DNA of 54,774 nucleotides from a virus (IMGVR_UViG_3300049847_000273:1-54774); one strand, 5' to 3'; counted from the stretch's first letter, positions 1-54,774 are shown. Translations and numbers: made by a program. Notes: a model not told the origin generated them from the letters alone.

Positions 1-825
1 CCACAGTACCTTTTTAAAGGCTGTATCACATGCCTCACGTTCGTTCTAATAGATTAAAAACAAAAAAAGGTATATGATATCCATTTCGCACTACAACGTC
101 TTAAAACGCATGAAACACGCCTTATATCGAATGTTTAAAACAATGCAAATCGTGTGTTTTGCCTTTTTTCCTGCCTTATGCTATGTTTACATATGCTTCT
201 CACTTTATTAAATGCCTTTGTTTTGCGTTAAAATCGACAATTTGCCTTTTTAATCCATTTAACGTTATGTTGCATTATACGCTATGTATTGAGGTGTAGT
301 GTATATGCGTATTACTTCATTTAAGGCTAATTTAAAAGCATTTTAACATTTTACCAATACCATAGTACGTTGTTTAGGTATTTGCAAATAACGGTTTTTT
401 GACTGTTTTAGGCACTTTTTGCCCTTTTTAGCCGTTTATTCATTACTTAATATAGCCCTTGTTTTAGTCATTCTAATAAACGAACTTTCTTTAGTGGTAT
501 TATAGCCCTGCCCTTCTCTCTTTTCTCTCTCTAACGGCTTTCTTTTTAGCCTTGTTTGATATTGTTTGCAATAGCCTTTTAACCGATTGTTTGCTTGCTT
601 GAGTCTATTGCTATGCTTATGCATTGGTAGCGCCTATTGTTTAGGCTTTAATTCAATTGCTTATATTGCTTTGCCTATCCTATTGCCTTGCCCTCTCTAT
701 TCGTGCCTATGCTTTACCCATCATTTGCGCTTGCTATTCGCTTGGATGCACCCATCACACACAATTGATACTATTCATTCACTTGTATGTTGTTTACTGG
801 AAATCGATTTTTTAAAATTTTGAAC

Positions 826-888
826 AAAAAAAAAGCCCTAACTTTTGAAAAGTTAAGGCATAAAAAAACCGCCTATTATAGCGGTTTA
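826..888 (-). terminator. Two tandem intrinsic terminators closing the leftward early-gene cluster
   Basis: Hairpins gccctaactt/aagttaaggc and aaaccgc/gcggttt, each preceded on + by an A-run (U-tail on -). Confidence 0.7.
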
Positions 889-892
889 AAAA

Positions 893-1075
893 TTAATTTT
901 CATTGATTAATACTATTGTTTGTTTTATAAAATCAGGAGCTATAATCAACTTTCTTTCTTCTTCTTTTAAATAGAGCCTATCGCCTTCTATTCTTATAAA
1001 ATTTTCTGCTTTGAAAGTGTAAGCTATTTCTTTTTTTGATTTTCCGATCATTACTATCGTTGTTATCGTTTTCAT
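893..1075 (-). CDS. Hypothetical small early protein (60 aa)
   Basis: ATG start, A-rich upstream, ends just before a terminator. Confidence 0.6.
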   Translation of the reverse strand: MKTITTIVMIGKSKKEIAYTFKAENFIRIEGDRLYLKEEERKLIIAPDFIKQTIVLINEN

Positions 1076-1083
1076 AATCTTAA

Positions 1084-1209
1084 TTATTTACAAATTATAG
1101 TTTCGAACTTTGAGTGGCTATTAGTCAACTCTATGCCCGCAAAAATTAGAAATAAAATAGATAAAGAAATAACTAAGGTAATTGCGATTTTTGATAATAA
1201 AGTTTTCAT
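1084..1209 (-). CDS. Small single-TM membrane peptide (41 aa, likely start MKTLLSK)
   Basis: Hydrophobic stretch IAITLVISLSILFLIFAGI; ATG at 1209 lies downstream of the -7 box at 1247-1254. Confidence 0.55.
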   Translation of the reverse strand: MKTLLSKIAITLVISLSILFLIFAGIELTNSHSKFETIICK

Positions 1210-1218
1210 AATATTGAT

Positions 1219-1317
1219 TTTTGTCGTTTTTTGCTTTATTGCTTCACAAAGATACATAAGTTTATTTGTTATTTCCAAACTTTTTCTGAAAATAATTCAA
1301 AAAAACTTTTAAAGCAT
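1219..1317. repeat. 99-bp direct repeat copy 1 carrying a minus-strand Bacteroidota promoter
   Basis: Identical by eye to 2215-2313; contains TATCTTTG (-7) and TTTG (-33) on the minus strand. Confidence 0.9.
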
Positions 1318-1429
1318 GAAAAAACCGCTTGTTAAAGCGGTTTAGATTAAAGATAAAAATAGATTGCGTGCATTATGATAGTCGCTATAATCGTGTAAAA
1401 ATAGAACATTCCGACGCTCGCTTGTCTTT

Positions 1430-1618
1430 TCATTGGTTTTGGTTTTTAAAGTTAAAACTTTTCGCTGGTAAGTCCTCTCTAAAATTCTCAACAAAATGAT
1501 ATAATCTTGTTGCTACCTTGATTATTATTTCGTTGCCAAAATAATCATACAATGATTGACTTAGACTGTCAATACCATCCAATACTCTAAATACTAATAA
1601 CGTTTTTTTTGTGTACAT
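1430..1618 (-). CDS. Hypothetical protein (62 aa)
   Basis: ORF track, ATG start, co-oriented with neighbours. Confidence 0.45.
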   Translation of the reverse strand: MYTKKTLLVFRVLDGIDSLSQSLYDYFGNEIIIKVATRLYHFVENFREDLPAKSFNFKNQNQ

Positions 1619-1713
1619 GATTTTATATTTTAAAAATTAAACTTGCTAATGTTCTAATTAAAAAATAGCTGCCCATTAGAATAGCTATTTTTATTTGTGT
1701 TGATTTTTTCATT

Positions 1714-1914
1714 TTAAACCTGATCCCAAATTGACTTTAACGCTTGTTTTTTTGTAGTTCCAAAACAAGTTTCTCCTGATTTAATAGCGTCGATTTTTGT
1801 CATGTCAGTGACCAAAATAGATATTTCTTTACCTCTTTTGATTACTATTGCGGTGTAATGCCCCGCCATTCTAAATTTAAGTGTAATTCTTTCGCTTAAT
1901 TGTTGTGTAGTCAT
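1714..1914 (-). CDS. Hypothetical early protein (66 aa)
   Basis: ATG start, tightly coupled to upstream ORF, followed by hairpin terminator near 1660-1692. Confidence 0.65.
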   Translation of the reverse strand: MTTQQLSERITLKFRMAGHYTAIVIKRGKEISILVTDMTKIDAIKSGETCFGTTKKQALKSIWDQV

Positions 1915-1919
1915 TTTTC

Positions 1920-2204
1920 TTATTTATTAGAGTTAATAAAATTTTTGTACTGTACTGTATTTGTAAGCAAGGATAAGTTTTCGTTGTAAACCGTCTCACG
2001 ATCATTTTTTACATTAAAACTTGGGTCACTTTTTAATTTGGAATAAACGTAAATTGAAGCCTTTCCAGTTTTGCCATCTCTCACGCCTCTTTCGATAGCT
2101 ACTATCTTTTTTGTTTGCGGAACGTTGTTTAGGTTATTATTTTTTTCGGTTGCATTAGCTGCAATTGAGAAAATTAATCCGATTGTTAAAATTAAGCTTT
2201 TCAT
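1920..2204 (-). CDS. Exported hypothetical protein (94 aa)
   Basis: Signal-peptide-like N-terminus MKSLILTIGLIFSIAANA; directly downstream of promoter repeat copy 2. Confidence 0.7.
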   Translation of the reverse strand: MKSLILTIGLIFSIAANATEKNNNLNNVPQTKKIVAIERGVRDGKTGKASIYVYSKLKSDPSFNVKNDRETVYNENLSLLTNTVQYKNFINSNK

Positions 2205-2214
2205 AATGTTTAAA

Positions 2215-2313
2215 TTTTGTCGTTTTTTGCTTTATTGCTTCACAAAGATACATAAGTTTATTTGTTATTTCCAAACTTTTTCTGAAAATAATTCAAAAAA
2301 ACTTTTAAAGCAT
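2215..2313. repeat. 99-bp direct repeat copy 2 carrying a minus-strand promoter
   Basis: Identical by eye to 1219-1317; -7 box at 2243-2250. Confidence 0.9.
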
Positions 2314-2448
2314 AAAAAAAGCCTTGAAAAACAAGGCTTTTAAATGGTTTTTATTTTTGTATCAATACCGATAAAATGACGGTTAAAATCAAAATTAACG
2401 CAAAAGGCGTTGTTTTTTGTTCAAAGGTTGGTTGTCGCTTTCTCATGG

Positions 2449-2703
2449 TTAATAAAAGAAATAAGTTATTTTTTTTTGTGATTTGTCAGGACTTACAGAG
2501 GTATGAATTGTGCAACCTAAATCAAATTTTACTCCTTGTCTAGTTTTTTCAAAACCTCCCAAACTTTTAAAAAATTTCTTAGTTTGAGAAGATAAGTACT
2601 TTTTTTTAAAATCGTAGTCCTTTGTATCTTTTTCAACTGAAATTAGTTTATAATTTTTAGCCACTAACTCAAAAATTTCTTGATAATAATTAAATGAAAT
2701 CAT
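2449..2703 (-). CDS. Hypothetical early protein (84 aa, likely start MISFNYY)
   Basis: ATG at 2703 downstream of TACTTTTG -7 box at 2740-2747. Confidence 0.6.
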   Translation of the reverse strand: MISFNYYQEIFELVAKNYKLISVEKDTKDYDFKKKYLSSQTKKFFKSLGGFEKTRQGVKFDLGCTIHTSVSPDKSQKKITYFFY

Positions 2704-2853
2704 GGTTTTATCGTTTTTTATTATTGCATTATTGCACCACAAAAGTACAAGCTTATTTTAAATAAACAATAGAAAAACTTAAAATAATTAAAAAATCTTT
2801 TTATAAAATTAAAAAAGTCCTTAAAAATAAGAACTTAGCAAGGATTAAAAATT

Positions 2854-3345
2854 TTACTTTAAATAGATATTTTCGCTTTTACAATCGCTTAAATCTATAT
2901 TTATAGGTGCATTTACATAAGTGCCTCCTATTGAAGTTATAGCCGTTTGAACCTTTAAAAATTCGGTATTAATATCATTTTTCAACTTTTGCAAATCTTG
3001 ATCTAATGGTTCAAAAAGTACCGCTTTATTGGTTCCTCCGTTCAGGATCATTTTACCGTCATTTTTCAAATAGATTTCAGCTTTAAATAATCCAGTATTC
3101 GGATCAATCGAGAATAGTCGGCTGGCACCAGGAGCGCAAACCCTATCACGTTGGATATATCCAATTATTACCGCTTCGTCAGAATTTGAAGTTTCGGCAA
3201 AAATGGCCGTCATTCCTTCAGGAGCTGCACTATCAAAACCAAAAGGACTTATTTCTTTGGCCGTTTTTGGTCCGAACTGGATCACTTTTAATATTCTTTG
3301 TCCGTTCTCAATTATTACGCTTTTAACCTTGCTTAGTGTTATCAT
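2854..3345 (-). CDS. Baseplate spike/assembly protein, Mu gp45-like
   Basis: N-terminal pattern SPFGFDSAAPEG...AVIIGY...APGASRLFS...IYLKNDG typical of gp45/gpV-type proteins; gpN/gpP-like genes lie upstream. Confidence 0.65.
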   Translation of the reverse strand: MITLSKVKSVIIENGQRILKVIQFGPKTAKEISPFGFDSAAPEGMTAIFAETSNSDEAVIIGYIQRDRVCAPGASRLFSIDPNTGLFKAEIYLKNDGKMILNGGTNKAVLFEPLDQDLQKLKNDINTEFLKVQTAITSIGGTYVNAPINIDLSDCKSENIYLK

Positions 3346-3421
3346 AGTAGCTTATATTTTTAATGTAAAATTACACTTAATCAAAATGTTGTTTCAAAAA
3401 AAAAAAATATTTTTTTCCTGC

Positions 3422-3460
3422 AAAAAAAAAACCTCGCCACAAAATCAATTGGGCGAGGTG
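3422..3460 (-). terminator. Intrinsic terminator
   Basis: acctcgcc/ggcgaggt stem with A10 on + (U-tail on -). Confidence 0.75.
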
Positions 3461-3479
3461 GAAAAAAAGGAAAAAACGA

Positions 3480-3719
3480 CTAAACCTTTTTTAATATCTT
3501 TTCGGCGTGGTTCAAGTCTTCTAACCTTTGCATAAGTACCGTTTTTTCTTGCTGGATTCGCTCAATTGTCTTGTTGACTACCAAACTTACCAAAATTGAT
3601 TTTTCGAAGTTAGAAAGGCTTAAAATCATTATTTCGTTTGTGATAAATTCGGCCTTTTCGTTTATCACGTCTTCGGTTGATTTTTTTTTGAATATTCTCA
3701 CTTTACTTTTTTTAAGCAT
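3480..3719 (-). CDS. Hypothetical protein (79 aa)
   Basis: ORF track; overlaps upstream stop. Confidence 0.6.
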   Translation of the reverse strand: MLKKSKVRIFKKKSTEDVINEKAEFITNEIMILSLSNFEKSILVSLVVNKTIERIQQEKTVLMQRLEDLNHAEKILKKV

Positions 3720-4128
3720 TTAAAAAATTAATTTTCTCAATTATATTACTCATAAAAGTGTCGCGAATTTCGCCATTAGAATTGTCTAATACAATTCTAT
3801 TTTCATAAATATCAATGACTCTATAATTACGGATTTTTATATGTTTCATTTGTTTTAATCCATTTAAAGTGATACCTAAATCAATAGGTAACTTTAAAAT
3901 ATCGTGTTTTATGATTTTCATTTTTTTTATTTCGTTATTAATTTCGGTTAAAGTTTTTTTTCTGAAATCATTTATTGACGCTATGTCTGCAAAATCAAAT
4001 TTTTCCCTTTTCATAAAAGTGAGTCCGATAGTTCCCGCTATGAAATAAATTTTTCCCCGTAGATGCTCAATTGAAGCACTATCTAATATGCTTTTGCAAT
4101 AGTCTAATTCTATTTGTGAAATTTTCAT
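3712..4128 (-). CDS. Hypothetical protein (138 aa)
   Basis: ORF track; ATGA-type overlap with upstream gene. Confidence 0.65.
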   Translation of the reverse strand: MKISQIELDYCKSILDSASIEHLRGKIYFIAGTIGLTFMKREKFDFADIASINDFRKKTLTEINNEIKKMKIIKHDILKLPIDLGITLNGLKQMKHIKIRNYRVIDIYENRIVLDNSNGEIRDTFMSNIIEKINFLNA

Positions 4129-4442
4129 AATATTGATTTTATGTTTACCAGTATTTCATCCACTACATTTTTAACGGTTCCGTTTAAAGATTTGTGAAAA
4201 TTCCACTTTCCGGACCACGAATTATGGCCAATATCTTCAGTGACTTTTTCAACGTCTATAAATCTACCATACAAAGAAAAACAAACTCCATTGTCTTCAT
4301 CAATACGTAGGTACAATGTTCCGAATTTTGTTTCTAAATCGAACTTTAAAGGATCACTAATAAAAGCTATTGCCCCTAAACCAGTTAACGAAATTTGCGT
4401 TTTAGAAACGAATGCTACACTATCTTTTTTTGAAATTTTCAT
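4125..4442 (-). CDS. Hypothetical protein (105 aa)
   Basis: ORF track; SGKWNFH motif seen in small phage early proteins. Confidence 0.65.
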   Translation of the reverse strand: MKISKKDSVAFVSKTQISLTGLGAIAFISDPLKFDLETKFGTLYLRIDEDNGVCFSLYGRFIDVEKVTEDIGHNSWSGKWNFHKSLNGTVKNVVDEILVNIKSIL

Positions 4443-4454
4443 AACTCGTAAATT

Positions 4455-4841
4455 TTAAAATTCGTCTTCGTCTTCTTCTTCTTCGCTTGGTTCACGCAAT
4501 TCCCACGTGTACACGTCTTCGGACCAACTATCAAAACCTTCATTAATTGCGTCCTCACTGCAAAATAATTCCATACTAGAAATAGAATAATCGGCATCAC
4601 CGTCTTCATTACATAGAACTCTACAACAATCCAAATCGTACCATCCAGTTTGTTCAACGCCGTCTTCTAATTCAGTCAACCAAACTATATTGTTTGATTT
4701 TTCCCAATTGTCATTGGTCATGTTTTGCGCAAATTCTTTTTTTGCTTCGTCAAATGAAGTAGCATATATGCTGCCTACTTCTTTAAAACTTTGTCCGTCT
4801 CTTTTTCTGAAAATTGGGTAGTGGGTGAAATTTGTTTCCAT
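4455..4841 (-). CDS. Highly acidic small protein (128 aa), possible DNA mimic
   Basis: D/E-rich throughout, ends EPSEEEEDEDEF. Confidence 0.7.
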   Translation of the reverse strand: METNFTHYPIFRKRDGQSFKEVGSIYATSFDEAKKEFAQNMTNDNWEKSNNIVWLTELEDGVEQTGWYDLDCCRVLCNEDGDADYSISSMELFCSEDAINEGFDSWSEDVYTWELREPSEEEEDEDEF

Positions 4842-4858
4842 GATTTTTATCGTTTTTT

Positions 4859-5446
4859 TTAGTTGTTAAATTGTTTACCGTTTGCCAAATAATCTTGATC
4901 ATTATCAATTAATGATTCTATTATGAATTCGTCACTTCTTTGATATTCTATATCGGAATAACCTTGATTCTCTAAATCTTTACATAATTCAATATAAAGA
5001 CTTTCTATATTTTCACAAACTTTTGTAACAATTTCGTTTATGTTTTGATAATCATTTTTGTATGATTCTAAACTATAATCAATATCGCTTTTACTTGCAT
5101 AACAATATCGGCCGTTGTTACCCGTGTTTTTAAAACTACAATTATCTAAAATTGCTTTTGCGGTTTTTTCTTTTTCTGAACCTAAAATTTCTAAAAAAAA
5201 GGACAAAAGTATTTTTTCGTCAATTTTATTACAACTAAAACTTAAGCCGTCACCTTGAGAATAAGATAGACTATACTCTATTCTTATATCGTCATAAAAA
5301 CCTGCATTTTCAATTTGTTCTTTTGCGTTGTCATAAAAGTAGTCTAAAGAAATTTCGTCTTTATTTCTACAAATTTCAATCGCCACTTGTTTTGCGTCTT
5401 CGCTTAATTCCTCAAATTTGTAAACTTTTGTTCTTACTGTTCTCAT
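4859..5446 (-). CDS. Acidic conserved phage/plasmid early protein (195 aa)
   Basis: N-terminus VYKFEELSEDAKQVAIE, YSLSYSQGDG and C-terminal EYQRSDEFIIESLIDN; first gene after promoter at 5512-5519. Confidence 0.7.
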   Translation of the reverse strand: MRTVRTKVYKFEELSEDAKQVAIEICRNKDEISLDYFYDNAKEQIENAGFYDDIRIEYSLSYSQGDGLSFSCNKIDEKILLSFFLEILGSEKEKTAKAILDNCSFKNTGNNGRYCYASKSDIDYSLESYKNDYQNINEIVTKVCENIESLYIELCKDLENQGYSDIEYQRSDEFIIESLIDNDQDYLANGKQFNN

Positions 5447-5511
5447 TTTTTTTCACGCCTTTTTGTTATCGAGAAGCGTCTAACTCCGTTGGTTAATGAA
5501 TTATTACATCG

Positions 5512-5549
5512 CAAAGATAGAAAGGTTTTTTAAATAAACAATAGAAAAA
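5512..5549 (-). promoter_or_regulatory. Bacteroidota sigma-70-type promoter for the 5446-3480 cluster
   Basis: TATCTTTG -7 box (caaagata on +); upstream 22-mer shared with 2756-2777; preceded by terminator aacccttga/tcaagggtt. Confidence 0.7.
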
Positions 5550-5625
5550 TTAAAAACTTTTGGAAAAAACTTTGTTTAAAACAAAGAACCCTTGAAAAAT
5601 CAAGGGTTAAGAGTGATAAAAAATT

Positions 5626-6810
5626 TTACAAAATATCTTTTCTGTTCATGTATTGGTGATCTTCCTCGTTTAAATGTTCCTCAATATGGTAGTCTGGATC
5701 GCTATGATTAAAGAAGATATTTCTAATCTTTGGGCCACCTGTGAACGCCTCAGGAATTAAGCAGCTTATTTCAGTTGTTTCTTCTTTGTGGTCAATATTA
5801 AACGTGATAGTTTCAATCATAAATCGGTTATACGCATAACAGTATATATAATGATTATGCACGTTTATAATATCGCATGGAACCAAATTCAAAAATTCTT
5901 GGGTTCCTTGTAACTTCAGATTTAACGTAATACCTCGTAACTCGGCCGCCAGTTCGTTGTCGGCTCCGTCTTTCACGTCCGTGTCTGGTCCCGAAGTAAG
6001 GATCTTTGTTGTTGGCCTGAATTTAGGTATTAAAGTGTTAATAGCTTTGTCGGCCGTTGATACTCCCGCATTTTCGTCACTAGGTTGGCGCACTACATTA
6101 ATTTCAGAATGAAGTCCTTGGCCATTTACTTGAAAGTCCATACTTATAGTATTTCCCTTGGTAAAGAAATAGGCGGGTTTTGCGTCATAATCAATAGTAA
6201 ATAGTAACACTTCGCCTTTATTAGTGTGTGATAACAATAAGTTTTTTTGGCTTGCTAATTTGGCTAAATACTGTTTTACAGTTTCAGTAGGGCTTGCGCT
6301 GGTCCTGCCAAAAACTTGACTTGCTTTTGCTTTTAGTTTCTCATATTTTGAACGGTCAGAAAAAAATTTTTTTTTATTTTTTGGTAGTGGATCATAAGCC
6401 TGTTTGCTTCCTGTATCGGCAATTACCAAACCGATATTGTATAAGCTGCATAACCTGGACGCAATATCTTTTAGGGACCTACCAGTACTTTCTAGCGGGT
6501 AATCTTTTACCGGAATAGTCACGTCTTCGAGAATACCGCTCAGGGAGTAGCCCGAAATAGTCACCAGGTGCCTGCCCATGTCGCTCTGAAAATGATGATT
6601 CAAAATTGTCCCCGTGAGCATCAGCCTATTGTCGTTGTTGAAAATTTCCACCCGCTTGTACTGTAGTGGCTTGAAAATCTCTTGGTGTTCTTGGTTTTGA
6701 GCAGCAAATCTTGATTGAAACGTAAAAGTTGAAGCTATGGAATCTAGCTTCAAACTTACGTTTACACTTGTGAAAAAGTCTATGTTGTGTCCGTCTATCT
6801 TTATGACCAT
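5626..6810 (-). CDS. Baseplate hub protein, Mu gpP/gp44-like
   Basis: 394 aa; SLKLDSIASTFTF, LTGTI, ETVKQYLAKLASQKNLLLSHTNKGEVLL patterns; follows gpN-like gene. Confidence 0.75.
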   Translation of the reverse strand: MVIKIDGHNIDFFTSVNVSLKLDSIASTFTFQSRFAAQNQEHQEIFKPLQYKRVEIFNNDNRLMLTGTILNHHFQSDMGRHLVTISGYSLSGILEDVTIPVKDYPLESTGRSLKDIASRLCSLYNIGLVIADTGSKQAYDPLPKNKKKFFSDRSKYEKLKAKASQVFGRTSASPTETVKQYLAKLASQKNLLLSHTNKGEVLLFTIDYDAKPAYFFTKGNTISMDFQVNGQGLHSEINVVRQPSDENAGVSTADKAINTLIPKFRPTTKILTSGPDTDVKDGADNELAAELRGITLNLKLQGTQEFLNLVPCDIINVHNHYIYCYAYNRFMIETITFNIDHKEETTEISCLIPEAFTGGPKIRNIFFNHSDPDYHIEEHLNEEDHQYMNRKDIL

Positions 6811-6845
6811 GATGTATGATTTATTGTTTCAAAAAAAAAAAAAAA

Positions 6846-8069
6846 TTATTTTATGTACACTATTTTTCTATCCTTTTGAATGGTAAATAGCTCGTTGAGA
6901 ATGATGTTATTTCGTTTCAAAAATAATTCTATATTCTCATCATTTGCATCTAAACCAACATATCTATGGACCAATAGCATTGCGTTTGTTTTCTTGGTTG
7001 TGTACACGATTCTTTCTCTTTTGGCACTAAATGTCAATTTGAATAAATTAGCCAAAGTAAAGGTTACCATTTTACCTAATTCATGTTGTACCGTGGCATC
7101 CGGACTGTAGCTTTTATTCACGTCATAGATTGAAACTTTTTTCTCATCCAAAACTTTCTTATAATCCTCGTGTATGTCATTGAGTTTGGTGTACATTTTC
7201 TCAATATCGGAAACCAAAACATAATCTGTTGGCAAAGGATTTACCATTGCATCACACATTGAAGCTATTGTGCTTGCTCCAATTGATTCAAAATGCTTTT
7301 TATCTACCAAAGTATCAATTGAATCTTTTAATCGCTCATACGTCCCCTCATAGCTTGCTATCCTTCCTGCAATTGCTTTTTCATATCTTGATGGTAAGTC
7401 CAAAAACTTTTGAATGCTTTCAATAGCAACTAACGGACCATCTAATAAATTATCAATTGCTTTCAGTCCTTTGTTCAATGCGTTTTGGAATTGGGAATAG
7501 GTGTCGTTATCCTGTAGCTTTTTGGCGTTCCCTGCAATAGTCAAAATGTTTACTTGGTTTTTGGCAATATCAGCAGAACTAAATTTGGTATTGTTTACGT
7601 ATGATTTTGAAGCAGCCAAATAAACCGAATCGTGTAGGTCTCTTGAATTGTCTTTGATAGAATAATTTCTAGCAGGGTAATCTACCGGAATACTTTCCCA
7701 AAAATCAACGGTTACTTCTGTTGAGTTTAGAAAACTGTCCTTTCTCTTAATGGATAATGGTTGGCCAACAATCCTTCCGTAGAACGGGTGTATGACAATC
7801 CACGGCCTTGGATCATCGGAGGAATTTTCAAAGATGTTCGCTTGGGTAATATTGTCCTCGCCTTCAAAGTAAAAAACCAAGGGGAATTTCCCTGACTTTG
7901 GCTTCTTTCTATCTACTAGCGTACCATACACACTTATGAACTCAAATGATGAGGTGTTGAACTCCTTGTCTTTCTCGCTGTCTGAGCTTTTGAATAGTGG
8001 CAAAAACTCATTGCCATCACCTGTGATAATCTTAAACGGTATATTGTCTATCCTGTCTTTCCAATTCAT
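6846..8069 (-). CDS. Mu gpN-like DNA circularisation/tail protein
   Basis: MNWKDRI start, VIHPFYG motif, 407 aa, position before hub gene. Confidence 0.7.
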   Translation of the reverse strand: MNWKDRIDNIPFKIITGDGNEFLPLFKSSDSEKDKEFNTSSFEFISVYGTLVDRKKPKSGKFPLVFYFEGEDNITQANIFENSSDDPRPWIVIHPFYGRIVGQPLSIKRKDSFLNSTEVTVDFWESIPVDYPARNYSIKDNSRDLHDSVYLAASKSYVNNTKFSSADIAKNQVNILTIAGNAKKLQDNDTYSQFQNALNKGLKAIDNLLDGPLVAIESIQKFLDLPSRYEKAIAGRIASYEGTYERLKDSIDTLVDKKHFESIGASTIASMCDAMVNPLPTDYVLVSDIEKMYTKLNDIHEDYKKVLDEKKVSIYDVNKSYSPDATVQHELGKMVTFTLANLFKLTFSAKRERIVYTTKKTNAMLLVHRYVGLDANDENIELFLKRNNIILNELFTIQKDRKIVYIK

Positions 8070-8102
8070 GTTGTTGTTGTTTTATGGTGAAAAAATTTTT
8101 TT

Positions 8103-8339
8103 TTATTTTTGATTAGCCACGATTAAATCAATATAGTCTTTTACCGTTATAACATTCGGATATTTCCAATACGGTAAAATAATCCTAAAATGAAACATTA
8201 ATAATACATCAAATATTTCAGCAGGAGACCAACCTGTATATTCAGTAATATCTGTTTCTAATGTAATATCTCCTTTAACTAATTCTTCATCGGAAAAAAA
8301 TTCTATTACATAATCTTTTATTTCTTCAAAACTTTTCAT
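8103..8339 (-). CDS. Divergent acyl-carrier-protein-like protein (78 aa)
   Basis: ACP-like layout ITLETDI...G...ITVKDYIDLI, but GWSPAE in place of GxDSLD. Confidence 0.5.
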   Translation of the reverse strand: MKSFEEIKDYVIEFFSDEELVKGDITLETDITEYTGWSPAEIFDVLLMFHFRIILPYWKYPNVITVKDYIDLIVANQK

Positions 8340-8358
8340 TTTTATTTTTTTTAATTAT

Positions 8359-9102
8359 TTATTTTAATGCTTTATCAAAATGATATTGTGCGTTCTTGGC
8401 ATAAAAGCCTTCCATTAGTTTTTGAGTAGATTGCGCCGCTTCTCTGTTGAAATGTGTTGCTTTGGCTCTTGCTTGTTTACGCTTTCTGTCTCTCATCAAA
8501 AACTCTAGTTTAAAGGTGTTTTTACTTGTAGCAAAATTCCAACTTATTTCTGTTACTTGTACTAAGAATCTACCTTTTTTTGTAGTAACAAAGGTTGGTT
8601 TTTTTTCTTCATAACTAGATAACATATTCATAGTATTAGAAACACTTTTTTTAGTACGAACTCTACCTTTTACTAAATTAGATTTACTATATCTTGAACT
8701 TTTTCTAACAAGCCTTTTTTGGCTACCCGATATTCTCGTTTTTGGCATATACATTAAGCCATCATCATCCGTACCTCCAAACTCGTTATTCTCCATACCC
8801 TGTGGCACTTTAGAACCTTTAATGCCATCCTTGTCAATAAAACCAACTGTAGCTTTCATCTGCTCTATGTTTCTACTGTATTTAGCTTTTTCAACACCTG
8901 TAAACTTCTTGAATACTGTTTTATTTCTTACGGTCATGTTTTTATTAGCAGACTCGTAAATAGCTTTTTTCTTCATATGAAATGCTCCATCCGATAATGT
9001 TGAACGCACCGCATTGGGAAAAGCATATTTGTTCAAACGCTCTAGTTTATCCGTCAAAACTATCGCAGCATTCGTGTTTACATTAAATACAAAATTTGCC
9101 AT
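8359..9102 (-). CDS. Putative tail completion/neck protein (basic, gpZ/gpG-like)
   Basis: Lys/Arg-rich, LERLNK...AVRSTL...AFHMKK pattern, located among tail genes. Confidence 0.5.
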   Translation of the reverse strand: MANFVFNVNTNAAIVLTDKLERLNKYAFPNAVRSTLSDGAFHMKKKAIYESANKNMTVRNKTVFKKFTGVEKAKYSRNIEQMKATVGFIDKDGIKGSKVPQGMENNEFGGTDDDGLMYMPKTRISGSQKRLVRKSSRYSKSNLVKGRVRTKKSVSNTMNMLSSYEEKKPTFVTTKKGRFLVQVTEISWNFATSKNTFKLEFLMRDRKRKQARAKATHFNREAAQSTQKLMEGFYAKNAQYHFDKALK

Positions 9103-9224
9103 AAAAAAATATTTTTTTTTATTACAAAGTTATAAATAACCGATTACAAACGACTACAAATGTTTAACTACCTACTATTTGGAACATTTCATTTTAGATT
9201 TGTAAAAATTTAAAACACAAAATT

Positions 9225-9932
9225 ATGGGAGATTTAATTAAAATTACAGAAAAAGACGGCAAGCAATTAGTAAGCGCAAGAGAGCTACACAAATTTCTTC
9301 AAGCAGGAAGCAATGTAAATACTTGGTTTAAGAATCAAGTTGAAAGAGCTATGTTAGATGAAGAAATAGACTTTATTCAAATTTATGAAGAAAGTACTGG
9401 AGGCAGACCTTCAGTTGATTATGCTTTATCAATATCATCAGCAAAAGAAATAGCAATGCTTAACGGTGGAGATAAAGGGAAACAAGCTAGGAAGTATTTT
9501 ATTCAAATGGAAAAAATAGCCAAAGACCTTCAAGAAATAAACCCAAAAGTTCCAACCACATTTAGAGAAGCTTTGCTGTTGGCAGCCGAACAACAATTAG
9601 TAATTGAGCAACAAGCTTCACAAATTGAAGTAATGAAACCAAAAGAATTATTTTTTGACCAAGTAACAGGAAGCTCAAACGCTTTTGATATGGTAGATGT
9701 AGCCAAAGTTTGCAATCTTGGTGTTGGTCGAAATACGTTGTTTAAATTTTTACGTGACATACACGTTTTGAGAGAAAACAATACGCCTTATCAGCAATTT
9801 GTAGATTGTGGTTATTTTAGAGTAATAGAATCAACATATAACAAACCAGATGGTAGCGTACACATCTCTTTAAAAACAGTAGTTTACCAAAAAGGAATTG
9901 ATTTCATAATTAAAAAATTTAAAAATAAATAA
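9225..9932 (+). CDS. Phage antirepressor (AntA/AntB N-terminal + KilAC/ANT C-terminal)
   Basis: VSARELHKFL, STGGRPSVDYAL, GKQARKYFI, PTTFREAL, GRNTLFKFLR, PYQQFVD. Confidence 0.9.
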   Translation: MGDLIKITEKDGKQLVSARELHKFLQAGSNVNTWFKNQVERAMLDEEIDFIQIYEESTGGRPSVDYALSISSAKEIAMLNGGDKGKQARKYFIQMEKIAKDLQEINPKVPTTFREALLLAAEQQLVIEQQASQIEVMKPKELFFDQVTGSSNAFDMVDVAKVCNLGVGRNTLFKFLRDIHVLRENNTPYQQFVDCGYFRVIESTYNKPDGSVHISLKTVVYQKGIDFIIKKFKNK

Positions 9933-9951
9933 TCATTTAAAAACATGCACT

Positions 9952-10230
9952 ATGAATAATGAATTAAAAAAAAATATAGGATCAGATGATAAAAAAAAAT
10001 ACTTTGAATCGATACCAAAAAAACACATAACACAAAATAACCACATTTTAAAGGTTTATTGGAACTATGCTGAAGATAAATGGAACTTAATTGAAATGGG
10101 AGCAAAAATAGAATCAGGTCATTATAAATCTTATGTAGTACCTGAACATTTATTATTAAAAAGTAGTAGGTTAGTTAGAATTGCTTGGAAAATACATCTC
10201 ATAATAGAAAAAATAAAATCAAAAATATAA
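9952..10230 (+). CDS. Hypothetical protein (92 aa)
   Basis: Follows antirepressor on +, ends at bidirectional terminator. Confidence 0.55.
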   Translation: MNNELKKNIGSDDKKKYFESIPKKHITQNNHILKVYWNYAEDKWNLIEMGAKIESGHYKSYVVPEHLLLKSSRLVRIAWKIHLIIEKIKSKI

Positions 10231-10232
10231 AC

Positions 10233-10262
10233 AAAAAAGCCAATCTTAACTGATTGGCTTTT
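10233..10262. terminator. Bidirectional terminator between convergent genes
   Basis: aaaagccaatc/gattggctttt stem flanked by A and T runs. Confidence 0.8.
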
Positions 10263-10271
10263 CTTTTTCTA

Positions 10272-11423
10272 TTACAATATCCACCTCTTAGCGACTTCTC
10301 CGGAACCAAAATAGGTTTTACCATTGAAGCCAAATAGGTTTCCAACTACACTACCAAAATCCCCTATTGGCGTTTTTACCCCAGTATTCAAGTGGAATTT
10401 ATTGAAAACTCCATTTACCAAAGTAAATAGTAAATCACCTTGCACCACAGCATTGGATGTTTTTTGGAAACTAGCATTCAAATTAGCAGTAGAAACCAAA
10501 GCCAACGTACCTGCCACGGGATTGTAATTGTACTTCTTAACGATGTAATCATTTACAGAAGCATTCGCATCATTGGTGATGTAGATTGTGCCTTGTTTTG
10601 CATAAACGTAAGGAGAGTTATTCGCTGTTGTGCTAAAAGTAATCCCCGTAACGGCTGTAGAAACGCTCAAATCAGATAGCGCAAATTGTCTAAAGAAATA
10701 GGTGGTAGTCGAAGGAATAAAACAAAAGCACAAAGCATATCCGTTGCTTATAATAATATCATTCAATATTACATTACCATTGCTAACATTTGCTCTGATT
10801 ATCGCTTCCAAATCTACCACGCTTGGCGTATCACTCAATAATTTGCCGTCTGTTTGGTAGTACAATTTATCACTATCATTGAAGGACAAAGGCATTCCCA
10901 TTACCGTAAACAATTGGTCAGATGCTTGGTCTAGTAACGACAAGGAATAAGCTTTTACTCCTGATTGGTCTAGTATCAACAATAACTCATCAGAAGCCTT
11001 GAATCCAGTTGAAGTAAAAGGATAGGTAGTTGACCCACTTCCTTTGAATGTGTAACTAGCACCTGCTACATACAAATCAGCAGCCTTGGCGAAAAAAAAA
11101 TATTTATTTGGCAAAAGTTCTATTGGTAACGGAATACTCCAAACCGACCCTAAACGTGTCAAAATTTGCTCAACGTCATTGAGTTTGTTGGGTAGTTTTT
11201 GAAAGGCTTCTATTATTTGGTATCCGTTGGTTTCCCCATCTTCTAAACCGTTGGCCGTCATTCCTACTTTCTCCAATAACTTGTAGTGATTTACCAAATG
11301 GTCATTGTACACTTCTCTTACTACAGGTGTGCCATCATTGGAAGCTGTTTCATTTATTATGGCTCCGAAAGGATGATTAGCACTAACCTCTCGTACAAAT
11401 GTTTGTTGTTGTAATGTTTTCAT
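10272..11423 (-). CDS. Tail fibre/receptor-binding protein 2 (383 aa)
   Basis: N-terminal baseplate-attachment region homologous to 11434-12537 (NGYQIIEA vs NGYQIIDA); beta-rich C-terminus. Confidence 0.65.
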   Translation of the reverse strand: MKTLQQQTFVREVSANHPFGAIINETASNDGTPVVREVYNDHLVNHYKLLEKVGMTANGLEDGETNGYQIIEAFQKLPNKLNDVEQILTRLGSVWSIPLPIELLPNKYFFFAKAADLYVAGASYTFKGSGSTTYPFTSTGFKASDELLLILDQSGVKAYSLSLLDQASDQLFTVMGMPLSFNDSDKLYYQTDGKLLSDTPSVVDLEAIIRANVSNGNVILNDIIISNGYALCFCFIPSTTTYFFRQFALSDLSVSTAVTGITFSTTANNSPYVYAKQGTIYITNDANASVNDYIVKKYNYNPVAGTLALVSTANLNASFQKTSNAVVQGDLLFTLVNGVFNKFHLNTGVKTPIGDFGSVVGNLFGFNGKTYFGSGEVAKRWIL

Positions 11424-11433
11424 TTTTAATTTT

Positions 11434-12537
11434 TTAAATATACATAATTACAAATCTTATAGCCCATTGAGATGTATCACCAATTATAACGTGGTTTGCA
11501 GAAGCACCATCAGAGGTCCATGCTTGTGCAATAGTAACCTGATCTAATACAAGTACTCGAAATAAATCATAAACCGATTGTTTAAACTGCACCCCAATAC
11601 CTTGTTCTGCTGTTCTACCAGCATCAGCTGGATATGGTGTAGGTGCTGTAACAATATCTCCTACTGAATATCCGCTATTTGAAACTTTACACTCTAAAAA
11701 CACATTTATCCCCTGTAAAATAGAGCCTACAGGAAGTCCTGTATAGGCTGTAAATTGTCGATTAGCAATCCAAGAATCTAATTTTATAATTTTAGTTTTA
11801 ACTACAGATGATATATCATCTATTTTCTTTTTATCTTCCTTTGACAACAAGCCATTTTGTGCATCAGGATCACCTGTTGGCTTTGCTAAATATGTTGGAG
11901 AATCTGCTCCATTAACTCTTTTTACAAAAGCCGTTAGGTTACTCAATGGCGTTGTTGCTTTAGTATCTATTGTCCCTGCATCTTCTTCCGCTTGCGTAGC
12001 CTTTTTCAAGTAATTAAGAAGTCCAACCATATCATCCAAACTAACATGGTCTGCAATCCTAACAAGCTCTATTCCTGAGGCTGTTTTTATCATTCTCACG
12101 TACTCATTGTTTTTGAATGCACCTTGCTTAGTAAATGCCACAGTTAATCCATCTGAGCCGCTTATTTGAGTTTGTGAAGCTACATTGACTGCTGATTTCA
12201 CAACAACGCTCTCGCCTTCCTTCATAAACGAAATCTTTACAGGAACATACAACACTCCTGCCACATCGGTCAAGGGCAAAACATAATCATTCTTGGAGGC
12301 CAAAGCTACTAATGCATCTATGATTTGGTATCCGTTTTGAACATTGTCGGGCAAATCATTTGGCGTGATACCATACAATCTCATTAATCTTGCAATGGTT
12401 TGGTGCAGGTCTCCATTGGTTCTTTCGTTTACGCCTGTTCCGTTTCCTGACCCATCATTGTCTTTAATTCTTCCATCTGGAAAATTTACTAAATCTGAAT
12501 TGTCCACTACGTTTGGACTACTATTTAATGCTCTCAT
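11434..12537 (-). CDS. Tail fibre protein 1 (367 aa)
   Basis: Follows gp48-like gene; DGSGNGT...GITPNDLPDN...YQIIDAL, ATQAEEDAGT and NGLLSKEDKKKID fibre motifs. Confidence 0.75.
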   Translation of the reverse strand: MRALNSSPNVVDNSDLVNFPDGRIKDNDGSGNGTGVNERTNGDLHQTIARLMRLYGITPNDLPDNVQNGYQIIDALVALASKNDYVLPLTDVAGVLYVPVKISFMKEGESVVVKSAVNVASQTQISGSDGLTVAFTKQGAFKNNEYVRMIKTASGIELVRIADHVSLDDMVGLLNYLKKATQAEEDAGTIDTKATTPLSNLTAFVKRVNGADSPTYLAKPTGDPDAQNGLLSKEDKKKIDDISSVVKTKIIKLDSWIANRQFTAYTGLPVGSILQGINVFLECKVSNSGYSVGDIVTAPTPYPADAGRTAEQGIGVQFKQSVYDLFRVLVLDQVTIAQAWTSDGASANHVIIGDTSQWAIRFVIMYI

Positions 12538-12547
12538 ATTGTTTTGT

Positions 12548-13348
12548 TTAGATGTAATTTATAAAGGTGTAAGCAACCAAATGCGCAGGCTTTAATGTCA
12601 AAACCAATTCACGAAATTCTTGTTGTCTAATTAGTGGTACCGATGCAGGCTCTCCCAAAACTTCTCCGCCAATAAAGAATGTAGCCCATTCACCAGCTCC
12701 TACGCTATAAGGTTCATTTGGTGTAGAGAGATTGGCTATAATACCAAACTCACTAGCTCCATATTGCATCCCAATACCATACTGAGAATCACCTCCATAC
12801 ACCACATTGTTTGTCGCATTTCCCGTGATGTCCTCAGGTGTTTTATACACCCACTCTCCCGTGCTTAAGTCAAAGAATTTATTTTCATGCAAAAAAACAT
12901 TAAAGCCTGCTAGTTGTAATTGCGCTTCTATGTAATCAATGTGTTGTCTTGCTTTTACATTACGGCCAAAGCTCATTTTTCTTAGAATTGCTTTCTTTCT
13001 CAACTCTAAACTCAAATTAGGATTGGTAGTGATTCCCAAACGATATTCCCACAACTCACAATCTTTTTCGTCAAAGTAAATGTTGTCAGGAAGATTTGAA
13101 TTTAATGTTGACTTTCCATCCTCAACCACTCGAATGAAACTTTTATTAATTGCTTCGTGTAGGTTGAAAAACACCCCATCCTCAGGTAAGTTAAATGCCC
13201 TACCTGTTGGGTATAATTGCAAAGCCAAATCCGACATTAATGTTTGTAAACTTTGGCTTTTGGAAACAGGTAATCTGTGAGGTGTTTTGAATCCATGAGG
13301 CGTTTTCATCCCATGCATTGTGCTTTTTTCTGTTACTTCATATCCCAT
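12548..13348 (-). CDS. Baseplate wedge protein, Mu gp48/DUF2313-like
   Basis: LALQLYPTGRAF, WEYRLGI, LKPAH motifs; follows baseplate J. Confidence 0.8.
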   Translation of the reverse strand: MGYEVTEKSTMHGMKTPHGFKTPHRLPVSKSQSLQTLMSDLALQLYPTGRAFNLPEDGVFFNLHEAINKSFIRVVEDGKSTLNSNLPDNIYFDEKDCELWEYRLGITTNPNLSLELRKKAILRKMSFGRNVKARQHIDYIEAQLQLAGFNVFLHENKFFDLSTGEWVYKTPEDITGNATNNVVYGGDSQYGIGMQYGASEFGIIANLSTPNEPYSVGAGEWATFFIGGEVLGEPASVPLIRQQEFRELVLTLKPAHLVAYTFINYI

Positions 13349-14541
13349 TATATTACAAAGGTTAGGTTTCTTAAATAAGGTACATTACCCAAATCAAACT
13401 CATAACTAGATACTGAATTCCCATCTACCAAAATAGTCAATTGATTGAAGAAATTTCCATTGGTCAAAGCATCAGTAACCACGCCTTGAACTTTTCCGGA
13501 ATACAAAATATCATTTTTGTTTCTCAATAAATCAGCTCCTGCGATAAATGGTCGAATGTTGTATAACATGTCTTTGATACTGCTTTTAATCACGTCTTGT
13601 ATCGCAGGTGTATTCATGTTTAATCCTTTTATGTTTACATCCACAGGCACTAAGGTAATCGGACTTGTAATCACATTGGCTTGGATAGGTCTTCTTCCTC
13701 TTTCGTTGTCGGGTTTACTTACATCAGGGTCTTGCTCAATCACCACGGATACTTGATTCAAAGTAGCTGTGGTGGGTATCCCGTTCCCGTTTAAGCCGTC
13801 AATACCATTTTCTAAAGTAGCTTCAACATAAACATCCACTATTCCCGGATTTGCATCTCTAACGTAAGGATACACTAATCGAACGCCTTCCGCATCACTA
13901 GCCCATTGTCTGTAATCCGATTTCGCACCTCCTTGTGGTTCCAACTGAATGGCTCTTAGTATTGCTTCTCTGTAGTTTTCTGTGGTTTCCCCCGAAATTG
14001 GCTGTCTAGTTACAGCAGTAATTGTAATGGTTTTATCTAACCCAATAACAGGCTCTGTGATGGTCAATTTATCCCCAACATTCAAATTATAGGTAGCTCC
14101 ACCACCTAAAGACCTAATCTCTATCGCAGCAGTATCCTCTGAATTATCTACGTTGTAATCATAATCCAAAACATACATTTGCCCTGCATTTAAAGCATCC
14201 TCATTTGATTTAAAAGTAAGTTCGGATCTCATAAAAGAACCTTGCACTCCAGTAACAGAAGCATTGAAAACTCCTATACTGTCCGAAAAAGGGGGACGGT
14301 TCAAGTAAATTGCCCCTAGTCTTTCTAGCGTACCACCTTGGTCTGTTGTATTGGCTGTATCAGGAAAAACATTGTCTTGTATATTACTCAAATACAGATA
14401 CAAATACTTTAATTGTGCCGAAATCACCAAACTAAAAGCATTCAATGTTCGTTTCAAATCATCATCAGACAAATTCAGTTTGTTTCTAAAATCATCCGTT
14501 AGTTGTTGCTGTAATTCTACAATACTTGGAATTGGCTTCAT
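13348..14541 (-). CDS. Baseplate J-like protein (Mu gp47)
   Basis: VFPDTA, ETTENYREAIL...PQGGAKSDYRQWA, PGIVDVYV. Confidence 0.9.
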   Translation of the reverse strand: MKPIPSIVELQQQLTDDFRNKLNLSDDDLKRTLNAFSLVISAQLKYLYLYLSNIQDNVFPDTANTTDQGGTLERLGAIYLNRPPFSDSIGVFNASVTGVQGSFMRSELTFKSNEDALNAGQMYVLDYDYNVDNSEDTAAIEIRSLGGGATYNLNVGDKLTITEPVIGLDKTITITAVTRQPISGETTENYREAILRAIQLEPQGGAKSDYRQWASDAEGVRLVYPYVRDANPGIVDVYVEATLENGIDGLNGNGIPTTATLNQVSVVIEQDPDVSKPDNERGRRPIQANVITSPITLVPVDVNIKGLNMNTPAIQDVIKSSIKDMLYNIRPFIAGADLLRNKNDILYSGKVQGVVTDALTNGNFFNQLTILVDGNSVSSYEFDLGNVPYLRNLTFVI

Positions 14542-14542
14542 G

Positions 14543-15022
14543 CTAAATTATTTTATCAATTATTAATGTGTTCTTGGCGTTGTCATACACAAATTCCAAC
14601 ACCTTGTCCTCTTGGTTCGTTTTCGATGTAAATTTAACAGTTATTGCCAAACTATCCACACCCGTAATAGAAACATCAGCAGAATACGTTAGCAATGATG
14701 TCAAGTAACTCAAATCCTCGTTTACAGCTTGAAGTACCGCAAGCCTTCCCGAACTACTTATTGGGTTATTCTTGATGGCTCGCTCAGTCAAAGAATTGAA
14801 TTGTCTTGTTTCTTTATCCTTCCAAACTAAACTATTTCCCCAATAGTCAAATCGTTCTTCGTTCTCAATGTATTTTGGCTTTGTATTGGCTTCAATATTG
14901 CCCCCAAATAAAGCCAAATACACTTGTTGACACAAAGCTTCAACCATCACCAAATCGTTGTTTAAAATGGACAAATCACCGCCATTTCCTGTTTCGTATA
15001 ATAATAAGTCTGTTGTTTGCAT
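14543..15022 (-). CDS. Baseplate protein, Mu gp46-like
   Basis: GGDL...DL...VYLALFGGN...YWGNSL; directly upstream of J. Confidence 0.75.
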   Translation of the reverse strand: MQTTDLLLYETGNGGDLSILNNDLVMVEALCQQVYLALFGGNIEANTKPKYIENEERFDYWGNSLVWKDKETRQFNSLTERAIKNNPISSSGRLAVLQAVNEDLSYLTSLLTYSADVSITGVDSLAITVKFTSKTNQEDKVLEFVYDNAKNTLIIDKII

Positions 15023-15024
15023 AA

Positions 15025-16953
15025 TTATTTACCTCTTTGTCCTTGATTTGGAGTTAAAACTACTTTTGTTCCGTTAGGTTTTTGATATTCCATATCTTTA
15101 ACTACATCAAAAGGGTCGTTTAAATTTATGTTCAAAGTACCATTTGCAAACATTTTAGTGAGATCCTTCATCACCTTATCATTTGAACCTGCTAAATTTT
15201 CTTTTGTCATAGACCCCATTACATCTTTAAATGCAGTGTCAGAATCAGAAACTACTTTTGGAATAATTAACTTACTAGGCATTGAACTTAAAGAACTAGA
15301 TGATTTTAAAGTATTATTCTTTATAAACTCTGATTGATGAGCAGATACAGCCATAGCACCTTGCTCCCCTCTTAATTCAGCTATTGTTTTACCTGTTTTT
15401 TTGACACTTTCTAAGTCCATTTTAAATTTCTTCATATTAGCAACTATCCTTTCATTAGATCTTGCTATTTTTTGCTCCATACTTTCGTATGCCCCTGAAA
15501 CAACTTTAAAATGTGTTACTTTGTCATCTGCGAATCTTTTAGATGTCTCATTGTTTCTATACATCATATACCCAAGATAAGCTACCCCAGCAGCTACAAT
15601 CGCCAAAGGAATAGCCCAAGCCGCTAAAGGAGCCGTTCCTGACAACAACATACTTGTATAAGATTTTCCACTTACAGCAGCGGCTAATTGTGTTAATCTA
15701 TAGGCTTTTAAAGCCTTATTTGCTATTGAAGTAGCAAATGAAAAAGCATCCATCAATAATACTATTGTTTTCCATCCTGCAAAAGCAACTACGCCAATAG
15801 TAATAATATTTATCAATGCCCCCATATTATCAGTAATAAAACCAAGTAGAGACTTAGCTACTTTTAAACTTGCATTTGCTTCATCAGAAGAAACAATAAA
15901 ATTTGTAAAACCTGCTTTTAATCTTTTTATAGCATAGGATAAAGTATCTGTATTTTTAGCAGCTTGTTCTTGAGCTTTATTTGTATTCTGAATTGCTGTT
16001 AAAAAACGTTCTAAATCATCAAAGTTTTGAAATAAAGTTGCTCCAGTTTGTATTCCCGTTTTCTTGAAGAACATACCCATTGCAGCACTATTTCCTTCCA
16101 ATTTTTTAAGTTCTTTCAACCTTGTAACTAAATCCAATGTTTTATCACCAAGAATTTTTGTATTCACTCCTGCTTTCTGTAATGCTTTTGTTTTGTTTTT
16201 ATCAAAAGCCCCCACCATATTAAGGTCAACCATAAGGTTTCTAATACCTCTACCAACACCTTCTATCCCTAATGATTTTGTCAAAGTCTGAACTAAAGCA
16301 ATAGATTCTTCTACTCCAACATTTGCTAGTCTTGCTGTACCTCCAAATTGCTTTAATAAATCTGCTGTTTGAGAAATACTAATACTACCAACTATTTCTC
16401 CAGCAGACAATTTATTAACAACTCTATTAGCATCATTGGCAGCCAAACCATATATGTTCAAAACACCAGTCAAAGAATCAATAGCAGGCTCTAATTCCAT
16501 TCTAGCAGCTTCCGCCATTAAAATACTATTCTTAGTTATTTCTTTTAATGCGTCTGGCTTATCTAAATATTCAGACATTTTTGACCCAACAATTTCAAAT
16601 GATTTAGCAACATCTATCGCACTTCTTTGTGATGTTTTCGCCAAATCTTCTATTTGCTTATTCATTGCTCCTACCTTAGTTCCAGTAACAGCCGACAAGC
16701 TATGTATTGCTGTTTCATAATCCATAACGTCTTTACCAGCATAATAAAAAAGTGAAGCTATACCACCACCTAAAGCTAACTGAGACAAATTATTCATTGA
16801 ACTCCATAAGCTATTCAACCTCCTATCAACACGGTTAAATGCAGAAGCATTAGCCGTAGCAAACCTAGAAGTTTTAGTTGTCATTTTGTCAACAACATCA
16901 CTAAACCTATCCACGGCAGTAAAAATAGTAGGTACTCTCATTGCTTGTGCCAT
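15025..16953 (-). CDS. Tail tape measure protein (TP901 family core)
   Basis: 642 aa helical, FTAVDRFS start, TP901-like core, TM segments; follows chaperone genes. Confidence 0.9.
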   Translation of the reverse strand: MAQAMRVPTIFTAVDRFSDVVDKMTTKTSRFATANASAFNRVDRRLNSLWSSMNNLSQLALGGGIASLFYYAGKDVMDYETAIHSLSAVTGTKVGAMNKQIEDLAKTSQRSAIDVAKSFEIVGSKMSEYLDKPDALKEITKNSILMAEAARMELEPAIDSLTGVLNIYGLAANDANRVVNKLSAGEIVGSISISQTADLLKQFGGTARLANVGVEESIALVQTLTKSLGIEGVGRGIRNLMVDLNMVGAFDKNKTKALQKAGVNTKILGDKTLDLVTRLKELKKLEGNSAAMGMFFKKTGIQTGATLFQNFDDLERFLTAIQNTNKAQEQAAKNTDTLSYAIKRLKAGFTNFIVSSDEANASLKVAKSLLGFITDNMGALINIITIGVVAFAGWKTIVLLMDAFSFATSIANKALKAYRLTQLAAAVSGKSYTSMLLSGTAPLAAWAIPLAIVAAGVAYLGYMMYRNNETSKRFADDKVTHFKVVSGAYESMEQKIARSNERIVANMKKFKMDLESVKKTGKTIAELRGEQGAMAVSAHQSEFIKNNTLKSSSSLSSMPSKLIIPKVVSDSDTAFKDVMGSMTKENLAGSNDKVMKDLTKMFANGTLNINLNDPFDVVKDMEYQKPNGTKVVLTPNQGQRGK

Positions 16954-16970
16954 ATCTTTTTTTGTTTTAG

Positions 16971-17010
16971 AAAAAAACCCATTAATAGCTATTACTACTA
17001 CTAATGGGTC
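16971..17010 (-). terminator. Intrinsic terminator inside the tail operon, before the tape measure gene
   Basis: acccatta/taatgggt stem with A7 on +. Confidence 0.65.
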
Positions 17011-17016
17011 TAATGG

Positions 17017-17184
17017 TTATTTTTTGTTTTGTTTATTAATACGAACTAGCTCGTCATACCAATATAAAAGCCCTTCAAAGTCCAAATCATCACAGTACAT
17101 ATTTCGTATTGTTTTTGGACTCCAATGATGATAGTCCACTAAGCTTTTAATTATGTTATTTAAGCTATCCGCATCACAACTACG
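17017..17184 (-). CDS. Tail assembly chaperone frameshift extension (gpT/GpE'-like)
   Basis: Frame RSCDADSLNNIIKSLVDYHHWSPKTIRNMYCDDLDFEGLLYWYDELVRINKQNKK* with no 5' ATG; HWSP motif; entered from the T6 run at 17185-17190. Confidence 0.75.
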   Translation of the reverse strand, partial: RSCDADSLNNIIKSLVDYHHWSPKTIRNMYCDDLDFEGLLYWYDELVRINKQNKK

Positions 17185-17599
17185 AAAAAACAGAAGCGAC
17201 TGAACTTACAACATCGTAATCGTAACGGCTCATTAAATCCAAGTAGGCTATCGGTTGTCCGATAATATGAGCCACCATTCTTAATTGTAAATTCATCGGG
17301 TCCACTCTAACATCAATACCCTTTGCAATGTTTGCCAAATTGGTTGGCTTGATTCTCGTTACAAAGTTTAATTCGGATAAAGTAACATCCCCTGATTCAT
17401 TCTTAATTGGGTTTTTCAATGTGTATTTTGGCACTTGATTCTCATCAAAAACTAAATACCCATCTACAATTGCATCCAAAATATCAGAATATAATCCTTC
17501 TAATTCGTCTTTCTGAGCTGGTTTCTTTACCCATTGATTGATAAATACTTCCAAATCATTTAATGCAACTTCCTTACTTACTACACTTGCTTTTTTCAT
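17180..17599 (-). CDS. Tail assembly chaperone (gpG-like)
   Basis: Between tube and tape measure; YTLKNPIK pattern; ends GTTTTTTCGTAG. Confidence 0.8.
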   Translation of the reverse strand: MKKASVVSKEVALNDLEVFINQWVKKPAQKDELEGLYSDILDAIVDGYLVFDENQVPKYTLKNPIKNESGDVTLSELNFVTRIKPTNLANIAKGIDVRVDPMNLQLRMVAHIIGQPIAYLDLMSRYDYDVVSSVASVFS

Positions 17600-17617
17600 T
17601 TTAGTTAATTCTAGTTA

Positions 17618-18028
17618 TTAAGTTATTTTATCTAATTCTCGGTTCCCCGCTAATTTTAAGGTCAATGTACCTGCGTTGGTGTCTAACTGAATATCACCAA
17701 TTGGTCTCCCAACTCCTTTGTAGGTTACCCCTGCAATGTTGCTGATTGTCCAAGTTCCCATAGAAGGACTTGCTGCCAATTTATTCAATGATGAAAATTC
17801 AGCATCTGAAATCATATCAACTGCAATAGGACCTTCAATACTCCAACGAACTCTATTCAATTGCGACATCATTTGACCGTCTGAGGTTACTTGATTTGCA
17901 TCATCATTTCCTCGAATACCGCCTCTGTCTATTGTGAAGCTCTCGTTGGCTTTAGGATAGAATCTGTATGTACCTGATACGTGGCTACAAACAATTTCCG
18001 TTACGTCTCCAAAAACAAAATTTGCCAT
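17618..18028 (-). CDS. Tail tube protein
   Basis: 136 aa beta-rich, directly after sheath. Confidence 0.8.
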   Translation of the reverse strand: MANFVFGDVTEIVCSHVSGTYRFYPKANESFTIDRGGIRGNDDANQVTSDGQMMSQLNRVRWSIEGPIAVDMISDAEFSSLNKLAASPSMGTWTISNIAGVTYKGVGRPIGDIQLDTNAGTLTLKLAGNRELDKIT

Positions 18029-18046
18029 ATTTTTTTACTTTAAAAA

Positions 18047-19564
18047 TTAAAATCCTGCGCTTGCAGTTGTACTTTCTATTCTTGCAATTCCGGTACGTTT
18101 GTACTTAAATGCGGTTTCAAATCTGTTTGGATTAGTAGTAGAAATTGAAACGACCAAACTTGATTTAGAGAAACTCGGATCATTGATTAATGCTTTTTGA
18201 GCTACATCATCAAACAAATCAAAAACAATGGATTTCCACTCTTTTGGTTTGATACAACCATCAACATCTATTGATTGCTCATCTCTTACCAACGTCTTGT
18301 CTTTCAAGAATCTAGATTCCAATGTTCTGTAACCATCTGACATATTGAAATCAATGTTCAAGTTTCTAGGATAAGCATACTGTAATGGCAACTCTCCCGC
18401 TGGATGATAAGTAGTAACCAAATCTTGAACTTGATACGCTCCGTTTACCAACATTACTGTTGAGCATCCTTTTTTTACCAAGAAATCACGGTTTACATAA
18501 TCTTTCAAATCTCCAATATCTCCATTTGAAGGAATTGGCATATCAGGATAGTACAAACTATTCACATCCAAGTTTGGATTGTTTTGAAAAGTTGGTGCTA
18601 CCAAAGCCACAACGTTTGCAGCAGCTTCATAGGTAAATCCTTTTGAGTTTGGCGCAAGGCAAAGAGCGTTTGTTACTTGATTGATTCTTGAAGCATTGTC
18701 AGTAATGGTCGATAGAACTGTTTTATCGCCTGAGACGTTTCCTGTGTAAGCCACAAACGGCTTGAAGATTAGTCCTGAGTAACGTCCTGTTGGATTTAAT
18801 TCAGAAGGCACTCCGTTGAATACCTCCAAGTCAGGTAATTTATCTGAATAAGGATTAATAACCTCTGTGTACCAATCATCTCCAAACTGAGCTAATGTAG
18901 GTGCTAAATCAACTGCTCCTGTACCCTGTGTTTGCGCTGTTTGAGAATAAGAAACTCCTGCTGCGTTTAACCCAAAATCTACAGATACATTAATCTCAGC
19001 ACTTGTAGCTCCTTTCCATTTTGAAGTCATAGTCACAACACCTAATGCTGATGTAGCTGTTACTGGCGCGCCTAATACTCCATTGATTGCATCTTTCATC
19101 TTGGTAGCAATCATTGTTGGTGTATCGCCTGATGCAACTGAGAAGGAATAGGTTTGGAAATCTACTGAAGAACGTCCATTGATGATTACGGTGTGAGTCG
19201 CATTTGCTGTTGCTGTTCCTACTACTGTCCAATCTCTTGTTGAAACTGTAGCTCCACCGTTTGTAATTTGTGGAAAAACAATTGTTGGAATTCCACCAAC
19301 TCCATCACCCGTTTTAGGTCTAAGGATTCTCATTATTGAGTGAATTGGTGAGCCATAACCGTAAAGGTCTCCAGCTTCTGTTGCGCTTGTAACCTCTCTT
19401 TTTGTTACCGCAAGCCCTGCCTGATTAGCAGTATTGGCTTCTCCAAACACCGCAATGATATGTGGCAAGTTTTGGGTGTCGTTATTGGAAAAATACTTTT
19501 TAATTGCATATCCACTAACTCTTGAAATCCTATCAAGACCAACTGCCGTTGAAATTGTAGCCAT
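18047..19564 (-). CDS. Contractile tail sheath protein (Mu gpL-like)
   Basis: 505 aa; EAGDLYGYGSPIH, RDFLVKKGCST, VQDLVTTY, TTNPNRFE. Confidence 0.9.
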   Translation of the reverse strand: MATISTAVGLDRISRVSGYAIKKYFSNNDTQNLPHIIAVFGEANTANQAGLAVTKREVTSATEAGDLYGYGSPIHSIMRILRPKTGDGVGGIPTIVFPQITNGGATVSTRDWTVVGTATANATHTVIINGRSSVDFQTYSFSVASGDTPTMIATKMKDAINGVLGAPVTATSALGVVTMTSKWKGATSAEINVSVDFGLNAAGVSYSQTAQTQGTGAVDLAPTLAQFGDDWYTEVINPYSDKLPDLEVFNGVPSELNPTGRYSGLIFKPFVAYTGNVSGDKTVLSTITDNASRINQVTNALCLAPNSKGFTYEAAANVVALVAPTFQNNPNLDVNSLYYPDMPIPSNGDIGDLKDYVNRDFLVKKGCSTVMLVNGAYQVQDLVTTYHPAGELPLQYAYPRNLNIDFNMSDGYRTLESRFLKDKTLVRDEQSIDVDGCIKPKEWKSIVFDLFDDVAQKALINDPSFSKSSLVVSISTTNPNRFETAFKYKRTGIARIESTTASAGF

Positions 19565-19576
19565 GTGTTTTATTTT

Positions 19577-20194
19577 TTAATTGTTAAATACTAATTGAAA
19601 TCCTTTGTTAGTAGCATCTAATGTTACCAAAGTATCGTTGCCTAATAACGGAATACCCGTCCATAAATCTTGATTTTCTTGAATTCTAACCGAGAATACC
19701 ATCCTTGCAAATCGAATAAATCTAGCATCGTAATTTGAGTGATTACCAAAGTTTGAAAAGTCAATGTCAAATTTGAATGATTCTAAATATTTACCCCCTA
19801 TGAGTCCTGGTGGTAAACCTAATGTCAGATACTTTCCGCTTGACAAAATGTATCGAATCATCCCTACATACAAAAAAATTTTATCTCTCGCTTCTAAACT
19901 AGGTTGTAGTGTTGAGGAAGCTGCTCCTGAGGCAAAAACGTCAATGATATAAGTGGTGTCGCCTTGTGAGTCTTTTGTGGTGTAACCCTTGTAATCGGCT
20001 CCTGCTAACATCACTGTAATCATTACATCTTCTGATTTATCAAACGGCTCTTGTCTTTCTAAAAAAACACCGAAATCACTTGTGAATCCTTGTAACACTT
20101 TTTGATTGGTTAGCTCGGTAAGCAGGATTTCTCCAATTCTATTCTGAACTATCTCGAAGCCTTGTCTTGGTATTGACTCTGTAATTATCGCCAT
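19577..20194 (-). CDS. Putative tail terminator protein
   Basis: Position before sheath; FEIVQNRIGEILLTELTNQ. Confidence 0.6.
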   Translation of the reverse strand: MAIITESIPRQGFEIVQNRIGEILLTELTNQKVLQGFTSDFGVFLERQEPFDKSEDVMITVMLAGADYKGYTTKDSQGDTTYIIDVFASGAASSTLQPSLEARDKIFLYVGMIRYILSSGKYLTLGLPPGLIGGKYLESFKFDIDFSNFGNHSNYDARFIRFARMVFSVRIQENQDLWTGIPLLGNDTLVTLDATNKGFQLVFNN

Positions 20195-20197
20195 TTT

Positions 20198-20581
20198 CTA
20201 TTGTTTATAATCGCCTAATATCAAACAAATCATTCCTAACGTTTCATCGGGAAAACTCTCTCTCACATAATAGTTTTTCACGATACCTGAGCTGTCTTTG
20301 TACGAAACTAAATGTCTTACTAAAGCAATCTCTTGATTTGCATTTCTTACGGGATACCCTTTAGCCACCAAGACTGCTTCGTCTATGGTGGCTCGGGCAT
20401 TTTTGGTATTTACTTGGTTTCCATCGCTATCAAATGAAATATGGTGTTTAACCGCCCATCCTGTGATATTTATAGTCAAACTTCTGTCAGGTGTACTCAT
20501 CTCGATTTCCTCTTGGTAACCTGTTTTGTTTACGTACATCTTAACGTCTCGTCTTACTATGTCTAAAAATGGACTTGGCAT
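20198..20581 (-). CDS. Putative head-closure protein (gpFII-like)
   Basis: 127 aa, position after capsid, FPDETLGMICLIL C-terminus. Confidence 0.55.
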   Translation of the reverse strand: MPSPFLDIVRRDVKMYVNKTGYQEEIEMSTPDRSLTINITGWAVKHHISFDSDGNQVNTKNARATIDEAVLVAKGYPVRNANQEIALVRHLVSYKDSSGIVKNYYVRESFPDETLGMICLILGDYKQ

Positions 20582-20587
20582 AACATT

Positions 20588-20785
20588 CTATTTTTTAGCT
20601 TTCTTGGATGCTGGTTTTTCTTCTGATTCCTCTTTTTCTTCATCTTGCACTTGTTCGATAAAACCTTCTTTTATCAACTCGTAAGCAGGACTACACAATT
20701 GAGATTCATCTACTATATCACCGTGTTCTGCAATACCGTTGTTTTTAACGGTCATAGCAATTGGTATAACTCTATACTTTGCCAT
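20588..20785 (-). CDS. Small capsid-adjacent protein (65 aa)
   Basis: HGDIV...LIKEGFIE with acidic/basic tail, typical of genes after capsid. Confidence 0.7.
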   Translation of the reverse strand: MAKYRVIPIAMTVKNNGIAEHGDIVDESQLCSPAYELIKEGFIEQVQDEEKEESEEKPASKKAKK

Positions 20786-20787
20786 GA

Positions 20788-21867
20788 TTAAAGAACTTGT
20801 AAGGTGTAGATTTTATCAATTGTAAAAGGAACAACCAAAGGAGCAGATGTCAACTCAATTGTACTAGAGATTGTTTTCACATCGCTATAAGCACGAATCA
20901 AGTAATCCGCTTCAACAATTGCAGGAACATCTACTGAAACTCCACCGATTGTGCTTGTGTTCATGGTTGGCAAACCTCCGAAAATTGTTTTTCCTTGGAA
21001 GTCGTCCGGTAACATGATTACCTTGTTGTTTGCCAAGTAATACTGAGTTGAACCGTTAGCATCAGTATATTTCTCGTTGTACGTCCAAAGGTTTACTACG
21101 AAATCACCTGCTGCAATTCTACCTTGTAAGGCAAAACCTGTTGACTCAGTAAATTGTGGCATTCCAACATTGATTCTTTGGATTTGCTCAACTATGTTTG
21201 GTCCTTGTTTAGTGATTTGGTCTGTTGCGATAAAAGCAGCAAAAGCATCACCTCTCATTACCACGTTTACAGCTGCCCCATAAGAGTTACCAACGTTTCT
21301 TAAGAAAGTCATACCTGCTCTCAAATCGTCAATTGGTTTCGCTGTTGTAGGATTACTCCATAAAACAGGTGCTACTACCATAGAAGATGCTTTACGGTTG
21401 TAGTTGATGTTGTCTCCGTTTACCAAGGTTACGATACCTGTTTGAAGAACATCAGCTTGTTGTTTACGGATTGCACGAACTATTTTGTCTCTGTTTTTGC
21501 TGATTGCTTTAACTGCATTTTTAGCAATTACGCTGTTCACTTGCATATTGTCCATTCCAACTCCCATTGCAACTGTATTCATGTACACTTGGTCTCTTTG
21601 GAAGTCATAATCCTCTTTGAAGTAAGGTGGAATATACTTGTGTTCTGAAACTCTTGAAAACTTGTTTTTATTTCCTTCTGTGAAACGAATTACGTCAGAA
21701 GCAATAAGGTCATTGTCTCTTTGAACTTCTACATCAACTTCAAACGTTGGTGTTGTTTCTTCAGGGAACCAAGCAGAAAATCCAGAACGTACCGGAATAT
21801 CTTCTTCAAACTTACCAACAATCTTTGATGTTAGCGCTCTACTGTGTTGAATTCTATCGATTGGCAT
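20788..21867 (-). CDS. Major capsid protein, lambda gpE family
   Basis: 359 aa; YIPPYFKE, VLQTG, INYNRKAS, ELTSAPLVVP. Confidence 0.9.
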   Translation of the reverse strand: MPIDRIQHSRALTSKIVGKFEEDIPVRSGFSAWFPEETTPTFEVDVEVQRDNDLIASDVIRFTEGNKNKFSRVSEHKYIPPYFKEDYDFQRDQVYMNTVAMGVGMDNMQVNSVIAKNAVKAISKNRDKIVRAIRKQQADVLQTGIVTLVNGDNINYNRKASSMVVAPVLWSNPTTAKPIDDLRAGMTFLRNVGNSYGAAVNVVMRGDAFAAFIATDQITKQGPNIVEQIQRINVGMPQFTESTGFALQGRIAAGDFVVNLWTYNEKYTDANGSTQYYLANNKVIMLPDDFQGKTIFGGLPTMNTSTIGGVSVDVPAIVEADYLIRAYSDVKTISSTIELTSAPLVVPFTIDKIYTLQVL

Positions 21868-21869
21868 AA

Positions 21870-22640
21870 TTAGTTGTTGAATTTAGTCATTTCAGTTACG
21901 TTGTTCAAAACGAAACCTAATGCGGTTAATATATCTTTTAATGCTTTGTTACCCACTATCGTGTCTAATGTAACTCCTAAAGGCAAAATCAACATTGAAG
22001 CATCAATATCACCTGACATAGCATAATTGGCACTTACACTAGCTGCTGGAGCTAAAGTTGTGATTCCGTTTGAAACTTTTAAGATTCCAATTACGTTGGC
22101 TAATGTTGCAGGAGTTGCAGGAGAAAATCCTTCATCGACACCTGTTGTACCATTGATAATTGTAAAAGTTGGTGTAGTACCTGTACCTGTAGCAACTAAA
22201 TCTGTTTTGTTTCCAACTGTTGAAGCTGTGAATACTACAGAATCAAGCAATGCTCCCGAAGCTGGTCCTGTTGCATAAGCAGTCAATGCTCCTGAGTAAG
22301 TACCTGTTGCTGTACCCGCACCTGTTGTAGCACCAACGGCTAAGTTTGCAAAAGCAGTGGCTAATTGAGCGGCAGTTGTAGCTCCTGTTGAAGTATAAGT
22401 AAGCCCTGCGATAATCATTGTTTGACCTGCTGTTAAAGCTACGAATTTAGCTGTTGCAGTCTCAAATGTACCTGAGTTTCTTACTACTAAAATTCCATCA
22501 TTTGCATCTAAAGACTCCCCAAGGTTGTTGATGAAAACACCTGAATTGTATCTATTTCCAAATGTGAAGATGTTTTGATATAAATAATCGACTGTTGACT
22601 GATTATTAGTTATCCCCCTTTGTGTTGCGTAAATAGGCAT
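21870..22640 (-). CDS. Head decoration protein (gpD position) with Thr/Ala/Gly-rich insertion
   Basis: Between protease and capsid; VIGIL...GDIDASMLILP...LGF C-terminus. Confidence 0.65.
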   Translation of the reverse strand: MPIYATQRGITNNQSTVDYLYQNIFTFGNRYNSGVFINNLGESLDANDGILVVRNSGTFETATAKFVALTAGQTMIIAGLTYTSTGATTAAQLATAFANLAVGATTGAGTATGTYSGALTAYATGPASGALLDSVVFTASTVGNKTDLVATGTGTTPTFTIINGTTGVDEGFSPATPATLANVIGILKVSNGITTLAPAASVSANYAMSGDIDASMLILPLGVTLDTIVGNKALKDILTALGFVLNNVTEMTKFNN

Positions 22641-22652
22641 ATCTGTAAATTA

Positions 22653-23906
22653 TTAAAGTTTAAAGTCAAAAGCTGCTTTGATTTCAGCTTGGTTTTCTGT
22701 AGAGATAGCTCCCAATTCAGTTGTGGTTTCAGCAGTTACAATCGAGCTTGCGCTGTCTTGTTTCATGTCGTCTAGCATACTCATGGTAGCTAATTTTGCT
22801 TGAAATTTGTGAGCCTGAGCATTCGTAATTTCTAAGCCACTTTCGATTCCAGCTTGAACCGCATCAGGATCAGCTTTTGAATACGCCATCCATGATTCAA
22901 CTCTGTCTTTCTCTTTTGCCATGCCCTCGTTTACGATTTCAGCATAAACACTAGGATGCTCTTGTTTGAATTCCTGTTTTGTCATTGTGTTTGAATTTGA
23001 TTTAATATTTGATTTTTGTTTACTCGGTGTATTCTTTATTGTATTGTTTGATAAAATTTTATTCACTACTTCATCAAAACTTGCTATTCCATCTATGAAT
23101 GTTCCAACGGCATCTTTGCTAAAAACGGTATGACCATTGTCGAATTTACTTCCTGCTAACTGCGGGCGATTAGACAACACGCTTGATATGAAATTTTCGT
23201 TTATTGGGTCTAACAACTCGTTAACTATCATATCGTAATTATCGTTGTTTAGAGCTTCCTCAAAGGCTTTGTTCTTGGAAGTGGATTTGGTAGCGTATAA
23301 GACAACGGTTTTTTCTCCGTCTTGATCCACATTCCCATGTGGCTTTCCGCTGAACTGAATCATTGTCCCTACACTACCTACGATATTCATTCCATCCTCT
23401 GAGTAAATCTCGGTGCAAGCTGATATAATTCCGTAGCAAGCCGACCCTGCCATTCCTCCTTTTTCTACTAAAGCATATACAGGCTTTGTTGCTTTCACTT
23501 GGTTGATTGTATCTACCATTAATTGCACTGCTCCAGTAGCTCCTCCTCCTGAATCGGCTTTTACAATGAAACCTTTGATTCTATTGTCATTAGCCATTTT
23601 CAGCATTCTTGATGACAAATCTTTGGTTCCGTAACTTGATGCTCCACCGTTTTTTGTGATTGGACCATTCAAATTGATTATTCCAATGCCTTCAAATTCA
23701 CTAGAGTTATTTAATTCATAAGACTCTTGAATAATTCTAGTGTCTCCCTTAATTTCCAAAAGACTAACAGAATTTAATTTAGAATCAGGATTGTCTAATG
23801 CTACTCCATTTTGAATGTTTTTTAAGATTGAAGATAAATGCATTAAAGATACTGAATCAATGCTCCAGGGCTGTCCGTATATTTCTTTTGCTAATGGGAA
23901 ATTCAT
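22653..23906 (-). CDS. Prohead protease S49 (SppA/lambda gpC-like) with C-terminal scaffold
   Basis: ADSGGG, AGSACYGIIS, VGSVGT; C-terminal MTKQEFKQEHPSVYAEI scaffold segment. Confidence 0.9.
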   Translation of the reverse strand: MNFPLAKEIYGQPWSIDSVSLMHLSSILKNIQNGVALDNPDSKLNSVSLLEIKGDTRIIQESYELNNSSEFEGIGIINLNGPITKNGGASSYGTKDLSSRMLKMANDNRIKGFIVKADSGGGATGAVQLMVDTINQVKATKPVYALVEKGGMAGSACYGIISACTEIYSEDGMNIVGSVGTMIQFSGKPHGNVDQDGEKTVVLYATKSTSKNKAFEEALNNDNYDMIVNELLDPINENFISSVLSNRPQLAGSKFDNGHTVFSKDAVGTFIDGIASFDEVVNKILSNNTIKNTPSKQKSNIKSNSNTMTKQEFKQEHPSVYAEIVNEGMAKEKDRVESWMAYSKADPDAVQAGIESGLEITNAQAHKFQAKLATMSMLDDMKQDSASSIVTAETTTELGAISTENQAEIKAAFDFKL

Positions 23907-23928
23907 GTTTTTTATATTTAGAATTGAA

Positions 23929-24025
23929 ACAAAAAAAGAGCTATCCGTCCAAAAACAGGTAGCTCTTTTACTAATTCACTTTCGATGTTATCACAACATT
24001 AAAATTTTATTTCCTTACAAATGTA
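23929..24025 (-). promoter_or_regulatory. Late promoter + conserved ATGTT-GTGAT-AACAT hairpin + leader terminator (head-tail operon)
   Basis: TACATTTG at 24018-24025, hairpin 23985-23999, terminator stem aaaagagcta/tagctctttt; same layout at 47991-48090. Confidence 0.75.
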
Positions 24026-24066
24026 AATATTTTTTAATTACAAACAATTATTTTATTATTTAACAT

Positions 24067-24148
24067 AAAAAAACCCATCTCTTTGTGTTACCAAGGATGG
24101 GCTTTCGTTTTAATTAACCTAAAAATATTTTATGACTTCACAAATGTA
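24067..24148 (-). ncRNA. Candidate small RNA (promoter, ~35 nt U-rich body, terminator)
   Basis: TACATTTG at 24141-24148, no ORF, cccatc/gatggg terminator with U-tail; body similar to 48144-48164. Confidence 0.45.
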
Positions 24149-24159
24149 GTTTTTTAATT

Positions 24160-24528
24160 TTAAATTTCAAACATATTTAATGTTCCTTTTGTTTTTGCAT
24201 TTTGCTGTTGGCGCAACTTGAACTCTTTACTAATCCAAGTTTTCAAATCCCTGCCATGAGCTACTTTGTGTCTTGACTTTGTGAATCCGTGATGAAAAAT
24301 CAACCCTACTCTAGATAGATTACAGAATACTGCTCCGTAAACATTTACTTGAACAGGAATTGGATTTCCTGAGGCATAATAAGCCTCTTTCAAGTCATCC
24401 GAACTAAACCATTTGAACTGTGTTTTTACCCATTGTTCAGCAAAAGCAAATATTCTATTGAAGTCTTGTTTGTTTCCATATATTACGCTTTCAATAGCTT
24501 CCTCTTTAGTTTGGATTTCCTTTCTCAT
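24160..24528 (-). CDS. Hypothetical protein (122 aa)
   Basis: ORF track; VYGAVF...GLI...SRHKVAHGR pattern of small DNA-binding phage proteins. Confidence 0.7.
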   Translation of the reverse strand: MRKEIQTKEEAIESVIYGNKQDFNRIFAFAEQWVKTQFKWFSSDDLKEAYYASGNPIPVQVNVYGAVFCNLSRVGLIFHHGFTKSRHKVAHGRDLKTWISKEFKLRQQQNAKTKGTLNMFEI

Positions 24529-25253
24529 GTACCTAGAATTTTCTCAGCCATCATTACTCTCTTGGTTAGTGCTATGACATCTTCTGTTGGAACATCAAAC
24601 TCAAACTTTACGCAGTTTGGCCATTGTATGTTTCCTGGAATATACGGTAGCTCGTACAGCTCTTTTTCGTATATCCATCGAACCTGCCAATCCATCATGC
24701 CTAGCTTTTCCATAGCGAAATCTGTATTGGATAACTTCTCTCTAACAGCAATCAATTGTTGTTCTGTAGGTGTAAAAGCTATGATTTCTGCTTTAGAGAA
24801 GCCAAGTAAGATAGCGTTTGAAACCACTTGCCAATAAATCTCTTTGTTATTGGCTTTTATCCTATTCAAGTCCTCCAACATCAAATCCCTGGATAGTTCG
24901 TAAAAGGCTTTTGGATAGAAGCATTTCATCTCTACAGCCTTGTTTGAAGTCTTAGCATCAGGCGATCCCGTCCAGTAAGGATACTTAGGATGCACTATTG
25001 TTTCCACCGAACACAAGGAATACTCCAAACCCATTTCTTCCTCAAAACCGATAACCTCCATTACTTTTCCCCAAGTCAAAGGTTGAGAATGCGCTCCCAA
25101 ATCTATGGAGCGACCCAAACATCTTTCTGCTCGTTTTTCTTCAATGTAAGTTATTGCAGGTGCGCCAAAACCACCTTCACCACGCCCATCTGTCATTAAC
25201 TTCCAAATGTTACTTGAAGTAAACCTGCCGATTCTATTTTTATTTGCTATCAT
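24525..25253 (-). CDS. YqaJ/lambda-exonuclease-like protein
   Basis: RIGRFTSS, WGKVME, GSPD, EMKC, YWQV motifs. Confidence 0.85.
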   Translation of the reverse strand: MIANKNRIGRFTSSNIWKLMTDGRGEGGFGAPAITYIEEKRAERCLGRSIDLGAHSQPLTWGKVMEVIGFEEEMGLEYSLCSVETIVHPKYPYWTGSPDAKTSNKAVEMKCFYPKAFYELSRDLMLEDLNRIKANNKEIYWQVVSNAILLGFSKAEIIAFTPTEQQLIAVREKLSNTDFAMEKLGMMDWQVRWIYEKELYELPYIPGNIQWPNCVKFEFDVPTEDVIALTKRVMMAEKILGT

Positions 25254-25256
25254 ACG

Positions 25257-25694
25257 CTAGTTTTTTATGAATGTTCCATCTACTGTTTTGCCTTTTCTGT
25301 CTTTGATTTCGTTCCAAGCTATGTTAGCACATTCAACTAAATCCAACTTCAATTTATATGATATATCTCTTAAAGAATGAAATTTATAATAAAACTCATC
25401 AGCTATTATTGAAGAAATTACAGCCCAATCAACATAGTCATTATAACACTCCTCATCAATAATAAAGTTATTGATGTTTTCATTTGTTTGTTTCGATAAA
25501 ATAACCAAAACAACAAAAATATCCCCAATAGCATCTTTCTGAAGCGATACATCTTTTTTCAAAATTGCACTTGCCAATTCTCCGCATTCCTCAACAAGTT
25601 TCAAACGTTGCTTTGGAGCACAATCTTCTGTGTGAATGTTTCGTTCTTTTGCCCAATTGATAATTAGGGATTGTAACTCATTTAAACTATACAT
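25257..25694 (-). CDS. MazG-like nucleotide pyrophosphohydrolase
   Basis: KLVEECGELA, KDAIGDIFVVL, AWNEIKDRKGKTVDGTFIK. Confidence 0.9.
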   Translation of the reverse strand: MYSLNELQSLIINWAKERNIHTEDCAPKQRLKLVEECGELASAILKKDVSLQKDAIGDIFVVLVILSKQTNENINNFIIDEECYNDYVDWAVISSIIADEFYYKFHSLRDISYKLKLDLVECANIAWNEIKDRKGKTVDGTFIKN

Positions 25695-26538
25695 CTTTAG
25701 GTAATTTTGAGGTTAAGAATTTAATTGCCTTGTCGTAGGAAACTGACTCTTTTTCTTTGATGATTCTTTTTGTGTAAGTCACTTCTTCATCTGTAATTAG
25801 TTCTTCTGTCTTACTTAGCAAATCAATCAATACTTCTAGCTTGTTGTCCTCGTTGTCTTTTATTTCTACGTGAGGTACATCAGAAACATCTCCATCAGAA
25901 ATATCAGTTCCTTTGATAGTATTGTACAACCATCTTTTTGCTTTTCTCTCAGCCTTACCAATCAAAGCATCATAGGAAGTGTACTCATTGGATTTTATTG
26001 GGAATTCAATTTCTTGTTTCTTGGCTACTTCTCCATCAAACTGCCAATCAATACGAACTTTTACATAAGCTACTTTTTGACCTAATGGCTGTTGGATACT
26101 TGTATAAGTGAAATTCTTTTTCAATCCTTTCATTTTATCCAATAAAGCACCAAATCCCTCTCTTGTTGGATACATATTACCACCAATAATATTAAACTGA
26201 TTTCCTGTAACTTCTAACCCTAAGAATGTCGCTTCAATCAAACACTCTTTTACAATATCCATTGGATAGCCAGGACCTTTCTCAGTAACCCATTTCCCTC
26301 CTTGTTGCTTTTTAACCGTATCTTGGTCGGTCTTGAATCCAAGGCTTGTTCCTTGCAATGCCATAATAGGCTTCATATATTCATCAGACAATTGTTCTTT
26401 GATAATATCTATCGCTGAACTCATTACAAATGCTTTCTGAAACCCATTTACATTTGACGCTAATACCGTTGAAATCTCAGTATCTATTACTTTGGATATT
26501 GACAAAAACTTGTCTCCTGCTTTTACTAAATTTGACAT
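25687..26538 (-). CDS. Putative ssDNA-annealing recombinase (RecT-like)
   Basis: LGLEVTGNQFNIIGGNMYPTREG, IGKAERKA; adjacent to exonuclease. Confidence 0.6.
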   Translation of the reverse strand: MSNLVKAGDKFLSISKVIDTEISTVLASNVNGFQKAFVMSSAIDIIKEQLSDEYMKPIMALQGTSLGFKTDQDTVKKQQGGKWVTEKGPGYPMDIVKECLIEATFLGLEVTGNQFNIIGGNMYPTREGFGALLDKMKGLKKNFTYTSIQQPLGQKVAYVKVRIDWQFDGEVAKKQEIEFPIKSNEYTSYDALIGKAERKAKRWLYNTIKGTDISDGDVSDVPHVEIKDNEDNKLEVLIDLLSKTEELITDEEVTYTKRIIKEKESVSYDKAIKFLTSKLPKDV

Positions 26539-26541
26539 AAT

Positions 26542-27831
26542 TTATAGGTTTTCTAATTCGGTTAATAATTGCTTGTGTAAATAAACAACTCTGTTGGAAG
26601 CTTCAATTGAGAACGCCTTTATTTCTTCGTTTTTAGAGTCAAAGAACATTGGGAAACTTATCAAGCATTCGTTTAGAGTGTTTTTATAGATCTCTTTGTC
26701 CTGAGCCAATCTCTTAAATCTAGCCTTGTTCTCTTTATTTAATCGTTCTGCATCTTCTTTTGCTAACTTTTCGTCAATGGCTTTTTGCTTTTCGGCTTCT
26801 TCTAAATCTGATTTATACTTTTCAATATACGATTTTGCATCTGTAATAATATTTTCAAAGTCAATAGCATCGGCATCATATATTTTACCTTGCCTTAAAG
26901 CGTACTTTTCTACACCATTTAAACTCAAATAAAATCCGTCATTTTCTTTGAAAACAAAACCTATCTCAGCTAATCTATTTTTACGAATATCAAAAATAGC
27001 TTCCTTGTCCGCTTTAGCTTTGGCTTCTTTTTCTGCATTCTCAGCTATCAATCTTTCCTCAGCTTCTTGCTTTGCTAATTGCTCGGCTTCAAATAAAGAT
27101 TTTTTAGACTCTAAAATCATATCGTAGTGCATTTCACTCAGTTCTGATAGTTTTGTTAAATCTACTTGCTCTCCGTAAGCTACATAAGGCACAATCTCAA
27201 CAAGTCTTTTGTTTTGAAGTTCCAATCTCTCGTTTTCTAATCGCTGTACTTCTTTTTCTTGAATGTCGGCACACTTCAAATCCCAAGATGATTGTACTCT
27301 TGTTCTTGCTTGCTCGAAAAGAATATCAAATTCTTCATAATCGAAATCAACATTTACAAGTCCATCCAACATTGTCTTGTGCAATTCCACATTTTTAATT
27401 GTTGTTCCCTGGATGATGGTGTAGCTATCGGATTCAAACGTATCAATCTTAGCTTTTATCTTTTCCATACGCTCTTGCTCTAAACGTTCTTTTTCGGCTT
27501 TCTCGGCTTCTTTTATCGCTTCGTATCGTTTTACCTCGCTTTGCTGTTTTTCTTCGTGAGGCAACGTAATAGCAATCAAATTCTCGGTTTCAGTCTTCAC
27601 TTCTTTTCTGAACGATGTTAGCTGTGAAGCAATCACCTTGTCTTGCTTTTCTAATTCCGTTCTACCTTTCAACAATGCTGTTCTTGACTTGCAAGCTGCA
27701 TCATACGTTTTTGAATCCACAATCTCTACATAAGGATTGTCCGCTACCAATTGTTGTTGCTTTTCTTTCCAACCTTGTAGCTCTGGAAGGTTCGAAACTT
27801 TTAAGTCTTGTAATTGCAATGATTTTTCCAT
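26542..27831 (-). CDS. Coiled-coil protein (DUF1351-like), recombination module
   Basis: E/K-rich heptads, SRTALLKGRTELEK; likely start MEKSLQ. Confidence 0.7.
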   Translation of the reverse strand: MEKSLQLQDLKVSNLPELQGWKEKQQQLVADNPYVEIVDSKTYDAACKSRTALLKGRTELEKQDKVIASQLTSFRKEVKTETENLIAITLPHEEKQQSEVKRYEAIKEAEKAEKERLEQERMEKIKAKIDTFESDSYTIIQGTTIKNVELHKTMLDGLVNVDFDYEEFDILFEQARTRVQSSWDLKCADIQEKEVQRLENERLELQNKRLVEIVPYVAYGEQVDLTKLSELSEMHYDMILESKKSLFEAEQLAKQEAEERLIAENAEKEAKAKADKEAIFDIRKNRLAEIGFVFKENDGFYLSLNGVEKYALRQGKIYDADAIDFENIITDAKSYIEKYKSDLEEAEKQKAIDEKLAKEDAERLNKENKARFKRLAQDKEIYKNTLNECLISFPMFFDSKNEEIKAFSIEASNRVVYLHKQLLTELENL

Positions 27832-27844
27832 TTTAATTCTTTTT

Positions 27845-28045
27845 TTAGTTAAATAATGTTTCAGCAATATGCTCTACGAATAATTCAATCTTGTATCTTA
27901 CATTGAATATCTTAAATCCTAACGACTTTCTAAAAACAGCTACTTCATCAGCGTATAAAAACTCATAAGGCATTCCGTGAAATTCTTTGTTGTAAATGAG
28001 ATGCTTCTCATAATACAGCTTCAAGGTATCCTCTTTTCTACTCAT
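27845..28045 (-). CDS. Hypothetical protein (66 aa, likely start MSRKEDT)
   Basis: First ATG in the ORF-track frame. Confidence 0.5.
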   Translation of the reverse strand: MSRKEDTLKLYYEKHLIYNKEFHGMPYEFLYADEVAVFRKSLGFKIFNVRYKIELFVEHIAETLFN

Positions 28046-28184
28046 CGTAATTTTTATAAAGGTTAGACAATGGCCTATCGTAATCAGGATAATAAATAGG
28101 CTTTTGGTACTTCGTAACAACTAACTCCTTTACTTTTGGATAGCCGTCTTCTCTGATTTCTTGGATGGATTCAAAATCTGTCAT
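28038..28184 (-). CDS. Hypothetical protein (48 aa, below ORF-track cutoff)
   Basis: Manual translation MTDFESIQEIREDGYPKVKELVV...NYDE*; overlaps both neighbours in coupled fashion. Confidence 0.45.
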   Translation of the reverse strand: MTDFESIQEIREDGYPKVKELVVTKYQKPIYYPDYDRPLSNLYKNYDE

Positions 28185-28369
28185 ACGTTTTTGGTTTTTT
28201 CATTGATACAATAAATTCTTTTGTAATTCTTAACAGTTAGTTCAAACTGCGCTAGAGCTTCTTTGATGGATGGTGCCGATATTTCAGCTTCGTAATCTAC
28301 GCACTGATCGTATTCTTCTTTCCAGTAATAAACAATATAAGACCTTACCCCTACAATTTGCTTACCCAT
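28181..28369 (-). CDS. Hypothetical protein (62 aa)
   Basis: ORF track, coupled to neighbours. Confidence 0.6.
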   Translation of the reverse strand: MGKQIVGVRSYIVYYWKEEYDQCVDYEAEISAPSIKEALAQFELTVKNYKRIYCINEKTKNV

Positions 28370-28370
28370 C

Positions 28371-28616
28371 TTAACAAGATTTTACAAAGTCCTTGAAGTC
28401 TATATCGTACTTCTCCAAAAACTCAAAGATTACTCTAACCGACTTTGGTGCTTCCTTACCCCAATCTGTCAATGTTACTGAACTGATTCCAAATTCCTCA
28501 GCAAAAGAAACACCTGTTATCTTTATACCCTTTTCTCTCTTTAGTTTAGCGAATACATTCTGAGCATCGATAAACACTTTCTTTACCTTTTTAGGCTTTA
28601 CTGCTTTTTTTGACAT
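28371..28616 (-). CDS. Cro/XRE-like helix-turn-helix regulator (81 aa, start MSKKAV)
   Basis: SFAEEFGISSVTLTDWGK HTH; first gene after TATATTTG promoter at 28640-28647. Confidence 0.65.
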   Translation of the reverse strand: MSKKAVKPKKVKKVFIDAQNVFAKLKREKGIKITGVSFAEEFGISSVTLTDWGKEAPKSVRVIFEFLEKYDIDFKDFVKSC

Positions 28617-28751
28617 AATTAAATATTTAATGTTTGATGCAAATATATAATTTTTATTTAATAAACAAAGCATTACTTTTAAATTATTAACTATTTATGA
28701 TAATAAATAAAAAAAGCCAATACATTTAAGTATTGGCTTTGTAATTTGTTT

Positions 28752-29246
28752 TTAAAATTGTATTGCTTTTTCAATTAAAAAAGAAATATGTTTTTCTTTT
28801 GTATCTAACAACACCCCTTCCTTATTTTTAAATATTAAAAGATTTTCATCAAGAATTAAGTGGGTATGAGCTTGTCTATGCTCTTTTATTTTCAAAACAA
28901 CAATATCTTCTAAATACTCTTTATTATAATTCCAATGATGTAATTCAAGGCCTTTTGGAATATTTAATTTTTTATTTAAACCCTTATACACCTTGCTTTT
29001 CTTCCAAGGCTTATCTTTATCCCATTCTAGCTGTTTAGATTTATAATTAAGCTTAACATATTTATCTCTATGCCTCTTTCTTTCCTTTTCCAATCCTTCA
29101 GGAGTTGAAATTAATTGCTCTAATCTTTTTGCTACATCAATTTTAGCGCAATTTTTACACTTATTCAAATGACCATCTTTCATTTGCTTGTGAGGGTAAT
29201 ACTCACTTAATGGTTTTTCTAAACCACATTTAAAACATTTTTTCAT
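28752..29246 (-). CDS. Zn-finger/HNH-like endonuclease
   Basis: [14 protein letters not shown]...CKNC and ELHHWNY...EHRQAH. Confidence 0.75.
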
Positions 29247-29251
29247 AATTT

Positions 29252-29340
29252 ACAAACAACCCCCTGATGAGTACCGCCAAGTAAACTCAAAAGAGGGTGT
29301 TAATTAAACTTTAATCTTGGCGGATTTCTCTACAAAGATA
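29252..29340 (-). promoter_or_regulatory. Promoter + structured leader (terminator-like hairpin whose loop pairs with the 5' end)
   Basis: TATCTTTG 29333-29340; CCGCCAAG near +1 is complementary to loop CTTGGCGG. Confidence 0.65.
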
Positions 29341-29356
29341 TAAAATTTTCAATAAA

Positions 29357-29779
29357 CTAAAACGGCAGTCCATCATCATCTACTTGTGTTGTTGCCGAAG
29401 GTGGACTCGGTTGCGGTTGAGCTACTGTTGCAACTTGTGGATAAGCACTGGCACCATTATTTGATGTTTCTGTTTTGGCACCTCCAAACTCTATCTCATC
29501 TACAATACACTTTAGTACTGCGTGAGTCTGTTGGTTTTGGGCCTGATACGTTTCAACTTCTGCTCTACCTTGTACGATAACATACGTTCCTTTCTTCAAA
29601 TAAGGCGATATAGCGACATTATTTGTGAAACGTGAACATCTTACCCAAGTCGTTCTTGTTTCTTCCTTAAACTTATCCGTTGTGGCTATACTGAAGTTTA
29701 TTACTTGCATATTACCACTTGGCAAATCATTTACTGTAGCATCGTTTCCCAAAAACCCAGCTAAAATTAGTTTCCTCAT
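29357..29779 (-). CDS. ssb: Single-stranded DNA-binding protein
   Basis: LAGFLGND, FSIATT, YLKKGTYVIVQG, acidic tip DDDGLPF. Confidence 0.95.
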   Translation of the reverse strand: MRKLILAGFLGNDATVNDLPSGNMQVINFSIATTDKFKEETRTTWVRCSRFTNNVAISPYLKKGTYVIVQGRAEVETYQAQNQQTHAVLKCIVDEIEFGGAKTETSNNGASAYPQVATVAQPQPSPPSATTQVDDDGLPF

Positions 29780-29786
29780 TGTTGTT

Positions 29787-31172
29787 TTATTTTAAATTTA
29801 ATTTCTTGATTATTTCTACCAAAACACCTACACAGATACTGTTACCAGCTTGTTTGTAGGCTTGACTGTCGCTGACATCCCAAACAAAATCTTTTACTCC
29901 TGGAATCCCAAAATTAAAGTCCATCAGTTTGAAGCACTCAATTGGCAAAAGCCTACGTATTCTTTGTTGGCTGTAAACGCCCTGATTACATTGAGTATCT
30001 AAAGTTTGACTTACTTTTTTACCAACTCTACCACGTCTTGTTTCTGAATTAGGATTTGAGAAGTTTATAGAATCTTCTTCTTCTTCTTCTGCTATGTCAA
30101 AGCCTTTTGAATTGTTGGTTGGAATCACAACCACATTATCCTTCTGAACTGTAGTCAATGTATTTGAAGTGCCGTTTTCGTTTATTTCAAGCATTTGCTC
30201 GGTTTCTAATCCTGATTTACGGCTTTTTGGGTTTTGTGGATTACGACCTCGTATTGCTCCTATTTTTATTCCTTCGCCTTTATTAGTTGATAATGTTGGA
30301 CTAACTCCTTCATCGCTATAAACATTTCCATTCATTCCATTTCCTGAAGGATTCACATTTGCTAATCTTATGATATTATCTGAAATATCTAATGATTTTG
30401 AACTTGATGTGATTGTAGATGCAACACTTTCTTCATCTTTAAAATTGATGTTTCCGTTATTAAAGTTAGAAGCTCTTGAATCAAAATAATTCAGCATTTT
30501 ATCACTCAAAAAATACTTTTCATCTACTTGATATTCCAATACATCTTTTAGTCTTTTTTCTAGCGGAAATGGCTTTGGGAACACAAAATTATTATCCTCA
30601 TCATCACGAATACCAATGATAAAAATACGCTCTCTATTTTGAGGAATTCCGTAGTGTTTAGCATTTAGTACTTGGTAGTAAATATGGTATGGCACCGAAT
30701 CATCACAAGGAAAAAATGTATGCAGTCCGTTTACTGATTTTCCGCCTAGATAGTTTATCCACTCTTGAAACGTTCTTCCGTATTCTGCTTTTGGATCAAC
30801 TTTGTCGTGAGATAGTAATCCTTTTACGTTTTCAAAAATAAAATACCTTGGTTTATTTTTTTGGATAAATTCCAATGAATTGAAAAACAAAATACCACGC
30901 TTATCCTCTTTACCTAATCGCTTTCCTGCTAAACTGAATGATTGGCAAGGAGGCGATGTCATATAGACGTCTAAACTTTCTTTTGGTATTTCACGTTCGT
31001 AAACATCTTTTGGGAAATACCTTGGAGTACCATAATTTAACTCAAATGTTTGTCTTGCGTACTTATCCATGTCACAAGCAAATAATTCATCATACTCAAT
31101 TCCTAATCTAATTAATGATTGATTAAATGCGCCTACTCCTGAAAAATCAGAACCTATTTTTATTTTTGTCAT
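29787..31172 (-). CDS. DNA (cytosine-5)-methyltransferase
   Basis: Motif I SDFSGVG, IV SPPCQ, VI FENVKG, VIII PQNRER, X QAGNS. Confidence 0.95.
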   Translation of the reverse strand: MTKIKIGSDFSGVGAFNQSLIRLGIEYDELFACDMDKYARQTFELNYGTPRYFPKDVYEREIPKESLDVYMTSPPCQSFSLAGKRLGKEDKRGILFFNSLEFIQKNKPRYFIFENVKGLLSHDKVDPKAEYGRTFQEWINYLGGKSVNGLHTFFPCDDSVPYHIYYQVLNAKHYGIPQNRERIFIIGIRDDEDNNFVFPKPFPLEKRLKDVLEYQVDEKYFLSDKMLNYFDSRASNFNNGNINFKDEESVASTITSSSKSLDISDNIIRLANVNPSGNGMNGNVYSDEGVSPTLSTNKGEGIKIGAIRGRNPQNPKSRKSGLETEQMLEINENGTSNTLTTVQKDNVVVIPTNNSKGFDIAEEEEEDSINFSNPNSETRRGRVGKKVSQTLDTQCNQGVYSQQRIRRLLPIECFKLMDFNFGIPGVKDFVWDVSDSQAYKQAGNSICVGVLVEIIKKLNLK

Positions 31173-31645
31173 TATAGTTCACTTTTTTTTATTCCGGAAA
31201 TATTACTGTATTGATATTGTTTTGATAGTTTAGGGTTTGTTTCTAGCTCGCCATTGTGCTTTAAACAACAAGCTCTCAAATATCTTTTGTCAATAAGTAG
31301 CGGAATATTGTTTTCTTTTGCCCATTCGTCTGCAAATCCTTTTCTTTTCATTAGATGTTCTACGGTATTGGCTACATTTGTGCATCCATCTATAAAACAC
31401 TTGAATTTTGCTTCCGATAAAACTTCTATTCTAACCTTTTGATAAACAGTATTCAATTCCTTTCTTTTCTCACTCACTTTCGGAATAGAATACTTTTTCT
31501 TTGGCTTATCAGGGTTCATTGATTTCAATTTAAGGTTTATAGGTTTTGCATACTTAAATTGACAATTAGCGGAACAGTATTTCTGAAATGAATTATAAGG
31601 TTGAAATTCTGTTCCGCATTTGCATTGTTTTAGCTTAGAGCGCAA
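31172..31645 (-). CDS. NinG-like/HNH-type zinc-finger protein
   Basis: CKCGTEF...YCSANC N-terminus; CFIDGC...EH...ACCLKHN C-terminus. Confidence 0.6.
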   Translation of the reverse strand: MRSKLKQCKCGTEFQPYNSFQKYCSANCQFKYAKPINLKLKSMNPDKPKKKYSIPKVSEKRKELNTVYQKVRIEVLSEAKFKCFIDGCTNVANTVEHLMKRKGFADEWAKENNIPLLIDKRYLRACCLKHNGELETNPKLSKQYQYSNISGIKKSEL

Positions 31646-32213
31646 CTCTCATGTTGTTAAGTCCTGACTCCTCTTGTTCCTCTTGACTGATTAAATCCAT
31701 CAAATCAGGTTGAGCTTTTTTGTTCTTGAAAAGATACATCCAAACTTCTTGCTGAATGTCATCAAACAAATCTGTTGCCTTGGCATTAATATCCTCGTTT
31801 TCATCCGTGAATCTAATCGTTGGAGATGTAAGCCCCACCTTTCCTGATTCGGTGCTTCTACTGCCAGTTATTTTAATGCCTAGATACTGCTCCTTACCTA
31901 CTAATACAACTCCATTCACATTGTACCTGTCAATTTCTTCTTTGTAGCCTCTGATGGCTTCTTTTAAAGCCTCATCGTTTTTACGGCAATTCTCTATAGC
32001 TAATTCCCAACCGTCCAACGAATCCATGCTAACAGCAAACAACTCTTTGAGTTCGTCTAGCTTGTTGGCAATATCAGGATGTGGCAACGTATCGGATTCT
32101 ACCGTAAACAACTCATTGTTGTTGCCTTTTTGCCAAAAGGAAATGTTCAATCCTTTTTTACTGTTGAGTTTTACTTTTTGCAAGTCAAACTCCTCTAATG
32201 TCAACTTTTTCAT
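31635..32213 (-). CDS. Hypothetical protein (192 aa)
   Basis: ORF track; PHPD and YLFKNKKAQ motifs. Confidence 0.75.
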   Translation of the reverse strand: MKKLTLEEFDLQKVKLNSKKGLNISFWQKGNNNELFTVESDTLPHPDIANKLDELKELFAVSMDSLDGWELAIENCRKNDEALKEAIRGYKEEIDRYNVNGVVLVGKEQYLGIKITGSRSTESGKVGLTSPTIRFTDENEDINAKATDLFDDIQQEVWMYLFKNKKAQPDLMDLISQEEQEESGLNNMRVAL

Positions 32214-32225
32214 ATTTATGGGTTT

Positions 32226-32471
32226 TTAAATTACTTTGGATAAAATGATGTAAATATCGTTTACTGTTTTGGCGTACTCAAAATCTTGATCCACTAAATT
32301 ACAACTAAATGCTTTTTCTAGTTCGCAAATTAAATCAATTACGTCTAGGCTGTCCATTCCTAGTTCGTCTTTCAGCAATGAATTGCTTTTTATTTCTGAA
32401 TGTGGCACATCATTTAGGTAGGATAGCCAATCTACTACTACGTCCTTTTGGTCTTGGGTTAATTCTGTCAT
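32226..32471 (-). CDS. acpP: Acyl carrier protein
   Basis: 81 aa acidic; LKDELGMDSLDVIDLICELEKAF...TVNDI with phosphopantetheine Ser motif. Confidence 0.85.
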   Translation of the reverse strand: MTELTQDQKDVVVDWLSYLNDVPHSEIKSNSLLKDELGMDSLDVIDLICELEKAFSCNLVDQDFEYAKTVNDIYIILSKVI

Positions 32472-32482
32472 ATTTCTTTTTT

Positions 32483-33016
32483 TTATTTGAAAAATAAATC
32501 TAACTCTTTTTGTTCTGATTTGACTACTCCGTAAATACGAAATATCATTTTATGCTCGCCTTTTACAAACTTTAGCTTTATCTCGTCTACACACTTTGTA
32601 TTGTCATCATTTATCGTTCTAGTAGTGATGATTGGCTTTTTGTGTTTTAAAGCTCTTACTATTTGTTGTTGCGTTGGTGTTTTCAATATATCCAAAACCA
32701 ACTTAATCCAAAAGTTTGCTTTATTGTCAAGGTCGATGTGCTTGGTGCTGTGATACTCAAACTCCAACCTTAGCTTCTCCAATTCCGGTAATCTTTCAAA
32801 GTACGGATACAAATACTCCTTGCTCTCTTGGATTATCTTTGATGTCAAATGGAACGATGTTCTGTCTGAGTAAAATAGGTTTCCAGTTAAATAGAATTCC
32901 TGCTTTGTAACCAACTTACCTTTTGAATCAAATTTCTGTTTTTTATACTTTAACGTCCATTTCGAGGGCGGGTCTAAAAGTACAATTTCTTTAATTAGAG
33001 GATATTCCTGATTCAT
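32483..33016 (-). CDS. RusA-like Holliday junction resolvase
   Basis: DLDN...KLVLDIL...INDDN catalytic pattern. Confidence 0.65.
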   Translation of the reverse strand: MNQEYPLIKEIVLLDPPSKWTLKYKKQKFDSKGKLVTKQEFYLTGNLFYSDRTSFHLTSKIIQESKEYLYPYFERLPELEKLRLEFEYHSTKHIDLDNKANFWIKLVLDILKTPTQQQIVRALKHKKPIITTRTINDDNTKCVDEIKLKFVKGEHKMIFRIYGVVKSEQKELDLFFK

Positions 33017-33236
33017 ATTTTGTGTCTTTAATTCCTAATTCAAACATTTTTTTTATCAACTTTTGCATAGCTGTTGCATGGTCATTTTCCTCCCTTAGTT
33101 TTTCGTATTGATTATTTGCGTCTTTCAAATTCCAAATAACACATCTGCTCTTTTCAAGCCAATGGATTAATTGCCTATTCAAAGTCCAATCATCCATTCT
33201 GTAATCCTTTTGTTCTTGGGTTAATTCTACTTTCAT
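32991..33236 (-). CDS. Hypothetical protein (81 aa)
   Basis: ORF track, coupled. Confidence 0.6.
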   Translation of the reverse strand: MKVELTQEQKDYRMDDWTLNRQLIHWLEKSRCVIWNLKDANNQYEKLREENDHATAMQKLIKKMFELGIKDTKYESGISSN

Positions 33237-33466
33237 TGTTTTTCTTTTAGTTTGTTGTAGTAAAAAATTACTGTTAATGCTATGGATTCATTTAAGTCGT
33301 TTGCTGACACTTTTTTGTTAAACCGAATCTTTTTACCGTTTGTATCTACTTCGATAAACCATTCGCCTAAAACAGATACAGGATACACTTTAATTCCGTT
33401 TTCATGCACAAAATAAATCTGCTCAGGACTAGCCGTTTTTCTGAAGGAACTCGATTTCTTTTTCAA
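33233..33466 (-). CDS. Hypothetical protein (~77 aa)
   Basis: ORF track; NGIKVYPV motif. Confidence 0.55.
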   Translation of the reverse strand: MKKKSSSFRKTASPEQIYFVHENGIKVYPVSVLGEWFIEVDTNGKKIRFNKKVSANDLNESIALTVIFYYNKLKEKQ

Positions 33467-33875
33467 GTGATTCTTTTTCTTTTTGATGCTTGTTTTGCAG
33501 TTGAATAATCTCTAATTCTAGTTTTTTCTTCTCTGACAATAGTTGCGAATTTCTCTTTTCTGTTGCTATGTATTCTGCCACAGCAGACTGAGATATGGTT
33601 TCTAGGTTCATGCAATAAGACTGTAATCGCCAAACGGATTGTAGTAGTAGAATAATCTCATCTTTTCGTTTATCGCCATCCTTTAAAGCCGTAGCCCATT
33701 TTGTAAAAGCATCACCCAAAAATAAAAAGTCTTGTTCCTTTTGGTTTAAAGCTATCCATTGCGCTGTATCGGCAAAATCAAAACGCTCTCTTTTTCTCTT
33801 GATGTATTCAAGATGCAAATTGGCTTGTTTTAATTCTAGTTGTTTTGCCATTTCTAACTGTTCTTCTATTGTCAT
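33429..33875 (-). CDS. Hypothetical coiled-coil protein (148 aa)
   Basis: ORF track. Confidence 0.7.
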   Translation of the reverse strand: MTIEEQLEMAKQLELKQANLHLEYIKRKRERFDFADTAQWIALNQKEQDFLFLGDAFTKWATALKDGDKRKDEIILLLQSVWRLQSYCMNLETISQSAVAEYIATEKRNSQLLSEKKKLELEIIQLQNKHQKEKESLEKEIEFLQKNG

Positions 33876-33886
33876 CGTTTTTGATT

Positions 33887-34870
33887 TTAAAATGGAATAT
33901 CGCTGTCTTCCTCGTCTAGTGATTCTGATACTTCCTCATACACTTGGGTGCCGATTGGCTTGAACTTCTCTTTCTTAGCATATACTTTTTCGCCTTGGTA
34001 CATCCAATAAAACTTTGCTAAGTTCCTGTCGAAATAAAGTTCTACTTTTCCAACACTTGCTACGCTCTTTGGTTTGGCTTTGGTAATCATCACATCTACT
34101 GCGTTGGGATGTCCACTTTGCCTATGGACGGTAATCATACATTTTCCTGAATCATACCACGTTCCTCCTCCTTTCAAATCGTATGGCGTTGGAGGTTTTC
34201 TTTGGCCGTCTTTATCGGCTTCTGTTTTTACAGGGTGAATAATGGTAAAGAAATGCATCTTGTGTAACTCAGACATTGAATTTCGGTAACTCAACACGTC
34301 ATCCAAATATTTATCATCCCTTGCAAAACCTTCTCCCTCCATCCCTACTCCATGCTTCATGTCTTTCCAAGAATCTATTGTAGCTGTTTGTATTCCTCCA
34401 TCTACATCTTTGTTCATTTGAGCTGCAATATCCCAAAACTCATAGGGTGTAATTTTCACCTTAAGATTGTCTTTGACCATAATTCTAAAATGATGTAACA
34501 CCCAATCTAAATTACGATCCACTTCTTGTTCTGAAATATAATTGGAATTTACAAAACGTTTATCAAATGTCTTTCCGGAAACTTTATGAATTAGGATTGC
34601 AACAATTTCATTTTTATCTCCAACATCCGGAACGTAAAGCAAATGTTTCCATCCATAAAACAAAGATGTGTTCAAAAGTAATTCAAGAAGGAATTCGCTC
34701 TTACCTGATCCAGGAAAACCTGTAATATCTGTAACCCCTGGAAGTGCCATGCTATATTTTTCATCAAGCAAAGGAAACCCTAAATAACACCCTCTTAAAG
34801 CACCGCTTTCCCTATAAACCATCATACCATCTCTGATACTGTTGTCAACTATTGAAAATCCTTCTTTCAT
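33887..34870 (-). CDS. DnaB/Twinkle-like replicative helicase
   Basis: Walker A TGFPGSGKS, Walker B TIDSW, IIHPVK, PYDLKGG, ITVHR; acidic DIPF tail. Confidence 0.8.
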   Translation of the reverse strand: MKEGFSIVDNSIRDGMMVYRESGALRGCYLGFPLLDEKYSMALPGVTDITGFPGSGKSEFLLELLLNTSLFYGWKHLLYVPDVGDKNEIVAILIHKVSGKTFDKRFVNSNYISEQEVDRNLDWVLHHFRIMVKDNLKVKITPYEFWDIAAQMNKDVDGGIQTATIDSWKDMKHGVGMEGEGFARDDKYLDDVLSYRNSMSELHKMHFFTIIHPVKTEADKDGQRKPPTPYDLKGGGTWYDSGKCMITVHRQSGHPNAVDVMITKAKPKSVASVGKVELYFDRNLAKFYWMYQGEKVYAKKEKFKPIGTQVYEEVSESLDEEDSDIPF

Positions 34871-34879
34871 TTCTTGTTT

Positions 34880-35281
34880 TTAGTAATTAATATGGCCATC
34901 CGTTTTACCTATTATTGGTTTCATTCTCAATGTGCCACTTGCTTTAGCTTTTCTAATCCAATTTTTCAAGGTTAGAAACCAACCCAATTCAGTTGTTGTA
35001 TTCCCTTTTTCGGACCAAGCTAGAGCTTCCTCAATGTAGATTTTCAAATCTACTCCTGCATATTCCTTCACAAATTTCTTATCGAACGAAAGCTCTTTTC
35101 GTAGCTCTTGGTAATCACTCCACTTACAATCTCTGAAATATATTTTAGACGATTGCTTGGCCGACACCTCTACCTTCAACAAGTCTTTTATCTTGAATTT
35201 GATTTCTTTTATTGTTGGCTCTTTGTCGTTGGCCTTTTCGTAGGCTAAAATCCAACTTTGAAGTTTTTTTAGTTTTTCCAT
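34880..35281 (-). CDS. Putative replication protein/helicase loader
   Basis: Directly upstream of helicase; W...LKNWIRK motif as in phage initiator C-termini. Confidence 0.5.
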   Translation of the reverse strand: MEKLKKLQSWILAYEKANDKEPTIKEIKFKIKDLLKVEVSAKQSSKIYFRDCKWSDYQELRKELSFDKKFVKEYAGVDLKIYIEEALAWSEKGNTTTELGWFLTLKNWIRKAKASGTLRMKPIIGKTDGHINY

Positions 35282-35283
35282 AG

Positions 35284-35517
35284 TTAAAAAGGTAGTTTGT
35301 TTTTAGGTATTTTTTCTAATTGACTTCTTAAATAAGTCAAAGACTTAAATTTGCCGTTAATGATATAGCCTATACAGTTATTATTTGTGACTTGTTTTAT
35401 TAATCTACCACTCTTGGAATTGTAACAAAGTCCGCAAGTGGTAAATAAATAATTATTCGCAATTTTTAAACGGTATTTACAAGTGTAATGTACTGTGATT
35501 GTTACTGTTGCGCTCAT
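35284..35517 (-). CDS. Hypothetical protein (77 aa, likely start MSATVT)
   Basis: CYNSKSGRLIKQ...IGYIINGKF...LPF. Confidence 0.65.
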   Translation of the reverse strand: MSATVTITVHYTCKYRLKIANNYLFTTCGLCYNSKSGRLIKQVTNNNCIGYIINGKFKSLTYLRSQLEKIPKNKLPF

Positions 35518-35634
35518 AGTAAATGTAGTTGTAGCCAATAGTTAGCAGTAATGCTATGAAGTAGATTCGTTTTTTTCTTTCAACAATTGGTTGCATAATA
35601 TTTTATTTAATTTGTTAGTGTAAAAAAGCCGAGA

Positions 35635-35724
35635 ATATAACATACGCTTGTAGCTATATGCTAGAAACTCCCTGCTATTATTCACGATTGCGGTGGCATA
35701 CAGCTACAAGCTTTCCCGTTATAA
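35635..35724 (+). repeat. attC-like site 1
   Basis: TAAC-ATAC-gcttgtagctatatgc...gcatacagctacaagc-TTTCCC-GTTATAA; arms 15/16 complementary. Confidence 0.8.
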
Positions 35725-36030
35725 GTGATTTTCTGAAAGACGAAACTCAACTAAAGTAGAAATCCACGTTTCGGAATAATTATGTGTAGTTCCGTCTTTA
35801 AAAAAAACTTTATAAATAACGCTATTTGCTTTTTCGTTAATGTGGCTATATTCTAACTTTTCAATTGGCTTTCTTTCGTTTTTATCGCCATAGCGAGTAA
35901 ATGTTTTTTCAATTTTTATTTTATCAATATTGCCTCCATATTTAAAATATTCGTGTAACCCAATCTCCTTATAAAAACCACTTATAACAGTCGTTTGTGG
36001 TAATTGGGTTTCTGTCTTTAATTTATTCAT
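35719..36030 (-). CDS. Cassette 1 protein (103 aa, start MNKLKTETQLPQTTVISG inside attC-like site 2)
   Basis: First ATG at 36030 after A-rich region; stop TAA overlaps the GTTA core at 35718-35721. Confidence 0.7.
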   Translation of the reverse strand: MNKLKTETQLPQTTVISGFYKEIGLHEYFKYGGNIDKIKIEKTFTRYGDKNERKPIEKLEYSHINEKANSVIYKVFFKDGTTHNYSETWISTLVEFRLSENHL

Positions 36031-36112
36031 TGTTTTGTATTTGTTATGATTAGTGATTATTAGGTGATTCGGCTTACTTTTACGCACTAACCACACAAGC
36101 AAAACGTTAGGG
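35982..36112 (+). repeat. attC-like site 2
   Basis: TTATAAC-AGTC-gtttgtg...cacaagc-AAAAC-GTTAGGG. Confidence 0.7.
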
Positions 36113-36118
36113 CAAATA

Positions 36119-36556
36119 CTACATTTTGCTCATTAAAGAGCAATAATTTTCAATTGCATTTTCAAAGGTATTTCCAAAAGCATAGTTTTCGCTTTCTTGT
36201 AGATTTATAAAATCTAAACCATGACAGCAAAATTCATTACCGTCTTTTTCTACTTGTATTTTCCACCATTCTTTTTGAACATTACTTTTATTACACGAGT
36301 CACATACAAATGTTCCTCCGTAAGAAAAAGGGAAACAATCTGATTTCTCACATTTGAAAACGTATGTAAATGCTATTCCATCTTCTTTTGCCATTTTTTT
36401 AGCGTATTCAAAACCTTGCGTTTCTAAATACCATTGTCCAACATTTCCATAATCAGCTTTTTTTGGTTCTGAACCTCCATTAATAAACTGATTAAATCCT
36501 GCACAAGTTGAAGGACTAGCTTTAATTAAATCTTGAGCAAATTTTAAATTTTTCAT
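36119..36556 (-). CDS. Cassette 2 protein (145 aa, Cys-rich putative Zn-binding)
   Basis: Start MKNLKF; CEKSDC...CDSC; KDGNEFCC...FINLQES...AFG. Confidence 0.75.
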   Translation of the reverse strand: MKNLKFAQDLIKASPSTCAGFNQFINGGSEPKKADYGNVGQWYLETQGFEYAKKMAKEDGIAFTYVFKCEKSDCFPFSYGGTFVCDSCNKSNVQKEWWKIQVEKDGNEFCCHGLDFINLQESENYAFGNTFENAIENYCSLMSKM

Positions 36557-36586
36557 AATAATTTTTAGTTTAATAATACGTACTTG

Positions 36587-36721
36587 CCCTAACACACGCT
36601 ACAAGCAAGCTCGGCAATTGACTGTATTTGTTAATAATTTTGTACTTGTTTATATTTGTTTTTTAACCGAAAGATTACGCCTCTTTAATCCCAACCTGCG
36701 TGTAGCGCGGGAACGTTAGGG
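36587..36721 (+). repeat. attC-like site 3
   Basis: CCCTAAC-ACA-cgctacaagcaagctcgg...ccaacctgcgtgtagcg-CGGGAAC-GTTAGGG. Confidence 0.8.
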
Positions 36722-36740
36722 ATAACCGCCTAGATTGTGG

Positions 36741-36977
36741 CTAAAGCCTATCTCCTTCTGTATCTCCAGAAGTATCTTGTCTTATCATTTTTTCAGTACC
36801 TTCTCTTGGAGTAAATGTTACATTTTTTCCTGCCTTTAAGTGCGAACCTCCTTCTGTATGAATATATTTATTGCTAACAGACAAAACTTTTGCACCTTTG
36901 TAATTTGTTCCTGTTAAGTTTGCTTCTAAATAATCTCTTTGAAATGAATTTGCATTTCCGCTAATTTTTTTTGACAT
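36741..36977 (-). CDS. Cassette 3 protein (78 aa)
   Basis: ATG with A-rich upstream; fills the space between GTT 36715 and AAC 37022. Confidence 0.7.
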   Translation of the reverse strand: MSKKISGNANSFQRDYLEANLTGTNYKGAKVLSVSNKYIHTEGGSHLKAGKNVTFTPREGTEKMIRQDTSGDTEGDRL

Positions 36978-37015
36978 AATTTCAATTTTTATTTGATTAA
37001 TGTTTCGTGGTATAT

Positions 37016-37093
37016 CCCTAACACTCGTTACACGCTCCAGCCGAAACTATCCAGCGTGCTAGGCTGGCATCGTGTAGCGAGGGGCCGTTGTAG
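37016..37093 (+). repeat. attC-like site 4
   Basis: CCCTAAC-A-ctcgttacacgctccagcc...ggctggcatcgtgtagcgag-GGGCC-GTTGTAG; GC-rich 78-bp hairpin in AT-rich DNA. Confidence 0.85.
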
Positions 37094-37100
37094 GCAATGG

Positions 37101-37289
37101 CTACGATTCCGTTTCAATTGAACTATTTTTAGATGCATTTTTAAGGCATCCAATTTTAAACGCATCATTGTAATAGGATAATAACCCCATCACTTCAAAA
37201 TCTGAAAAACCATCTACTTTAAAAGATGTTTTAGTTCCATCTTCATTTACTTCTTGTTTTATTACAATTTTTTTAATTTCTATTTCCAT
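37101..37289 (-). CDS. Cassette 4 protein (62 aa, start MEIEIKK)
   Basis: First ATG lies inside cassette boundaries 37087-37327; GFSDFEVMGLL. Confidence 0.7.
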   Translation of the reverse strand: MEIEIKKIVIKQEVNEDGTKTSFKVDGFSDFEVMGLLSYYNDAFKIGCLKNASKNSSIETES

Positions 37290-37320
37290 AATTACTTTTA
37301 GTTTTAAAACCCGCCACAGC

Positions 37321-37453
37321 CTACAACAGCAGTTACAAGACAAACGGGCATTTGTTATTAATTTTTTAATTGTTTTGTACTTTTTAGTTTTGGTTTTTAA
37401 TCGAAGCATAAGGCGTACTTTTCCTTAACTACCGTTATGCTTTAACGTTAGCA
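37321..37453 (+). repeat. attC-like site 5 (degenerate right arm)
   Basis: CTACAAC-AGCAG...GTTAGCA; central T-rich segment resembles site 3; only short aacgg/ccgtt arm pairing remains. Confidence 0.6.
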
Positions 37454-37459
37454 GTAATA

Positions 37460-37771
37460 CTACGAAAATCGTAAATTAAGACTACATAATCCGCAAATAA
37501 TACCCAATATAAATATTATCAAAATACGTCTTGCATGATTTGATTCTAATCTCCATTCATCAGCTATATTAGTATAAATAAGAAAAAAAATAGTATAAAT
37601 AAAAAATACTAAAAGCGCAAATTGTCTTAATTGTATATTTTCTTTTAGTTCAAATATCCATTGCCAAGGGTTTTTAAATTCAAATATTAAAAAAGACCTT
37701 ACTAAATAAGATACCCAATAAATGCCGTTTGATATTAAAAAAATATCTTTTACTTTGTTTTTAGTTGTCAT
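37460..37771 (-). CDS. Cassette 5 membrane protein (103 aa, ~3 TM)
   Basis: Three hydrophobic stretches; very AT-rich; bracketed by GTT 37447 and AAC 37808. Confidence 0.7.
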   Translation of the reverse strand: MTTKNKVKDIFLISNGIYWVSYLVRSFLIFEFKNPWQWIFELKENIQLRQFALLVFFIYTIFFLIYTNIADEWRLESNHARRILIIFILGIICGLCSLNLRFS

Positions 37772-37842
37772 AACATATTTATTTTTAAAAATCCGTACTA
37801 TTGCTAACGTTTTAATATTAATTGTTTTGTGTTAAAAAAAAT

Positions 37843-37964
37843 AAACAAAAAAAGTCATGCATTCCCTGGTTCGGCAGGTACTAACACAACTTTTTCTGTT
37901 TACTATTTATATCTGCTTCCGAACTCAGACACTGCAAATATATAGTTTTATTTTAATACACAAA
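37843..37964 (-). promoter_or_regulatory. Promoter + structured leader driving the cassette array and replication genes
   Basis: TATATTTG 37935-37942, TTTG 37961-37964; GTTCGG near +1 is complementary to CCGAAC loop of a hairpin followed by a U-tract. Confidence 0.65.
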
Positions 37965-37986
37965 ACTTTTATTTGTTTTTTTTAAT

Positions 37987-38015
37987 AAAAAAAGCCTAGC
38001 TACTACACTAGGCTT
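37987..38015 (-). terminator. Terminator ending the portal-lysis operon
   Basis: aagcctag/ctaggctt stem with A-run on +. Confidence 0.75.
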
Positions 38016-38054
38016 AATTCGAGGTTAACTACTCCTCTTGAACCAAAATGAAAA

Positions 38055-38621
38055 TCATTTTTGCTTTTCAATTCTTATAACTCGGCTTTCACCGCACTCA
38101 TCAAAGACTTTTGCTGTCATTTCTTTTCTTCCTAGCCACCTTGTTTTTATTCCTAAAAACTTCCACTCTCTCCTTTGCCAATAAGCTACAGCATCCATTT
38201 TGTTTTTGAATTGGCGATTTTGAATGATCACTCCTGAACTATCTACATAACCCCTAATGACCAAACATTTTGAACTGTCAACAAAAGGTCCAACTGGATA
38301 TTTTTTTATTAAAGTGTCTTTGTAATTGTATTTTACCGTGACGATTTCTTTGATTCTATCCGTTTTAATTCCAGCTTCTGCGAGCTTGTTTTTCAAATCG
38401 GTATTCTCATACTCAAAATGTTGTTTTAATTCATTAGCACTTAGAATTTGTGTTGAAAAACGCAAACTATCTGCTTTTCGCAATTGTTCTGCATTCGAAG
38501 ATAAACGTTCATTTTCTGCTTTTTTAAACTCATTGTCTTTGTAAAGCCAAACAACCCAAATAATCAAAGCCGTTATTCCCAGCAGCTTGATGTTTTTTAT
38601 GATTAAATCTAGTGTAATCAT
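38055..38621 (-). CDS. Putative spanin/lysis accessory protein
   Basis: N-terminal TM then coiled coil; directly after endolysin. Confidence 0.55.
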   Translation of the reverse strand: MITLDLIIKNIKLLGITALIIWVVWLYKDNEFKKAENERLSSNAEQLRKADSLRFSTQILSANELKQHFEYENTDLKNKLAEAGIKTDRIKEIVTVKYNYKDTLIKKYPVGPFVDSSKCLVIRGYVDSSGVIIQNRQFKNKMDAVAYWQRREWKFLGIKTRWLGRKEMTAKVFDECGESRVIRIEKQK

Positions 38622-39163
38622 ATCATATTTTCGTATTTAATTACAATGTCTGCTATGTCTTTGGCTAATTGTTCTTTATTTTCTTGATAAGCTTCAATAT
38701 CGCTTTTGTTTGAAATAAAGCACAACTCTAATAAACAAACAATTCCACTTTCTCGCATTAAACCTAATCGACCTCTATGGCTTTGCGCTTCGTTTATAAT
38801 ACCTCTATTTTTAATTCCAAGCCTAAAGGCTGTTGCTTCTACTAATTCTTTAGCAAATGCATTGTCTAGTCTATCCGCATCCATACTTACAAGCGAAGTA
38901 CATCCTGTTGCGGTTGGCTTGTCGGAAGCATCAAAATGAAATTCTAAAACAACTGATGCGCTACCTGTTTTTATTCGTTCTAGGTATTGCGCTAGTCTTT
39001 CATCGTCATTATCTGATGTATAAGGTACGTTTTTAGCTTTTAGCTCACTTATTACTAAGTTTCTAAATTCAACCGCTAAATTAGCTTCTGTGTAGCCGTT
39101 GCCTACTGCTCCGCTATCTGTTTTAATTCCATTTGGGTTATGCCCTGCCGAGATGAATACCAT
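38618..39163 (-). CDS. Endolysin, N-acetylmuramoyl-L-alanine amidase (Amidase_3)
   Basis: ISAGH, EANL, EFHFDA, LLELCFISN. Confidence 0.92.
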   Translation of the reverse strand: MVFISAGHNPNGIKTDSGAVGNGYTEANLAVEFRNLVISELKAKNVPYTSDNDDERLAQYLERIKTGSASVVLEFHFDASDKPTATGCTSLVSMDADRLDNAFAKELVEATAFRLGIKNRGIINEAQSHRGRLGLMRESGIVCLLELCFISNKSDIEAYQENKEQLAKDIADIVIKYENMI

Positions 39164-39181
39164 AGTTTTTAATTTTTTTGT

Positions 39182-40015
39182 TTATAAATCTAAATCAACA
39201 TTTGTTCTCTTACTTCCTTGCATTTCTACAACGACTCTATCTACTGTATCGTTTATGTCTCTAAATATTACTGTTGCAGTATTATTTCCATTATCTAAGA
39301 TGTCTGTCTTTCCAGATGCCACAGATGCAAGTAAACGCATCACTTCGGCTGCCGTGTAAGTACCCTCTATTATTTCACTCCAAGGATTGCCAGAACTCCC
39401 CGCACCGTTCAACTTTTCTCCCATAGTACCGTTTACTTGGTATTGACTAGCGATACTATTCCATACTGCTTGTGCTAAGTTTTCAGGCGACAACAATGAA
39501 GATGAACTAAAGGTTGCAGATACAAAGGCTTTTGTACCTCCATTATCCCCTACTAATGTGTTTTGATTAGTTATTTGTGCAACTGAGAAAGCAATAGCTC
39601 TTAATGCTCCGCTTAAATTGTTGGATTGGGCTAATGTTGATGCTAACTCTAATTTACCTACAACTGTTGCGCTTAAATTATTAATTTGAGATAGTGTAGC
39701 AATTGCACCTACAACTAATGCTAGATTAGCTTGAAATATATCACCTTGACCTGAAACTGCGCCTTGTACATTTATCCCTGCTGATAATGATAAATTTATA
39801 TTGTTTCTACCATCCAAATCATTAAATATAGAAACACCTCCATTTTTTTGTGGCAATACCCAACCCTTTTTATATCCATCAGGAACGCTTGATAATTGAT
39901 TTGCTCCCTCACGTATATGCCAATTATCAACAAGTCTAACATCGGCAGATAATAATCCGCCAATATTAGAACCATTGATTCTATGTAAAAGAGTTCTGTT
40001 ACCTATTAACCCCAT
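39182..40015 (-). CDS. Putative virion accessory protein (277 aa)
   Basis: LSPENLAQAVWN, GTMGEKLN, EGTYTAAEVMRLLAS, FRDINDT motifs. Confidence 0.65.
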   Translation of the reverse strand: MGLIGNRTLLHRINGSNIGGLLSADVRLVDNWHIREGANQLSSVPDGYKKGWVLPQKNGGVSIFNDLDGRNNINLSLSAGINVQGAVSGQGDIFQANLALVVGAIATLSQINNLSATVVGKLELASTLAQSNNLSGALRAIAFSVAQITNQNTLVGDNGGTKAFVSATFSSSSLLSPENLAQAVWNSIASQYQVNGTMGEKLNGAGSSGNPWSEIIEGTYTAAEVMRLLASVASGKTDILDNGNNTATVIFRDINDTVDRVVVEMQGSKRTNVDLDL

Positions 40016-40875
40016 ACTGTTTGTATATTTCCGTAAATGTTAGTTGAAGCTGCTGTTGCTGATCCTGCAAAATATAACCAAACTAAACAAGCTCCATCTT
40101 GAATTACAGGTAAACTTGGAAGTTGATTAACCAAATCACGTTCTGCAAAAACCCCTGCTGTTGTAATTGGAATTGTTGTAATTGGTCTACACAAAACTAA
40201 TGCAGCAGTTCCCGAACCACTAGCAGCCGATAATGTCAATGATTGTACTGAACGAATACCTGTATCACCTGATTGTAAAGGCAAAAATGGCCCATAATTG
40301 TTCGCTGCAACTCCACTATGTGTAATGTGTGGTGTAATCGCTGATGCTGTTCCTGCTACTGTTACAGGTAACGCTCTACCTGCTGTTCCTGTTTGATTTG
40401 TGTAGGATATTGAGATATTATGGGCTGTTGCTCCTGTTGTAGTTTGAGTCACTAGAAAAGCTCTTAATCCTGCACCGTCTGTATATCTAGTTAATGTGCT
40501 TGTGTTTACTAACGTTTGAGCTGTTGCTAAGTTCATATTAATACTAGGGTAGTACAAACACATATCTACTAGCATTAATGTAGCTGGTACTGCTGTAGCT
40601 ACTGCACTAACTGCACCTGTGTTTAAAATACTTTTAATATCAGGAGTGACGTTTCCTCCGTGATAAATACCAAATCCTGATGCTTCATTAGGCACTTGCG
40701 CATTTAACGCTGTTCCCGAAAAGGTATTAGCGATAGGAATACCTGCTAAAGTTGATAAATCATACCAACGACCTGCTGTATATGCTGCTGCACCCGTTAT
40801 TTTATTCCAATCATATCTACTTGTTTTTCCAACAGATAACGAATTTATTAATTGGTCTTGTGATTGTATTGCCAT
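40006..40875 (-). CDS. Putative virion accessory protein (289 aa), paralog of 40877-41698
   Basis: LTRYTDGAGLRAFLV, FLPLQSGDTGIRSVQS. Confidence 0.7.
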   Translation of the reverse strand: MAIQSQDQLINSLSVGKTSRYDWNKITGAAAYTAGRWYDLSTLAGIPIANTFSGTALNAQVPNEASGFGIYHGGNVTPDIKSILNTGAVSAVATAVPATLMLVDMCLYYPSINMNLATAQTLVNTSTLTRYTDGAGLRAFLVTQTTTGATAHNISISYTNQTGTAGRALPVTVAGTASAITPHITHSGVAANNYGPFLPLQSGDTGIRSVQSLTLSAASGSGTAALVLCRPITTIPITTAGVFAERDLVNQLPSLPVIQDGACLVWLYFAGSATAASTNIYGNIQTVWG

Positions 40876-40876
40876 T

Positions 40877-41698
40877 TTACCATATTGTTTTTAGTAACCC
40901 TGTTATTGGCTGTCCTGCGATTGAACCATTGGGTAAAGTTATGAAATTTAAGTACGCTCCTTTTTCTATTTTTGGCATTAATGCACTATCTGTGATAGTA
41001 TTACTTTCTACGACTGCTGTATTTTCTCTTATTAATGTAGAGTATAGCGGTTTTACAAGAACAATTGATGCCAAACCACCATTTGGCGCATTAAAAGTTA
41101 TTGACTCTACCGCCCTAACGCCTTTATCATTTCCTTGTAATGGCAAAAAACATCCAAATGATGCTTGTTGAGATGTTCCGTGAATAAAAGAAGCAATATT
41201 TACTGCTGTATTAGATAAAACATTTCCTGTTGTTCTTCCTTGTACGCCATCAGAATTAGTATATGTAACATTAAAAGTTGCTCCACCTATGTATGGATAT
41301 TGAGCAACAATAAACATTCTAACTCCTTCTCCGCTTGTGTATCTAGGCAAAGCAACGGTGTTATCCATTTGTTGTGTATCAACACTATCCATATCCACTT
41401 GCGGATAGAATAATAAGTAATCACACAATAATAATGATAATGGTGCTAATGTAGTTGTGTAGCATAGAGTTTCAAATATAAAATCCGAATTTCCATAATA
41501 CATTCCTTTACTACCTTCTAATGTAGTTGCTGTAAGTTCAATTCCTGAATAAAAGTTAGGTGATGGATTTCCTGATGCCATAGATAAATCTGCCCAAACA
41601 CCTGCTGTAGTAGCTTGTGAAGATACTTTTCTGAAAGAAGCAACGTTTTGTCTTCCTAAATCTATCGAATCAATTATATCTTTAGTCCTGTTTATCAT
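40877..41698 (-). CDS. Putative virion accessory protein (273 aa), paralog of 40006-40875
   Basis: LPRYTSGEGVRMFIV, FLPLQGNDKGVRAVES. Confidence 0.7.
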   Translation of the reverse strand: MINRTKDIIDSIDLGRQNVASFRKVSSQATTAGVWADLSMASGNPSPNFYSGIELTATTLEGSKGMYYGNSDFIFETLCYTTTLAPLSLLLCDYLLFYPQVDMDSVDTQQMDNTVALPRYTSGEGVRMFIVAQYPYIGGATFNVTYTNSDGVQGRTTGNVLSNTAVNIASFIHGTSQQASFGCFLPLQGNDKGVRAVESITFNAPNGGLASIVLVKPLYSTLIRENTAVVESNTITDSALMPKIEKGAYLNFITLPNGSIAGQPITGLLKTIW

Positions 41699-41831
41699 TA
41701 ATAGTTGATTTACTATAAACTGTTACTTCTACATCAGCTACAATTGGAGCTTCGCAATTACATATTTTTATTGGTTCTTCATCGGGTAAAACGATAACCA
41801 AATTTTTACATTCTGAACAAAAAAACTTCAT
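41682..41831 (-). CDS. Small Cys-containing protein (49 aa, below ORF-track cutoff)
   Basis: Manual translation MKFFCSECKNLVIVLPDEEPIKICNCEAPIVADVEVTVYSKSTINDKQD*; fills the intergenic gap. Confidence 0.65.
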   Translation of the reverse strand: MKFFCSECKNLVIVLPDEEPIKICNCEAPIVADVEVTVYSKSTINDKQD

Positions 41832-41832
41832 A

Positions 41833-42243
41833 TTATGCTTCAGATGCAACTAACGCTCCCGAAGAAAATTGGGGCTGGATTTGATTACTTACAGTCAATG
41901 GCGAACTTAATGCTCCAAAATAAATAATTTGACCTGCACCTGTTAAACTTGTTCCTATTGAAACGTGAGTTAAAATATTAGAACCACCTGTGCATTGTGG
42001 AAATTGTATTAAAGCTGTATTAGAAGTTGAACCTCCACTAGCTACGGTAAAACCTGTTGCCGCAGTAACAGCTACTCTTGCATATCCTGTATATGTAGCT
42101 TCATTTGTAGTTTGACTACCTCCGATGTTTGGAGAAGCAGTATGGAACGCTATGTATCTTGTAATTCCACTTCTCCAAGCGGGGTCAATTCCTCTTAATA
42201 GAGCATCCAATGTTTCATTAGATGTTGTTGTACTTTTTGACAT
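41833..42243 (-). CDS. Putative minor structural/tail-fibre-associated protein (136 aa, start MSKSTTT)
   Basis: YIAFHTASP...NEATYTGYARVAV...IQFPQCTGG motif. Confidence 0.75.
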   Translation of the reverse strand: MSKSTTTSNETLDALLRGIDPAWRSGITRYIAFHTASPNIGGSQTTNEATYTGYARVAVTAATGFTVASGGSTSNTALIQFPQCTGGSNILTHVSIGTSLTGAGQIIYFGALSSPLTVSNQIQPQFSSGALVASEA

Positions 42244-42272
42244 AATATTTATTTTAAATTGATATTTGTTTT

Positions 42273-42503
42273 TTACCACCCACTCGGGTAGTAAGTATTT
42301 ACAGTACCTCCCCCTTGTGATTCAATGATTTCTATATTAACTATTGTAGTTATTTCTTGTACGGTCAAAGATAATGAATTATTTATTTGTTGAACATTCA
42401 AAACCGTAGTTTGGTTATTTTCAGTTATTTCTACAGAAATGTTTGTAGGGGACTCCACTACACCAATATTAACTTGCTCTATGTTTTCAACTACTTCTAT
42501 CAT
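42273..42503 (-). CDS. Hypothetical beta-rich protein (76 aa)
   Basis: V/I/E repeats, ends YYPSGW. Confidence 0.65.
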   Translation of the reverse strand: MIEVVENIEQVNIGVVESPTNISVEITENNQTTVLNVQQINNSLSLTVQEITTIVNIEIIESQGGGTVNTYYPSGW

Positions 42504-42841
42504 TGTTCCTCTGAGATATTTTGAATTACTTTCACAAATCCTTTCATGTATGTTTCTACATCGTCATTAGCAAAATAGATGCGAACATCGTATTCGTAGT
42601 TTTGTGGCTCTGGAGCAAAATCAACTATTTTTTGAAGAACAATGTCCCCTGTCAATAAGTCGTTATTTGTTATGTTTAGCCCAGTTTTCCATTCGTGAAT
42701 TATCTCTCCGTAAGCCTGTTTTCTTATTTGGCACAAAACTGTTGCTCCGGTAATATCGAAATTGAATTTAATTGGTAAGGACGCAAAAGTGCTTCCTCTG
42801 TAGTGATCTTTGAAATCGTATTTTGCTGGAATTACACTCAT
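42500..42841 (-). CDS. BppU-N-like adaptor protein (113 aa)
   Basis: YRGSTF, DITGATVLCQIRK, YEYDV, TYMKG. Confidence 0.65.
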   Translation of the reverse strand: MSVIPAKYDFKDHYRGSTFASLPIKFNFDITGATVLCQIRKQAYGEIIHEWKTGLNITNNDLLTGDIVLQKIVDFAPEPQNYEYDVRIYFANDDVETYMKGFVKVIQNISEEQ

Positions 42842-42842
42842 T

Positions 42843-43085
42843 TTACTGTTTTTTACGTATTAAAATTCTGTTTACTAAAACAATTAATAAAGCCGTGTAA
42901 AGAATTGTACTTGAAAAACTATGTTTGTAAAAAATTGAGGCTAATGAGCCTACTATAACCCATCCAAAACATATTTTCAAAATCCACTCATACTTAATTG
43001 TTTTCACATCTTCAATCTCAATTATTAAATTTGTAAGTGCTGAAATCGCTATCCCTAGCAAAATCAAATTGTTTATCGCTTCCAT
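42843..43085 (-). CDS. Small membrane protein (80 aa), possible holin partner
   Basis: Three hydrophobic segments, basic C-terminus. Confidence 0.6.
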   Translation of the reverse strand: MEAINNLILLGIAISALTNLIIEIEDVKTIKYEWILKICFGWVIVGSLASIFYKHSFSSTILYTALLIVLVNRILIRKKQ

Positions 43086-43363
43086 TGGTCAATTTTTTTT
43101 AATAGAATGTTCTGCATCCCAGTTATTCCTAAATATCCTATCAAAACCGCAATGCCTAAACGACTTTGCTCATTTGATAAACCCAATAATTCAGAAGCTA
43201 AAGGTGTTAAATAAATAGCACCTCCAACTCCTGTAAAAATTGCGCTGGCTCTTTTAACGAATGTCATGTTTTTACCTGTAATACCAGCAATAGAACCAAT
43301 TAAACCAGCAATAAGCAATTTCGTTTCAATTCCAATTTGTAATAATATTTCTTGTAGGTTCAT
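43073..43363 (-). CDS. Putative holin (96 aa)
   Basis: LIAGLIGS, AIYLTP, AVLIGYLG; 3 TM. Confidence 0.7.
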   Translation of the reverse strand: MNLQEILLQIGIETKLLIAGLIGSIAGITGKNMTFVKRASAIFTGVGGAIYLTPLASELLGLSNEQSRLGIAVLIGYLGITGMQNILLKKIDQWKR

Positions 43364-43644
43364 TTAGTGGATTGATTTTGTCCGAAGTAATACCCGAACA
43401 TGATTAATAATAATTTTTCAATAAGAGAAAATAGTGAGGCTCTTGCGTTTTCGCTTAATAAATCTCGGTTAGCAAAAAATATCTTATCCGAAACAAAAAG
43501 CAATACGAATACAATTAGAATTGTAAATAACGCTCGTGTCATAAAGAACTTTTCATCTAGTACATTTGCTATTTTGCCGTTGAAGTAAACTACTCCAACG
43601 GCTATAAATATAAAGGCTAGTATTTCTGATACATATTCGCTCAT
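43360..43644 (-). CDS. Membrane protein (94 aa), holin-like
   Basis: 3 TM, IMFGYYFG C-terminal motif. Confidence 0.6.
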   Translation of the reverse strand: MSEYVSEILAFIFIAVGVVYFNGKIANVLDEKFFMTRALFTILIVFVLLFVSDKIFFANRDLLSENARASLFSLIEKLLLIMFGYYFGQNQSTK

Positions 43645-43901
43645 AAGGATTCAGCTTGTTTTTCCAAGCCTAATTGCTCTAAAATATAATCTAAAACCAA
43701 AGTATCATCCGTACCCCATTTGGAGTGTATTTCTTCGGGGATGTCTAGATTACCATCGGCTACTTTTTGATTGTCTTCGTTAAGCAATACCCAATAGGAT
43801 TGCGATGTTTTTGCACCTAAATCGAATCTAACTGTAATATCGATTTCTGTTGCTTCTTCTTGCGGAAATCCCGCTTGGGTTGGTTGAATTTTTGTTTTCA
43901 T
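43641..43901 (-). CDS. Small fibre-associated protein (86 aa)
   Basis: DGNL...WGTDD...YILEQLGL, typical after Bacteroidota phage fibre genes. Confidence 0.7.
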   Translation of the reverse strand: MKTKIQPTQAGFPQEEATEIDITVRFDLGAKTSQSYWVLLNEDNQKVADGNLDIPEEIHSKWGTDDTLVLDYILEQLGLEKQAESL

Positions 43902-43915
43902 TTGTTTTATTTATT

Positions 43916-43957
43916 TTACCAAGTTGTTAATGCCGTACGTACCCATGTATTTGTTGG
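43916..43957 (-). pseudogene. Relic of a former tail-fibre C-terminus (PTNTWVRTALTTW*)
   Basis: Startless 13-codon fragment just after the fibre stop, matching a familiar fibre C-terminal motif. Confidence 0.6.
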
Positions 43958-43970
43958 ATCATTGTTTTTG

Positions 43971-46088
43971 TTATTGTGTTAGGTCGTATTGAAAAGTTAT
44001 AACTCCAGTTCCTACAGATATGTTACTAGGTATATAAGTTGCAGATACTGTAGTAGTAGCAGTTGATAAAACCCTAGTTGGATATAAAGCAAATCCAGAT
44101 GAGGATGTTAAAGTACCTGAGCCTACAGAAATAGACGAGGCTGTGGCTCTTGTTTGTGGAATAGTCGCTGTGAATATTGTAGTTGTTGTTGCTGCTGTTG
44201 GAGTTATGTTTATCGGAATTGTAACTGATATTATATTTCCAACTTTAATCCAACTTGCTAATCCGTTAGCTGTTACAGACGAAACATTCTGTATAGCTGT
44301 AAACGTTGGCGTATAAGTCCCACTCGTAGCCACCGCACTAACCGCCCCCGTAACAAAAGCCGTAGTAGCAATTTGCGTAGTATTATCCCCTAGAGTAGCC
44401 GTTGGTGCTGTTGGCACTCCTGTAAGCGCAGGACTTGCTAAATTTGCTTTCAAACCGTTATTCCCATTGAGCTTATTAATAGCTTGCAGTATAGTATCGG
44501 TAGCAGCAACCGTTCCCGCACCACTCACGTAACCTGTAATAGGTGCCGCAATAGCTCTTGCATTGGTATAGTACAAGTTTGTAAGCTCGGGTACGGCTGC
44601 CGAGTTTAGCGTTTGCCAAGTTTTGTCGCCTCTGTAATATTGTAATGTAGTTCCTGCTGTAATGGTGTTTTCTTTTGCCGTGATCTGCCCTTGTATCTTA
44701 CCCATTGCAGCTAATAGCGTATCGGTTGCAGCAAGTGCTGTATTCGACCCCGCTGTATAACCTGTAAGTAATGACCCCCTAACACTCGTTTCGAAGTCTA
44801 CAACCGTCCCAGTTCCTGTCTGGTATTGCGTTACCAATCCTCCTGTAACTTTCCAAGCAGTTGCTATTGCAGAACCGTTTACTTGTAGCTTATCTGTTAG
44901 GTTGTCTGTGGTTGTTCCTACTAGGAGGTTGCCTGCGCTTGTAACTCTTAATCTTTCAGCTTGGTTTGTCCACACAGTCAGCCATTTGTTCGCGCCACTT
45001 CCGTAAATCATCGAATCTAAATCATTCACACCTCCAGCAAAAGAAACTGGAGCTTGGTCGTTTACCCTTAAGCTACTAGCTATTAAAGGAGAATTTACTG
45101 TAACAGTACTCCCATTATCAAAAACCTGACTCGGCACAACCCCCCCAGCACCAAACTTAGTCAAGTAGTTAGCTGTGCCTGAGATGGTGTTTTGTTTACC
45201 ACTCAAAGCCCCGTTTACAGCATCTACGCTTGGAGCAAGAATACTACTAGCTGATAGACTGTTCTGAACTTCTGTTACATTGCCTGTGCCAAACAAAGAC
45301 TGTCCGCCAACTGTTTTTAACTGCAAGGCACTCACTCCGCTATCCAACTTAATCGTTACACTATTCACAACTGCAACTGTACTACTTTCAATAAATGCGC
45401 TTATTTCTGTTCCTGACGCAATTATAGGAGCGTAAGGCGATGCACCTGTAATTGTAAGGCTTGTAAATCTCGGTACCGTGTATAATATTCCTGTTCCAGT
45501 AGCAACGTTATTAAGCCCTAGCTTAATCCTAACTGTGGTCGCTTGGTTTGAAGTGTTTGTAAAATTAATTGACCATTGTAGCGTTGGGCTAGTCATTGAC
45601 TGTGTAGTGGTAATAATCGCCAACATTTTAGTAGGCGTGTTGGCTACTAAATTTTGAACTGTTGAGTTCGTAGCTGTGGGTGCATAAAGTCCTGAATCAC
45701 GTTTTACGGGAATTAATTGTCCATCTAAACCAACGCCTACTAGGTAATCAGTATAACCTGCCAAGCTGTTTACAACTGCGCTAGGTGCGTCTAATAGAAC
45801 ACCTGTACTTCCTTTTATGCTAACGTGGTCATCATTAGTTTCGATTGCGCCAAGATTGTTGCCTGAAACGTCTAAGATTGGTAATGAGTTTTCAATTCCT
45901 GATTTATTGACAAAATCTCCATCAAAACTTTTTTGCCAATCGATTAACAAATTGGGTTGAGAATTTAAACCAGTAATGTTTTGGTAAGCAACCCCATTAT
46001 ACTCTACAACGGTATTGAGTTTATACCTTCTATTGGAATCCCAAATTAATGTATCATTGGATAAACTAAGCTTTATTTTCTTCGCCAT
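43971..46088 (-). CDS. Mosaic tail/head fibre protein (705 aa)
   Basis: LKTVGGQSLFGTGN, DKLQVNGS, two AATDT-L-A--K repeats, QYYRGDKTWQTLN, SPALTGVPTAPTA...TTQIATTAFV. Confidence 0.8.
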   Translation of the reverse strand: MAKKIKLSLSNDTLIWDSNRRYKLNTVVEYNGVAYQNITGLNSQPNLLIDWQKSFDGDFVNKSGIENSLPILDVSGNNLGAIETNDDHVSIKGSTGVLLDAPSAVVNSLAGYTDYLVGVGLDGQLIPVKRDSGLYAPTATNSTVQNLVANTPTKMLAIITTTQSMTSPTLQWSINFTNTSNQATTVRIKLGLNNVATGTGILYTVPRFTSLTITGASPYAPIIASGTEISAFIESSTVAVVNSVTIKLDSGVSALQLKTVGGQSLFGTGNVTEVQNSLSASSILAPSVDAVNGALSGKQNTISGTANYLTKFGAGGVVPSQVFDNGSTVTVNSPLIASSLRVNDQAPVSFAGGVNDLDSMIYGSGANKWLTVWTNQAERLRVTSAGNLLVGTTTDNLTDKLQVNGSAIATAWKVTGGLVTQYQTGTGTVVDFETSVRGSLLTGYTAGSNTALAATDTLLAAMGKIQGQITAKENTITAGTTLQYYRGDKTWQTLNSAAVPELTNLYYTNARAIAAPITGYVSGAGTVAATDTILQAINKLNGNNGLKANLASPALTGVPTAPTATLGDNTTQIATTAFVTGAVSAVATSGTYTPTFTAIQNVSSVTANGLASWIKVGNIISVTIPINITPTAATTTTIFTATIPQTRATASSISVGSGTLTSSSGFALYPTRVLSTATTTVSATYIPSNISVGTGVITFQYDLTQ

Positions 46089-47670
46089 CTTTATCTGTTT
46101 TTTTTGGTTCTATTTGTTCTACAGGTATTTTCTTTTTTTCTTCTAGGTTTTTGCTGAAATTTTCATCCCATTGACCGTATCCTAGCTGCTCTGTAGCTTG
46201 TTCTCTTGAAATCAATGCTGATGTATCATCTATTCCTAAAGCTTCTCTTATAGCTTTGATTTCTTTTAGTGGGTCAATATGTGGCATATTCTTACCTGTA
46301 AATCTACATTGTGCATAACTCTCAGTTACCATAATGTTTTTGTTTCTTACTGAAGCAATATATTCCGGAGCATCAATTTTGTTTCTTAATATTTCAAACT
46401 CCAACCAAGCTCTGAAAAATGGAACGTAAAACTCATTGGCTGTTTTTTCTCTGTGAATATCTACCACATACCCCCAAGCATTAATAGCGGCTCTTGATGC
46501 TGAATAATTAGAATTATACATCTGCATTGCTACCTCAGGCGGAACATCTAATCCGGCTGAAATGATATTGAAAACATTGCCATGAAAAACCCCAAAATCA
46601 CTCTCTATATCGGTATGAAATGATTTCATTGTGGACCCGATTGGCATATTGAAGGTTTGGTTGGATGTGGTTTCTGTAATTCTATTTGCAAGCCCATCCC
46701 CCAAAACTGTAGCGTCTCCCAATTGCGTTGTTGGCTCCCCTCTTTTTAAAGCTACTGTAGAACGATAAATATCTTCTCCTGTAGAGCTTTTATCATGTTC
46801 TATGTAGTTGAATATCTTGGCCGCTTGTTCTGCTTTCCCAACCGCAGCTTCGGTGTATCTGTCTAGTTTGGCAATCTTTTCTAATGACTGTGAAATTGCA
46901 GGTACCGCTCTAATGTGGTCAGGGCTAATTTTGTTGCCACTTACCATCCAAGCCATTGTTTTTTTGGACTTTTCTCCTTTGGCTTCTATCCTTTCAAAAA
47001 CAGAAGTTAATTCGTCTTTTTTCATAGAGCAAACATAATACGCTACATGATTTCCTTTTGGGTCTATCTCAATGCCATATTCTATTCGATTTCCTCTTGT
47101 TTTGGCCTTTTCGTGAAAATCAGAATCCACTCCTGGATTTTTTATGTGTTCCCCTGATACTACTTGTAGATTAGGGCCATTATCATCAAATCTCAAAACA
47201 CATAGCATATCGCCTCCCAAAAACTTCCCTTGAAAAGCATCCATTGCTAATTCATGTAGTGATTTGTCTTTTGAAAAGCTGCACTCTTTTGATTTGGCAT
47301 ACACCATAAATCTTGCCTCTACTAATCTTTGAAAATTGGTGCTATCAAAACTAATCCCTTCAGATTCTAAAACCACTTTGTTTGGCTCTGATTGTAACTT
47401 CAATCCGCTACCTACTACCCAATAAAAAAACTTAGATGAAATGACTCTAACTACATCGCTTTTAGTGTAAGCATCATAGGATCGTATTCTTAATACATTG
47501 TAATCCGGAACGTTTTTAATTGGTATCCCTAACTCTCCCAATGTTTTCTCTCCATCCCAAACCCTAGCAACGGGTGTATAGTTTTTTCCATAAACCAAGT
47601 TGTCTTGATATACAGCCGAGGAAACCTCCTCTTTTTTGTTTCTTGTAATGTTAAATCCAAATATATTCAT
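46066..47670 (-). CDS. Portal protein, lambda family
   Basis: VVGSGLKLQ, NYSASRAA, HIDPLKEIKA; likely start MNIFG. Confidence 0.92.
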   Translation of the reverse strand: MNIFGFNITRNKKEEVSSAVYQDNLVYGKNYTPVARVWDGEKTLGELGIPIKNVPDYNVLRIRSYDAYTKSDVVRVISSKFFYWVVGSGLKLQSEPNKVVLESEGISFDSTNFQRLVEARFMVYAKSKECSFSKDKSLHELAMDAFQGKFLGGDMLCVLRFDDNGPNLQVVSGEHIKNPGVDSDFHEKAKTRGNRIEYGIEIDPKGNHVAYYVCSMKKDELTSVFERIEAKGEKSKKTMAWMVSGNKISPDHIRAVPAISQSLEKIAKLDRYTEAAVGKAEQAAKIFNYIEHDKSSTGEDIYRSTVALKRGEPTTQLGDATVLGDGLANRITETTSNQTFNMPIGSTMKSFHTDIESDFGVFHGNVFNIISAGLDVPPEVAMQMYNSNYSASRAAINAWGYVVDIHREKTANEFYVPFFRAWLEFEILRNKIDAPEYIASVRNKNIMVTESYAQCRFTGKNMPHIDPLKEIKAIREALGIDDTSALISREQATEQLGYGQWDENFSKNLEEKKKIPVEQIEPKKTDKDGEENKA

Positions 47671-47680
47671 GGTTGTTTTT

Positions 47681-47974
47681 TTATAAATTACCACCTCTTA
47701 AAACCCTTACTCTACCATTTAATCTGTTGATGTACATTTGTCGTAATCGCTCATATCCTGTCATTGCATTGGCGATGTCGTTCACTGATCGGTATTCAGT
47801 TCTCACCTTCATCATCCCGTCATCAAATTCATATTGTTTTATGTGTCCTGACTCAATAGCAGCTAACATTGTGGATTCAAGACCTACTATAATTGTATCA
47901 TAGGCAATTATTTTGGCTTTTATAGAATCTCTTGACTCAATATACTCTGATATTGTGGTATAATTTGCGTTCAT
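47681..47974 (-). CDS. Head-tail joining protein (gpW-like)
   Basis: Directly upstream of portal; YEFDDG...RTEYRS; likely start MNANY. Confidence 0.7.
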   Translation of the reverse strand: MNANYTTISEYIESRDSIKAKIIAYDTIIVGLESTMLAAIESGHIKQYEFDDGMMKVRTEYRSVNDIANAMTGYERLRQMYINRLNGRVRVLRGGNL

Positions 47975-47990
47975 AATTATCGTGGTTTTT

Positions 47991-48090
47991 AACAAACAAA
48001 GGAGTATCCACTATGTAAGCAGATACTCCTTTGTCTAAAATTCAATCAATGTTCTCACAACATTAACAATTATTATTCCCTACAAATGTA
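47991..48090 (-). promoter_or_regulatory. Late promoter + conserved AATGTT-GTGAG-AACATT hairpin + leader terminator (portal-lysis operon)
   Basis: TACATTTG 48083-48090, hairpin 48048-48064, terminator acaaaggagtatc/gatactcctttgt. Confidence 0.75.
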
Positions 48091-48105
48091 ATTAAATTTT
48101 CAAAC

Positions 48106-48187
48106 AAAAAAACCACTAGAAAAAATCTAGTGGTTTCAAATTGAATTAACCAAAAAACAATTATAGAGATAAGGTGCTGTAAAATTA
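48106..48187 (-). ncRNA. Candidate small RNA (variant promoter, U-rich body, terminator)
   Basis: TAATTTTA 48180-48187, no ORF, aaaccactaga/tctagtggttt terminator; body similar to 24112-24134. Confidence 0.4.
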
Positions 48188-48212
48188 GTATTTTTGATTA
48201 ATAATAAGTGAT

Positions 48213-48380
48213 TTATTTTTTACCTTCTGAAACGTCTTTTCTCATTTCATGGCAAAGGTTTTTTATCTCTTGCAAAACCTTTCTTAATCGTGTTCCTGCG
48301 CTCTTGTTTCCTGCGTTGAACTTTTGTCCTTCTAACTGTGCTGTAGCGTTTAATTCTGCTAATTTTTCTAATTTTTCCAT
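48213..48380 (-). CDS. Histone H1-like (Hc1-family) small basic protein (55 aa, below ORF-track cutoff)
   Basis: Manual translation MEKLEKLAELNATAQLEGQKFNAGNKSAGTRLRKVLQEIKNLCHEMRKDVSEGKK; GNKSAGTR.RK signature. Confidence 0.8.
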   Translation of the reverse strand: MEKLEKLAELNATAQLEGQKFNAGNKSAGTRLRKVLQEIKNLCHEMRKDVSEGKK

Positions 48381-48385
48381 GTTGA

Positions 48386-48640
48386 TTACTTTTTAGGTGA
48401 TAATTTTTTTACTGTTGATGCTTGTTCTTGATTTGGTTGTTCAGGAACATTAGCAGACTGAACTTCATTGGCTAGTCTTTGCGTCTCCTCTAAGAACGCT
48501 TGTATTGCTTGTCTTGAAATGATTACAGCCTGATTCAATTGTCCTGCACTGTTCAAATCATAAGACCCTTTTTGTTGGCCAATCTCGACCCCTTGGATTA
48601 AAGCACTTATTGCGCTTGCTAAAGATTCATTAATTTCCAT
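48386..48640 (-). CDS. Hypothetical protein (84 aa)
   Basis: LIQGVEIGQQKGSYDL motif. Confidence 0.7.
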   Translation of the reverse strand: MEINESLASAISALIQGVEIGQQKGSYDLNSAGQLNQAVIISRQAIQAFLEETQRLANEVQSANVPEQPNQEQASTVKKLSPKK

Positions 48641-49004
48641 TTTTATTTATTTAAAGTTATTATATAAAAAACTTTTATGTTGCAAATAGCATAAATGCCA
48701 TTTTGCAACATTTATAACTAACCTTGAATTAGTTATCAAGCACTATCTACACTTCCTTGTTGCTCCAATTTCTTATTAACTTCTCCTTAAATTTAGAAAA
48801 CACTTTTTCTTTTCAGGAATGGATTCTTAGGTTACTGTTCTACTTCCTTTCGGTTTGCAACACTCGTTGTCAAGTTAAGACATTGCGAGATTTTTTAACA
48901 GCATTAGATATGCACTTTTTGGATTACTCCACCGCCTACTAAAAATCACTTTTTATACGGTTCTTATTTTTCAGTCAAGAGGTAAAACTTTTTTGGAAAG
49001 CCTG

Positions 49005-49135
49005 TAAAAGGCGAAATCCCTCAATCTTAGCTACGTGGAGGACTAAAATCAAGGGATTATCTATTTTTTATTTTTCAATCTTTCAGAAATAGATAATCAA
49101 ATCTATTTCCACGTAGATTGATTGAAGCAAAAATA
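49005..49135 (-). promoter_or_regulatory. Promoter + structured leader (terminator-like hairpin whose loop pairs with the 5' end)
   Basis: TATTTTTG 49128-49135; CTACGTGGA near +1 is complementary to loop TCCACGTAG; extra attatctattt/aaatagataat stem. Confidence 0.65.
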
Positions 49136-49210
49136 CAAAACTTTATTTTATAAATCCAAAAAAAAAGACCAAAACAATACAAAAAAAGTTTTAGTCTTTT
49201 GATTTTCAGC

Positions 49211-49435
49211 TTATTGCGAAGTATTTTTCAGCACTTCATCAATTAGAATAACATCATTAGCGTAAATATTTGGATTTTGTTTTATGTATTCGATACCTAG
49301 CCTTTGTGCTTGTTTGAATTTGTCGTACAGGAAAATAATGTTGTGTCGCTTCATTGTAATTGTCTGCTTGAATGTCGCATAATTTTTAAAATGCTCTGTT
49401 TCGGCTAATGCTTTTTTGAATTCTTGTTCGTTCAT
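49211..49435 (-). CDS. Hypothetical protein (74 aa)
   Basis: ORF track, coupled. Confidence 0.65.
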   Translation of the reverse strand: MNEQEFKKALAETEHFKNYATFKQTITMKRHNIIFLYDKFKQAQRLGIEYIKQNPNIYANDVILIDEVLKNTSQ

Positions 49436-49617
49436 TTTTTATCGTTTTTTGTTATCTCGTTTTTAAAGGTTTTGTAATCCATGTTTACAGTAATTACTTG
49501 TCTTAATACCTCATAGACATCCCCTAGTAGTAGATATGGAATCCCTAGATGCTCCACGCAATACGTATCCTTGATTTGTTCTATTGCTTCTTCTAATAAC
49601 TCTTGGTCTGATTTCAT
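49432..49617 (-). CDS. Hypothetical protein (61 aa)
   Basis: ORF track, coupled. Confidence 0.65.
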   Translation of the reverse strand: MKSDQELLEEAIEQIKDTYCVEHLGIPYLLLGDVYEVLRQVITVNMDYKTFKNEITKNDKK

Positions 49618-49916
49618 ATTACTTCTTCTTTATTGGTTGCGAAATAGTAATTCTGTAACTCGTGAACAAAATCAAATCTGTGCTGCTCAACATTAAAATT
49701 GCCTTTGTAATACAAATTATCATATTTTTTAAAACCAAATAAAAGCCAATACACATCTGTAAGTGGTAACGGGTCTATTTCTTCTAAATCTGCATATTCA
49801 CACGTAATGCTATTAAAGCAAACATAATCCTCTCCAATAGCCGTTACTATCTGCGGCTCTCTTGTTTCTTTTGATAGGATAAAATTTCCTAGTCTTAGTT
49901 CTTTAGGGTCTATCAT
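49614..49916 (-). CDS. Hypothetical protein (100 aa), paralog of 50899-51285
   Basis: ELRLGN...PLPLT...GF...VHELQN. Confidence 0.75.
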   Translation of the reverse strand: MIDPKELRLGNFILSKETREPQIVTAIGEDYVCFNSITCEYADLEEIDPLPLTDVYWLLFGFKKYDNLYYKGNFNVEQHRFDFVHELQNYYFATNKEEVI

Positions 49917-50292
49917 AATTAGTTTTTAGTATTTTGTTAATAATTCCTTCAATTGCACTCAAATTAAGCTCCTTAGCTTGCAATGCTTTACAGATAAATG
50001 ATTGATCCAATAGATTGAAGTCCATCATATAATGCACATTTTGCTTTATCACGTCATAGAAGTGATTGGTACCATCCTCAGCCACCTGATAAAACTCGTT
50101 GTACTTCTTTGTTTCTTTATCCAATGCTGGATAAATTGCCTTTAATTGAGAAGCTAGTTTCTTATTTCCAAACTTTGCATCTAAATTATTGAGGTCATCC
50201 AAATCCTCAATCATCAATTGGACTTTTACATACAAGCTGATTGTTTTGTTGGCGATTAATTGTTCCTTCTCTGTGAATTCTAAGTTATTCAT
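49903..50292 (-). CDS. Hypothetical protein (129 aa)
   Basis: ORF track. Confidence 0.7.
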   Translation of the reverse strand: MNNLEFTEKEQLIANKTISLYVKVQLMIEDLDDLNNLDAKFGNKKLASQLKAIYPALDKETKKYNEFYQVAEDGTNHFYDVIKQNVHYMMDFNLLDQSFICKALQAKELNLSAIEGIINKILKTNYDRP

Positions 50293-50310
50293 TCCTGATT
50301 AATGTTTTAG

Positions 50311-50802
50311 TTAAAAATATACGTTGATTCCTAGTTTGATGTAATTAAAAGAGTCAAACCCAAGTTTAACCCCAACATCCTTTGTGATTTCCTTGCTAAA
50401 ATCAATACCTACTATTGGTTTTATAAACACACTATCATCCTTGTGGTATTGCGTTCCATTGTACTCAAAATTCATCTTTCTTCCATACAAAGCACCTCCA
50501 AGTAGGTAGGATACTTTTATACCCTTTAAATAACCAAATGAAACTAATCCATACATAGTAAACCATTTTTGCGTAACGGTGTTGATTTTATTTTTCAAAT
50601 CCCACTCTGAAATGTCTCCTGGTTTAAATTCTCCTAAACCTCTTGTGGCTTCGTTGGTTCCCGCGAATCCTGCACCTGCTTTTTCTGTGAACATAATTTC
50701 AGCACCAAAAGATTCTGATGAGCCTGTGTAGAAAGTGAACGTTGCTTTTTGTGCTTGTGTGCTAATCGATAGCATCACAAGAATTGCTAGTATTGTTTTC
50801 AT
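50311..50802 (-). CDS. Putative small outer-membrane beta-barrel protein
   Basis: Signal peptide MKTILAILVMLSISTQA, alternating amphipathic strands, C-terminal LGINVYF. Confidence 0.7.
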   Translation of the reverse strand: MKTILAILVMLSISTQAQKATFTFYTGSSESFGAEIMFTEKAGAGFAGTNEATRGLGEFKPGDISEWDLKNKINTVTQKWFTMYGLVSFGYLKGIKVSYLLGGALYGRKMNFEYNGTQYHKDDSVFIKPIVGIDFSKEITKDVGVKLGFDSFNYIKLGINVYF

Positions 50803-50898
50803 AATTTATCCAAAATTGTTTAATTGATTCAGGGATTAATTCCCATTTTATTTTTTTTACTCTTGATAGTATTAATGCTTTTTGGTTTTTTGTGTATT

Positions 50899-51285
50899 TT
50901 ATAATTGTAATTCTTTGTTAGTTAATGCAAAGTATAGGTTCTGAAGTTGATGAACGTGTTTAATATTTTCTAGAATATTACCCCTCCAAAAAATCCATTT
51001 TAAGTCATTTGCAAATTCAAAGTCATTTAACCAAAAATCTTTATTATCACCTTTGTACTTTAAAAACCCTAATTTCAACAACCATTCTTCTGTTAATGGT
51101 ATTGGTTGTAAATCTTCTCCATACCAAGTAAGCGGATGAAAATTTTCTCCGTGTTCTGGGTGAACCATAGCGACTTTTATAAATTTTTCTGATAAACTTT
51201 CAAAAGCATCTATTCTAAAAGGCGATTGGTCTTCTCTCGGAACATTTACATAATTCCCAATTCTTAATTCATTTGCTTGTATCAT
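50899..51285 (-). CDS. Hypothetical protein (128 aa), paralog of 49614-49916
   Basis: ELRIGN...PIPLTEEWLLKLGF...VHQLQNLYFALT. Confidence 0.8.
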   Translation of the reverse strand: MIQANELRIGNYVNVPREDQSPFRIDAFESLSEKFIKVAMVHPEHGENFHPLTWYGEDLQPIPLTEEWLLKLGFLKYKGDNKDFWLNDFEFANDLKWIFWRGNILENIKHVHQLQNLYFALTNKELQL

Positions 51286-51389
51286 AATCGATGTTTTAAG
51301 TGTTATTACTTCGACAAATATATAGCTTTTTCTTTTAAAACAAAATATTTTTATAAAAAATATGGTTTTTATTTAAAAAAGATAACTTT

Positions 51390-53426
51390 TTACATATTTA
51401 TAGCGTCACAATAATGTAGCCAAGTGATGTCTTTGTTCCTAGAATCGTACAATTTTAGGTCAGATATAAATATTTCTCTAGCTGCTAAATTGTACACCGC
51501 AACGTCAAAAAAGTGGTTGTTTTCCCTTTTTTTCTTCCATGCATACCCAATTTCCACATCATTTTTGGTTACAGGAACTCGATGTTCTGCTTCATAATGC
51601 GAAAAATAACTGTTGAGATTGTATTTTCCCTCAGCAGGTTGTGGGAAATTCATGTAGCCATCGGGTTGTGATCCGTCAAGACCCATTTGTAATGCCATAT
51701 TATTAGCGATTGTGTCTTTGATTAGGTTTACATCCAAAAGGTATAAAAGGCCTTTGTTTTCCCTAGAATGTGTAATCATTGGGCTGTTTTTGCCTAGTTT
51801 TCGGTAATTATCCTCACCTAAACCTTTTACCCCGAATACTTTTCGGTCTTTTATTGAGGAAATAAAGTTGTTGGCCAACTTAGTAAAGTGTCCTGTATCG
51901 ATAACCGTGATGTCAATATCGTAGTACATTCCGGATTGGCCTTGTAGTGGAGTGTAGATAATGTCTTTTAGAATATCCCAAACGCTGTTTTTTACTCCAT
52001 GCGTGTAAGTGAATCGAACTCTATCACTATCCTTGTCCATATCCTTTTTGGTTTTGTTTTGGGTTCTTTTAAAGGTACCAATGGAGCCGTGTTTAATAGA
52101 ATACGTTTGGCCACAAGATGTATGTGCTATAATTTCCCAATCCAAACGAACGTCTTCAATTCTATTATCATAATCCATGATACCCCCAAGGTCACACGCC
52201 AAACTAATCAAAGCTATTTTTCCGTTGTCATCTCTCTCACAAGTTTGGTCGGGAACAACCCCTATCTCATAATTACGGATATTATTCATCAGGCTAATTG
52301 CTCTTGGGCTTTTACCCCTATCCTCCCACAACTCCCCTAACTGAACGTTGGTGAATGTTTTTAGTAATCCTATATCCACAGGCTCATTTGGCGGACAAGC
52401 TTTCAAAAACTCGTGAACTAAACTCACCCAAGAGTTAAATCCTGGAGGATTACACAAAGCATTAAACGAATAGCTTCTGTACTGCGGCTGTTTCGGCTTG
52501 GCTGTTGGAATCCATTTACCTGTTAGGTTCAAATCATACTTTTGTTTGTAATCTATCCTGCCACCGCAATTTTGGCACTCGTAATGCACCGATTTTTCTA
52601 TCAACACATTATCTTGGTCCAGCTCCCATTTAATCCCTCCAAACGTTCCGTTGTCTCTCTCTACTTTCCAAAGGATAGGGATGTATGTTTTACAATGCGG
52701 ACATTCCCAATTCCATTGTCGCTTATCACCATCGTTGTACACCTCCTCAATATTAGAAACTCCCTTGGTTGTTGGAGATGAGATGTACACTATTTTCTTG
52801 GTGTCACCGTAAGACTTCGCCCTAGCTTCAACCAAACTTCTAATCGAACCCTCTTTTTTATCCGTTCTTGGAGCGTCATCAAACTCATCGGCCAAGATAA
52901 ACTTTGCGGAATAAAAACGTAAGCTACTTGGCTTGTATGTCGAGCAGGTCAAACTTCCTCCGGAAAACTCTTTCTTGAAATCAGTATCTCCCGTACGTTG
53001 ATTTGCTTTTTTTATGGAATTAGGTCTGATATAATCTTTCATTCCTGAGTTTTGGATAATCGGGTCCAATCTATCTCGGACTGTATCCCTAACTAATTTT
53101 TCCGAACCCGAAAAGAAAAGTGTATTCGCTGGACATTGTGAAATAATATATGGAATCATTGGCACCACAACCCCTGCTGTAAATCCTGACTGAGAACATT
53201 TCATTACTGCGGAAATCTCAACATCTGAGCTAGGGCTTAGATTGTCTATTATCTCTTTTGAATACGGTGATCTATCGTAACTGAAAAAACCCGCATATCT
53301 CGACTCAGCCGATGTTAGAAATATATTTTTCTCAACCCATTCCGATGGCTCCAATCGAACCGGATCAAAGTCATAAATACTGTCTTGTATTTTTAGGACA
53401 TTATCTTTGTATAATTCGTGTAGCAT
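51390..53426 (-). CDS. Terminase large subunit, lambda GpA family
   Basis: MKCSQSGFT, ILADEFD, ISSPT, CPHC...CQNCG, IDTG, NHFFDVAVYNLAA. Confidence 0.95.
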   Translation of the reverse strand: MLHELYKDNVLKIQDSIYDFDPVRLEPSEWVEKNIFLTSAESRYAGFFSYDRSPYSKEIIDNLSPSSDVEISAVMKCSQSGFTAGVVVPMIPYIISQCPANTLFFSGSEKLVRDTVRDRLDPIIQNSGMKDYIRPNSIKKANQRTGDTDFKKEFSGGSLTCSTYKPSSLRFYSAKFILADEFDDAPRTDKKEGSIRSLVEARAKSYGDTKKIVYISSPTTKGVSNIEEVYNDGDKRQWNWECPHCKTYIPILWKVERDNGTFGGIKWELDQDNVLIEKSVHYECQNCGGRIDYKQKYDLNLTGKWIPTAKPKQPQYRSYSFNALCNPPGFNSWVSLVHEFLKACPPNEPVDIGLLKTFTNVQLGELWEDRGKSPRAISLMNNIRNYEIGVVPDQTCERDDNGKIALISLACDLGGIMDYDNRIEDVRLDWEIIAHTSCGQTYSIKHGSIGTFKRTQNKTKKDMDKDSDRVRFTYTHGVKNSVWDILKDIIYTPLQGQSGMYYDIDITVIDTGHFTKLANNFISSIKDRKVFGVKGLGEDNYRKLGKNSPMITHSRENKGLLYLLDVNLIKDTIANNMALQMGLDGSQPDGYMNFPQPAEGKYNLNSYFSHYEAEHRVPVTKNDVEIGYAWKKKRENNHFFDVAVYNLAAREIFISDLKLYDSRNKDITWLHYCDAINM

Positions 53427-53429
53427 AAT

Positions 53430-54734
53430 TTATGATTTACGTTCTCCTCTACCTCTTGTTTCCGTGTATTCTTGTAAGTACAGCTCAATTTCTTGATTGG
53501 CATTTACCTTGGCCGTTTCCACTATCTTTTTAAGCATTGCATTATGAGCATTGGTAATTCTAACCAAATCAGCTCTTGTGCCTCCCAAAACCTCTACGCT
53601 TATTGTGGCCAAGTTCTCCATCTCAATGCTAAATGTCTTGAATATTTGTTGTAGATTTATTTTAAGCAGGTTTGAAGTAATGTCCAAAGGCAAAGTATTA
53701 CCCGCAATTTTCTCTAATTGTATTTGTTTTAACTCAGATTGTCGCTCCACAAACAACACATCGGCTTCTTTTTTTCTTAATTCAAGCTCCTGAAACGTTC
53801 TTCTGTGCTTTTCCAACCGTTTTTTTTCCAACTTTTCAGCAGGACTTTCCACCACCTTTTCTACCTCAACTTTTTGGATCTCTGTATCTTCAGAAATAAA
53901 AGTATTATGAACTAAAGAGCATCTTAGTATAAAATCTTCCACACTCATATTACTTTTCATCCAATTACAAGTACTGCAACAAGGAACGCAATTGCTTTCG
54001 ATATAACCTATGTCATTGTTTTTTCTATCAAACCCAACCTTCTCTATTTGCTCTCCACAATAATAACAATCGGCAAAAACATATTTTTTAAAAAAATCTA
54101 AAGACAATTGAAAATCAAGGTTTCTTGATGGTGATTTTTGTTTGTATTTTAAGTAAATTTCGTTTGCTATAAAGTCAACATCTCCATTTTCTATTCTTTC
54201 TTTTCTTTTTTGTCTGCAAGAGTAATTAACTTTTGACCTAACCGATTTTTTACATTTATCACTACAATAAGAAAGACTTCTATTTGAAACAGACAATTGA
54301 TAATCTTCCCCACATTCTTTGCAAATTTTATTTTTGTTTTGCGACGAAGCAATGTTAACTGAACCCTTGATTTTGCTAGGTTTTTCATTTTCGGGTTTTT
54401 TGGAATTTTCACCCTCAAAACTACCCGTTTTTGCCACAGTAGAAACACCACTTTTCGGCACATTTTCATAAATAATAGTTTTTTCTTTGTTTTTTATTGT
54501 TTTATTATGTTTTTTATTTACATTTGTATCGTTAGCAACCTGCTTATAGTAATTCTCAAACACACTCAGGTCGCCTCCGTTAATCGAAACTACATAAGCA
54601 TAGTTTGTTACATCTTCAACATTGATTAACCCGTTCTCAGATTTAATCAATTTTCCCCTGACAATGCGCTGTCTAACAGTAACACCGTTAACTCCAAGCA
54701 CGTCACCAAAATCTTTTACCGTTACATATTTCAT
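53430..54734 (-). CDS. Putative terminase small subunit with an internal Zn-finger/HNH domain (434 aa)
   Basis: N-terminal wHTH (VKDFGDVLGVNGVTV), C-terminal coiled coil (LEKIAGNTLP); middle CKEC...YCSDKC and CYYCG...GFDRKNNDIGYIESNCVPCCSTCNWMK. Confidence 0.7.
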   Translation of the reverse strand: MKYVTVKDFGDVLGVNGVTVRQRIVRGKLIKSENGLINVEDVTNYAYVVSINGGDLSVFENYYKQVANDTNVNKKHNKTIKNKEKTIIYENVPKSGVSTVAKTGSFEGENSKKPENEKPSKIKGSVNIASSQNKNKICKECGEDYQLSVSNRSLSYCSDKCKKSVRSKVNYSCRQKRKERIENGDVDFIANEIYLKYKQKSPSRNLDFQLSLDFFKKYVFADCYYCGEQIEKVGFDRKNNDIGYIESNCVPCCSTCNWMKSNMSVEDFILRCSLVHNTFISEDTEIQKVEVEKVVESPAEKLEKKRLEKHRRTFQELELRKKEADVLFVERQSELKQIQLEKIAGNTLPLDITSNLLKINLQQIFKTFSIEMENLATISVEVLGGTRADLVRITNAHNAMLKKIVETAKVNANQEIELYLQEYTETRGRGERKS

Positions 54735-54774
54735 TTTAGTCCTTTTTAGTTTGTTACAGCAAATGTAACAAATT

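Follow-up and report, generated by a model that had tools for sequence, protein, structure and literature searches.

The interval 35541-37811 of the complete genome of a Flavobacterium phage (IMGVR_UViG_3300049847_000273; 54.8 kb, CheckV 100%; "the window" below denotes all 54,774 nucleotides of it) is, taken as a whole, quite probably best explained as the recombinase-less descendant of a phage-borne, integron-like cassette array. It encodes five small ORFs, all on the minus strand as a prior sequence-only reading had stated and as is read directly from the sequence, with imperfect palindromes between them that end in RYYYAAC...GTTRRRY (Table 1). Three intact sites (S1, S3, and S4) and two decayed ones (S2 and S5) lie within 1.8 kb, and a profile search of the whole 54.8-kb genome gave no match to the tyrosine recombinase models PF00589 and TIGR02249. 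In relatives, found via the neighboring helicase, the arrays occupy the same place in the genome, with the lysis genes on one side and the replication genes on the other. Three helicase-linked relatives encode a 267-aa recombinase after the array, which ends about 50 nt before the recombinase gene.

Table 1. Positions of the sites, cassettes, and flanking elements of the array, counted from the first base of the window
Feature	Position	Strand	Description
S1	35639-35720	minus	82 nt, short class; plus strand begins AACATACGC; intact 16-bp stem; arm duplex of -18.3 kcal/mol (gene sense)
S2	35986-36108	minus	123 nt, long class; plus strand begins AACAGTCGT; weakened stem, -7.8 kcal/mol; ORF1 ATG (36030-36028) in loop
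S3	36591-36717	minus	Plus strand begins AACACACGC; intact, -15.3 kcal/mol
S4	37020-37089	minus	70 nt, short class; plus strand begins AACACTCGT; intact, -17.9 kcal/mol
S5	37325-37449	minus	Plus strand begins AACAGCAGT; departs from A-nn-C-G; arms no longer pair, -9.1 kcal/mol
S6, collapsed sixth junction	37806-37811	minus	GTT directly after AAC
Cassette 0	35542-35718	minus	S1 plus a short stretch; sole ORF of 27 codons; probably a fused or deleted remnant, because its two R-boxes are not complementary
Cassette 1	35719-36106	minus	ORF1 (35719-36030, 103 aa) and its own site S2; first cassette base is the last base of the stop codon
Cassette 2	36107-36715	minus	ORF2 (36119-36556, 145 aa, Cys-rich) and site S3
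Cassette 3	36716-37087	minus	ORF3 (36741-36977, 78 aa) and site S4
Cassette 4	37088-37447	minus	ORF4 (37101-37289, 62 aa) and site S5; frame open back to ATG 37409 within S5
Cassette 5 or backbone flank	37448-37811	minus	ORF5 (37460-37771, 103 aa, hydrophobic); bounds GTTAGCAGTAATA and TATTGCTAAC
Left (recombinase-proximal) end of array	35541-35560	plus	GTTAGCAGTAAT... after AATA; in gene sense ...ATTACTGCTAAC|TATTGG; resembles the junction of locus L031
Promoter-like motif, Bacteroidota type	37935-37964	minus	TTTG-N18-TATATTTG, upstream of the array
Terminator-like hairpin of preceding gene	~37993-38020		Read from sequence

Within the window, each of the four successive ORFs from ORF1 to ORF4 is surrounded by perfect inverted repeats of 9 to 10 nt that start with GTT and end with AAC; the inverted flanks of ORF5 measure 7 nt and extend to 12/14. 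As in attC cassettes, a cassette starts with sequence complementary to the inverse core of the site that it carries, and this holds along the arrays of the relatives as well. ORF2, ORF4, and ORF5 end in TAG codons 13, 14, and 13 nt, respectively, from the G of GTT, just as had been noted from the sequence; the ORF3 stop lies at 26 nt. That reading had also described the plus-strand sites as AAC-A-nn-C-G with the longer spacer before GTT: the spacers are indeed 1 to 4 nt after AAC and 5 to 7 nt before GTT, but S5 does not fit the motif. The T-rich center that it ascribed to S2, S3, and S5 is common to these three sites (repeat family D1). The arm duplexes of S2 and S5 pair hardly better than random DNA (random windows, -5.2 kcal/mol; median of 181 reference sites, -18.7 kcal/mol), and both are probably nonfunctional as sites; the 5' half of S5 is similar to a site of a relative (L063:4811). 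At the left end, positions 35541 to 35551 look like the remnant of an attI-like junction with no recombinase gene beside it. Positions 35541 to 35560 are repeated directly at 37447 to 37466 (20 nt; repeat family D15, 90% identity), and a contig from sequencing run X4 matches the window up to 35547 and is unlike it beyond. The motif at 37935-37964, matched to the Bacteroidota promoter consensus, is the likely source of a polycistronic transcript of the array. Searches of Pfam and PHROGs with the five cassette ORFs gave no match except a weak, subthreshold one to DUF6056 for ORF5, and tblastn searches with the window cassette proteins against all fetched loci recovered self matches and one translated site, with relatives for ORF1 only.

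We searched for the site architecture on the gene-sense strand of the window and of 105 related loci (L001 to L105) with a scan for a stem plus spacer asymmetry, on which we relied because heuristics based on inverted flanks or on chaining give noisy results in AT-rich DNA. It recovered 248 occurrences versus 45 in shuffled sequence, with the spacer asymmetry peaking at +3/+4 (162 of the 248 sites). There are 185 sites in 60 loci, with a median ungapped stem of 20 bp; the 5' spacer is 5 nt long in 132 of these sites, and the 3' spacer is 1 to 2 nt long in 141. Among 72 aligned sites, TAACG and TGTTA are invariant and all 12 consensus stem pairs show compensatory double changes; this covariation is observed directly, as are the anatomy and conservation of the arrays, the junction geometry, and the site-ORF linkage described below. 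The sites have the palindromic layout of attC, R''-L''...L'-R' with RYYYAAC and GTTRRRY cores. The gene-sense strand is the better-folding one in 154 of 181 sites, and 267 G.T or T.G pairs were counted versus 89 A.C or C.A pairs, with a near-invariant G opposite T. The aligned sites have no conserved bulged (extrahelical) bases; the asymmetry between the spacers, 5 nt versus 1 to 2 nt, is found instead.

On the better-folding strand, the excess of unpaired bases is found on the 5' side. In canonical attC bottom strands, the extrahelical bases are in the 3' half, and this feature taken alone would give the opposite orientation. We rejected the placement of unpaired bases as an indicator of the top strand because both these sites and the recombinase differ from the canonical pair.

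The recombinase of the relatives matches PF00589 with an E value of about 1e-35. Its best NCBIfam model is XerA (XerA_Arch; 177 to 185 bits, cutoff 220), followed by XerC and XerD (152 to 164 bits, cutoff about 330), and the IntI model (TIGR02249) gives 137 to 149 bits in two stretches (cutoff 265). It is Xer-like in its architecture and in its PDB matches (4a8e and 5hxy) and falls below the curated XerA, XerC, and XerD thresholds. With 34 residues where IntI4 (PDB code 2a3v) has 82, it lacks the IntI-specific insertion (I2 helix region) and is not an integron integrase. Viral contigs yielded at least 93 stretches with a gene for a relative of this recombinase; we kept 80 of them.

About 50 nt before the recombinase gene there is a conserved junction, at which variable sequence ending in ...YAAC gives way to constant TAYTATATRTA. 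The strict pattern is present in 48 of the 105 loci, and the similarity between loci starts exactly at (T)AAC. In the orientation of the window, the junction and the recombinase gene form the left end, with the gene reading outward from the array. Of 40 nonredundant junction loci, 33 have an ORF of 40 aa or longer that ends no more than 40 nt before the junction; among the 35 junction loci in which a site was detected, none has a site ending 60 nt or less from the junction. The relatives possess a primary site comparable to attI, of which the window would keep only the remnant at its left end. In bacterial assemblies, all seven recombinase matches of at least 54% identity have a ...YAAC junction and six of the seven have detected sites too, whereas neither a junction nor sites were seen beside any of the 10 examined matches of at most 45% identity. 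GenBank isolate phages yielded no recombinase of more than 40% identity.

Four lines of evidence agree that each site belongs to the cassette of the ORF that follows it in gene sense. These are the junction geometry described above, a shared block, the sharing of flanks, and the ORFs that start within sites. The block, of 1,027 nt and 93% identity, runs from the AAC before a site to the AAC after the ORF and is internal in L048 and junction-proximal in L070; in a comparison of L008 with L045, the upstream site is 0.85 identical and the downstream site is 0.41 identical. In 130 pairs of sites that are at least 80% identical in the core, similarity extends 10 nt or more past GTT in 16 cases and 10 nt or more ahead of AAC in 1 case; 21 pairs have only the 3' R-box in common, and 7 have only the 5' one. 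These pairs are not independent, and the linkage is carried by a minority of them, since neither R-box is common in 102 and fewer than 10 nt of similarity follow GTT in 114; blastn searches with cassette bodies added few informative pairs. Finally, the ORF is forced to start inside the upstream site in 11 of 79 single-ORF cassettes and in window ORF1. The longest ORF lies on the recombinase strand in 116 of 118 intersite intervals. The cassette boundaries so defined make the plus strand of the window the counterpart of the canonical attC top strand, so that all cassette ORFs are inverted. The sequence-only reading had proposed that the cassette genes are antisense to the apparent attC top strand, and the end at which the junction lies, the position of the recombinase, and the site-ORF linkage all support that proposal.

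ORF1 exemplifies a start within a site. Its ATG (36030) lies in the center of S2 and is followed by no later ATG in frame; the translation is MNKLKTETQLPQTTVISGF, in which the S2 3' arm and the GTTATAAGT core are read as ...QLPQTTVIS, and the stop codon (35719-35721) overlaps the GTTA of S1. Both ends had been placed there from the sequence, and the start is supported by 13 homologs (54 to 83% identity), all of which have an N-terminal extension ahead of the core-encoded V-I-S and keep a Met 13 to 17 residues ahead of it. In this family I16 is invariant, V15 and S17 are nearly so, and a C-terminal HL or YL is present in 13/13 full-length members (12 homologs and the query) and absent from the divergent P0014. 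Relatives of ORF1 were located in one locus among viral contigs and in three among metagenome contigs; the site of the L107 homolog retains an intact stem of ~20 bp (-19.9 kcal/mol) with a coding 3' arm, and the copies in L106 and L108 are without the 5' arm of the site. In the predicted structure of ORF1, the fold starts at residue 18, with residues 1 to 17 and 100 to 103 modeled with low confidence outside it, and the model has no structural match in the PDB at an E value of ≤0.001. The further proposal that reshuffling could swap N-terminal peptides between proteins is not supported, because site and ORF form one unit: with the probable crossover at AA|C upstream of the site, the site, start codon, ORF, and stop codon would move as a single cassette.

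On this basis, a cassette has the form C-site-GTTRRRY-(leader)-ORF-RYYYAA, in which the gene-sense site comprises RYYYAAC, a 5-nt spacer starting with G, an imperfect stem of ~20 bp, an A-rich loop, the return arm, 1 to 2 nt, and GTTRRRY. In the relatives, by analogy with integrons, a site would be folded on its gene-sense strand by the Xer-like tyrosine recombinase, which would carry out strand exchange at AA|C with the conserved attI-like site that lies 50 nt ahead of the recombinase gene. A new cassette would then be placed after the existing array and ahead of that gene, in the direction shared by all phage genes, and would be expressed by read-through from the far-end promoter rather than from an attI promoter. 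Being located at the 5' end of the cassette, the site would act as a 5' untranslated region, with the A-rich loop as a putative translation-initiation region; in some cassettes, including that of window ORF1, it also holds the start codon and the first ~15 codons, and stop codons fall within the downstream R-box or shortly ahead of it. The steps that we infer are catalysis by the recombinase, the folding of a single strand, the position of the cut, and expression. Folding in particular is drawn as an analogy because the recombinase lacks the I2 region, which IntI reportedly requires for single-stranded sites (PMC7790495). In the window, the recombinase gene and most of attI would have been lost, two sites have decayed, and one has collapsed, leaving an array that would be fixed unless a coinfecting relative supplied the recombinase. 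Contigs of four sequencing runs contained no excision joint, circular cassette, or recombination event; they hold related sites in other contexts, the apparent joints being short mismatched contigs from such sites, and the similarity to the backbone ends at 35547.

Several other explanations were weighed against this one. It is hardly credible, given the counts, that the sites arose as chance palindromes of AT-rich intergenic sequence or represent miniature inverted-repeat transposons flanking each ORF. The background of the inverted-flank search is admittedly high (1,208 pairs versus 587 in shuffled sequence), the chain finder is noisy (493 versus 291), and one site-like match falls within a structural gene (41074-41169), but the more than fivefold excess of sites with a fixed spacer asymmetry, the covariation at every consensus pair, and the chains of consecutive cassettes up to the recombinase gene (16 in L030) speak against chance, and no transposase is present. 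We also regard it as unlikely that the hairpins are solely RNA-level intercistronic elements, serving processing, stabilization, or translational control and shuffled by homologous recombination between similar hairpins. The superior folding of the transcribed-sense strand and the excess of G.T over A.C pairs would fit a function in mRNA, as would the A-rich loops ahead of start codons and the recurrence of site families next to unrelated ORFs, with most related pairs having neither R-box in common. Left unexplained on that account are the invariant AAC/GTT ends, the cassette-specific complementarity of the R-boxes, the abrupt onset, at AAC, of the constant region next to a tyrosine recombinase gene in dozens of loci, and the confinement of arrays in bacterial assemblies to this recombinase clade. 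Rfam gave no relevant match, the leader scoring below threshold with the RT-14 RNA (28.9 bits versus 48.1; E = 0.29). Functions at the RNA level and in recombination are not mutually exclusive.

We consider it improbable that the array is an ordinary CALIN in canonical orientation, made up of cassettes from a bacterial integron and reliant on the IntI of a host; the top strand would then be the gene-sense one, and each site would be part of the cassette of the preceding ORF. The RYYYAAC...GTTRRRY palindromes and the cassette-specific inverted flanks are compatible with attC logic whichever strand is taken, and this orientation would put the surplus unpaired bases into the 3' half of the gene-complementary strand, as in canonical bottom strands. 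The conserved junction and the recombinase gene, however, are found downstream of the arrays, with no site separating the last ORF from the junction (0/35), and an ordinary CALIN disagrees with a whole-cassette block that begins at the AAC before the site and with flank sharing that is 16 to 1 in favor of the downstream side. ORF1 and the 11 similar cassettes would lose their start codon at each exchange, and the associated recombinase is not an IntI. Precedent exists, since Qi et al. (2023) reported CALINs in virulent phages, including the Flavobacteriaceae phage Polaribacter phage P12002L, and IntI1 recombined P12002L_attC2 with attI1 (PMC9892861). The two sites predicted in P12002L have "divergent directions," an oddity ascribed there to mosaicism. 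The P12002L CALIN resembles the window array in being an attC-like cluster without an integrase in a phage of Flavobacteriaceae, and we find that the P12002L methylase genes are preceded by the same architecture (AAC-G, 5-nt spacer, stem, 1 to 2 nt, GTT). In contrast to the arrays described here, the available text of that account describes no dedicated phage recombinase, attI-like junction, or rule of ORF orientation, and its main text has no occurrence of either "Flavobacterium" or "Bacteroid."

The cassette array proposed here shares with integrons the imperfect palindromic sites with RYYYAAC and GTTRRRY, the complementary cassette ends, and the arrays of small, mostly orphan ORFs. In the relatives, the 5' end of the recombinase gene abuts the primary site, and the variable part begins at G|TT / AA|C; site families show homogeneity both inside an array and from one array to another, as is typical of chromosomal integrons. 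Unlike in integrons, the recombinase is Xer-like and without the IntI-specific insertion; the ORFs are inverted relative to the site in 116/118 intervals, with the site 5' of the gene and the array read toward the recombinase gene; no promoter is evident at the attI side, and the promoter-like motif is found at the opposite end; the spacer asymmetry and a conserved G.T replace conserved extrahelical bases; and the host is a lytic-type phage genome, which in the window is without any recombinase. A second comparison is with the dif modules of Acinetobacter plasmids, likewise small gene modules with inverted sites moved by Xer-type tyrosine recombinases rather than by IntI. Those modules have 28-bp double-stranded XerC/XerD sites, which lack a long stem-loop and AAC/GTT cores, and depend on the host XerCD, whereas the phage arrays have covarying hairpins of 70 to 130 nt and a phage-encoded recombinase beside the primary site. 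Our literature search found no description of this recombinase-plus-array system. We lean, by a modest degree, toward the broader view that Bacteroidota phages own a cassette-capture platform distinct from integrons, with a small Xer-like recombinase lacking I2 that acts on folded hairpin sites and on a primary site before its own gene, and with sites at the 5' ends of cassettes. This platform would either have reinvented the integron principle or survive as a relative of its ancestor, and the window would be a recombinase-less derivative of it. A captured gene would on this platform bring its own leader, because the site is at the 5' end of the cassette, and sometimes its own start codon, and would be read with the phage operon.

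Integrons are the textbook bacterial gene-capture system, and IntI presumably became able to act on folded single strands when it acquired one extra helix. Here, cassette logic occurs beside a recombinase that is without that helix, in virulent-type phage genomes, and with every gene inverted relative to its site. If active, such a system would show the cassette principle to be independent of IntI, would account for the hypervariable accessory region of a widespread group of phages of Flavobacterium and other Bacteroidota, and would offer a testable system for the trade in small accessory genes among phages, the P12002L methylases being located in such cassettes. For annotation, tools trained on bacterial attC sites see these arrays only partly, and the "integrase" of such phages has been taken for a sign of lysogeny. 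The integrases of the closest isolates, Polaribacter phages Leef and Freya and Cellulophaga phage Ingeline, were read in this way as a sign of a temperate lifestyle by Bartlau et al. (2021), and the words "integron" and "cassette" have no occurrence in that paper (PMC8776804). A ...CTAAC| junction precedes the integrase gene, and by eye we find AAC-G...stem...GTT in intergenic regions of Leef_1; the automated site scan flagged none in Freya_10. Among the ten Freya isolates, genome length varies by up to 4.9 kb. With an identity of only 33 to 34% to the recombinase, these integrases seem too distant to count as the same clade, and we withhold that assignment.

We also considered the T-rich center of the sites as a promoter and rejected it, the gene-sense loops being without TTTG...TAnnTTTG. 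The lone plus-strand match to the promoter pattern is in S3 (36627-36658) and would drive antisense transcription; over the window, the pattern is weakly enriched, with 12 matches versus 6.0 expected.

The window is a complete phage genome (54,774-bp IMG/VR record, 100% complete by CheckV), with nearly all of its genes on the minus strand and with the Flavobacterium phages FL-1 and FCL-2 as distant kin (66-68% identity, a small part aligned). Between a lysis amidase on one side and replication genes on the other, five imperfect palindromes (S1 to S5) separate five small minus-strand ORFs (ORF1 to ORF5), none of which matched a Pfam or PHROG family; neither a tyrosine recombinase nor IntI was found in this genome. 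Each ORF is enclosed by an inverted repeat of its own, with GTT at the start and AAC at the end (perfect over 9-10 nt in four of the five), and such ORF-specific inverted flanks are the signature of integron cassettes. The elements noted in the sequence-only reading are present: AAC-A-nn-C-G openings in S1 to S4, a plus-strand spacer that is short after AAC and longer before GTT, a T-rich center common to S2, S3, and S5, TAG stops 13-14 nt from GTT in ORF2, ORF4, and ORF5, an ORF1 ATG at position 36030 within S2, and an ORF1 stop overlapping the GTTA of S1. Outside the array, the backbone encodes a 461-aa C-5 cytosine DNA methylase (29787-31172, minus strand; PF00145, E = 5.6e-59), and near the left genome end a 33-nt promoter-like string occurs in two identical copies 996 nt apart.

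Features of the window array, its surroundings, and two comparison loci
Feature	Coordinates	Strand	Remark
ORF1	35719-36030	minus	103 aa
Site S1	35639-35720		
Site S2	35986-36108		
Site S3	36591-36717		
Site S4	37020-37089		
Site S5	37325-37449		
Short Cys/Gly-rich ORF	35284-35517	minus	
Short Cys/Gly-rich ORF in L027	8474-8689		
Leader with hairpin	37830-37930	minus	
Leader with hairpin in L008	about 4990-5085		
Bacteroidota-type promoter-like motif	37935-37964	minus	
Lysis amidase	38618-39163		PF01520
Helicase-like replication gene	33887-34870		
Promoter-like 33-nt string, two copies	1247-1279, 2243-2275	minus	

The same kind of array occupies the same position in 28 loci found via the neighboring helicase, and in three of these the array is immediately followed, on its own strand, by the gene for a 267-aa tyrosine recombinase. 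Its best NCBIfam model was archaeal XerA, with a score below the cut-off, and the integron-integrase model gave 137-149 bits (cut-off, 265) with the match split into two stretches. Where the solved IntI4 has 82 residues, the aligned recombinase has 34; thus, the IntI-specific insertion is missing, and the enzyme of the relatives is Xer-like. Searches of viral contigs with this recombinase recovered 93 stretches encoding relatives, 80 of which were kept (47-92% identity). In almost all recombinase loci, the sequence ~50 nt upstream of the start codon passes from a variable ...YAAC to a constant TAYTATATRTA... (strict pattern in 48 of 105 loci). Similarity between loci starts exactly at the AAC of this junction, and long cassette chains stop there (16 cassettes in locus L030 and 14 in locus L093, by a noisy heuristic). 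In bacterial assemblies, all seven hits with at least 54% identity (mostly from Flavobacterium and Bacteroidales assemblies, with one contig binned as Gammaproteobacteria) have the ...YAAC junction before the recombinase gene, and sites were detected in six; neither junction nor sites occurred in any of the 10 more distant bacterial hits examined. Terriglobales MAGs (Acidobacteriota; L141 to L146 and others) encode recombinases of 37-40% identity in many copies per genome; the two loci inspected, L141 and L171, had neither junction nor sites, and these enzymes probably belong to a different mobile element.

Scanning the gene-sense strand of the window and of 105 related loci (L001 to L105) for a stem plus cores yielded 248 sites versus 45 in shuffled sequence, and the spacer-length difference peaked at +3/+4 (162 of 248). 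After removal of five duplicate loci and with a required spacer asymmetry of 2-5 nt, 185 sites from 60 loci formed the working set. It includes a match at 41074-41169 (AAC...10-bp stem...GTT) that lies within a structural gene and that we took as chance, a guide to the scan's false positives of about one per 50 kb. In gene sense, a typical site consists of RYYYAAC, a 5-nt spacer beginning with G (132 of 185 sites), a stem (median, 20 bp), an A-rich loop, the return arm, a spacer of 1-2 nt that is mostly T (141 of 185), and GTTRRRY, and sites fall into size classes of about 85 nt and about 120-125 nt. Across 72 aligned long sites, TAACG and TGTTA are invariant, and compensatory double changes occur at each of the 12 consensus stem pairs. 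Stem oppositions of the G.T and T.G type number 267 versus 89 for A.C and C.A, and for 154 of 181 sites the better fold is that of the gene-sense strand. In canonical attC bottom strands, the unpaired bases lie on one arm; in the phage sites, the surplus unpaired bases lie on the opposite arm. The main alternative is that these hairpins act in mRNA, a role that better sense-strand folding would fit equally and that is not exclusive of recombination.

Since the cores are symmetric in sequence, we tested which ORF a site belongs to by comparing loci. In 33 of 40 nonredundant loci, an ORF of 40 aa or longer terminates no more than 40 nt from the junction, and a site ends within 60 nt of it in none of the 35 loci with a detected site; thus, the site of the last cassette lies on the far side of its ORF. 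A 1027-nt block of 93% identity, internal in L048 and adjoining the junction in L070, starts at the AAC that precedes a site and stops at the AAC that follows the ORF, beyond which one locus has a different site and the other the junction. For homologous ORFs in L008 and L045, identity is 0.85 between the upstream sites and 0.41 between the downstream sites. We also compared 130 site pairs, each drawn from two loci and no less than 80% identical in the core; these pairs are not independent. Similarity extends at least 10 nt beyond GTT in 16 and at least 10 nt before AAC in 1; the R-box is shared at the 3' end alone in 21, at the 5' end alone in 7, and at neither in 102. Of 118 inter-site intervals, 116 have their longest ORF on the recombinase strand. 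Of the 79 cassettes with a single ORF, 11 have no usable ATG past GTT, so that the start must fall in the preceding site. Stops crowd against the downstream core: in 20 of the 79 cassettes the stop ends 1 nt short of the end of AAC, and in 22 it ends 13 nt short. Taken together, these observations place the probable crossover at AA|C on the 5' side of the site as read in gene sense; with the window in plus orientation, this corresponds to the G|TT that closes each site on the right. The order of recombinase gene, primary site, and cassettes thus matches that of canonical integrons, except that every ORF is inverted, and the orientation proposed in the sequence-only reading holds on the strength of the junction ORF ends, the 1027-nt block, L008/L045, flank sharing, and the intervals.

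The start of ORF1 inside S2 was examined through 13 homologues (54-83% identity). All of them have a variable N-terminal stretch of 13-17 residues followed by V-I-S, which is encoded by the GTTATAAGT core (I16 invariant, V15 and S17 nearly so). At the C terminus, the downstream R-box encodes HL or YL in the query and in 12 full-length homologues, 13 sequences in all; the divergent homologue P0014 lacks this ending. In the metagenome locus L107, an ORF1 homologue lies behind a different neighbor and its site retains an intact ~20-bp stem (arm duplex, -19.9 kcal/mol), with the ATG in the loop and a coding 3' arm; the noncoding 5' arm differs from that of the window in step with the coding arm. 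In the predicted ORF1 structure (mean pLDDT, 80.7), the fold begins at residue 18, and confidence is low in the site-encoded N terminus and the last four residues. The N-terminal conservation, the L107 stem, and the start of the modeled fold thus support well, at the level of conservation, a translation start within the site.

From the analogy to integrons, a mechanism of strand folding, exchange, and cassette entry can be added to the observed anatomy, stem covariation, junction geometry, and site-ORF linkage. A site would fold on its gene-sense strand with its two cores paired, the Xer-like recombinase would exchange a single strand between AA|C and the primary site, and new cassettes would enter just upstream of the recombinase gene. 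The single-strand activity of IntI is reportedly due to its I2 helix (excerpted text of PMC7790495); this region is missing from the Xer-like recombinase. Because it stands at the 5' end of its cassette, a site would act as the leader of that cassette, carrying the start codon too in some cases. Exchange at AA|C would move site, start codon, ORF, and stop jointly, and therefore N-terminal peptides would not be swapped between proteins; the sequence-only reading was right in its observation, in orientation and in the start inside the site, but not in this consequence.

In our reading, the window array descends from an active one and has since lost its recombinase and partly decayed. Against a reference of 181 sites (median arm duplex, -18.7 kcal/mol), S1, S3, and S4 (-18.3, -15.3, and -17.9 kcal/mol) are within range, and S2 and S5 (-7.8 and -9.1 kcal/mol) are near random windows (median, -5.2). 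At 37806-37811, a collapsed site has GTT directly after AAC. The left array end reads, in gene sense, ...ATTACTGCTAAC|TATTGG..., like the junction of L031, with the recombinase gene absent, and between this remnant and S1 there are mismatched R-boxes and a lone 27-codon ORF. A 20-nt direct repeat of 90% identity (35541-35560 and 37447-37466) brackets most of the array, and its GTTAGCAGTA R-box also marks the junction-proximal cassette of L027 and L031; the repeat may represent what was once the right half of the primary site, or it may be a scar left when the recombinase gene was deleted. A contig of another sample tracks the window backbone to 35547 and then diverges. The arrays of the window and L027 both lack a recombinase, and in each the ...ATTACTGCTAAC junction precedes a short ORF of 71-77 aa; the two ORFs resemble each other in their Cys/Gly-rich pattern. 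A NUMOD4/HNH endonuclease is encoded downstream of the recombinase gene in L008 (8698-9333), and loss of the recombinase gene may have involved a homing endonuclease.

Transcription would run from the Bacteroidota-type promoter-like motif across the array toward the recombinase gene. This motif is separated from the first cassette by a leader of ~95 nt containing a conserved hairpin, GTTCGGAAGCAG...CTGCCGAAC, that ends in a T-run; the L008 array is preceded by a similar leader. Rfam returned only a subthreshold RT-14 RNA match for it (28.9 bits, E = 0.29), and the leader could be a small RNA or an attenuator.

Virulent phages with CALINs (attC clusters without an integrase), such as Polaribacter phage P12002L, have already been published, and IntI1 recombined one P12002L site (excerpted text of PMC9892861). 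P12002L has the same site architecture, upstream of methylase genes, so that the window adds another example to a phenomenon already known in part; the excerpted text of PMC9892861 describes no dedicated recombinase, primary site, or inverted-ORF rule. A full-text literature search, with most subscription journals outside its coverage, returned no description of this recombinase-plus-array system. Integrons use IntI with its specific insertion, whereas the phage arrays have an Xer-like enzyme without it, and the cassette layout is the same, yet with all ORFs inverted. In Bacteroidota phages, this array type looks like a so far undescribed variation on the integron principle, of which the window is a member that lacks the recombinase. 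Among isolates, the integrases closest to the recombinase (33-34% identity) come from Polaribacter phages Leef and Freya and Cellulophaga phage Ingeline; PMC8776804 takes them as signs of a temperate lifestyle and contains neither "integron" nor "cassette". The near-identical GenBank isolates Freya_1 to Freya_10 range in genome length from 43,978 to 48,920 bp, with the integrase start at record positions from 83 to 4180, suggesting that the content immediately upstream of this gene varies.
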